Source of the DNA: Trichoplax adhaerens
Lineage: Eukaryota; Animalia; Placozoa
Direction: 5' to 3'
DNA length: 64,000 nt
Assembly (NCBI RefSeq): GCF_000150275.1
Contig: NW_002060949.1
Location: 1,919,836-1,983,835, forward strand
This document shows, in pieces, positions 1-64,000 of this stretch. The notes under the pieces were generated by a model that made no database searches, had not been told where the DNA came from, and worked only from the letters and a program-made list of their open reading frames with translations. Every line of letters starts with the position of its first letter. Positions within the stretch are counted from its first letter, which is position 1. The position numbers and the translations under genes were made by a program.

Positions 1-882
1 TCGGATCATATCATAGAGTTAGATGCTACTCCCCAGACGTCTGAGCCGGATATTTGGGAAGTACCGCGAAATTCTATCAAGTTAACTAAAAAATTAGGGG
101 CTGGCAACTTCGGTGAAGTTTGGTCTGGTAAATGGAATGGTACTACGGATGTTGCAGTCAAACAAATGAAAGTGGGTGCAATGAAAAGGACTGCTTTTTT
201 ACGTGAGGCAGCAGTGATGAAAAAGCTACGCCATGATCATCTTATCCAATTATTGGCCGTCTGCTCTGATGGCGAGCCTATACTAATCATTACAGAGTTA
301 ATGGAAAATGGTAACTTATTAAGCTTCCTTAACACAAAAGATGGACATGCATTGACCGAAGAGTCCTTAATTAACATGGCAGCACAAGTAGCTTCTGGTA
401 TGGAGTACTTAGAGAAAAAGAATTATATCCATCGTGATTTGGCTGCTCGTAATATTTTAGTCAATAAACATAATGTATGTAAAGTAGCAGATTTTGGTTT
501 GGCACGTTTAGTGGATGAAGATATCTACAGTACTAAAGAAGAAACTAAAATTCCAATTCGATGGACTGCATTAGAAGCTATCCTTTATAACCGTTGTTCA
601 ATTAAATCGGATGTTTGGTCGTTTGGAGTACTGTTATTTGAAGTAATAACGAAAGGTAAAACACCATATGCTAACTTTAGCCATAAACAAGTGATTGATT
701 ATATACAACGAGGCGAAAGAATGGATAGACCTAATTGTTGTCCAGAAGCATTGTATACATTAATGCTTACTTGTTGGAAATACGAGCCCGAAGATCGACC
801 AACATTTGAATTTTTACATAATGCGCTTGAAAATTTTAGTTCGATGGCAGAATCTAATTACGATGAGACTAATTTGCCTTAG
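1..882 (+). CDS. Src/Frk-like non-receptor tyrosine kinase, terminal exon holding the whole kinase domain (5' part outside window)
   Basis: Frame 1 is open from base 1: ...DIWEVPRNSIKLTKKLGAGNFGEVWSGKWNGTTDVAVKQMK..., then [38 protein letters not shown] and a C-terminal tail tyrosine (ESNYDETNLP*). The ATG at 166 is internal; the true acceptor lies near or before base 1. Confidence 0.93.
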   Translation, partial: SDHIIELDATPQTSEPDIWEVPRNSIKLTKKLGAGNFGEVWSGKWNGTTDVAVKQMKVGAMKRTAFLREAAVMKKLRHDHLIQLLAVCSDGEPILIITELMENGNLLSFLNTKDGHALTEESLINMAAQVASGMEYLEKKNYIHRDLAARNILVNKHNVCKVADFGLARLVDEDIYSTKEETKIPIRWTALEAILYNRCSIKSDVWSFGVLLFEVITKGKTPYANFSHKQVIDYIQRGERMDRPNCCPEALYTLMLTCWKYEPEDRPTFEFLHNALENFSSMAESNYDETNLP

Positions 883-2399
883 TCCACTGCTATTATTTAT
901 GCAGGACGCGATTTACTATGACGGATTAATTTCTTTTACAAGAATTAATCATATAATTTACTGATAGACCTTTATACATTTGATACTCTAAACCTAGACA
1001 CTTGTATAATATGTCCGATTAGCTATTCTTAAACAACACGAGTATGCATACATGTTGTAGCTATTGCCAACTATATTCCATTTATTCTATTCAATGGATG
1101 TTTCAACTTCAGCAAAGGTCACAGTATATTATTACATAGTCTGTTAAATCAATAGGCTAATAAAAGTGATAAAATACTCTGTTCAAGACAAAACTTCTCC
1201 GTTACTTTAAGGATTGAAAATTGACTTAAAATTTAAGTGCCAAGTTTAAATCAAATCGTATTGCCTATCACTGCTTATGATTGAAACTAGAGTAATCTTA
1301 GTTTAATTGAAAAATTCGTTATAAGTAAATGTTCTTACCATCTAATTTACATCCAAGTAATAAGGAAATGCTTGACATCGATAAGAATTCAAATGAATTG
1401 CTTAAAATATAAATAACGTAATGTTTTATTCTATAAATAGAAGTATATATTTAACGGATAATGATTCTTTTCCTAATAGTATCCACGACTGCAATAATAT
1501 TATACCCATAGAGGTAAAGGCTTTTTCTTTTTACCGCTATGGTTGTACTGCTAAAAATTTCCTTGAAATCATTTCCGTACAAAAATACTTATGACATTGG
1601 ATTGCTATTTTATTCTTAGTAGTAGCTATACATTTAGGACGTACCTTGTCATTTTCGTAACCGATTAAAGCTCTTTCTAAAAATATCATTCAGCAATATT
1701 GCTTAAGTCAAGCTTTTTTGACACAATGAAGGAATAAAACATTAGAGTATGCGGGTATTAATGATAACCGCAATGCTACTACACCTTTTGGCATATAGAA
1801 TTCGTTTCATGATATCACCTACGATTATTCACTGGTAGTTTATCTAACAACTTACCCCATCGCAATTAAGATATTCACTATACAGAGATCGAACAGCAAT
1901 AAGTCAAATTCTTTAAAGGTTCATTTTATTTTGGAATGATGTTGATTAACTTATAGTAAATTTAAATATGCTCTTTTTGCACGATATAAAATCTCCGTAC
2001 AATTATCTTTATTACTTACAACTATCATCATAAACAATGATAGAATTAGGTTTTAGAGATAAGATATTATGATTTAAAGTTCAATGGAGTTGAAAGCACA
2101 TATTGTAATTAATTTTCAACAAGTTCGTTTAACGAGAATAATATTACTATACATATTCTTGCATAAGGGTAACTTAATGCCAAGTTATAATTCTTAGAAT
2201 AATATTAGCATCTTTCCCAATTGTATTTTATACCTATCTATACCATATAGTCATATGGTTCAGACAAAAATCGAATGATTGGTAATAAGATTAGAATTGA
2301 TACAATATGTTAACCTTTGCTATCAGATAGCGTTAATAAGATGCCATGGGCAGTGGTACAATATAGGAACTTAGAGTGAAAAATCTTGATCGTAACAAT

Positions 2400-4782
<2,383 letters not shown>

Positions 4783-4946
4783 ACTGGCTGACTTTTAGTA
4801 CATCGAATTATTATGGTACTTTCTTTGAAAATTTAGGCAGACACTCTTAGCTTCGATATGAAATACTATCTGAGGAATCTATAGAAGTAATTTTATATAG
4901 GCAACTATGTCATACTGTATATCCTAGATATCACAACAAGTATACT

Positions 4947-4982
4947 GTTACCATGATGATGTGGATTCATCACCATAGCAAC
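4947..4982. promoter_or_regulatory. Inverted pair of RFX X-box-like motifs upstream of PPP1R42
   Basis: GTTACCATGATGAT (4947-4960) and ATCACCATAGCAAC (4969-4982), 165-200 bp upstream of the ATG; both resemble the X-box consensus GTHNYYATRRNAAC. Confidence 0.55.
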
Positions 4983-5317
4983 CGCTAACTTAGAGTAATC
5001 AGTATGGGCAGTGATTCAGCATACTAACGAGCGTGCGCTCTTACCAGCTATCGTCTACCAATCGCTAGTATTATTCCAATGACGTAGGTCTAAACTATTC
5101 GTTAGGATACCTGCTATATATATCCAGGCCGAGCAGCTAGTACTTTCCCTGAAGTAACATACAGTGGTATTCGCGCTAAAGTGCCTTTAACAGTAATATG
5201 GATCAGATTGAGAATTGTGATGAAGTTACAGTAAGTTACAGTAAGTTGCTAGATTTATTAGAATATTTACATATATTGCAGTTCATAGTTTACGTAGAAG
5301 TATATGACCCAGCTAAA

Positions 5318-5580
5318 ACCTGATCCCGGCTATTATCCGAACTAAAGAGCAAAAATATTAGAACTTCGGGCTTTAGCCGGCTATGCCGGCGCTTTAAGTA
5401 TAACGATAATCATATTAATAGAATTTATTGCTTTACTAAAGTCTTAAGTAAGATGCCGAAGGACTAAAGATAGTTTATTTTCTTTCTGTTTACTAAATAG
5501 TCGCTCTTTAACCATAGCACTATGTTTGCCCTAATTCGGACTAAAGCCGATTATTATGGATAATAGCCGGAATTTGGGTA
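5318..5580. mobile_element. MITE-like element with imperfect terminal inverted repeats
   Basis: ccggctattatcc (5326-5338) is the exact reverse complement of ggataatagccgg (5558-5570). Flanking tccgaactaaagagcaaaaata also matches the reverse complement of tatgtttgccctaattcgga. GC-richer ends around an AT-rich core, no ORF. Confidence 0.45.
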
Positions 5581-5924
5581 TACTGCAAGCCGTAAAATAT
5601 AGATTGGCTAGAAGTAGAAATAAGTCAAGCTAAAAGTTCAGTATATAGATAGGAATTATTACAAATTACCTATTAATCATTGCGAACTTTTTAGAGAGTG
5701 CAGTTAGTCGATTAGAAACATACATATGTAGAGACGAGTGAGGCCTATATCTAACGAGCTTCTACGGTTCTAGTAGCAATAACATTCCCATATAAAAACT
5801 CATTATAACTAATGCTAATTGTATTTAGATTCTTGACGGTATGATAGTAATCTACATTCTCTACTAGAATGATTATACGATCTTCAATTAAATAGCAGCC
5901 CAGAAATACGTAGGTTTACTAGAG

Positions 5925-6140
5925 GTAAAATAAAGTAATTGTGCAATTAGCTGTAACAAAAATCTAGCCAAATAGTAAATAAAATTTTAAACAATAACGT
6001 GATTTTGATTCAATTATACAGCATATACTATAAGTAAAATAAAGCAATTATGCACTTAGCAGTAACAGAACTTTAGCTAAATAGTAAATAAATAAATTTA
6101 ACAATAACTTAATTATAATTCACCTATATAGCCCCTACGA
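5925..6140. repeat. Tandem duplication, period about 109 bp
   Basis: gtaaaataaagtaattgtgcaattagctgtaaca...aaatagtaaataaa...aacaataac recurs as gtaaaataaagcaattatgcacttagcagtaaca...aaatagtaaataaa...aacaataac. Confidence 0.8.
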
Positions 6141-7555
6141 GTACGTCTATAGATAACGTATTGATTTAATATGCTATAATTAAGACATATTAATTGTTAC
6201 CAATTATTTACACCAAATTGGGAAAAATAAATTATTAACAATTGTACGGTATTTGAAGGACAGTATTTGGTTATTGGCAAGTATATTAGACCGAAATGCT
6301 TACGTAGTTGCAAACTTAGCTAATATTAGCAATAGTATTCTCGAAATTTTCACCAAATGTCTCTTATTTCAGTAATCTTGACTGAATTCAGACTCATAAT
6401 CATAATTGATATTTTGATTTGAATGTTTACACGCATTACGGTTTAATAGTAATCTATAATACAAGCAATTACTGTTCAATAGCAGGTTACATTACGTAGA
6501 TATCCCAAGAGCAAATATAAGTCAATTATGCAAATGGTGGTAATGAAAATGATGTTTCAGCTAAATTATAAATAAGTTATTCAATAATAACTTCATTGTA
6601 CTATGTAATTCGAGTAAATAGCATATAGTTATATCTATTCATTGCCTGATCTGTAACCATATACTGCTGCATGTGAACTATATAATAATTTAATAACTGC
6701 TGCAGGTTATACTTATCAAATCAAAAGAATTTGTTTATTAGCAATTGCATCATTTTTAAAAGATGTCATTTGTTTATCAACAGTACAATATCAGCTGAGA
6801 AGATCGGGATGTTTATGAATATAATGAACACAATTAATTCCGCTATTAACATAGCAATCGCCTAAAAGTCTTATGTAATACTTTTTAGTTACATTAAGAT
6901 TCATAGATGTTATCATAATTTTAGTTCATTTAACGCCGTTCATGCTCATTCAGTTCGATATTACTCTAGAATCAATGAGTTTACTAAAAATGAAGTAGAT
7001 TTGATAAGCAATTAGCAATAACGGAAATAGTTTAGTAAATGACAAACACACAAATAAAAATATTACCCTTATTTTACATTTGTAATTCAAATGCATATGA
7101 TCATATACCTTAATTGCATTATCAAATGAATGTTGTGCGCATTAGTTGGCACAAGTAATCATAGGTAATACTTAAATGATTAATTTATTAATTTATTACA
7201 TAATAATTATGCTAGTTATGATGGATGCCACTCGTTCACTACAAATATAAATAGAGCAAACTGAAATGTTGAATTGTAATGGACGCAATTAATGCTAGCA
7301 GTAATACAAGTAATTCTTACGTAAAAGTTCTTTATTGCAATAATGGTGTTGATTTTTCTTGAATAGACAATTTGAATGCATTCAAACTTTGATATTCGTA
7401 TACTGGTTAAACATTCTGAGAGGAAAGAGAAATAATATTGATTAGCATCAGGCTACTGAAATGCCTCAAATCGATTCCAAATATCTATAATATAGTCGTA
7501 AAGTTGCTGGTGCTATTATTTTATTTGTTTTAAAATGTCCATGTTATACATGATA

Positions 7556-7781
7556 ATTGTAATAAGTTGGCCAAACTATAGACACATCAATCGTCTATGC
7601 TATATTTATTAGGAACTCCACACTAAGATTTATCAACAATGTCCAAAATTTACGAATTCTGCAGAGCTGTAAATATATTTGAAAATGATCAGAATATACA
7701 ATTTTATTGTAATAAGTTGGCCAAACTATAGGCTCATCAATGGTTTATATCATATTTATTAGCAATACTGCCCTAAGATTT
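7556..7781. repeat. Direct repeat of about 75 bp, spaced about 150 bp
   Basis: attgtaataagttggccaaactatag...catcaat...atatttattag...ctaagattt at 7556 and 7706. Confidence 0.85.
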
Positions 7782-10700
7782 TCACAGTATAACGCATTTG
7801 CTTGTTTCTATATATCCATACTCATAATAATGAAGCTACAAGATTAGATATCCTTGATCCTTAAATTATAAAAGGCATAAAAAATGATAATGTTATAGAA
7901 ATGATACTTTTTCAAGTTATTAATGAATATTGAAGCGATAACAGTAGTAATCAGCCAAATTTAACGCTTAAAATTTGAACGCTACGAACATACAGATCAT
8001 ATCTATGGGTAATGTAAAGCAAATTGAACGAGTATTGTTGTAATGCTGCAAGTCTATTATGTTATAAATACTGTAACAAATGTTAACAGTAAATCACTTT
8101 AAGTAAAGCCAGTATAACTCGTTGATTTTTTTTCGTCTAACTACTAATCAATAACGAGGCGATGTAATAATACAATTAGCAAATAAAATGTAAGAATTTG
8201 TAAGTAATTGTAATTTGCCGGTATATTGATCGTTTACATGCTACGAAATGTTTTTGTCTGATAGTAAAAGAAAGAGCCCTTGTAGTATTCTCGGACAACA
8301 TCAAGCCATTGATGATTTCTATACATCATGAATGAATCATAAACAATATATAAAGAATGACTAATTTGCCAGTTATCTTCCATTTAGCTCACATAAAAAA
8401 TTGGAAAAGGAGCAGGGTAATAAATAATAATTTTTGGCTTACTGGCAATAACAAAGTAACTCTCGAATAATCTACGGCTTAGGAAAATATTATCTATGGA
8501 ATAATGGGTAACAAATTTTCGTGGACACAGTTTATTTAAGATCCGATCTAGAGGTTTAATTATATCTAGCCCCTAGGATTATCAACGGTATCATACCGCT
8601 ACCGTACCGTATATAACGGAACCATTTTCTAGATTGATACTTATATAGGATGTTTACCGCGATGATTACTGATGCGATAATTAAATTAGTCTAGAAAACA
8701 AATGATATCATCTACGCCTAAGTTTCGAAATGCTCATATTCCATATCAAAATGGATTAGTACGCAAACTAAGAGTTTAATTCATTTCTAAATTCTACTTA
8801 CTGATCTTATACAAGATATAGTAAAATATTTTTTTTAATTGAAATTAAAATAACTGATCAAGTATACGGCTTAGGGATTTAAATTATTCAAAAATTCTTG
8901 ATTATCAGATATTGTCACAGGTAATGGAAAATTTCCTTCGATTGAAATGAATATTAAGATAATCCGACCATTTTAAAAATGTAAGATACTTCTTTTCTTC
9001 TATAGTTATTAAAACGTAATACGACTATTTTTTTAGGCTGATATTCCAGCTAGTAGATCTGTTATGATTATTTTATAGTGACTGGCACCGTACTTAATTT
9101 AGATTTATGAGGTTAGCAATAGATTGCTTACGTTAGATTAAAATAATATATAATACAATGCACAAGAAGCGAGATTACTCTAGCATATGATCTCAATAGC
9201 AGTATTAATCTGGTTTATACTATCCCAAGATCACATTATTGAGTAATTCACCTTATAACATTTGAAATACTATTTATTTCTATTTTGTCATTATCGATAT
9301 AAACTATAAACAGCGTATCTCAAACCTTTCTTATCGCTTGCAAGAGTAAATCAATTATTAATACTTGATTACAATTTATAATAGAACCTTGCTAAAAAGA
9401 TTATCGCTAACTCATTATAGATAGTAATAGAACTAATTAATCGTTCTGCCGATTAGAATAAGGCTACAATAAGTACATTAAAAACAGAATGTTGGTAGCT
9501 AGCTATGTTCAATATGAATAAAATACTGGTACAATTATTTAACACTTGTTGTGATTTCTATGAAAGGGAACGTCAAAACAACAATATCGGCGCACCCTAT
9601 TCCAATCGAAAGAGTTATATAATAATAATACGGCTGAGTAGAAAGGGCTCAACAATTGCCGAAGGAGAGAGTGCAATCGTAATAATATTTTCCATTCTAT
9701 AGTATAATTAGTCATAAGATGAAGAAATATTGTCTGAATAATAATAGCTAACGTTCCTTTAATTATGATAAGATTTCTAAACATGTTTATAATTCATTCC
9801 AAGGAGTATAATGTAGAGGCAAGATATAAACTTTGTATCTTGATTTATAGACTAATTTCCTAGAAAGGCAGTGGGCAACTAAACTAGAAATCAAATACCG
9901 TCAAATAGGAAAGATGTTTTGCTTATAACTATCTTTAATAGTATACTGCTGCTAATTTTAGTTGTTATTTATTGGAATGATTCAAATTATACAAAAGCAA
10001 GGAAACAACTTTGCTATTTTATGTCCTGGTCGTGTTGTACTACTAATTTGGCCATTGTAATTTTAGATTGGTTATAATCCCTGAAGACAATATTAGTCAT
10101 TTCCTGTTGATTAAATTTAATCTTCAAATTGGAATGGAATAATAAATCGTATTTACTAGAAGAATTTACATTTTTATCTAATATAATTTCGTAGTTTATG
10201 CTTTGATAGCGAGGGCTGATGGTCAAGATGGCAACAACCCGGTCAATCTTGAATTTATATAAGACATCATGGACGACAGAAATAAAATATAATACTATTT
10301 TACCCCGATTGGGATCGGAATGTTTGCATAATGTGACGTCAAAAAATTGTTAATTAAAATAAGAGTAACAGGGCTTTGTCGATAAAGAAAAGGGTAAAAG
10401 AATCGACTAGTTAACGGCAATAAAAGAGTTCTTTCGTAAATAATTCAACGATAATTATAAAGTACATGTAGTGTCTTTCTATTCATTGTACACCATCTTC
10501 TATAGCCAATCTCAGCGACGTGAAAATCATGTTTAGGAACAATAAAATAAATACTAATATAAAGCAATCTAATTATATGTCTGACTGTCTTACATTAGAG
10601 ATTATAAGTTGGTAAACATCGGCTTAATATTTGAATTCATCGCTATCAATGGCGAGTATATTTTTATTCGTATCATATAAATAATATAGATAACAATGAT

Positions 10701-11630
10701 TTAAGTACAAATTTAGATTTTTACTAGTAATTCAACCATGATAAATTCTTATTTGGTTAGATCTAAATCTACAACACCTTACATTAGTTAAATTAATAAG
10801 TTGAAATATCATAATTTAAAATTGAAATTATTAAAATTATTAGTTTATGTGCTTTCTCTATGGCAACCTATAATATTAACGTGATTTGTTTATGATTTAC
10901 GTGATAGTAGTTAGGTGTTAGATCAAATTGGGATAGTAAAAATAGCCCACTCGCTCGCTTATAGATGATGACATAAATCATGACCGAGGTTGTGACAGGA
11001 AAAAAACATTGAGAATCTTCTAGCAGATGGATATGGTTATGATAGAATGGCGATGAAAGCGTGTCAAAAATACTCCATAAAATGACTAAAATCCATTTCT
11101 TACTGCTTCTTATATCAACGGAAATAAGAACCACTGAACTTAACAAACCCTACGTTCCTATCTCATGAAGTGATATAGTAGGATAGTCATTCATGGATAA
11201 ATTGGAAGATGGCCGATCGACGACTAGATTGATATTGTGAATTTAGTGTAAAATAACAGCATATATTGTTTGTGATATTATCCATAATATAATTGGAAAC
11301 AACTTTGAATTTATTGAAAGTCAACAAATATACTGTTTGTTGATAATATAATTTCAATAGCTTGATGGATGCATTGTGCAGATATTGTTCCAAGCTTGCT
11401 TCGCTACAGGCATATTTTGCATAGGAAGTAATAATGTGTATTCAAATGAAAGTCGCCCTAGGCGGTACAATATATAAGTCATGTAGTTTCGTTGATTATC
11501 AATCAATTTAATAATTATTGGCCAGCGAATTGTGACATTTAGCATTACTATCACGTTCAAAACGCATTGATTGAGAAGGAAATTTAATTTTATTAAGCCC
11601 ATTATCCACTCTTTTTGGCATTCATTAGCA

Positions 11631-12662
11631 ATGGATTCGTTATGTAGCGAATATGGAGTTGCAACAGCAGCCACTGGTATCGCAAATCGTAGAAATAAGA
11701 ATGAAAATCAGATATTAGTTAGAAAGTTGCAACGTTTAGAGAAGGAAGTCTGCTTAGCATCCAAGAAAATGTTACGTGATCGCCAGGAGGTTCGTTTTCA
11801 GATGCTTAAATTAAAAGCTACAAATTCACCGGTTATGCAACGCCAGTCACCTCTACCTACAATTGATCCTTCTATGCCTCTTTTGCGACCAACAGTTCAT
11901 AAAAATGATTATCGAGATGATCAAATCAATTCAGTACCTAAAATAGTCACTGAAAATTCATTATCATACACGTATAAGAAATCACCTGGTAGGAATCGAT
12001 CAGAATCTGATGGTATCTTAGTCCAAAAGCAATCACATTGCATAGCTACCAATAATCAAAGTTCTGTACCAAGAAGGCGCCTAGAATCAGATACTAGATT
12101 AATACAGAAACCATCGAATAAGCTATCTTACAAAGGCAGCCCGCTAGCCAGAAGACGTTTATTATTATCACAACACCACAACTCTGAAAGTGATCTTCTT
12201 CAACGACTTTGTCAAAAGCCAGATAATATCCATCATTCATTCAATGATAATAGCAGCATAAACGATCAAAAACCAGATCATATCCATCATCCATTTAATG
12301 ATAATAATAACACCTTAAATCATGAGAAAGTTCCTCAAGCAGAGGTTAAAACAAAAGTAGCCTTTACTGGGGATAACCTTATTTTTTCTTCCAAGAATGA
12401 GTTTCATTCAGAGCGGCTACGCCGACATAGACAACTATCAAAATTGGTCTTGCCTCATATTAATAGAAATCAAGGACATTTGTACCATGATGAAGAGGAA
12501 GATGAATACAGTGCAATGGCTAATCAACTTGGGCCCCTAACTAAAGCCTATTTAAGCTCACCATCACCAGTATCCTCAGCACGAAGGTGTAGTAGTGATA
12601 CATTTAAAACCGATCAGTCTGACTGGCTTGATGAAACAAGCTCAGATGAAGAATCTAGCTAA
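11631..12662 (+). CDS. Single-exon 343-aa protein: N-terminal coiled coil plus Ser/Arg-rich disordered region (paralog of 22926-23744; tentative CCDC190-like N-terminus)
   Basis: Long ORF in AT-rich DNA; first ATG at 11631 (the track starts at an upstream TTG). Shares three ordered motifs with the ORF at 22926. Confidence 0.8.
   Translation: MDSLCSEYGVATAATGIANRRNKNENQILVRKLQRLEKEVCLASKKMLRDRQEVRFQMLKLKATNSPVMQRQSPLPTIDPSMPLLRPTVHKNDYRDDQINSVPKIVTENSLSYTYKKSPGRNRSESDGILVQKQSHCIATNNQSSVPRRRLESDTRLIQKPSNKLSYKGSPLARRRLLLSQHHNSESDLLQRLCQKPDNIHHSFNDNSSINDQKPDHIHHPFNDNNNTLNHEKVPQAEVKTKVAFTGDNLIFSSKNEFHSERLRRHRQLSKLVLPHINRNQGHLYHDEEEDEYSAMANQLGPLTKAYLSSPSPVSSARRCSSDTFKTDQSDWLDETSSDEESS
12213..12320 (+). 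repeat. In-frame 54-bp (18-aa) tandem duplication inside the CDS
   Basis: QKPDNIHHSFNDNSSIND / QKPDHIHHPFNDNNNTL; units start at 12213 and 12267. Confidence 0.9.
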
Positions 12663-15283
12663 AATTAAAACCTATTCTATTGGTATCTGTGGAGGTTAAT
12701 GAAACGGATTTGGACAAGAAGAGGATTTTATTAATAGTCAAGCTAAAGCCTAATTATGATATAGATCACTTAATGAAATGAACTTGAAAGAGCAAATGAT
12801 CCTAAAATAATCCTAATTGATATATGTCTATTTAATTATTAGATTTCGAATAATTCTACGGTCAAATCATTTTTATTTTAATAGAATATGATCTAATAGA
12901 AAAGTTTTTCTTTTCTATACAAGAATAACACTGAATCTTAATATTGCAAATGTGCCCAATGATATGTTTACTATTTTAATGGACAACTCAAGAAAATAGC
13001 AGTAACCATTGCAATTTTCATCCAGACTATTTGTTTATTTAATCTGTGCAGATATAAATAACTCGTACACTGCCTCTTAAGTATGACGTAAAATATAGTA
13101 GCCCAAATCTCATTATAATAACAATCGAAAGGATGGCATTCCATTGAATTGAACGAGATCTTATTTCTCTTCTCTCTCACATTAGTTAGATTTGAGGCTA
13201 GGTAACTTGAAATTATTTATGCAATTCAGCTAAATTAGAAATGGATAAATTCGTCTCTATCTTTAAAATCACACAAAAATTATCTAGAAATAAGAATATA
13301 TTTTTTCTACTGCTACCTGTAAATGATTAGACAACATTGCAAGTGGCTACCTCTTTGCTGCTAAAATCAACTATTTTGCTGCGGATGTAAAGTGTAATAC
13401 TCTTAATTAGAAGCTATGTACTGCCATCGGCTATACCAAGCAATATTATGATAATAATTTCTATTAATTGACTGCTTTATTGATGTTGCACTGTGATTAA
13501 TATATATTATAAATCAACATATTGTACTATCAATACAATTGCTTATTATGCCAACGTTAATAATATTGATATTACTAGTAAACTAATTGAACTGATATGA
13601 TCTACTCTTTGTAAATAATACGGTATAAAATTGCTGAATTGAATATATTAATCCTCCAACAAGCTGTGGTGTAATTTACTTTCGAAGATTTTTTAGCCTA
13701 ATTCAACATGCTATTAATCCTTTTGTAATTTATATTCAACTTCGTTGCAGCCTTCTAATCTATGGATATTATTTCCACTTGGATCTTATGAGTGACTAAA
13801 TTGTGAAGGAATATGGCTGGATTATATCTAAATACGTCTTGTATATGAGTACACCTATTATTATAATGGATTGCCGTAATTAACTTCAATAAATATCTTT
13901 CAATTTGTGCTAATTATTTCGACTACTGTGTTTTACTTTCTTGCATTATTAATATTTTCCATCATGGCAATTTACCGAGAATGTAGGCCGAAACGGAAAT
14001 CTATTAGATAGTACTATAAAAACACTCTATAAGAGTTGGGCGGCTGATATATTATGCAGATGTTGAGTTAAAAAATAGTTAATTACCGACTTTCGGAGAT
14101 AGAACTCGGTATAGCGTTTTCTGATGCATTATCACTCAAAGTGTAGTTATTCATTTGATTTCATGGTGTGGCATTTTTTAAGTTATAAATTAGCACCAGA
14201 TCTACATGAACATATCTGATAAAATAACTCTTACTGAAGTTAATGGTGATACGGTATAGAGCAATGGGTGGAAATTTTAGAAACTACTGCAACTGCTTTA
14301 CTTTGTTATAATCATTATTCATAATTATATTATTAAAGCTTACTGAAGAAAGTATCTTAGTGTTTATTTTCGTACTATACTATTACTATTTAGGATCTTG
14401 GGCGTAACATTCTTTTAGCGCTTCTATTTATTTTGCTATGTAATCCCAGAATAGAAGGAATATCAGTAACAATTGTTTGAAAAAGTTATAGGCAGCAGCA
14501 ATCATTGATGATACTCTGCTACTCGTAATCCTTTCCTTGATTTATCAAATCAATATTTTGAAGGGGTGGCAGGATATAACATTTTACGGTATGCGATTAG
14601 AATGATTCTAACTTTAGAAAAGAAATCCATTCGGCTAGTTGATCTGTGTGGGGTATAAAAGCTACCCATCTGTTTGCCAGGTTAAGCCAGAAATTTCCTT
14701 TGAAATTGTAGACGTCCAGGATTATTTCTAATCTTGACCTAGTGACCGCTTCAACAAAGTAGGCGGAGCACTAATATGGTAAAGGTCAGCTAACTATATT
14801 AATCCCGGGCTCTGATGAAATATTACTACCCTTAAATTGTTGCTACTTACGTTACGAATTCTCTGCACTTAAAAGCGTAACTATTCTGATAGGAAATTTG
14901 GTTATGTTCGTTTGCTATTTGTGGAATACCAATATAATCTTATTGACAAAGTCGATTAAAAACTAGATTACCCATCTATAGAATCGCTATAATATATGCC
15001 AAAATAGAGAGACTTTTAAAGAGGATAACAGCAAGTTGCAGGATATTCATCTCTCACACTTTGGTAGCCTAGCTTATCTGATAGAAAATTCAGTTTTGGT
15101 ATATCTTTATACTTGCATCAGCTGCTGTTTCTCACGTAATATCAACATAGACATCTTATGGTCAAGGTAGACTATAACTCGATAGAGGTAAACGAAAAGT
15201 TTTTACCTATATGGGCTATTCTTTGCAAAGCCAACATGCCACATGCCTTAATATAGATGCTCTTTAATTAAGAGAATAACAAT

Positions 15284-15910
15284 AAATTAAGTCTCGTTTA
15301 TGCTGTAGATTTCTCATACTTTTACTGACATTCGTCGCCTTTAAGATAGAAATTTGGGGATTATAGGGTGGGTAGATGGATAATCCCTTCTGCATTAGCA
15401 CATCCTATTTGATTCAATGTACTTAAAGAGCCTACTTATAGAAGAACAGTAAATTAAGGCCTATTCTTGCTGTAGATATCGGAAAAATTGATACCTGTTA
15501 TGTCGGAATCAGAATAATAATATGTGTATGTGCTAGCTTACAGTAGTAGTATACCAAAAATGTGTATTAGTCTACCTAAGCAATAAATTGTATTGTCTAG
15601 GTGGACTAACGAAGAGATTATAGGAACAACAAATTAATGCTTATTAATATTATAGATTTCCTACACTCGGTTGCGTGCCATGGACACCGCATTTTCCGCT
15701 TTTTTTAATGCTAGTTACTGCTCTCTTTTATGATATACTGCATGTGAAATTCACAAGTCTTATTGACAAGATCTACTAATAGATTGGATCACTTTTAGTG
15801 CACAATCACTAATATGTATGACTGAATGTGCTTATTTTGTAGAAGCCCTCTCAAAATATAAGGGCAATTTAAGGCTTATTGATGTTGTAAATTTCCTACA
15901 CTTGGTAGCT
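15284..15910. repeat. Degenerate tandem array, irregular 170-235 bp period
   Basis: Core aaattaa[g/t]gc[c/t]tatt..tg[c/t]tgtagatttcctacact at about 15284, 15451, 15631 and 15866. Confidence 0.55.
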
Positions 15911-16848
15911 TTCACGATAATATACAAATCTTCCTAACTATTTCCACTAATGGATACGTTTATACGTCAGGTAAAATCACTACATTATATTACTGAAGAA
16001 ACTTGTGGAAATCTATAAGTGAACGACAGAAATGCTCACAGTTGGATATTTATTACTCGTACTCCAAATCTATCCGGATTCATATCTATCAACCGATGGA
16101 AAATCAATTATAGCTACCAATTAAGTCTGCTTAATTACTCTAGATCAGCATAAAAGTGATGGCATCAAGATAATAAACTCTTTATTACTGACAATAAAGT
16201 ACTAGTGCTATATTGTAAATTGCATACCACATTGACAATTAACAAAATATTATTATTTTAGTAGTGTAGAAAGTGTGCCTAGTATAACTTTTAATATCGT
16301 CTTAAGAGAGCATAGCTGGATTTAACAATATGTTTAAACATACATCAAAACAATAACGGTTTGTTATTCTCTGCTTATATCTAAACCTATTGACAATAAC
16401 AAAGATGCATTATCTTCTATACAGGAATATCTTGTTGTACAGCTGAATATATTGGTAAGAAAAAGTTCGAAATTTGTACCAAATATGATAAAATTTCCTA
16501 GTTTATATTGGAAATCTCTCATATACAGCATCCAACAGAGAAATTAATTGCGGTCTGCTTACAAATACGACGTGATGAATGGGAATTAATTGTGAGCTTA
16601 AAATGTTGTGCTTTCTATTCGTGTTCCATAGTGCTTTACTGCAGACAGGATAACAGTTTCTCTAGTATACGATGATCGAGCTAATATTTACAGTAGTTAC
16701 GCGTGATAGATTCTTGCCAAAAAACTAGGCTGGAACGTTTCCTAATATTACCATTCTCTAGAATTTACCTTAGGCTTTTCATTTAAAATCTCCCAGGAAG
16801 CTCAAAAATGATTAGACCAAGCGTCCAGATCGGAAACTTATGAAACAC

Positions 16849-16962
16849 TACGGCGTCTTTAATTTCGTTTAGATACTTTAACTGGGAAAAAATATAAGTA
16901 AAATTAACGTACGTATACAGTAGTTTCTACCAATTTTTACCAAAATATCTGATACGAAAATA
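16849..16962 (+). repeat. Dispersed repeat copy 1 (also at 57945-58082)
   Basis: tacggcgtct..aatttcgtt....atactttaactgg.aaaaa.....aacgtacg.ataca.tagtt.ctacc...aaaatatc..atac.aaaata is shared with 57945-58082. Confidence 0.8.
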
Positions 16963-18439
16963 CTATACTTTTGCTTCTGTACCTTGTCTATCGGAGCCGA
17001 CTTTACTGATGTCATGGATTACTCCTTATTGTGGAATCTGTTCGTTTAGAACAAGAGTTACAGCCCTGTGTTTTACTATTCAAATGCTATTATTTATTGT
17101 ATTTATGGACAGTAAAATTACAGGACTTATAGCCTATACCTCTAGCTTTGTATCGCATGATGTTTATTCCACTATTTATTCTATTTCTATCACATGACAT
17201 GATGTAGCAAAATGTTAAAATGGATACAGCTATAAAAGTGTGTTATCAACTGTCTTCCCTATAGCGTATCTACTTTTAATGACTCTCTATATGATTATTA
17301 ATAGCCGAAAATATTTCACTTGGAGTGTTACAGTAATATGATACCCAGATCGCATGTTTTTATATGCTGATGTTGATCTATAGTACAATGCTACGATTAG
17401 ATGGTATACCATTCCACCAGAGCCGCGTGCTTGCATAAGATAGCTGCAATTACTGGCACCTATACGGACGCAGTGGTTAGACAATCTTGTCTGCTGTCTA
17501 AAAAAATAAAGAGGGCGTCATAATGTTTACTTAATCCAGCCTAATACAGTATATAAATCGCTTACCAACGAATAGATGCCAAGGTCTATTAGAGTGTGAA
17601 GTAGAAGTTGTTCTAGTGGTTGGCTTCTCTTTTTCCTTTCTGCCATTGACTACGACGGAAAAAGGTAAACCTTGTAGCATTTGTTCTAGTTTCAGCTTGA
17701 AAGCTGTAATTTATTTTCCTTGCGATGTGGGTGGTAGAAATGTAAACAGTTGTATCTTGGAGGCGTCAAAGCGGCTTAAAAAGCTTTCAACTAAAATCAT
17801 ATGTCTCTTAAGCGAAGGCGTATTCTGATAAAATTGGAAAAAGGTCTTATTGGCAGTGCAAGCAAACCATCTAGTTAAAATATTGAATTGACAAAAACAG
17901 TCAGCTTATCTAATCTGTTTCAGTGAAGATAATATTCACACCAAGATAAATTTGAAATGCGCTTATTGAATATGCAAGTATGGAAGAAATTAAGATGTTG
18001 AAATCGCAAAAAATAATCGAATTCGTTTAGCCTGTTGAAAAAATAGTGTTAAGATTCAGATGAGTTTAAAAGCTCCAATGGATACCTACTTTGTAAGCAA
18101 CAATGTTGTCAACATATTAAATTAGTTGGATGATAGCACTAAGGTATAGATGGAATTGAAGTCTCAGTCGTCACACTACAAACAATTCTACTGTAAAACA
18201 CTGAAAGGTTTAAACTAACCAAGTAAATTATCTATAAAAACGATCGCATTAATTTAACAAGCTTTGAACTAAAATTGAACGATAAGGTAGTTTGGGCTAA
18301 GAGGTAACTAACGTAGTATTCGGTACAGTAACAAAGGATGGCATTTATAATGCAATGTGCATTTATTTGAATTTTAACCGTATTGATCATATCAGCTGGA
18401 TAGTGAGGCAATTAAAGCCTATTAAATCATTCCTTGTGT

Positions 18440-19395
18440 GGGCAGTTACCGTGATCTAAGATTATTGACTTCCGATTGTTGTGTTACTTTATTGCGGTAT
18501 ATTAGAGCGGATTTCTGTTTTTTCCATACAGCAAGTAGACCAAAGTTAAAATTATATGCTTTGTTAAACGTATACATCCGCTCGTGATGTAGTATTATTT
18601 ATTGTGGATTTACTTTCCTGCTACTCTAGTCAATTTTGTTTTTACGTACTTCTCCCAGTATAGCATTATTTATCTTATGCTTACTTAATCATATGCCAGC
18701 AAATTAGTCCGCTACCCAAGTCAATCTTACTTTTTTTATTTATCTCACATTTACTTACACATTTGCAAACGAATTAGTTCTTATTTTTCGGCTACTCTGG
18801 TTTATCTTATGTTGTGTATCTCCTCCATTTATCACGAAATTATCTTACACTTACTCATCAGTAAGTAATTAATTCTTAGGTAGTCGCCGTGATCTAATAT
18901 TTTTGACTGCAGATTGTAGTGTTACTTTATGCTATTGCAGTATATTAGAGCAGATTTCTGCTTATTCATGCGGCAAGTACCTTAAGCAAAACCAGAGTTA
19001 AATTAATTGCTTTGTTTTATAATTCAATATATGATAAGTAACACTATAGCAAGAGCAGATGTACATAAAACAAAGCAAGCAATTTAACTCTGGTCTTACC
19101 ATAGTGCTACTTATCATATATTTACGTTCTCGTATTATTCTTTACTTCCCAGCTGCCCTAGTTAATCTTATTTTTACGTATTTCTCCCAGCATAGCTTAT
19201 TTATCTTACACTTACTTAATCATATGCTGGTAAATCAATCTTATTTTTTTTATTCATATCGCATTTACTTATTTACACATATGCAAACGAATTAATTTTT
19301 ACTTTCCATCTACTCTAGTTTATCTTATTTCGTGTATTCTCCATGTCCCACCATAACTATCTTGCGCTTATTCATAGATAAGCGACTAAATTCTT
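18440..19395. repeat. Tandem duplication (units about 18440-18877 and 18878-19395); second unit carries an internal inverted rearrangement
   Basis: Shared blocks ccgtgatctaa, gtgttacttta, gtatattagagc.gatttctg, tttttacgta.ttctcccag.atagc, cttacttaatcatatgc, tgcaaacgaatta, ctactct.gtttatcttat. Confidence 0.9.
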
Positions 19396-19844
19396 TTCCA
19401 TATCTCCATGCTATCTAGCCAGATGATAATAATATAAGGTAATTTTTTAAAGACATGCCACAATCCTTATTTTATTACAATAGGGACTGATATAGGAAGG
19501 TTTTCTATCAATTTACCTTACTGTCCTTTAGCTACTTTATAAACTATTTTCTTGTCAAGTGAGTTATAACTAGTTGGCCACTTTCTACGAAAATTTCGCC
19601 AGAGATTATAGGTTCAAAGTAGATACTATTATGTCGGTTTATGCAAATGTTTACCTACTTACAGTGTATGTGCATACATCGAGGCATGCTTAATGGATTA
19701 AATTCATTGGATTCTATCGCAAATTATCAAATGACAAGCTCTATCTACATTCATTCCTAAAATAAGAACAACCTATATCTAGTAATTAATCTCTCCGATT
19801 TATCCGCGATCACGAGCATAGGTTAAAGTAGAAACTTTATTAAA

Positions 19845-20030
19845 CACAATTAACCGTCGTGCAACAGGTTGCTGCTATGGAGCCTTGGCTATATAGCCAT
19901 TATTAATTAGTAGATCAAGTTGATACTATTAACATTAAATACAATTAGCAATCATGCAATAGGTTGCTACTATGTAGCATTGGCTATATTGGCATCATTA
20001 GTTGGTGGATTAAGTAAACGCTATTAGTAG
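19845..20030. repeat. Tandem duplication, period about 96 bp
   Basis: tgcaacaggttgctgctatggagccttggctatat recurs as tgcaataggttgctactatgtagcattggctatat. Confidence 0.8.
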
Positions 20031-22925
20031 ACAATGTATTACTTAAGTAGGAGTATAATGATTGTAGTTACACCTCGCATTCTGTCCTTTATTATGACAA
20101 TTGGAAGTAAATTATATTAAATGCTTAATGGACCCCATAAGGACGTAAGGATAATGATATTATGAACTACTCCCAGTTTTCATCATTAAATTGTTCATTC
20201 ATGGGTATAAAAATTTTTCCAATTATAAACTCAGTTCTACATGGATACAAATATGAACTCGATAACCAATTAACTTTAAGGACTAGTAAAATTATTTTTC
20301 ACTGTTTATATAATACACACAATTTAGACTTGTGCTATCCCAACTATGGTAAATGAATATTCTTTGTATTATCCTCATAACATTCTTTTAGCGAAAATTA
20401 TTTACGCACTATGTAAAATATCTCATATAAAGAGAGTGGGTGTTTTAGGAATATTTTCTCTATATCTGACGGTATTAACTTAATAACATACATATCATCA
20501 TAAGTGCAAAATTTTCCTATAAAAAACTTCAATAACAATATATAAATGACACTATCAAAGCTTTCCCGTAAAATAATTTTTACGAATAGTAAAGCTTTAT
20601 TGGTCGCAATTGAACTAGCTTAGCATAATAACGGAGTAAAGTTAGAAAACGATAAGATTTGATAATGTTCTTTGATTTGTATATTCAACTACGATCGATT
20701 TGGGTATCAATTTGGTAGCAGAAGTGGTACAGAATACGTGAAAATGTCTGTTACTACTCATGCTATGTGATTCTTTACGCTACACAAATCTCTCTAGTAG
20801 CTATAAGCGTTGGAAGTAACGGGAAAAGTTGTCTTGGCAATTTTATTATACCTACTGTATACATAGTGTACATCGGTTGGATAACGAAGCTGTGGCAAAG
20901 CAGTCATACTTGTCATAGCCATACTAGATATTAGACTGTAATAACTGTGATTGAATTCTTCTATATAATACCGCAACTGGATTATGAATTCTAATTATCA
21001 AGAGCTATTGTATTAAACCATAATTTTATGTGCTCCTTCAGTTAAAATCATAATAAATTGAAGATCATCTTATTCAGTATTCAAATCACCTTGGTCGACA
21101 AGAAACGAACGTAAACAATTGTAAAATTTCCTACAATCTTATTCCTTTAATACAGTAACTAGTTTCCTATGTTAAGGGATCATAGTATGCTAGCGTTTGT
21201 AGTATTCACAGTATAGCGATCAAACGCTTAAGTTAATATCGTGGAAAATGAGTATTCATAATTAATTAGTAGGCGAAATGTTTGAATAGCATACTACTAA
21301 TGAAAAAATTAAGAGTAGGATACTATTATTACCGAAGGATGTTCAGTATCCATTACATGGATATCAATATACTTTCCTATAAAGTACATTACTACTACCA
21401 ATAATCGACGTAAATCACTTATCCTTATTTAATAGATTGATGTTATTGCAATAATTAGACATACTATTGATCATCATCTTTATTCTATTTTTAACAGCAT
21501 TAAATATATGTACGTAGGATATTCTTGCATCCACCCACTTCTATATTATGATTTATGACTGATTCAAAATGTTGTGTAGCACTGCATATTATTGAAGCAA
21601 TGTAAGAAAATAATATTTTCTAAAATGACAATGGGATAACATCATCGTTGATAGGGTAATAATGACGATAGAGTTCCAGAGAAATTGCTCTATTTCCATT
21701 GGGCGTAAAAGGTATACCCAATTTGTATCATTTATATTATTTTGAACCTGGACGACTTTGTATTGATGTAAAATGAAAATTTGGTTTGGTCCTATTTCTG
21801 TCTCGGTCAATATGTCAAACAGACAGTTGAGGGCATAAATAATTTAGGATGATGAAAGAATGCCTAAACTTTTATTAATTCTCTGTTTATTATTTCAAAT
21901 TTCAAATTACTCTTTGTCAATCGCATTATTGATCATAAAAGGTTCAGGAGATAAATAATAATGTAACCGAAAAGAGCCATTCTATGCCATATTATTTGTT
22001 TTTACCTTATAAGATAGCTGAAGTTGATGTTGATGAGCAATTAATTGCCATTCTGTATCCTGAAATACATCTGATTAATTTCAATAATACAATTAGAGTA
22101 TGCCATCCATTTTATTTGTCACAAGTAATCGAAAACATTTCGTACAAAGTTGATAACAAACTTGTAGTAATCTCAATATCAAAATGCCAATAGAAGGCTA
22201 CTAATGCGTATATCATAGGAATAATGTCTATACCTCCTTTTTTTAGTAATTTAAGTTATAGCCAACTAAACATAAATTTACTCTCTATTTGACACTTACG
22301 AGTACTTACGTCATATGTACGAAACGCCACTTATTTTGAATCGAAAAGTTTTATAAATACATTATTGATCTAGGTGACAGTGCGTGAAGGTATTTTGAAT
22401 AGTGAAGAAAAGATAAAACAGGAATCAAGATCGATATTATAATCAATAAAATGAAAGATAAACATATTCTAAAGTAAAGAGACACATTGGAACAATATTA
22501 GAAAGCAGTTATTCATATTGATATTTATTATAATAGGGGTCTAACGATCAATAAAACTTTGTTTTCCTTACATTCTTCTAGTACTATCTAAGATAGAATA
22601 GTTTCTATACTTCGATTTATGCAAATTTTACTCTAAAAATATCTTCAAAATATCCTTTATCCGATTGTTTGCGCTAAATTGGTGTTCTTTCCTCCATTTA
22701 TTCATCTATGTAACCAAGAATAGGATATATTACAATTGTCTATCAGAACATATTAATATTACGTAAAGTTAGATCGCCTCTAGTGGTATTAAAGCCATCG
22801 TATTAGGCGAATACAATTCAGAAAGTGAAAAATTGATACCCCTATTATCACAAGTCCACTAGCCATTTTTCGACCATCAATTTGTCACTATTTCTCCGTA
22901 AGAAATTCCATACATCCAACCCAAT

Positions 22926-23744
22926 ATGGCTCTATCATCGATCGATATAGCACAGTGCAGGAATAAAGGTGAACATAAACAATTATGCAAGAAATTAAGT
23001 GATATTGAAAAGCAAGAGCATTTAAAATCTCGACAATTACTCAAGGATCATCAAGATTTGAAGTTCCAATTGATGAGGATGAAATCAAGCAGCTCCATCA
23101 GTAGAAGTGCAAGTGCAAATAATGTTCGCTTACCAAAATTACCTCATACATCAAGTAATGGCCAAATTAATTTAAGTAGTAAGGCAACACCAACATCATC
23201 CCCTCAACATAGTCCTATGCTTCGTAGGAAGAATATAATTGGCCAAGTCAATGAAGCTAGGAGGCCGGATGCTCCAGCTCCTAATCCAATGAGTCCGTCA
23301 GTAAGAAGACGTGTATTCTTATCCGAACAAAACCGGGCCAGCTCAGAAAGTGATTTATTCAACATGAAAAGGAAAAAAGATCCAGGATTGATTAGTATGA
23401 AAGAGTTAGCTATGAAATTGAATAAATCTTATAGCAAAGATAGTCGGTTATTAGATACGGATAAAGCCTATGAACAGTTAATAACTGATTTAGACAGATT
23501 ACGAAACGATGATCGAGATGAAAAGTCAAAAGATTTGAATACGAGAGGATCAGCCTCAACGCTTTACAGCACGGATGACGATGATAATTCTTCCTATGGA
23601 GAAGGATTGAATGAGGTATTAGATCAACCGCGCAAGTTAGGTCCTCTGGCTAAAACTTACGTTAATTCGCCTATACTGCAAAGGAAACTGCACCTAGTAG
23701 CAGATTGCAAAACCTCATTAAATTCAGATGTTAGGTCAAGTTGA
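22926..23744 (+). CDS. Single-exon 272-aa protein: N-terminal coiled coil plus SP/RR-motif-rich disordered region (paralog of 11631-12662)
   Basis: ATG-initiated 272-codon ORF. IAQCRNKGEHKQLCKKLSDIEKQ...DLKFQLMRMK aligns with IANRRNKNENQILVRKLQRLEKE...EVRFQMLKLK of the upstream paralog. Confidence 0.82.
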   Translation: MALSSIDIAQCRNKGEHKQLCKKLSDIEKQEHLKSRQLLKDHQDLKFQLMRMKSSSSISRSASANNVRLPKLPHTSSNGQINLSSKATPTSSPQHSPMLRRKNIIGQVNEARRPDAPAPNPMSPSVRRRVFLSEQNRASSESDLFNMKRKKDPGLISMKELAMKLNKSYSKDSRLLDTDKAYEQLITDLDRLRNDDRDEKSKDLNTRGSASTLYSTDDDDNSSYGEGLNEVLDQPRKLGPLAKTYVNSPILQRKLHLVADCKTSLNSDVRSS

Positions 23745-26700
23745 ACAATTAAGGTTATTATATGAATGATTCGTTCGATAAAAACTTGTATTGTAGGTTA
23801 GGATAATGTTATCAATTGGGTGGGTATTAACAAATCAATATGATCAAATTTGGATAATTGGGTAACTTCATAGATAGCTGACTTTCTAATAATCATATCT
23901 CTCGACTAATTTAGTATGTATGAAAGGCTACTTGTCAATACGACAGATTTTCATTATCGTCATATCACAGTCTAATGGTTGCAATTGTTACCACAAAGTG
24001 TAATGTATACTATTCATACCGCTATTTGTAAACTAGGTGTCTACCCTTTAGTAGAGTAAAATTAATCACTAATCATTAAATCATTATCATGATTTCATTA
24101 CTTGAAGCAACATTTGTTTATAAAATGTTCCTATAATATTAGTAACTGCTGAAATTTTAATTAAAGAAACCTTTCACATTGTTATTGAAAGTTGCGTGAC
24201 ACATTTTTGCAGAATAGAATTAACAACCAATCATTCATTCATTGATTAACCTAGTAACTAGTATATTTATTGGTTGATTATTCATCATTATAAGTAGGAA
24301 AATTATGAAGATTATTGTCGATATTCACTGCCTCTCTTGAAGATTGGCATAGCATCTTAAATTTATTTTCATTTTTCTTCTCACATACCTTATTACAAAT
24401 TTATTATCAATGGCAAACACTACGATTATAACTAAATAATGTAATATTTGTACCTGTAGGTAATTTTAGAGTCCATTCTTTCCTTCAATATTAATTAACC
24501 TGTTATGATGTCATCATTTTCATATAAAAAATAGTGTAATACAGTATATTATCTTAAATAATCTGGATAAAAATAATATTATTTCGCTAAAGTTAGATAG
24601 CTGTTGTATCATCATCATTTAAGGTATCATTAAAGTCACGTAAGGATATTACGATATCCTGTATACTTTCTCAATGTCAGAATAAAAAAATTTTCAAAAT
24701 TCTCGCCGTGTAGCATCAATCGTAACTGGACTAGTGGGAACTTCCTTAAAAGTAAAAAATAGTTGTAATGTAAATTATCCGTAGTTATGAAGCGTTATTA
24801 ATAAGATAATCCCGAAATCCTTCCATATCAAGAGCTACTACCGTATTAACATTTACCCTGTTTCGCTTCAAATGTCTTCTTAAAGTACTCGTATAGTTAT
24901 GGACTATCATGCTTGAAATCCTTTCTAAACGCTACTAAATATTCTTAGCTGCCACAATGGCTGCATATCGATACTTTAATGAACTTATAAATTAAAATTA
25001 AAAATATTGGCTTTGATACAGTAACTTATTACATATATATAAAGAGAGATATAGACAGTGATTAGCAATCTATAAAAATTAAAATAGAACTATAGCATAA
25101 CACGCCACTTTTTATCTGAATGGCACAATTTTTAATAGTAATTGACTAAAGCTGGCTCCTTATTACAAAATTTTGTATCAATATTTCAAATAAATTGATG
25201 CAGTAACTTAAATTAAGACATTATTAGAGTTTCTGCTGCTAATCTTATTATCCATCGTCCTATCTTACAGATTGCTACTAGGTTCTATTTTGATGCTAAA
25301 ATCGTCACAACAAACATCCCATAGAATAGATCAAGTTCAATAATTTACTACAATCTATTATCATATCATATTATCTAACGAAAGCGTTAAGAAAACAAGC
25401 ACACATAGCTGAAGGGAATTAGCAACCCTTTCTATGACGCATCTACAGAAACTTAATTGAGCATCACTGTATTATGCTCCACTTTGAATAGTGTGTTATG
25501 AAATTTCAATGCAGTCAAATTTCAAGTCTAGTTTGCTCTATTTATACTTCCGAATGGTATGAGCATGAACTTAGATAGTCAAATATTATTCCGTCTTGCA
25601 ACTTTGTTTTCATAAAATAATGGTACCTTTGTCTCTCTCTTTAATCGTCCGTAATGGTTTAAAATGATAATCCAGTCAATTGAGGATTATAAATAATAGG
25701 ACATTATTGTAATCCTGTTCATTTAGTTATTAATGATAAACAATCAAGCATCCTACGTCAAAATGTAGCTAAGATACTTTCAATAGGGTGTTTCTAGAGA
25801 AGGAAATGGTATAAAAATATAATACAAGAGACTTTACGATTCTTTTTAAATGGAGTAAACATTCCTAATATAAAGATTACTAACAAATACTTTTCATTGC
25901 CTTAGAGTTGTATAATATTTGACATTTATTTCTGCTGCTGAGACAGTTCTGTGCAATATCTAAAAGTTTAGAAATCAATATACTTCAATAACAGCATATA
26001 ATAGGGTACAGTCTATGATTCAAAGTTATTAGCGTTGAATATCACAACTGTTTTTCTAATATCGTTTTAGTAATGCTAGCAATACAGAAGTATAGCATAA
26101 ATGACTTTATGATTATCTTATATAATAGGTAGTAAGCATTCTAACCAGATATCGTTGTGGTATATTTAGTATATTTAGTACTGTACCATCTTTAGTAAGT
26201 GTCATGATATTAAAAAGCAAAATTGACTATGCGATTAGTTTATGCTATCTAGGCGTTCCTTGTATGAAGCCAAATAACAAAAAAGTGAGTCAATAAATCA
26301 ATCGTATTAATAAACGACAATATTTGATACTTTCATAATATCGTTTAAATATTTATGAAACTTGGATAAGCCTGGGACTAAGGATTACTTAAATAACGCG
26401 GTAAAATAAATGATTTTACAAGTCAATATTACTATGAAGTTCAGATAAATTTGAAAACATAGGTTACTAGGTAAAAATTGGATAGATATAATAGTTAGTA
26501 CGAATATAGAAAAATTACCATTTATACCCATATTTAGATGAATCTGGGAAAAGGGGATTACTAAACTAATGCTTATAAAATATACTAACTTAATAGGATA
26601 AAATTATTAGTAATCTAATTATACAAATATGCTAATTAAAATTATTAATAGGCAATAAGGCTATATGTAGATGGAATTAATCCCGTTATAAAATTTGTGA

Positions 26701-26975
26701 ATATATATCATTCAATATAAAGGCTTTAGTTATTATTAATACAAAGAGTTTTGTAGATTATATATACAGTGAAAGTCTATATCACAACTTATAAACTCTG
26801 CTAATGGTGATACGATATTTTCTCTCTATCAAATGAACGGCATTCTATAGTTGAAACTTGGTAAGATTTTTGATCTTATTTCTTTGGATATCAATATAAT
26901 ACTTATATTTACATTCGTTATTTCAAACAATTAAGAAAGTAATGGAAATTGGTATTTGATAATGATTATTTACAG

Positions 26976-28918
26976 TCACGATTTTGGATCTAAGTTCGAT
27001 ATAACTTGCTTTACTATTTCACGGTCTGCAAGCATATTCGTACCAGTAAATATGCGGCCAAATCCTGGAATTATAAATCCAGTAAGAACTTGCATAAATG
27101 CCTCTACAAAATCTAAGATAGCAAAAGATAGAAAGCTCTTTTGCTAGTATTTTTGTTCTATTACGAACAGTAATGCATAGTTATGGGATTATATTTCATT
27201 CCGCTTCGCTAGTTATAACTGTTAATTTACTGCTTTAATAATTTCATACTGCTAATATTAACAACTGCAAAGAGTCTCTATGGTAACAGTTTTCTTGAGT
27301 ATTGATCTATCATTACTTTAAAGTATAAATGTATTGACTGCAAAATTTAAATAAACCATCAATAATGATACAAGACACGTATGGTATATAGCTTACGTCC
27401 CTAACTTAAGAAAAAGCCACTTGCTTTGCTTTTAGAGTCGTCGTCGTACATCTATTAGAATTGAAGCTGTATATTCATGCACAAAAAATTATGCAGTATC
27501 TATTATGGAATATCTTTGCTAGAAGGGATTATAGCAAATATATGCTATGGAATTGTAAACTATTTTTAAATTGTCAAGCGGAGTAGAAGTCGTCTCATTC
27601 ATAATGCTAAAGGTACGACTCTACTTCTATTATACAGTATATTAGCATCATATAGATGATCATATAAAATCTCGTCGGGATACCATTCCTTAATATCTAA
27701 TTACAATAATTAAAAAATATCTTTAAATAAATAAGTTACTTAAGACGGCTATAAGATGACGAAGCGAAGAGAAGTAATTGAGTAATTTAACAAATTTGTC
27801 GCACTTATTTTATTTTCAATAAAAATGTTAATGTAGTTAATGGTAATTCTGTATCTAATATCTTATCTAGAGCTTAGTTTCGTCAAGTGATTTATAAAAA
27901 TATTTGATAAATATAATCTGAAAGAAAATACTATCCATATTACTAACAATCTGCGTCAACACATATACATAATTCCCTGGTTACCGTTATTTGCTATATA
28001 ATTGTCAATCAGCGGCAATGAGCAAAATATTTATTAACAGAAAGCAATAATCTACTACGTTGATATAGCGTAAAAATTATTCCTCGTATTTTAATCAAAT
28101 TTGTAGATAGTGAAGAAAGGGCATTTTGATGATTAGTCTCCTCATATTGTCTGATAGAACTCAACAATTGTAGTAACTTGGGTACTTAATACAATATACT
28201 GTACTAATACCTATCTCCCTATCTAAAATTTTTTTCTACTGCATCTTGTTAGAAAATTTCTGTATACAATATACCTAAGCGCCATACTCTAAGTGGACTT
28301 AGATATTGCGATATAAAGAGAACAGTTAACTATTTTATAGACATATACACTCATATAAATTGCTTTATTGCCACATTAGCTTCGCAAAATAGAAGAAAAA
28401 TATCACAAAATTGATAAATGAAGCTTCTCTGACAATGTAATTATTGGTCAAATCAGAATGCTGATTAATTGACCTGAAGAAGTATGATGGTACGCAATAT
28501 GGGTACCTATTTAACTCCAAGCTTGAAATGGCTTTCGAATATAAATACGATCTATTTCACATATTTAGTAGAATGTAAGTTCTTTAGCCTACTCAATATT
28601 GAAATTGTTTTAATTACCATATCGCACTGACTAATTAATTTATAATTATTCAGTGCTTTATTAATCGTCAACTTAGAGATTTTGAAGAAATTTAGTTCAT
28701 ATTCATGTATATTTCGTAGAAGAATGTGCTACTGATGACAGGACAACATTAGAATAAATCTAATTATTCTACAAAATTTATAAGATATTTCTTTCCACTT
28801 AATACCCTGGTAGACCTCATAGGAATAAATGGAGATAATTGACGTCAATGAAGCAGCGTAAAGCCATTTAAACACTATAGGGGGTCCGTTGATGATATTA
28901 CTTGATAGTATTGATATC
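26976..28918 (-). other. Candidate spliced small gene or lncRNA (exon-like segments 28918-28806 and 27112-26976)
   Basis: Both segments follow AG acceptors, the first ends at a GT donor, and the phases join to give ISILSSNIINGPPIVFKWLYAASLTSIISIYSYEVYQ/DFVEAFMQVLTGFIIPGFGRIFTGTNMLADREIVKQVISNLDPKS*. No family recognised; start exon uncertain. Confidence 0.3.
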
Positions 28919-31900
28919 CTGTCAACAATTTTTTATGACATTACTGATTGTTGTTGATTGTAGGTTAACTATTGTATGTATATTATTGAACTATGGAGTA
29001 CAGTATATAACAGAACCTTGTTTGTAGATTTTGTATGGATGCTACTATAATGAATAATTTATTGTTGATTACTTTGTAAAAGCTTACCAAGAAAATAATT
29101 AATGCTTCTAATCTTAATAAATTGACATTTATTGCAGGTTATTTGTTACCCTTATGTAATAATGTATCGTACTAACGAAAAAATTGTGAAATTATTCGTA
29201 TACGATATATTCTAAGCAAAAAATAAATTCTTTATCTTAATTGATCGCGCATCATCTAGATTTGAGCCTTGCTGCTATCAAGTATGGCAAACTTCCTTTT
29301 ATAATTCTAGAGTCGAATAGACTTTTAATTTTATAAAGATTTTACTATCATAATTGTTTCATTCTATTTCGAATAAGAGAATAGAATTTAAAGGTTCAAA
29401 CTCATTCCATTAATAATCAATGTACGCTGTTCTTTATATAGTAGTTATAAAACTAAGTAAACTATAGGATGAAATTCTTCGTTATCGAGATCTGCAACAT
29501 TCGGGGATTAAATCCGAGAAAATCGAGTAATTACACACAGAATCTGCCATATAGAGGATTACAGTTGAAAATCTTTCATTCATCCATTTCTAGAGCTTGG
29601 TCATGACAACAAAGGCGTATACAAAGTTATTTGTCATGATATAACAATACCAAAGTATTAACTTAGCTATCCATATTATGCTGATGGCTACCAGCGATGG
29701 ATATTTAATGAAAGATATCTCTTCATTGATTGAAAGTTTCGACAAAAATAAGCCAGATTATAACTAATTCTAGAATAGCTAGTTATCCTCCTCTTCCTAA
29801 TTGTACAGTATACGTGTACTATAAACTTTAGCCAAATATTCAAAGCTATACTTTTTTTTCTTCCATCCTGTACATTAATATCAGTTACTCTATACTATTA
29901 TAAAATGCAGTAAAGGGTTGTCCAATAAAGGAATATATTCTGAGAAGCTTTGATATTATTAATAATTTAAAGTTCATTTAAAACCGAATGTTTATTAAAA
30001 GGAACGAATTAAAGTCTATTATGACCCCAGGATGTAAATAACTGTCATTCCATTCGTACTTGAAGTGGATCCGATCAGTATGACTATCTAGCCAATTCTT
30101 ATCTTTGTTTATGAAGTAATCATTAAGAGGCCATACTGAGTTTTTAAGAATAGGAATAAGAATAATAAAAGTTACAAGGTTGTATTGTCTCCTTAAGAAT
30201 TAATTGTTATTAATGAGCTAAGGGTGGCAAATAATTTACGTAAAAAATAAAATAAAGATAAAGAACGCACCAATTATGTCAATCTTGAGCTTAATTCAAT
30301 AGCCTATATATTAAAGGCCGTGATTTGATTATTTCAGGAATGTCATAGAGTTCCATAGTTGCGTACTATTGATTTTAACATTAAGTTGACCTACGTTACT
30401 AAGTTACGAGGTCAACTAGGTGGATTTAGTTTAGTTTATAGGTAGTGTAAGAAGTATGAGTAGACGTTAGCAAGGTACTTTATCGTACATCATTGTCAAT
30501 TGATATCGTCTATATTGGATATGATATCATTACTGGCTATTATGAATGAATTAACGAGATCTAGTATCTAGCTATAGTCAATAAGTATAGCTAGTTTAGG
30601 ACATGATTTAGTCGTTAGCCAGTCTGAAAATATATAGTAATAATCTTATTATAGCCATAATTCACTGTAGTCGTATATACAGTATGTTACATTATATCGA
30701 ACGTAGGTATTGTGATGTTCATTCATGACTAAAAATTATATTACACTGTACAGAGTAACAGAACAAATTATCACCAATTATGGGGAGTTTCATCGGCTTC
30801 GATCTTAGAATAATACTGTACGAGCTAGGAGAAATAACTCACCTACAACTATCCCATACTACACTATAACCTACAGAGTATTCTAAGAACCGCTAAGGAG
30901 CTGTTTAGATGGAAGCTAGGTTCTCCAACTATAGAACGAGAGACTGTAATATGTGCGTAAAACATATACAATTTATATGCGCACGTTAGTCATATATAGA
31001 AGCCTACCTACCTTCAACCACTTGTTGCTTGTTACTGTCGTTTCTAGTGACAACTACGTATACAATTTCCTCATATTTACTATTAAATTATTTCATTATT
31101 TTAAATAAAAATCAGCAAGAGACTTACTTCAAGCATAGTAATCAAGTTCATTAAAGCCCGTTGCTTTATCGTCTATGAAATGTAAGTATTAGACGTATTT
31201 TTGTCTGTAACACATTACTACACATATTGATTTGAATAAAGTTAACCATTTTTTTAACGGTATAATTCCATGACTACTTTGCTATTCCTTATCGCTACAA
31301 AGAATATCTTCAAGTGCAACTTAATTTCTACGAATATTGAAGTTGTACGTATCCTCAGTTACTGTAGTATTTCTGGTAACAAAATAGATATATGAATATT
31401 TGCTAACGCTAGTGTAGAAAAATTCATATATAGGAGGCGTATCTTACCAACTTTGACTATATTGACATTATTAAGTAAATGTTGTACGGCAACTTCTGAC
31501 GACATTAGTAGTCGCTTTTTATAATTAAGAACCTACAAATATCCATTAGGTGATCGACGATAAATTTATATCCGTTCTATGTAAGTGTACGATGTTTTTG
31601 CAATCGTCGATTTTATCCTTTCTTGATTTTACACTTCTGAAAAATTTAATCGATAGGGAAGCCATCGTAGCTTATTAAAGTTTGATTGATAAGGTTTTAT
31701 TATACTGTTACATCCATATTATAATTTAACGATCTGTATGAAATTACTTCACAAGTTCTATCCGTTAGAGATAGGATTCTTATTCACTTCAAGTTATTGT
31801 CTTTAGAAAGACTCTAAAATTATTATATGTTAGAATTAAAAAGTTAAAGCGTAATAATACTGACGAAATAATCCTGCGCTAATTTGATTGTCTCAAGCTG

Positions 31901-32805
31901 TAGCGATTAGCCGACTGGCGCTTTTAAATCTGACACTTTAGAGAAAATTTTTTTACTTTCCGCTATTTTTACTGTATAAATATAATTTTCATTTTCTCAT
32001 ATAATTCTTCTGTAATGTAGCGAACGGTATACTAAAATGAATCGTACTATAATTTGCTTACCCAAATTAAATTATATGGTACCGTACCTACTTATGAAGT
32101 CTATAATAAGTTTGTGTTAGATAGAAAACCTATGCAAAATTTTCTACGATATATAATTAATTCTGAATAAGTGATTTTACTATAATATTAAGTCAAATTT
32201 TATAATTTCTTACCGTTATATATACTATATGATACCGCGTATTAATCTTAATCTACAATTGCGTCAGATATAATCATCGGTATTCTATAATTAATTTTTT
32301 TAAAATTGTTAGTTGCTAAAATAAAATTCATACTACCAATCGAAATTTTTTGTCTTATATCTACGACTTGACATAGAATTGTTTGTTATATAGGGTTAAA
32401 GCACTTAATGTTAATTACTGAAAGTAAAACACTAGATCGCAGCTTCTAGCTCGGTTATTATACAGTTAAATCATTTTATGACGGTTCTTAGAGTCTTGTT
32501 TCTCCTAATTTAAGTCTATATGTCACAGAGACTACTTGATAGTGCGTAGAAGGCTGAGAATGATTGCAGTATCAAGTGTAGTGATCCTTAAAAAATAATT
32601 TTTAGGATCAAATCACGATATTGATGCTAAGATAGCCCTTATAATGAATTTCTTTTTCCTTTATATCACGTAGAACTGGCATTTTAAAATACATAAGCTT
32701 CTTGTCAGACTAGAACAGTCATTTTGGCGCCAGAGATAGAACCAAAAAGCAATTAAATTAATACGAAATAGATATTTGAACTGATAGGAAAACTTTAAAA
32801 GCAAT

Positions 32806-35800
32806 ATGGGAGGCCAACAAACTAAACCTAATCTAATGAAGAATGATGCTGTAAGCACGCTATATGAAGAACGATTCACCATCGAACGAGATTTAGCCAA
32901 ATATGATTTAAGTCAATGCTTCGAAAATTTAGTATTCGAAGGTGGTGGTACCAAAGGAACAGCCCATGTTGGTGCATTAATGGTAAATTAATACTTGATT
33001 AAAGAATCAGTAACTGAGTATTCTTAAATCACACTATACACGTAGATAAATATCGTATTTCTTACGCTATCAAATAGATAAAAAAACACCCTTATCTAAT
33101 TGTATCTAATCATTATATGGTATTAAGTTAGTCGTAATGATTACATGATTATTATGAAAACTAATCTTTTACCTATTAGCAGTAGTATTAAATTAGTAAC
33201 GACTAGTATAACAATATGTACTTTCATTATGACTGTTATTGTACGCTAATATCAGCCAGCGCTTGGAATATAGATTAGGTTTCTAAGGCTATTAGTAACT
33301 GTACCATTGAGGATATTTACTATGTTAATCTCTGGACAGGCTAATTATCGTCTTAGTAGTTATATGAGTGATAGCATATAATTGAGCGTTTAATAGCATT
33401 ACATAATTTAAGGTAATCTTTGCTAAGACAAAATTACTGTTAAAGTAATAGCAAGAAGGATGTTGATATTTCTAGCTTTTGCAATGGAATATTTAATTTC
33501 GAGAGGTAGTAGGATTCAGTTATATTACTGTATATTAGCCAGTTACCAGTAGTCATACAAGTTTAGCTATTACTGTATTAGTAGAAACAAAGTAAATACG
33601 TTTATACGGCGTCTAATATAGGAATACAGAATACTAGTTTAGAAAGAGCGATCTGTATTACAACAAATTGATTTATATTAAATATTTTTCTTAATTCTTA
33701 AATTTCTGTATTTTAGCGAAAATTTAAAAAATTCTTATTCACAGCATTAAATAATCTCTTTATATACTTTAAGAAGACTAAGTCAAAATCAAGTAACATA
33801 ATATTTCGAACCTACATCTTACTAGATTGCAAGTCTATCATTAAAAAATTTTATTTTCTAATGAACTAATAGGTCTTAGAAGATCTTGGAATCCTCGACA
33901 ACATGACTCGCTTTGGTGGCTCTAGTGCTGGTGCTATGTTAGCTGCTTTACTGGCTATTGGTTACTCAGCTGATGAGATTTTAACGTTTCTTTACAGTGA
34001 TACTAAGAAAATTATAATGGGTAAGTTGGTTATAGTGATGCTGTATAATATTATTAAAATATAGCGATATTAGGCTTGCTATGGCTACAATACATCGTTT
34101 ATATGAACTATAGAGATGATCAGTGTTGCCGCTTGAATAACAACGACATTTAATTTTATCAATAGTGAATAATAATTCTCATAGTCACAAAGTTATCATT
34201 GCGTAAAATATAAATACTAATATAAAAATATTTTTCAATTTTAAAATACGGTAAAGATTCGAAATGCGGCTACTTAAGCTTGCTACCAAGTTTATTCCGT
34301 CACTATGGTTGGATTCCTGGACGTCGCTTAGAAATATGGTTTAAAATGGTTCTTGCATCCGGTCCACGAAACACCTTATGCCCCAAAACTAAAGACAAGG
34401 GGGCTATTACATTTATGGAGGTAATCAATAAATTACATAAAATAATTTAAAAATAGATTAATTAGAAGCTAGCTATCGAATTTTGCTACTATTGTGTCAA
34501 AATTACTGAAAGTCTGCGTTTAATGCCGTGAATATCATCAAGTATGTGATATGATATGATTAATACAGTACATACCGTAGGGTGTTACATTACGTATGCT
34601 GTACACGCGTACAAAGTAATAGCGATAGGACAGCTAATCAAATTCACATCAGCATTATATGGACTAAATAGACTAGTAAATACTGCAATATTCTTTCTAG
34701 TCAGTTTATATTGTCATAGGCAAGATTTCTGCCTCTGCTTGCTATTGAAGTCTTGATTAGATTGTAAAATATATTCCTTTGAGAATGAGATTTTGACAGA
34801 ATTATATAAAAATGCATCTGGTTAATACCGAAATGCGATTCACTACATTACTTATAATGAAACATTTGTATATAAAACAAAAGCTTAGTCCTTAACTGTT
34901 CTAATGCATTTACTCTTAATTTTAAGATATATTATGCATTGGATATTAATTATTTTATTTCTATGTATTCAGCTATATAAGGCCACTGGAATTGAACTGT
35001 GTATAACTGCAACAAACGTTAATTACTTGACGGTGGATTATTTTCATCCCAAAACGACGCCTGATACGCCAATTTATAAGGCTGTTAGGATGTCAATGGC
35101 CTTACCAGGTCATTAAAAGATATATATCAATATTATATACGATAAAAGTTTACAGTAGTGGACTTCTACTAATAAAACTATAGCACACCAGCCATTGTAT
35201 GCACTGCCATATTTATTTAGCTTTCTATTGCTTTTATGATGCAATAGGATTTTATCGCAGTGTTAAAGTGGAGAGAAGTATTTATTTGGGGCCAGATCAT
35301 ATAGAAAAAGCCAATGACTTATTCGTAGATGGTGGTCTAATATGCAACTATCCGATTTATGTGTTTGATGGTGCGCACCTACAGTATATAACAAAATATC
35401 TAAATATCTCATTTTTTATTTTAGAAGCATTACGACAGTTTTATAAGTTATTCGATAAGATACTTTGTGCAGTATCGAGCGTGGTAGCATCAGTCAGAAT
35501 AATATCTAGGTATAATATTTGAATGATAAATACTTTCTATCCATTTAATCTAGGCTGGTGGCTTTCCTTAACACCAGAAAATCAATTTCTTCGACGAATG
35601 CGACCATTATCTCAGCTACATAAATTTTATGATTTCAAAGAACGATTTGGGACAGTAAATAAAAAAACTTTAGGCATTATGCTTGTAAGTTGAACACAGA
35701 ATCACAATAAAGTTAATTACGCAGTAGATGGGTATATAGATCGCAAAATTACTTATCAAAACAGTATCTAGCCATACTGTACCTATATTAAACCATTGGC

Positions 35801-37884
35801 GATTATAATTTAGGACTACGTGTATTCTATGTTATTAATACCAAAATTTTAACTGTTCTAGTACTCAGCGGGAGAAACTGAAGCGGTCAAAGAAGCATTA
35901 GATACACGCGAAAATAGTGGACCTGCACAAAGGCCAAATACAAAATTAGCTAGGTACTATGCATGACCAATCGGAGTTTAATTAAAGTTATAATTGTAAG
36001 CGGATTTGTTATTTGTTAATAATTACGGGTATCATTATTTAGAGTGAGGACTGAAGCAATGATAAAAAAGCGCAGAGCTACAGAAATTTATGATCAAGTT
36101 CTTAAGCTCATGGATCGATTTTTACAGGTATTAGATTGTTATATTTTTAAGCAATTTTGAAAAGATAACCTAAAGTAGAAAAGATCTTAGCCGATTGCTA
36201 AATGAGAATTGCTACCTGAAACTTAATACAAATCATTACGGATAAACTTATCAATCCTATTCCTCTCTCTTAGTGTTTAGATGCAATCCAGCCGATGATT
36301 TTAGATGTTCAGTATGATGTAAAGACGGTCAAAGATATTTTATCTACGGTAAGCAACAACCGTTTTATTACTAGAAACAGTTCTACTTTACCGTGTAATT
36401 ACACTATTAAAGTATCTGGGTCATTTCTTGGTACGATTCTAATGATATTAAAGAAGAAATTATCTTTTGCGTTCTGGTAGTTTTTTTTACACGACGTGAT
36501 TAAGCGCCTGAATAATTTTTATTGCAATAATCTTATTAAAGGAATAATCATTTCTCGTATTCTTATAACATTTTTGACGCTTATAAATGAAAGGCATACT
36601 AAATTATATTAATAATGCTTCATTTTTATGTGTATATAGAAATTTAGCTGTGATGAATTATCCTTTATGTTTCCTGGTCATAAAGGTGATTTGGATAAGA
36701 TCATTGCTGAATTAGATGAAAACAGTGATGGAAAGGTGGAAGTTCTTTGATTTCATCGCTAGTAATATAACTACAGCATATTACTGTCCTAGGCAAAATA
36801 TTAATATTTCAATCGTTTATATATAATTTTGCAGCTAAGCTTGCCTGAAGTGATTTCTTTCATTGAACATCATGGAATTGATTTACAAAAAGGGTTTTTA
36901 GGCTACGGCCGACGTGATATCGAAAATTTAGGTGATTTTATCCATTCTTTACAGGTAAATTCGCAGAACCACTAAGTTAGATATTCCTAATTTTTACAAA
37001 GTTCATGATTACTGTATAGAATAAGTATTATACAATATTTATACAGGTCGTAATTATTACTGAAATACGATCAAGTCCGATATAGCATCGTTTCGTTTAC
37101 AATTTGTGTAGCTAATTAAATATTTTTCTGTTTTTCTTTTATAGCAAACTCTATCTGTGAACATCAAGAAAATGACAGTAAAGGTAATCACGATAAGTGT
37201 AGCTATTTTATTTAAGTTATAAAGTCAAAGTGAGGAATGCGATAAGACTAGGATAGATTATTATAACGTAAATATTATTATTTATATCATAAAAATTGAG
37301 GTTATAGTATAACTCCTTCTAATTCAAGTAATAAATAAAGAAATTGTACTACTGAACAAAAAAATAAAGGCTGCATATCTTAGTAACTGAATGCTTAAGT
37401 AATAACTGTTAATTTCAATTATAGCCTGAAGATGTTGAAAGAACTATTGGCATAAATACTGACTATATTGAAACCACTGATTGGAAAATGGAATTCGAAG
37501 ATAAACGATTTTTAATCAATGTAAGTACGAGTTAGCGTATATAAAACTATCTTACAGTACATATGTGCTATGCATATGTCGTTACTTGTTATCCTCGCGT
37601 CGCTTCGATGCTAGGATACAATCCTTCTTTAATTTTAAATAAATAGAGTTAAGAAAAGTAATATTGCACTTCGATATCAAGTTTCGGCATACAATCTTTT
37701 CACCATGCACTAATTATCATATTTCGTTACTATCAAGTGTGGTGTCAATGGTGCCTTGTCATTCCTTTTAGAGTTTATCGATAAGAATAAGGACCATCTA
37801 CCTTTGAAGAAAGATGTCTATCGATCGCAAAGACAACAAATAGTTGATGAAACACAACAACCTAATCAAGTGTGTACAAAATGA
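32806..37884 (+). CDS. Patatin-like phospholipase (ExoU/VipD-like subgroup) with an N-myristoylation motif and an EF-hand, about 542 aa
   Basis: 14 phase-compatible exons: 32806-32982, 33873-34020, 34257-34420, 34973-35108, 35248-35370, 35554-35684, 35862-35953, 36043-36127, 36274-36348, 36640-36735, 36835-36954, 37145-37183, 37425-37520, 37738-37884. Motifs: NLVFEGGGTKG (oxyanion), GGSSAG (GxSxG), AVRMSMALPG, VDGG (catalytic Asp), EF-loop DENSDGKLSLPE, N-terminus MGGQQTK. Confidence 0.9.
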
Positions 37885-38785
37885 AACCCTCAAGTAGTTT
37901 AAATTTGCAACCGAGTAAAAAGTGTTCATGCACCAGCTCTTAAAGTCTATATTAAGTAAAGGCAGCAATAGAGTATTATCATTATCTTGGATTGTTATAT
38001 AGTATTTACTAGCATTACGCACACTTTATATCAATGCACCATATGTTCATTTGCAATGTAAAATAGTCTCGGCATTAATATAGAGACCACTAGTTATAGT
38101 AAATGTCAAGCACTATTATTTTGATTCGCAATGATTAAATTTATTTAAAATTAATATCTACGAAATAGCCGCTGTGTTAAATCAGTATCTTTACTTTTTA
38201 TTTAACAAATAGAAAGTAGACGCGATAGTAAATACCGACAAGGCTTTACTAGATAAGTACTAGAATATTCAGTTTAGGAATTATTGACATATCAAGCTAA
38301 TACAAGTGCATATATGCTAATAATTAATTGATTAATAGTAATTGATTAAAATACGGACGAAAGGAAAAAGACAATTAGAGGGTCATTACAGTTTTGCATG
38401 GTTTACAACAAATACGAGACAGAAATAAATTAAATCTACATTTGGTATGTATGAGAATTAGTCATTTGTCTATTAATAGGTGAAATTTCGTATCACGAAT
38501 CATAAAAGAACTTCTACCTGTACATACTAGTATTACATATACATTTCGTAACATAGCATAAGTTGCGTAATTACTCATGCAACTCAAATATAGTTTCACA
38601 TTGAAATGCAGTATACAGCCATGAATATACATATAACACTCAATTAATCTGAACGGAAAGCAAAACAGAATTGAGGAATAGCACAATCATGATGATACCA
38701 TACGCTAAAATTATACGTATTATGATACAAGGCTTTCCCTATGTAACAAGAAGACAATTGTAGCTACATATTTATATTACCCGGC

Positions 38786-41700
38786 TTAGTGTTGCATTGG
38801 TTCAGGAGATGCCTCTTTACGTTCAGTTTGGTCAAGTTGTGTCTTTCCATCATTATTCTTAACTTCAACAGTATCTTTGTTGGTACTACAAATTATACGC
38901 AAAATTATTAGAGTTCTATAGTAACGAGATATTATAAAATTTTGTATGAGTTAGGAAACTGTGAAAATATTAGTACCTGTTTTCCTCTGGTACTTGAGAC
39001 TTTATCTCAGATTCCTCAATCTTAACTTCTGACAAATCTGCAGCTTTAGCAGAAGATTCTTCCTTATTACCACCTTCATTATTTGATATCTCCTGCTCCT
39101 TAACTTTTTGAGCGTCCCTATTAAATTGATGACATTGTGAAGAATTTATTGAGAAAGCTCCTCAGATTGCATTGATGAAGTGAAATCTAGACTATCATTA
39201 ACATCCTTACTCAATCTCCATTTGTTGGGATGAGTTGTCATGAGCGGCAGGTTCACGAGCCGTTGATTCTTTATCCATAGGCTGCACGTCTCTCTGACCT
39301 TGTAGTGTTTCAGTTGTAGCTGAGACTTGAGTGTTCTCTTCAATTTTTGGTACAGGAGGTTTTGCAACTGTTGTTCGAATAATTATACAACTTGAATATT
39401 TTACATTTCTACTAATCAACTACGGTATACGAAAATTAGATCATTAGTGAGACTGAAAAGTATAACTGCATCTACCTTCTCCAACAGGTTTTGAACCGTT
39501 CATTTTAGCTACTTCATTTTCGCTAAATGTTTTTATGCGTTTTTGTAAATGTCGATGGTATTCCTGACGATTACGACGGCCACCTTCATTTTCATCTTCC
39601 GAATCGGAATATTCCTCATCGCAAGCAATGCGCTTATCTTTATCATGCACTAGTTTTTATACAAAAAATTTCCGTTTCGTTGACATTATTACAATGGATA
39701 CTGTAAACAGGTTATAATTCAGAAGTTCCGATTCGTACAAAATTTTACAACTAACTTGATATTCGAGTATCAGGGTCATTTTCTTCTTCATCAGATTCAT
39801 ATTGCACATCAGAAGGAATGGCTGTGGACAAAAAATTGAAAACATACATAAATTTTAAGTTTTGACTGTTTAATTGAGTTATGATCACTCTATGTTTAGA
39901 AGAATAAAATAGTTACGTTGCATTTGAACACCAGGAGCATGCGGCAACATTCTAAGATTCTCAAATAGGCGCGTCCTGAAAAGTAGGCCAACGTTACGAT
40001 AGATAAACTTTCATTGGGCATTTTATTAAGCAAACTTACTTAATCCGATCAATATAATCTGGTGTATTTTGATTTGTCATGTTGGTTGGACTGATGTTGA
40101 GTTTAAAATCAGGCCCAAAGTATTCAAAGTAATCATTATATGGCAGTTCTGAAATGAAATCATAAATGTCGATTACCATCACATATCCCGTATAATGTGG
40201 TATCATATTCATTCGTTGACTATACTAACCATTAGGAATTTCAACTCCTAGTGCAGCAGAAGTTTCTTGAGCCCAACATCTTGCAACATTTCTAATTGTG
40301 TAACCACCTCCACCAAGTAACACAATTGGAAGATTGAATTTCTTCATAAATTCAACACATGCGGAATGACCTTTTAGGGATAAGTTGAAGCATCCTAAAC
40401 GATCACCGGCTAAAGAGTCTGCTCCACATTGAAGTACAATGACGCTGGGTTGATACATTTCCATAACTTTCGAAATAACCTAAGTTCGAATTAAAATGAT
40501 AGTTACAGCAGTGAAGATATTTGACCATATTCGTACTATTGCCAGCTAAATTTATTTTGCGTGAATTGAAAAATAAATCGGACTAGACGTTATCATTGCT
40601 TACAGGAGAAAATATTTGATCGTAGCATTCATCATCTACGCCATCACGTAATGGAAAATTTACAGCATAATACTTGCCCTTGCTAGCTCCAATATCCTAC
40701 AATCAGGTAAAGGAAATAGATGTAAGCAAAAAAAAGGCACCAACATTACACACTAAATGGAATTGAAACATATAAATTTTGACTAAGGCAAGTTACGTAT
40801 ACGAATAACTGTCACAGTGAGACAATTCATTCTCAAATAAGATACTGATCATTTAAGTTAACAAACAACATGTACGTTATTTCTGACTGTAACAAAATGA
40901 AAGCCCAAAAGTATATAATCTAGAAATAATATCGCCAATACGCTAGACTTACTCTAATATCTCCTGTCCCGGGAAAATATTCACCGTACTTGTGAAAAGA
41001 AACAGTCATTACACGATCAGTTGTGTAAAATGCTTCTTCAACGCCATCGCCATGGTGAATGTCGATATCGATATATAAGACACGTTGATGATATCTATAG
41101 TACAAATGAAAATATTCGAGTAATTTTAAAAATAGATTGAAAAGTAATAATAATAATAATAATAATAAAATAATTCAACTTCATATTCTTCAAAAGATAC
41201 TAAATGTTTAATATAGTAGCTACACATATCGTGGTTTCCCTTACTTTAGCAACTCCAATATAGCTAGCACGATATCATTGACATAACAAAATCCAGATGC
41301 TTCAGATTTTTTAGCATGATGCAATCCACCGGCCCAGTTCACGGCAATATCTGTCTGCTGCTTATTGACTTTGACGGCCGCGGCTACCAGGTTGCGAATG
41401 CGAACATGATATCAAAATTTGGATATGAACGTTACTCAGTCAGTACTCGCTATTGACCAAATATCATGAAGATGAACATAACCGAACTACTTAATTGAAT
41501 GACATTTTAGCTAATCCAATCTTACCGATAGATCCACCACCCGATAATTGGCAAAATTCGTAAAGGCCGTCAAACACCGGACAATCTTCACCTACGTTAA
41601 CTTTTATGTCAAGACATTCACAATGTTTATTAGACTGAATTTACATTGAAGTGATTAAGTAAATACATCATTGTATTCAAAATTCATTAGTTTATAATTA

Positions 41701-44700
41701 GCTATATACAAGGTACAGAAGGTTACAGTTTTATACAGTGTACTACCTTTAAATAAGATACAAATACGCAAGCAACTTTCGATGATAGCGTCTTCGTATA
41801 TTATATCAATATGGTATTCATGTATCTTAACTGAGTAAATAAAGCACTTGCTACCAATAGTATACCCGCAATTGCATGAAAAATTCTAGCGGACTTTGGT
41901 ACCACCGCAGAGTCTCGAATCAGACAAATCTATTTACATACTGGTACAACGTCACAAAGTCCGTCTGTACTGTGGTTGTGTTCGTACGCTACTGGGCTCT
42001 TTTTTTCGAGTGTTGCAGTAATTCCTGATCGTGGTCATGGTACTAATGTTACACTCAACTGTACAGACAGTGACTGCTATATCAGATCTGTCGTAGAAAA
42101 CGACCGGGTTCTCTTTCCAGTACTGTCAGTGGAGTGAATGATTTACAGTATTTCGCACTATACTGTACAGTATATAATACAGCGTCTCTCTCTCTCTCTT
42201 TCCAAGGTCTCTAGAGTACACTACAGCACAGTAATGGCTAAAAAGTTTTTCACTTGCGGTAGCTTACAGTACAGTATGAAATCAGTATGCAGATCTATTG
42301 CACATAGTCTATGTATATCACCACTTCATTCTTGCCTTTTTAACATAAAATGTAGTTCAGTTTTCTCCAAATAAATATGGATGAAATATACTGTATGTTA
42401 ATAAATAGCTAAAGAATTCAAAATTTGATTAACATTGACATTTTGCCGTTTATGTATTTAATTTCTGAGTGAAGTTTTGAAAATTTTGTCGCTAGAATCG
42501 AGTAGTTGAGACTTTTCTCGACAATTTGATATGTAATTTTGCAATAATATTCTCTATATTCACTTATTTTTATTACTACATGGCTCGCAACGGCAAAATG
42601 CAATGAATCACACTCACTGTGGCTTACAGTACAGAATGCAAAGTACTGTACTGTACTTCCACACTGTACACTGTATAGTCCAGTACTGCATCTCATTCAA
42701 TTTTACGGGTAAATCGACTTCAGCACTGCATTTTATTCACTTTTCTCTTAATTTATTCATAGCCATTTGGGAGCTACGGCCTACGGTAGTCTGAATGTCT
42801 GAATAGGCTTACACAGATCAAAGGCATTCTGTAAAATTTCAACTCTATTCAAGACGTATCATATTTATATTCAATACTGTACAATACAAAGACCTAGAAA
42901 AATCGTTAATCGTACGCATACGTAAAATTGGATGCCACAAGTGAATCATTCATTGTAGGCGCACGGTACTATTGAGATGACACACTGAATTTTAGTCGTT
43001 ACAAGATTGGATTGCAAATTCGGATGCAATCCCCAATTACCGTAATCTGCTCTCTACTGCATAGTTGACAAAAATTTTACTAAACAAAAATAGTAGAATG
43101 GACAGTACTAAGTGAAAAATGAGCCAGTAATGTTGTAAAAAGTGCTGTACTACTCATGTTCGCCATCGTCTACTTTACTCGTATATCCGAAGGCTATCCC
43201 AACTAGATCCTGTACTTAAATGCGTCCTTTATAAGAATTTTCCCATTTTACATGCAACCATAGGATTATAATCACCCATTTACCCCTTTCGATTTAATAA
43301 TTTATCCCATAATGATGTAGTAGGCAGGAGTAGAATTAAGCAAGTTAAATGTATCAAGATATGATGAGGGCTCTAAATAGATTAATCTCAAGGTACAGGC
43401 GTAGTATAAGGTCAATGTACAAATCATCTCCTTATCAGGCGACGCATATTTTATATCGATATCGAAGAAATTGAAATGAAACTTTAAACTTCAATTTTGG
43501 TATAACAGGAAAAGCTATCAAAGCAGATAGATTTCGTTTCAGTCATGATCTACAATAACTAAAGCGCAATGGATATCATTTCGCTTGGCCTATTCAGTAT
43601 ATGGAGGGACTTAGCAGAACATATAAGCTATTGATAAATATTTTGGAATTATATTTGCAGAAGTAAAAACAGGGCCCGTCATAGGCAGTAAAAATCCAAG
43701 CTGAAAACTGGAAACTATTAATTTTACCAATCGCTTACAGTATCGTTGGCTGATATTAGAAGCAATAATTTATCATCGTTATAGTTAGTCCAAATACTCT
43801 TAAAAATTAGTTTAGGATAAACTTACATCGCTGCATCTGCTTGGTGTAATCATTCATGTTGTCCGGTCTGATACTGCGCAAAAACTTGATATAGTCATCA
43901 GAATGATATTTCGTCATTTCATCCTGCGTTGCTTTGTGGGGTCTCTGCAAAAAATAGTAATCGGTCAACAAATTTGACTCTGTTATGATAAAAAATACAT
44001 AAGTAACATAAAAGCAAAATAGTTCTTCATTAAGTAAAGGATTAAATAACTGAAGGCTATTAATACAACACAACTTAAAGGTACAGCAGTTCTGTATCTT
44101 TAAAACTATATCTATATAAGTACACAAGAACGTGATAAAGGGTATTGATCTTACGACAGGTACAGTAAGTACATCAGGAGGCGGAGGAAGGAATTTATCG
44201 AGAATTTAACTTGTTTCGATCATTAAGTAATTTGTTTTTACTTTATTGATGTAATTGATTAACCACTTGTTTTTTACTATAATTTTATATCTGAGGCAAT
44301 ATATGCGTATATTCAGCAAAATGTGGTAATTTTACTGATAGATAAAATGTGTACTTCTAGTTCTGTATTTGCGGTAAAAGGTTATCTAGAAAGTGTCCTG
44401 CAATTTCACGCAGGGATTGATAGCAGTAAAAAGGTAAAGGCAACATTGCTTAAAATAAAATCAAGTTACTAATACTTGATTACAATGTCAGTGTAATAAG
44501 GTATATATTTCGATTAAATCGGGCAGCGCATTCTATGTATGTACAAACTGTAACATTCTAAATTCAGCATGCAACAAGAAGTTGGCAACTACCGAGAGTT
44601 GGTCGATGCAAAAAAATATATTTGTAAAACTTACAAAAATTTCCATTTTTCTGTACAATCCGTAATTCAAGACCAAGTTATGTGTCATTCGAATACGATG

Positions 44701-45267
44701 AGGTTTCATTGGATGTCCTTGGCCGTAATAATAATTGCCAATATCGCCTAAATAGCAAAAAATTGAAATTAAATTAATAAGTGTACCCGCACTTTCATAA
44801 ATTGGACGCCATCAGTAAAAAATCTTTGGAAGAGAGTTTGTAAATCAATGGCGTAAACATACGGTAATGTATCAAAAAAATGGCAAAAAGCTATGCAAGA
44901 TTCTTCAAAAGTTATTTTAATGATAGTACCGTTATCGTAGATTTGTAGTAAATTTTAAAAATTGAATTATGTCATAAATGTGAAAAAAATTCATATAAAT
45001 TATTGCAGCGGCAACTCGAATATCTGAATAGGATCGGGTACAGCATTTGTATGAATAACTGCAAAATTTTATCTGTAGCATTTCACTCTCGCATTCATAT
45101 CTAGCAACGCGATATATTTGAATCAATGGCATGCAAAATTGTAAAAAGCTAGCAAAACCAAGCTGAGATATAGCTACAGTATATACAGGAAGGATAGCAA
45201 TAAATCTTTATCACTTCTTACCGTCATAATAGTAACAAACTTTTCTCTTGCGTTCCAGGTAAGCCAT
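38786..45267 (-). CDS. HDAC1: Class I histone deacetylase HDAC1/2 (Rpd3) ortholog, about 593 aa
   Basis: 15 phase-compatible exons: 45267-45222, 44747-44635, 43944-43827, 41600-41526, 41383-41245, 41094-40953, 40696-40604, 40479-40230, 40148-40040, 39975-39917, 39821-39756, 39649-39476, 39367-39211, 39117-38977, 38885-38786. Motifs [92 protein letters not shown]. Confidence 0.97.
41960..42700. repeat. TACAGTA/TACTGTA-rich cluster in HDAC1 intron 3
   Basis: For example tatactgtacagtatata, ttacagtacagtatg, aagtactgtactgtacttccacactgtacactgtatag. Confidence 0.7.
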
Positions 45268-45389
45268 TTCGTATTTTCCACACGCGCTTTCACAACAAAG
45301 GATTGAAGCAAATTTCAAGTCGTGCACTTTCCAGGTACAGCAAATGCACTTCTAAATTGATCATGCGCCAACGTCAAGTTATAAAGTAG

Positions 45390-46320
45390 CTGGTATCTGC
45401 TGGTGATATACTGTACAGTACCGTACGGTACGATACAGAGTAGTGCCGGATTTACAGTACTTTTGACGTGCTTTACAGTGAATAGTACTGTGTTTTACAG
45501 TACGTGTACAGTATTACTGGTATCTGCTAGTGGTGTATCCTACCGTACAGTACAGTATACCGTCCAGACTACAGTACAGAGTAGTACTGGATTTACAGTA
45601 CTTTTTACCTAGTGTGCTCTTTGTCTTAGTGTGAACCTGTAATTTATACAGTACTTGGCACAGGACCGTACAGTACAAAAGGGATCGGTTATTTTCGAAG
45701 TACAGTATGTACTGTCAATACAAACGGATCGGTTATTTGTATAGTACTGTACTGTATAGGGTTAGGGTTAGGGTTAGTACAGTACAGTACTGTCAGGGAT
45801 TTCTCTGTGTTGAAGCCCGTGCGAACGGAACTGTCAGTTTTTGCCGGTACAAATTTTGGAGAGCACTAGACTACGGGATTGTGGGTACACTCTTGTCGAA
45901 AATTTTTGTTAGGATTAGCGCATGCCGCGAAATTCCACAGTACAGTACTGTACATTATACTCAATTGCATTACCGGCGTACAATATATACAGTATAATAT
46001 GCAGTACCGTATCCTATATTTCTTATATTTATTGCATAATAATGATTTATTATTATTATTAGATTATGATTATAATATCGTTCGTGACGCTTCGCGCACT
46101 GTCATGTTGTACAGTACTGTAGTTGACTCCGTGTACTGCATTGGGGCCCATACTGTACAGTTGTACTATTTTCTGAATTATAATTAATTCATTACAATTT
46201 AAGTTATCGCTGATATGACTGTAGTCTCTGCATAAGATTATAAAACATGTACTGTACACACAAGCAAACTATGAATTGCTGTTATGCTTAGGCTGAATTG
46301 AAAGTTTGATGATACTGTAC
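45390..46320. repeat. TACAGTA/TACTGTA-rich cluster upstream of HDAC1, containing a diverged direct repeat (45390-45516 / 45517-45655)
   Basis: Many mixed-orientation TACAG/TACTG units; ctggtatctgct...tacagagtagt.c.ggatttacagtactttt occurs twice. Confidence 0.8.
45757..45777 (+). repeat. Short interstitial telomeric repeat (TTAGGG, about 3.5 units)
   Basis: TAGGGTTAGGGTTAGGGTTAG, flanked by a perfect 14-bp inverted repeat. Confidence 0.85.
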
Positions 46321-46720
46321 TTCTTTATACGTACATCGTATTTGATTTACACGACGTGATCCAAACAGTATCAATCTAGTCTGTCTATGGCTTTGACGGC
46401 AAAATCGCGCTCACAATCGACTTTGGTGCTTGTACGGAACGATATCATTTCTCGCTTATGCAGTAATAATTCTAATTGTAATTTACAGTGAATATACCGA
46501 TGTATTAATTTCCCCTTGGTGTATATAGTACAGTATTTGGACATTTTGATAGTTTGCAACTTTTCGTTGATTGGAAATACATGGCCATGACAGCTAGCGC
46601 TATTGCTGTTCAAGAAGTGCAGCTTTGCCATTGATCCGTTTAAAATTTAGAATCCGTATACGCGTATTTTAATTTCAAGCGAAGTGTTGCCATAGTACAT
46701 AACAGTATTATTGTTAACTT

Positions 46721-47182
46721 GGCGCAGAATTATAATTTCAACATCAATGATGCCACTTTGAAGTTGAATTATTTGATAACTCAAAGAATAACTTGTAATA
46801 GCTCGATAAGAAGGCTAGCAACTTGAAATAGACGAAAAATTTGCCTATTATTATTATTATAATTAATTAATAATAATTATGGCATAAAATTATAACTTCA
46901 ACACCAAAGATGCCTTTTTGAAGTTGAATTATTTGATAATTTAAAGAATAAGCTTGTAACAGGTTGATAAGAAGGCTAGCAACTTGAAAGAGACGAAAAA
47001 TTTGCCTATTATTATTATAATAATTAATTAAGAACAATTATGGCACAAAATTATAACTTCAACACCAAAGATGCCTTTTTGAAGTTGAATTATTTAATAA
47101 TTCAACTAATAAGCTTGTAACAGCTTGATAAGAAGGCTAGCAACTTGAAATAGACGAAAAATTTGCCTATTATTATAATAAT
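46721..47182. repeat. AT-rich tandem repeat, about 160-161 bp monomer, about 2.9 copies
   Basis: Units start at 46721, 46881 and 47042: aattataacttcaacaccaaagatgcc...tgaagttgaattattt...gataagaaggctagcaacttgaaa.agacgaaaaatttgcctattattatta. Confidence 0.95.
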
Positions 47183-47639
47183 GATGACTACAGTAATGTG
47201 TATATCAAAGCATTGCAATGAAAGTAGCCGTAAGCACTTCTTACGAATGACTCAGACTGACGTACTCTTCGTACTCATACTGTAGTCTACGTTGCCTAGA
47301 AGGGGACATGGCGTTACGTATAAAACTCGATATTGTACTGTGTAAAACTGCTATGCCGCACTCTACAGTGTACAGTACTTTCTGGGCCACCGTATTACTG
47401 TGCTATACAGTGTACTGTACACTCGGCGTACTGGGCCTGCGTACCCATGTGTGCTGCTATCGACTCAGTACGGCCCAGTATTGGACACTGAGCGTGTAGT
47501 ACTGCCCTGTACTGGCCAACCCGGTGAAGATACTGTATGACTATTTCCATCCATAATCGTGTTGCATCAAGCTGTTGGCTGTTAATATAAATTTCATTTT
47601 TTTTCTTAGCTTACTGTACTATTATTATGCACAACGATA

Positions 47640-50394
47640 ATGAAACAGAGAATAAAGTCTATTGGTAATGGCAATATTGCCGTGCATTATCGCTTTCAAT
47701 TTCAAAGAAGATTAAAATTAAGTATAGAGCAAGTTATACGCAAGGTAAGCAACAATGAATTCTAACCACGACCAACTACAGTATCGCCATGGCTGGAGAT
47801 GATTGTTGGCTGCACAGTGTACTGCCTTGTACAGTACAACATTATGCTTGAGTCAACCAATCTCCATCGATGTCATACACTGGTGTAAAATATACCCTTT
47901 GCAGTAGTGTCAAGAACAAGATCGTCAACCACTGTAACCCGCGAAAAATATTTAAGGCGGTAAAGAATACAACTAACTCAACTAGTTACTATCAAGGACA
48001 GGAGAGCATCTTGGTTACTGTACATTAGAATAAAATATCCATAATGTAAGGGATATTTAAATGCTGGATATTTCATCCATTATAGTATGATTTAATGTAG
48101 TTCCATCTATACAAATTAACAGTAGACAGTTTGTAATGATTAACTTTCCACCAAAATCACAAGATCGATGGTTCATTCATAACATCATAGTTACAGTGCG
48201 TTAGCAAGAGTATAAGTTAAAGTCTATAATTTACAAAAATGATCAAACTGTTGATGATATCCTTGCTAATTCCATCAGGAAATTGCAATATTATGATATA
48301 GACAGGTCATCGATATTGCTAGTAAGCATTGCTGACTGTATAAGAATACATCAGTTTTTCCATAGTTGGTAATTAAAAGAGTATCATGACAAGTGTCTTT
48401 CTGTAAGAGGTAGAACGCGCTGTGGGCAGTAGAATACGTATGACAATAGTAAAGTTATTTCGATTTTTGCAAGAGATCACAATTATTGACGTACGTTGAT
48501 ATGCTTGAGATGGAGAACTTCTAGTCTTTATTCACTGTAAATGAAGAATACACTATTGCATTTTTAAATAGTACCACCGATCGCAGAGTATCGGAAATCC
48601 TGTTATTAGTTAGATCCATGCAGAAGCTTGACTACAATAATGAATTATAATTAATTATTATTATCTGTACTTGCACAGTATGTACTCTACTGTATCTATA
48701 GTTCGGCCTCATTGAACTTACATTGACTCTGCACATAGCGTACATTTACAGTATATAAATATCTTTAAATAATTATATAATCAGTTCCAAAGAAATGAAG
48801 GACTGAATTTTGTTATAGTTAGGATAGTGTGTGCAAAAGGTAGAGTAGTAGCATTCAAATTGAGCACAAGCTGGTGGACATGTACTGGACGAAAACTTCA
48901 TTTCAATTACCACTTGTTATGCATCGCGTATTTTATCGCAATTAATTCAATAATAAACTTTCTTATCTTAAAATGCTTAACAATATCTCTTAGTTTATAC
49001 TAATCTGGCCACTATACCATTTATAGTATGACAAACCATTCGAAAACTCCGACGTTGTTGAATTATCAAATATGACCATTATTAAAAAAGGAGGTACTCA
49101 TCAGTATACGTTCGTACATAACGTATTTGATTGTAATGCTATAGAAGTAAATACAAGATTAATAAATACTGGTTGCTGGTTGAATTTCATTTCAACTTGA
49201 TTACTAATGGACCCAATTTGTTCATTATACCCAATGTCAACCCGTTTATAGACACATTGACTAAGCTACCGAAAAGGCTGGATTTCGGATCACTCTTTAC
49301 CGGAATTAAAACTAAGGGTAAATTTCTGGAAGATGTACTTTAATTTCTCCTTTATGGAATTATAAAAAGACGTAGCATTTCTGGTGACTAATACAATCTG
49401 TTAAGATATCAGAATTAAAAAAATTTTCGAAAGTTGGTATTTATGATTCAATACTATCTCTACAATATTGGAATTAATTTTCCATCTTTATATCATTTAT
49501 TATCATTATTCATAGTTATTTTAATACTAACATGAAGTTTTTATTCAATTAAAAGGTGTGTCTACACATGAATGTCTCCATGAATCAGCAACAAGCAGCG
49601 GATATCATACAAGTCTGCAAGCTGAAGAAGATCATTACACAAAAGATAAAGTAGATGTAGCACTAGATAATCAGACTGCGAAATCAACCCTTTTTATTGA
49701 TGTTTTTACTGCTGAGCAACTACTTAAACGTGTTGTAGATAATTTCTTATGTCAAATGCAACGTAAAGCGGTAAAACTAAATTATAATTTTAATAGCTAT
49801 GATTATAAACGGCAAAGTCGTGGTTACTTAAAAAAGACATTTTTACGGTTCACAGACGATGATATTAATCATAACGCATTAACTCAATATCAACATTTAT
49901 CATATACACAAAATACTATGCATAAAAGGCAACAACTTCACCTAAACCAAGCAAGAGCAATTGATTGGCCTCATAAAACTGATGATAACAAAAGTTGTGC
50001 TAGAACTATGCCTTTTACGAATTGCAATGTATCATGCGCTAGATGCAGACCATTTAAGTCAAAGGAGAAATTTTTACATTCACATAATGACAGTGCCATA
50101 AAATGTTCAGTAAATGATCTTTCACGTAGGAGTATAAAAGACGATGATACTGAAAGCTTAGAACTTGTTGAATTTCTTAATGGCGATGTACACAATATAA
50201 CTAGTAGACAGGTTGATAATTTAGAAGTTTCTTGTGCCAGAACTCGGCCTTGTCTAATAAGTGCAAATAATAGTTTGCAGCGTTTAGAAAAGCGTAAACT
50301 ATCTAAGGTAGATGTTATTGAAAATGATTCAGAAACTGTAATTTCATGTGCAAGATGTAGAGATTTTAATTTTTGTAAAATAACAAATCGTTAA
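47640..50394 (+). CDS. HJURP: Putative Scm3/HJURP-family CENP-A chaperone, about 336 aa
   Basis: Three phase-compatible exons: 47640-47744 (ends AAG|gtaagc), 49027-49093 (ttatag|TAT...GGAG|gtactc), 49556-50394 (aaaag|GT). Spliced N-terminus MKQRIKSIGNGNIAVHYRFQFQRRLKLSIEQVIRK/YDKPFENSDVVELSNMTIIKKG/G aligns without gaps to human HJURP RRRFQRRMQRLIEKYNQPFEDTPVVQMATLTYETPQG and to the fungal Scm3 pattern RLKxxFExIxxKY...D.vdL (sequences recalled, not searched). Confidence 0.75.
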
Positions 50395-52526
50395 ATAAAA
50401 ACATCGTTACCATTGCAAGCATTGTTTGCTTTCTAAACGGAAAGTTGGTTAATATTGTAATGGTGCTTCGTTTGATGAAGACTACTAAACTCGTTTACGG
50501 ACGTAATTAACTCCAAATTATATCTGGAGTTGCGTATGATACTGTAAAATTGCAAACAAAAGCTGTTTTTATTACCTGTGGTACGGAGGATCGTTCCGTG
50601 TATGCTTCTTAGACACTATAAGCTACCTAGAGATTGGAATTGGCTGTATAAGCTACGACTATATTCCTCTTTGTGGATTTGTAGCGGCGCTACAGTAGCG
50701 CAATCTCGAATTTGTAATGATACCCGTAATACATCAATCTCTTGACGAAAAGTGACTTAAACAGTAGCGTAGTTAATACATAGTACAGTATGCTTGCCAT
50801 GGTCCTTTCATAATATATGGGACCGTCTACTGTTAGTGTTTACTGCATAAATTTTATATTCAAATAACCAATAGCCAGGTTATTAATCCTCACGAATACA
50901 ATATATGCTGTAAAGGAATAGACACCGTATATCTATTAACTTGCAGTTTATATATGGTAGGACTATGACGATGTCGCACTCTGATTTTCATGACGCTGTC
51001 TCAGCCGGAGAGTATTCGCAATAATATACTGTACAACTAGCAAAGTAATGGTGCAGTAATAGGATTTAATAAGTCATTAGTTTACAGCTAGATAACTAGC
51101 GTATGGATATATTTTCGCACCTACAGTACAGTGTCGACACTTGTGACAGTAATGTAGTACAACTGTATCTTACAAGTGTTACGGCAGTCAATTTTTTCAC
51201 AATGTATATCCAATTTTACAATTTTATTACTTTATAAAACACTGTTAGGTGTCTAGATGACGGCAGTTCGCAATATTATTAAAATGTTTCAAAATTTACC
51301 ATCTTTCAAACAGTTTCAAATTGATATCAAATCAACAACGTATTCCAAATAAAATTCGAAGTTTAATTACAGTAATGTTAAGAGAAATTGGTGTATGATT
51401 AACAACGTACAATCAAATACATTTAAATAACACATGTTATGATAGTAGCATTATAGGAAATTAATCTTCAATCGATTAAAAATACTGAATAACATCCCTG
51501 TGAATCGGCTTATAGTAAGTGAGAACGTTAGTATGACAGTAACTAAGATAAAATTTGCTTTTTTCGCACCATAACAACACTTAATCAGCCTAAGATTATT
51601 GATTAAATATCGGTATCTATCCTAACGTATTAATTTTTTAAAACACATCTACTATACTATGCACTATAAGTACCGTAAGATATTGTTGCTGTTTGAGTTT
51701 ACAGACGTGATTAACGGCTAATATAGCATCATTGCACCATAAAATTGATTGGATATCAGGACTATACAACAATGAATATACTATACCATGCTAGATAATC
51801 TGTTTACTTAAGTGGATTATTAACAAATTAATAATAGTCTTATATAATGAACATACATGATCTTTGAGATGTACTTAGAAACACACGTAATAACTTTTTA
51901 TCGAGCTGATGCAGTCTTGCTTCATGCCATACATAAAAATTAAGGTTATTATCAAATGCCTGTGACAGGATATTAAGAAATGCATCTTGCATGATATTAG
52001 TAAAACTTAGCAACTTACAACAAATTCATTTTATAATGACATGATATTCGTGTTCATAATAATTATATAATTCCTCCTTAACGAGAATAAATGTGGTTAA
52101 GAATTTTGTTATTATTTTAAAGCGTTTAAAATCAATGATTTTAGTAAAATTATTATTATTTTAATTTTGAAATGAAATTTAGAACAGGCTTGAAGCTTAA
52201 TCAGTATATTTGAAATTAATTTGCTTAAAAATTGAACAAAAATTACCATTTACATAACTGATAATAGTTTTACTGGATAATAATAATAAGAAGAAGGCAG
52301 CATGACTATTTACTTAATCCAATTTATAGATAGCTTCAGCTTAATAAAAATAGCACATCAAACTTAAGGGAGATGTAAAATTTGAGGTTCATTTCTAATA
52401 GTTGCAATTACTGCACTTAAATGATTGCAATCTGAATAATAATGCAGTTCCATAGTACCTTATTTTTAGTCAGGTGATCAGGTGTTGCTGTTACCAATAC
52501 CAAAACTAGTCGGTGACATTTTTACG

Positions 52527-56895
<4,369 letters not shown>

Positions 56896-57079
56896 CTTCT
56901 TTTTTTTACTTCTCTTACACGCGAATAAAAGAGAGCGATAGATCCTGGTGTACTTTTGAATTGATTACTAAGATTAAATTATCGTCAATTCGATTGGATG
57001 ACTACCGAAAAATGGAGAAAGTGGTTGAAGTGAACTTAGTCACTTGGGTGTCGTTGTTTTTTTTTTGATTGATTAACGC

Positions 57080-57900
57080 TCCACCTAGTACAGTACGTAC
57101 ATGCTGTACACTGTGCAGTACAGTGTACAGTACTGTAGGGCACAGACGTCTACAGTACTGTACTGTACAATACTGAAAAACAGGCGTGACACAGGCAACT
57201 TGGCAGCCTGTCTCTTGACATGAAAATATTGTAGTACTGTGTACTGTACTTGTACGTTACCTTATTAGTGAAGATGGTTTGGTTGAAACTTCCTGTAAAA
57301 GTCCTGTACTGTCGTGTTTTGCATGGTACAGTAGTGAGAAGTCCAAGCTGCGAATCCGACTGAGTACTGCAGCTTTGATCGGTATTTTACTTGGTTGTAG
57401 AGTGTAGACCATGGTAGTCCTACAGTACTGTGATAATACTACTGTAGTTAGCGCCAAGATTACTTGGAAGTAAAGTACAGTATAGCACAGTACTGCTGTA
57501 AATGATACCTAGTAAATGATATCAATGACGTACAACACAGTATACTGTACTGACCACTACGTCAGCAACAGTACCATCACTGGGCTTCTCTCTTTACCAT
57601 TACTATACTGTACAGTGTACAGTATACAGTACACAGTCTACAGTATGCTTCTACTACAGTATAGTACTGTACACTGTACACTGTACAGTACAGTACTGTA
57701 GTAGAGACCCTAGAGATACTGACACTAACTCAATTCTAAGTCAGGTCTACAGTACTGTACTGTACAGTACGTATATCGATCCCTCGCTCGTGATGCTTCG
57801 CTTACAGTACTGTACACTGTGTACAGTACAGTACAGTATACTGTACGTACAGTGTACAGTACAGTCAGTACAGTACTGCTGCTTCTGAACTAGTTCTGTA
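57080..57900. repeat. Very dense TACAG/TACTG cluster immediately upstream of the Src-family gene
   Basis: For example agtactgtacactgtacactgtacagtacagtactgtagtag (57663-57704) and ttacagtactgtacactgtgtacagtacagtacagtatactgtacgtacagtgtacagtacagtcagtacagtactg (57802-57878). Confidence 0.85.
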
Positions 57901-57944
57901 ATCCATGTCGATCTCTCGCTAGTGATGCTTCGCTTACATTAGAG

Positions 57945-58082
57945 TACGGCGTCTGGAATTTCGTTAGACATACTTTAACTGGAAAAAATGGAACTAAAAC
58001 GAACGTACGAATACACTAGTTCTACCGATATCGAGCAATCAATTTCATTTCAATTTTGACTAAAATATCGCATACCAAAATA
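57945..58082 (+). repeat. Dispersed repeat copy 2 (also at 16849-16962)
   Basis: Aligns with 16849-16962 apart from an extra segment of about 24 nt (gatatcgagcaatcaatttcattt). Confidence 0.8.
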
Positions 58083-59819
58083 ACATTGCTCTATACACTA
58101 CAGTGTACACTATTTGTCTCCTTACTTTACATTATGTACAGTAATTAACTGTACAAAAATCATCCAAATTAGCCCGTCCACCCTGTACAGTGTACACTCT
58201 ACACTACACGCTTGTACTGTCACTCCCAGTCGAACTACATGATTACACTATTCTCAATTCATTGACAACTGGGAAGACAGCATAGAAAATCGGAAAATCT
58301 TTTTCAGTTGCGTAAAAAGGATCGACGCTTGACACTTCTAATTGAAATCAGAGACAGTACAGAGGGACGATTCTGATGCTGTATTACCTGAAATTCAAGC
58401 CAACAACAGTGATCAATTGACCAAAGATAACGCTTTAGGATTGATGACGATAGTTTAATTGGCATGCTGTATGCACAGACACAGTTCCATTATTTTAGAT
58501 GCTATATTGTCAGGTATCAATGGCTAAAGAGACGACATACTGGTCGATCGTCTTATGCTTTAGCCGAGAATGTCCACAAATTTTTTGACGGTTTAGCATT
58601 GCATATACCGCAATGACGCAAAAGAAAACTGTAATGTGCTATGAAAGGAATGATAATTAAAAGATCTCGTTTTAATACCCATAAATATGAAAGTGTACAG
58701 TACTTTTCTCGATCACTTAGCTTTTTTTATCTAGTTAACGCGATTGATTGATAAGCATATCTGAATTGCCAAAGGTTTGGCAAAAATGATACATAACATG
58801 AAACTGAAGTATAGTAGTGTAGCAATATACCCATATTTGATGATACAGATAGCTATATTTGATAGAGTTAGGTTACTTTCAATAGATACTGAAATAGGTT
58901 ATCGTCAAGCTAATATGAGATGATTGCTAACGACTACATTACAAATTGTTGATGACTAATAGTGGCCAGTGGACTAATTATGGTACAAGATTGATGTAGC
59001 TAGAAACATTGTAGTTGTTCAGATGGCCTTCGGAGAAAGGGGCTAGACGCTAATAGAAGAGTAGTAACATCTTAAGTAGAATGATTTAGATTGTAGAAAA
59101 TAATGATGTACCATTAAAGAAAAGAAATTTGTTAGATGACTCATGTCTGATTGTAGATTAATTAAGTTGTCATAAGGAGAAGGGACTTCACTTCGCTTTG
59201 AGCTCGGAATACTTTCGATTTTAGACCAGATTCTTGTAGTAATTCATTATTGCTCTACTATTCCTAATAAAACCTCGTAATAAAAGCCTTTTAGAAAATA
59301 CCATCTGACTAAGATAGTTATTGTGAGACGCATTTATTACAAGTAGTAATACGCGTAAGTAATTAAAATACCTCCTGCGTGACTTAATATTGAAGACATT
59401 TATGTGAATTTCTTTAGACATCTTTCAAAGAGTTTAATTCAATCGGCTTACAGAATGCACGCGCTCCCAAACAATCACACGATAGAAGAAAAGATAAGAT
59501 CTTATTTATATATGTATAATTATTGAATATGTAAGTAACATATATATACATCAATCAGAACCTAATACTTACATATTCAATAATTGACTCCAAGTAAAAC
59601 ATCCTCATTTTAATAATGTCCATTGAATACCCATTTATATTTTATTTCGTCATTACGAAGATCTTAACTTATTAGCAGATAATAAATCTGGTAACAAAAC
59701 TAATCGCTAATAAATACTCTATAACGATCAGCTAAAAAGGCAGAATCTATTTTTTTGTGATTACGTTTAAGCTTGGCACCCAATTATATTGACGTAACGT
59801 CGCAATAGTAAATCCCAGT

Positions 59820-61438
<1,619 letters not shown>

Positions 61439-64000
61439 CTAGCAATATATTTACGAAAGAAAAGAATCTCAAATTATATCGGATAATATAATCTTACATC
61501 AAAATGAAAATTTGCCTATCATCATATATAAAGGTAGATCATTATACACGTATAAGAAATTTCTAGTAGTCCACGAATTAAATCATTTTAGTAATTGAGA
61601 AGTAAAGGACAAAATTTTAAATTGGTATTAGTGAATATTAACTTTCAATAAGTGATTTGCCAACCCTTTATTTGTTGATCGCTAAATGACATCTAAATTC
61701 CTATTTCATAAACTACGCCGGAAATCTCCTTTTGTACGTAATAACAGAACTTTGTTACTACAATTCCAGTTTATGATTTTTTTATGTACTATACTAGATA
61801 GGTGGATTAGTTTAATGTGGGCATTCTAAGTTATATCCCCAAATTTCATACGTTACAAGTAAATAAAATATAATCTAATCTATGGATTAAAAACACGATT
61901 CTTTTCTCTTTGTCTATAACTGATTATACCCGTATCGTGATACGTCATACCAGTATATAGTTATCTTCGTAAGTGAACCTTTAATAAAATCATTAATTTG
62001 ATTGCTTGTTATACGCGTAATATCTTCGACTTTTAATGCAAGCAATCCGCATAATAATGATAATTTAAAAGACGCGTCTTCTCTATTTATCAAAGTCACT
62101 AAGCAGACCAATAAAATAAATTGATTTATGGTGTTGATTATGGTATCGCTGCGTATACTTTTTATAAGGATGTTCCACGAGATTGTAACGTATAACCACA
62201 AATGATGCTCATAAATAAGAACAAGTATTTATTTTTCACGCAGGAACTACATGAGCGAAATCAGTGCTCTTTCAGACACTGCTGACGCCTTTAGGCTTTG
62301 TCCAACTAACTTGTAGTTCATCTAATGATCAGACTGTCAATAGGAATAACTATCACTTGAAATGGTGGAATAAAAAAATAATTTAATTCACTCATGACAA
62401 AATTACGGACCTTATTATTGTGTGTACCTCTAACAAAAATGACAATAGCATATCTAAAACCCAAGTTTCTAATAAGAATATATATATATTTATAATTAAT
62501 CCGCGTTAATTTGCCTTGTTCTTACCTGATTTGTGTTACAGACTTAGATTGAGACATCAATATCAAGTAACGTGGACGGCGAAAACATTAACTTTAATAA
62601 AATAGTACGTAATATAATATTGAAAGTAATTTAGTTTAGCATTATTTGTTTGTTTATTTTAAGGCCGATTGACTTTAAGTCACCGATTAAAAGGGTGAAT
62701 TCTGCTTTTAAATATTAATTTTTCATGTAAATTTAAATAAACTTTGCCGGCACTTGGTGAATCTTAACGTAGGCTTAAGCTTAACGGCCTAGCAAATAAA
62801 GTGGTTGACCCTCCCAGCTTTGCTTACTAAATAGCCGTACCCCCTAGTAATAGCCATTATTGCGAAATTACTGTATTTCAGTTAATCGTGTATGTACAAT
62901 ACAGAACAGTGAATAGTTTATGAAATTCATCTCGATTTTACATCACAACATAGAACTGAATGAAGTATAGTTCATAATTTTGGCAAATTTACACCAAGTG
63001 CGCATAAGATTTACAGTAAAGAATTTGCAATCGAGAAAATTTCGTCGTAAGAGTAGAATTCTTTACATACAAATGGCACGACATGGGTTGGCCGATGAGT
63101 CATTCGACCCGAACGCACAATGCTGCGGTTTTAAGTAATTGTCAGAATATTGCGGAGGATCAAGTCATAGCATCTATATTACAAGATCACCCGTTCGGTA
63201 TACGCGTTTGAAATTTACGTGGTAGGGTAATTTACTCTTGATTCAGTATATTACACAAATCGATAATCACGATTTTATAATCTGTTCGAGGTAAATTCTA
63301 TTCCTTTGAAAACGTGGTGAATAAACTGCAGTTTACTGTATACATTCAAAATTAGTAATAATTTCATCTCGCAGCAATCATAACTTTCCAATATTTAACG
63401 TTTTGCTTCTTGCAAAAGTAACCAGTACAATTTCAATAACATGAGTAGCAATTTTGCCATGGTAATGTGATTACATATGGTAGGATCTAAGAGCTTTAAA
63501 GGTACGGTGATATTATTATACAGATACATATGCATCCATTTGTATCACTTCCTTCTCCATATGTTATCTAAGACCAGGGACTTTTCTCTTAGAAATCCTT
63601 GCTAAGATATATAACTATGTGCTATCCTAGCGTCGAGAGATCGGTACCTTTCGAATCCAATATTTGTAGCGAGGAAAGTGACAAAATAAGTATACGCACT
63701 GTATTGATCTCAGGTAAACGATCATTGTCGTAATACAGTGTATACCGTAGTTTAGGGGAATTCGCTAGCGAAGTTGCTAAAATTAAATTATAGGTGGTAC
63801 TTTCTAGGAACTTAATGCTCTGTAGAGTTTTTAAGTTTGGGTTATATTTACGGACATGGAAATTATTCATCAACATCGTATTAGAATACGCCGGGACTGG
63901 TGTTGTTTCCGTACGATTCTTTTCCAAGATCTATGCAAATCTTGTACTCTCGTATAGTAAATACAGAGTAGTCATGTAATTTATAATTTCCATCTACATG

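What the first reader, a model, noticed from the sequence alone, without database searches (positions are those of the whole stretch)
47640..50394. Cryptic Scm3/HJURP-type CENP-A chaperone assembled from two small exons and an orphan ORF
Seen: the 278-aa orphan ORF starts at a phase-1 acceptor (49556), not an ATG. A 67-nt exon (49027-49093) and a 105-nt exon (47640-47744) with good splice sites join it in frame, giving RRLKLSIEQVIRK|YDKPFENSDVVELSNMTIIKKG|G. Established: the CENP-A-binding domain of fungal Scm3 and vertebrate HJURP is a basic helix ending in KY followed by a short beta region (human ...RRMQRLIEKYNQPFEDTPVVQMATLTYETPQG); it is short, fast-evolving and often missed outside fungi and tetrapods. 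The segment after KY aligns without gaps (Y, PFE, VV, T and G identical). As I recall, human HJURP also has an intron between K and Y followed by a 67-nt exon; this needs checking. Inference: this is a centromeric histone loader in an early-branching animal, with features of both the fungal (RLK..E) and vertebrate (KY..PFE..VV) versions.
Basis: partly seen in the sequence, partly recalled or inferred. Interest (0 to 1): 0.92.

Follow-up and report, generated by a model that had tools for sequence, protein, structure and literature searches.

The report
Placozoan HJURP/Scm3 gene, truncated in annotation
This is very probably the Trichoplax version of HJURP/Scm3, the protein that loads the centromere histone. 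Its histone-binding start is missing from the reference annotation but present in a sister strain's public model, so this is an expected family member and an annotation fix.

Summary
The genome is Trichoplax adhaerens.

Evidence that this is an Scm3/HJURP protein:
- The H2 protein hits Pfam Scm3 at E 2.6e-5, 24.3 bits, exactly the gathering cut-off.
- Its best solved-structure match is human HJURP (E 0.17, weak).
- Exon 1 is 27/35 identical in a divergent, apparently placozoan sequence whose C-terminal part is only about 47% identical. The similarity stops at the splice donor.
- A complex model puts residues 13-60 on Trichoplax CENP-A/H4: score 0.85, best control 0.00. A like complex is solved, so this shows likeness, not binding.

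Not tested:
- The shared human intron position.
- CENP-A versus H3 selectivity.

The vertebrate HJURP mid and C-terminal domains are absent. The tail is probably disordered and carries four conserved SCAR motifs.

Verdict: a new member of a known family. Interest is modest.

The parts
47640..47744 (+). Coding exon 1 (105 nt, residues 1-35). It starts at the ATG and encodes the basic helix ...YRFQFQRRLKLSIEQVIRK. The donor is AAG|gtaagc.
   Evidence: It is identical to residues 1-35 of public protein P0003. It is 27/35 identical to P0005 residues 12-46, with similarity ending at the donor.
49027..49093 (+). Coding exon 2 (67 nt, phase 0 to 1, residues 36-57 plus one base). It encodes YDKPFENSDVVELSNMTIIKKG, the core of the Scm3 domain.
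   Evidence: On its own it hits Pfam Scm3 at E 0.11, profile positions 23-43. Its donor is used by both public models.
49252..49317 (+). Coding exon 3 (66 nt, phase 1-1, residues 58-79, DTLTKLPKRLDFGSLFTGIKTK). Including or skipping it keeps the frame.
   Evidence: It is present in both P0001 and P0003. The splice sites are tttatag| and |gtaaat. The Pfam Scm3 match runs into it, to residue 63.
49556..50394 (+). AATAAA at 50394-50399 overlaps the stop.
   Evidence: An AlphaFold2 model has mean pLDDT 29.6, so it is probably mostly disordered.
49681..49749 (+). The most conserved stretch of the tail, KSTLFIDVFTAEQLLKRVVDNFL. It overlaps the only predicted helix, which begins at FTAEQ.
   Evidence: Alignments. 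The helix covers ORF residues 49-66 in the model.
49993..50376 (+). Four repeats of the motif [VI]SCAR[TC]R(P), conserved in the apparently placozoan homologues. Function unknown.
   Evidence: Alignments. Also noted by the first stage as s1-801494.

Best explanation
Window 47640-50394 (+) holds a single-copy, four-exon gene of Trichoplax adhaerens that encodes a 358-aa Scm3/HJURP-family protein.

Shown:
- The exons, phases and splice sites.
- Identity of the exons to a public protein of Trichoplax sp. H2.
- A Pfam Scm3 match over residues 22-63.
- Strong conservation of exon 1 in a divergent, apparently placozoan sequence.

Inferred: residues about 13-60 form a helix from exon 1 followed by a short strand region from exons 2 and 3. 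This clamps one CENP-A/H4 dimer along CENP-A alpha1/L1/alpha2 and H4 alpha3. As in human HJURP and yeast Scm3, that would keep the dimer from forming tetramers and binding DNA until it is delivered to the centromere.

Also inferred: the long, probably disordered tail, with one conserved helix and four SCAR motifs, targets or regulates the protein at the centromere.

The reference annotation (TRIADDRAFT_57993) begins inside exon 2 and therefore lacks the histone-binding helix.
For: - Public models: P0001 (308 aa, T. adhaerens) and P0003 (358 aa, Trichoplax sp. H2, in the same 90%-identity cluster).
- P0003 maps to exactly four exon matches at this locus and nowhere else in the 105.6-Mb genome.
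- Pfam Scm3 PF10384: E 2.6e-5, 24.3 bits against a cut-off of 24.3, residues 22-63 to profile 9-51/53. It is the only family hit. Exon 2 alone scores 12.6 bits.
- The best PDB match is HJURP chain 3r45_C, residues 22-53 against 27-58.
- Atlas feature search: chordate HJURP clusters among the top three at 0.83. This is a lead only.
- P0005 carries an exon-1 homologue that is 27/35 identical and diverges right after the donor. The tail homologues are only 44-48% identical.
- The genome encodes a divergent H3 variant, named CENP-A in the H2 annotation.
- Complex model with CENP-A 40-142, H4 20-103 and P0003 1-85: score 0.85, best of 3 controls 0.00. The runs agree in at least 70% of contacts and the partner pLDDT is 61-67. 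The mark was reached by 51 of 78 solved complexes and 2 of 108 mismatched pairs. On eukaryotes it was reached by 39 of 65 solved pairs and 2 of 126 unrelated pairs.
- The H2 gene models come from an evidence-based MAKER run that used RNA-seq assemblies (PMC6057997).
Against: - The junctions therefore rest on two gene predictions and on conservation.
- The Pfam score is exactly at threshold. The PDB E-value (0.17) is not significant on its own, and exon 1 alone hits nothing.
- An exhaustive profile search of 1.84 billion proteins found no relative beyond three sequences that all look placozoan.
- HJURP_mid and HJURP_C are absent.
- The complex pass may reflect the model's memory of the solved HJURP-CENP-A-H4 structure. 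It does not address selectivity against H3, to which this CENP-A is very similar in alpha2-alpha3.
Confidence: 0.82

Rival explanations
1. The gene is real and carries an Scm3 domain, but the main transcript is the reader's three-exon form, which skips the 66-nt exon 49252-49317. Alternatively, that exon is an alternative cassette.
For: The 66-nt exon is phase 1-1, so skipping it keeps the frame. No RNA data were available to decide.
Against: Both independent public models include the exon. Its splice sites are as good as the others. The Pfam Scm3 match (to residue 63) and the modelled interface (residues 59-60) both run into it.
Confidence: 0.15
2. The resemblance to Scm3/HJURP is chance or convergence. 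The protein is a placozoan-specific, mostly disordered protein with another role, or exons 1-2 are not joined to the ORF at all.
For: The Pfam score is only at threshold and the pairwise match to HJURP is E 0.17. There are no non-placozoan relatives in exhaustive search. 24 in-frame AG..GT candidates exist by chance. There is no RNA evidence.
Against: E 2.6e-5 is against all 24,736 Pfam families, and Scm3 is the only hit. The match falls on the most conserved part of the protein (77% against about 47% identity). The complex score is 0.85 against controls of 0.00. The H2 model was built without reference to this idea.
Confidence: 0.08
3. The domain is a true Scm3 fold, but the protein chaperones H3/H4 in general rather than CENP-A selectively.
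For: Trichoplax CENP-A is nearly identical to H3 across alpha2-alpha3 and differs mainly in the tail, L1 and the start of alpha2.
Against: The modelled contacts of V45/V46 are with CENP-A residues 88-90 (YWQ), in the L1/alpha2 region that differs from H3. From established knowledge of the family, no Scm3-domain protein is known to act as a general H3 chaperone.
Confidence: 0.07

Closest known systems
Human HJURP (Holliday junction recognition protein), N-terminal Scm3/CENP-A-binding domain, PDB 3R45
   Same: - An N-terminal basic helix ends in KY and is followed by PFE..VV and a T-containing strand. The alignment is gap-free over residues 22-53 against 27-58.
- The modelled binding mode lies along CENP-A alpha2 and H4 alpha3.
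- A long, poorly structured tail follows.
   Different: - It is 358 aa, against 748 aa for human HJURP (length from PMC10070699).
- There are no HJURP_mid or HJURP_C (HCTD) domains.
- The TLTY box reads MTII.
- The tail instead carries four SCAR motifs and one conserved helix.
- Pairwise similarity is weak (E 0.17).
Fungal Scm3 (Pfam PF10384 founding members)
   Same: The Pfam Scm3 model is matched over 43 of its 53 positions at the gathering score. The protein is small and has an N-terminal histone-binding domain.
   Different: No fungal Scm3 chain appeared in the PDB search even at E up to 10. There is no Myb-like or other fungal accessory domain.
TrispH2_006472 (RDD41302.1), hypothetical protein of Trichoplax sp. 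H2
   Same: It is the same gene with the same four exons. In the 283-residue alignment to the last exon, identity is 99%.
   Different: It is annotated only as 'hypothetical'. The T. adhaerens model XP_002113994.1 lacks residues 1-50.

Membership tests
Scm3/HJURP family (Pfam PF10384) | Scm3 domain profile match at or above Pfam's gathering score | tested here: met
   P0003 scores 24.3 bits against a cut-off of 24.3, E 2.6e-5, residues 22-63. This is borderline, exactly at threshold. Exon 2 alone scores 12.6 bits.
Scm3/HJURP family (Pfam PF10384) | The domain sits at the N-terminus and is a helix followed by a short strand region | tested here: inconclusive
   The position is N-terminal. Interface residues 13-35 recur every 3-4 positions, as for a helix. 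No secondary-structure readout was available, and the partner pLDDT is only 61-67.
Scm3/HJURP family (Pfam PF10384) | Binds a CENP-A/H4 dimer | tested here: inconclusive
   In silico only. Score 0.85 against best control 0.00, runs agreeing in at least 70% of contacts, partner pLDDT 61-67. The pass may come from memory of 3R45. No experiment was done.
Scm3/HJURP family (Pfam PF10384) | Selective for CENP-A over H3 | not tested
Scm3/HJURP family (Pfam PF10384) | A CENP-A gene is present in the same genome | tested here: met
   A multi-exon divergent H3 variant lies at G000:C1413:3589003-3590126. It equals P0007, named 'histone H3-like centromeric protein A'.
Vertebrate-type HJURP architecture | HJURP_mid (PF12346) and HJURP_C/HCTD repeats (PF12347) | tested here: not met
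   Neither family was hit, even at E up to 10.
Vertebrate-type HJURP architecture | TLTY box after the PFE..VV segment | tested here: not met
   The aligned residues are MTII. Only the T is kept.
   No animal genome other than this one is reachable, and human DNA was not to be handled. The one review read gives only 'nine exons' (PMC10070699).

The most novel reading that the evidence does not exclude
The four conserved SCAR[TC]R(P) motifs and the conserved helix in the disordered tail may be a placozoan-specific centromere-targeting or regulatory module. It would stand in for the vertebrate HCTD repeats, for example by binding the Mis18 complex or CENP-C, or by sharing a metal through the four invariant cysteines. 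That would be a third solution for recruiting an Scm3-domain chaperone.
Probability: 0.15. Interest if true: 0.5.

Novelty: new member of a known kind. Interest (0 to 1): 0.3.

Why it matters
- It corrects a truncated reference gene model. XP_002113994.1 lacks the first 50 residues, including the histone-binding helix.
- It gives a name to a 'hypothetical' protein.
- It places an Scm3-domain CENP-A chaperone in Placozoa. That fits the accepted common ancestry of fungal Scm3 and vertebrate HJURP, and helps map where the family was kept and where it was lost, as in flies and nematodes.
- It is an expected result, not a surprise. The unexplained tail motifs are the only part that could lead somewhere new.

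Tried and rejected
Exon 2 and the 66-nt exon could therefore not be compared across species.
- The exons were searched apart, and the public protein P0003 was used for whole-protein tests.
- Six-frame search of the genome with Pfam Scm3 found nothing, not even this locus. This is uninformative, because the domain is split by an intron.
- PDB searches with single exons found nothing.
- The exhaustive profile search found no non-placozoan relative.
- The AlphaFold2 model of the tail had pLDDT 29.6, so no fold search was made.
- The weak PDB match of the tail to 9g7l_A (E 0.7) was taken as chance.
- Six-frame search for SANTA found nothing. The search for Yippee-Mis18 gave two hits that were not resolved into Mis18 or Yippee.
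- Literature: no held paper links Trichoplax with HJURP or Scm3 in a relevant way. The kinetochore survey PMC5579357 does not cover HJURP. Sanchez-Pulido et al. 2009 (PMC4397584) is not held, so whether it already listed a Trichoplax sequence is unknown.
- A mixed alignment that included P0005's intron read-through (A3) was not used as a profile.

Full report
**What is in the sequence**

The window comes from a 105.6-Mb genome in 1414 contigs with about 31% G+C. The 278-aa ORF at 49558-50394 is 100% identical to 'uncharacterized protein TRIADDRAFT_57993 [Trichoplax adhaerens]' (XP_002113994.1, 308 aa, P0001). The organism is therefore the placozoan Trichoplax adhaerens, and the ORF is an annotated gene, not an orphan.

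| Exon | Coordinates | Length | Boundaries |
|---|---|---|---|
| 1 | 47640-47744 | 105 nt | ATG ... AAG\|gtaagc |
| 2 | 49027-49093 | 67 nt | tttatag\|TAT ... GAG\|gtactc |
| last | 49556-50394 | 839 nt | phase-1 acceptor ttaaaag\|GT |

- An in-frame TAG at 47607-47609 makes 47640 the first ATG of its open frame.
- The stop codon overlaps an AATAAA at 50394-50399.

**The public gene models**

AAGG|gtaaat, phase 1-1), and into the last exon.

The same 90% cluster holds P0003, 'hypothetical protein TrispH2_006472 [Trichoplax sp. H2]' (RDD41302.1, 358 aa). Its sequence is exon 1, exon 2, the 66-nt exon and the last exon. The four exons add up to 1077 nt, which is 358 codons plus the stop.

Searching the whole genome with P0003 gives four exon matches at this locus and nothing elsewhere. 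They start at window 47640, 49024, 49251 and 49543. The gene is therefore single-copy.

The H2 models were produced with the evidence-based MAKER pipeline, using RNA-seq assemblies (PMC6057997). Whether this particular model had transcript support is not known.

They are missing only from the T. adhaerens reference model.

**Chance**

Splice compatibility alone says little. 24 open AG..GT segments of 40-150 nt in the required phases lie between exon 1 and the last exon. The other evidence has to carry the case.

**Is it Scm3/HJURP?**

For whole-protein tests I used the public protein P0003.

- Exon 2 alone (22 aa) hits only Pfam Scm3: E 0.11, 12.6 bits, profile positions 23-43.
- Exon 1 and the ORF alone hit nothing.
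- P0003 hits only Scm3 (PF10384): E 2.6e-5, 24.3 bits, residues 22-63 to profile positions 9-51 of 53.
- That score equals the family's gathering cut-off of 24.3, so membership is met but borderline.
- The match spans the exon 1/exon 2 junction and runs six residues into the 66-nt exon.
- Against all solved structures, the best match of P0003 is human HJURP (3r45_C). Residues 22-53 align without gaps to 27-58, sharing KY, PFE, VV and T (E 0.17).
- The ESM Atlas feature search puts chordate HJURP clusters among its top three at 0.83. This is a lead only.
- HJURP_mid and HJURP_C are not detected, even at E up to 10.

**Conservation**

An exhaustive profile search of 1.84 billion representative proteins found only three proteins:
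- P0001 itself.
- P0004, a 207-aa tail fragment.
- P0005, 90 aa, E 3.8e-8.

The earlier word-based search had also found P0002, a 283-aa tail homologue.

Residues 12-46 of P0005 read MKSRVDSTGNGNVAMHYGFQFQRRLKLSIDQVIRK. That is 27/35 identical to exon 1. The sequences diverge immediately after the K, which is where the T. adhaerens donor lies. P0005 evidently reads on into an intron.

The tail homologues are only 44-48% identical to the T. adhaerens ORF. The predicted histone-binding helix is therefore the best-conserved part of the protein, as expected for the functional core.

These relatives come from ENA and Logan assemblies without names. I take them for other placozoans, but this is inference. 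Their contigs could not be fetched, so exon 2 and the 66-nt exon could not be compared.

**The partner and the complex**

A six-frame search with the histone profile finds two canonical H3 genes and one multi-exon divergent H3 variant at G000:C1413:3589003-3590126. That variant corresponds to P0007, 'histone H3-like centromeric protein A [Trichoplax sp. H2]', 142 aa. It has a divergent tail, one extra residue in loop 1, a changed start of alpha2 (YDITSQHFYWQVEALLAIQ) and a C-terminal extension. Its alpha2-alpha3 is close to H3. H4 was taken from L012:1387-1695.

The complex model used CENP-A 40-142, H4 20-103 and P0003 1-85:
- It scored 0.85, with the best of 3 controls at 0.00.
- The runs agree in at least 70% of their contacts, and the partner's pLDDT is 61-67.
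- The mark was reached by 51 of 78 solved complexes and 2 of 108 mismatched pairs.
- On eukaryotes it was reached by 39 of 65 solved pairs with no like older complex, and by 2 of 126 unrelated pairs.
- It touches CENP-A alpha1, L1, alpha2 and alpha3, and H4 residues 81-95.
- The most confident contacts are residues 29-37 with CENP-A 91-102 and H4 84-92, and V45/V46 with CENP-A 88-90.

From established knowledge, this is the arrangement of the solved HJURP-CENP-A-H4 complex. Because that complex is solved, the pass may be from memory. It shows likeness, not that this copy binds, and it says nothing about selectivity against H3.

**The tail**

The AlphaFold2 model of the last exon has mean pLDDT 29.6, with one helix (ORF residues 49-66) and a terminal hairpin. 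It is probably largely disordered.

Two features are conserved among the homologues:
- The segment KSTLFIDVFTAEQLLKRVVDNFL.
- Four motifs of the form [VI]SCAR[TC]R(P).

Their role is unknown. By analogy with HJURP and Scm3, I infer centromere targeting or regulation.

**Surroundings**

- Upstream on the minus strand is an exon of a class I histone deacetylase-like gene (43807-44127).
- Downstream on the minus strand is a Src-type tyrosine kinase (52527-53408 and 56428-56895).
- These names are my reading of the translations and were not checked with a profile search.

**What could not be done**

- The recalled human intron position was not checked. No human DNA was handled, and no other animal genome is reachable here.
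- Sanchez-Pulido et al. 2009 is not held. No held paper links Trichoplax with HJURP or Scm3.

**Verdict**

The interpretation as an Scm3/HJURP-type CENP-A chaperone is supported by profile, conservation and modelling. It is not yet supported by transcript or biochemical data.

This is an expected member of a known family and a correction of a truncated reference model. Interest is modest.

Noticed in passing
window 49993-50376: Four [VI]SCAR[TC]R(P) motifs sit in the tail, each with an invariant Cys. They are conserved in homologues that are only 44-48% identical overall. No Pfam or PDB match explains them.
   Followed up: partly
window 47300-47530 and 47810-47850: Dense TACAGTA/TACTGTA-like words lie just upstream of exon 1, and again inside intron 1. 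The first stage noted similar thickets at 57080-58220. Here they sit where the promoter should be.
   Followed up: no
window 47599-47609: A good acceptor-like site (tttttttcttag) lies 30 nt upstream of the ATG. It could mark a 5'-UTR intron. A short out-of-frame upstream ORF starts at 47627.
   Followed up: no
window 43807-44127 (-) ; 52527-53408 (-) and 56428-56895 (-): The neighbouring genes look like a class I histone deacetylase exon upstream and a Src-family tyrosine kinase (SH3-bearing N-terminus and kinase domain) downstream.
   Followed up: no
L007 (G000:C1413:3589003-3590126): The Trichoplax CENP-A gene has at least three histone-fold exons. Its alpha2-alpha3 is almost identical to H3, and divergence is confined to the tail, loop 1, the start of alpha2 and a C-terminal extension.
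   Followed up: partly
G000:C1413:7420590-7420907 (-) and G000:C1412:2340953-2341096 (+): Two Yippee/Mis18-family loci are present in the genome. Whether either is Mis18 was not resolved. No SANTA domain was found by six-frame search.
   Followed up: no
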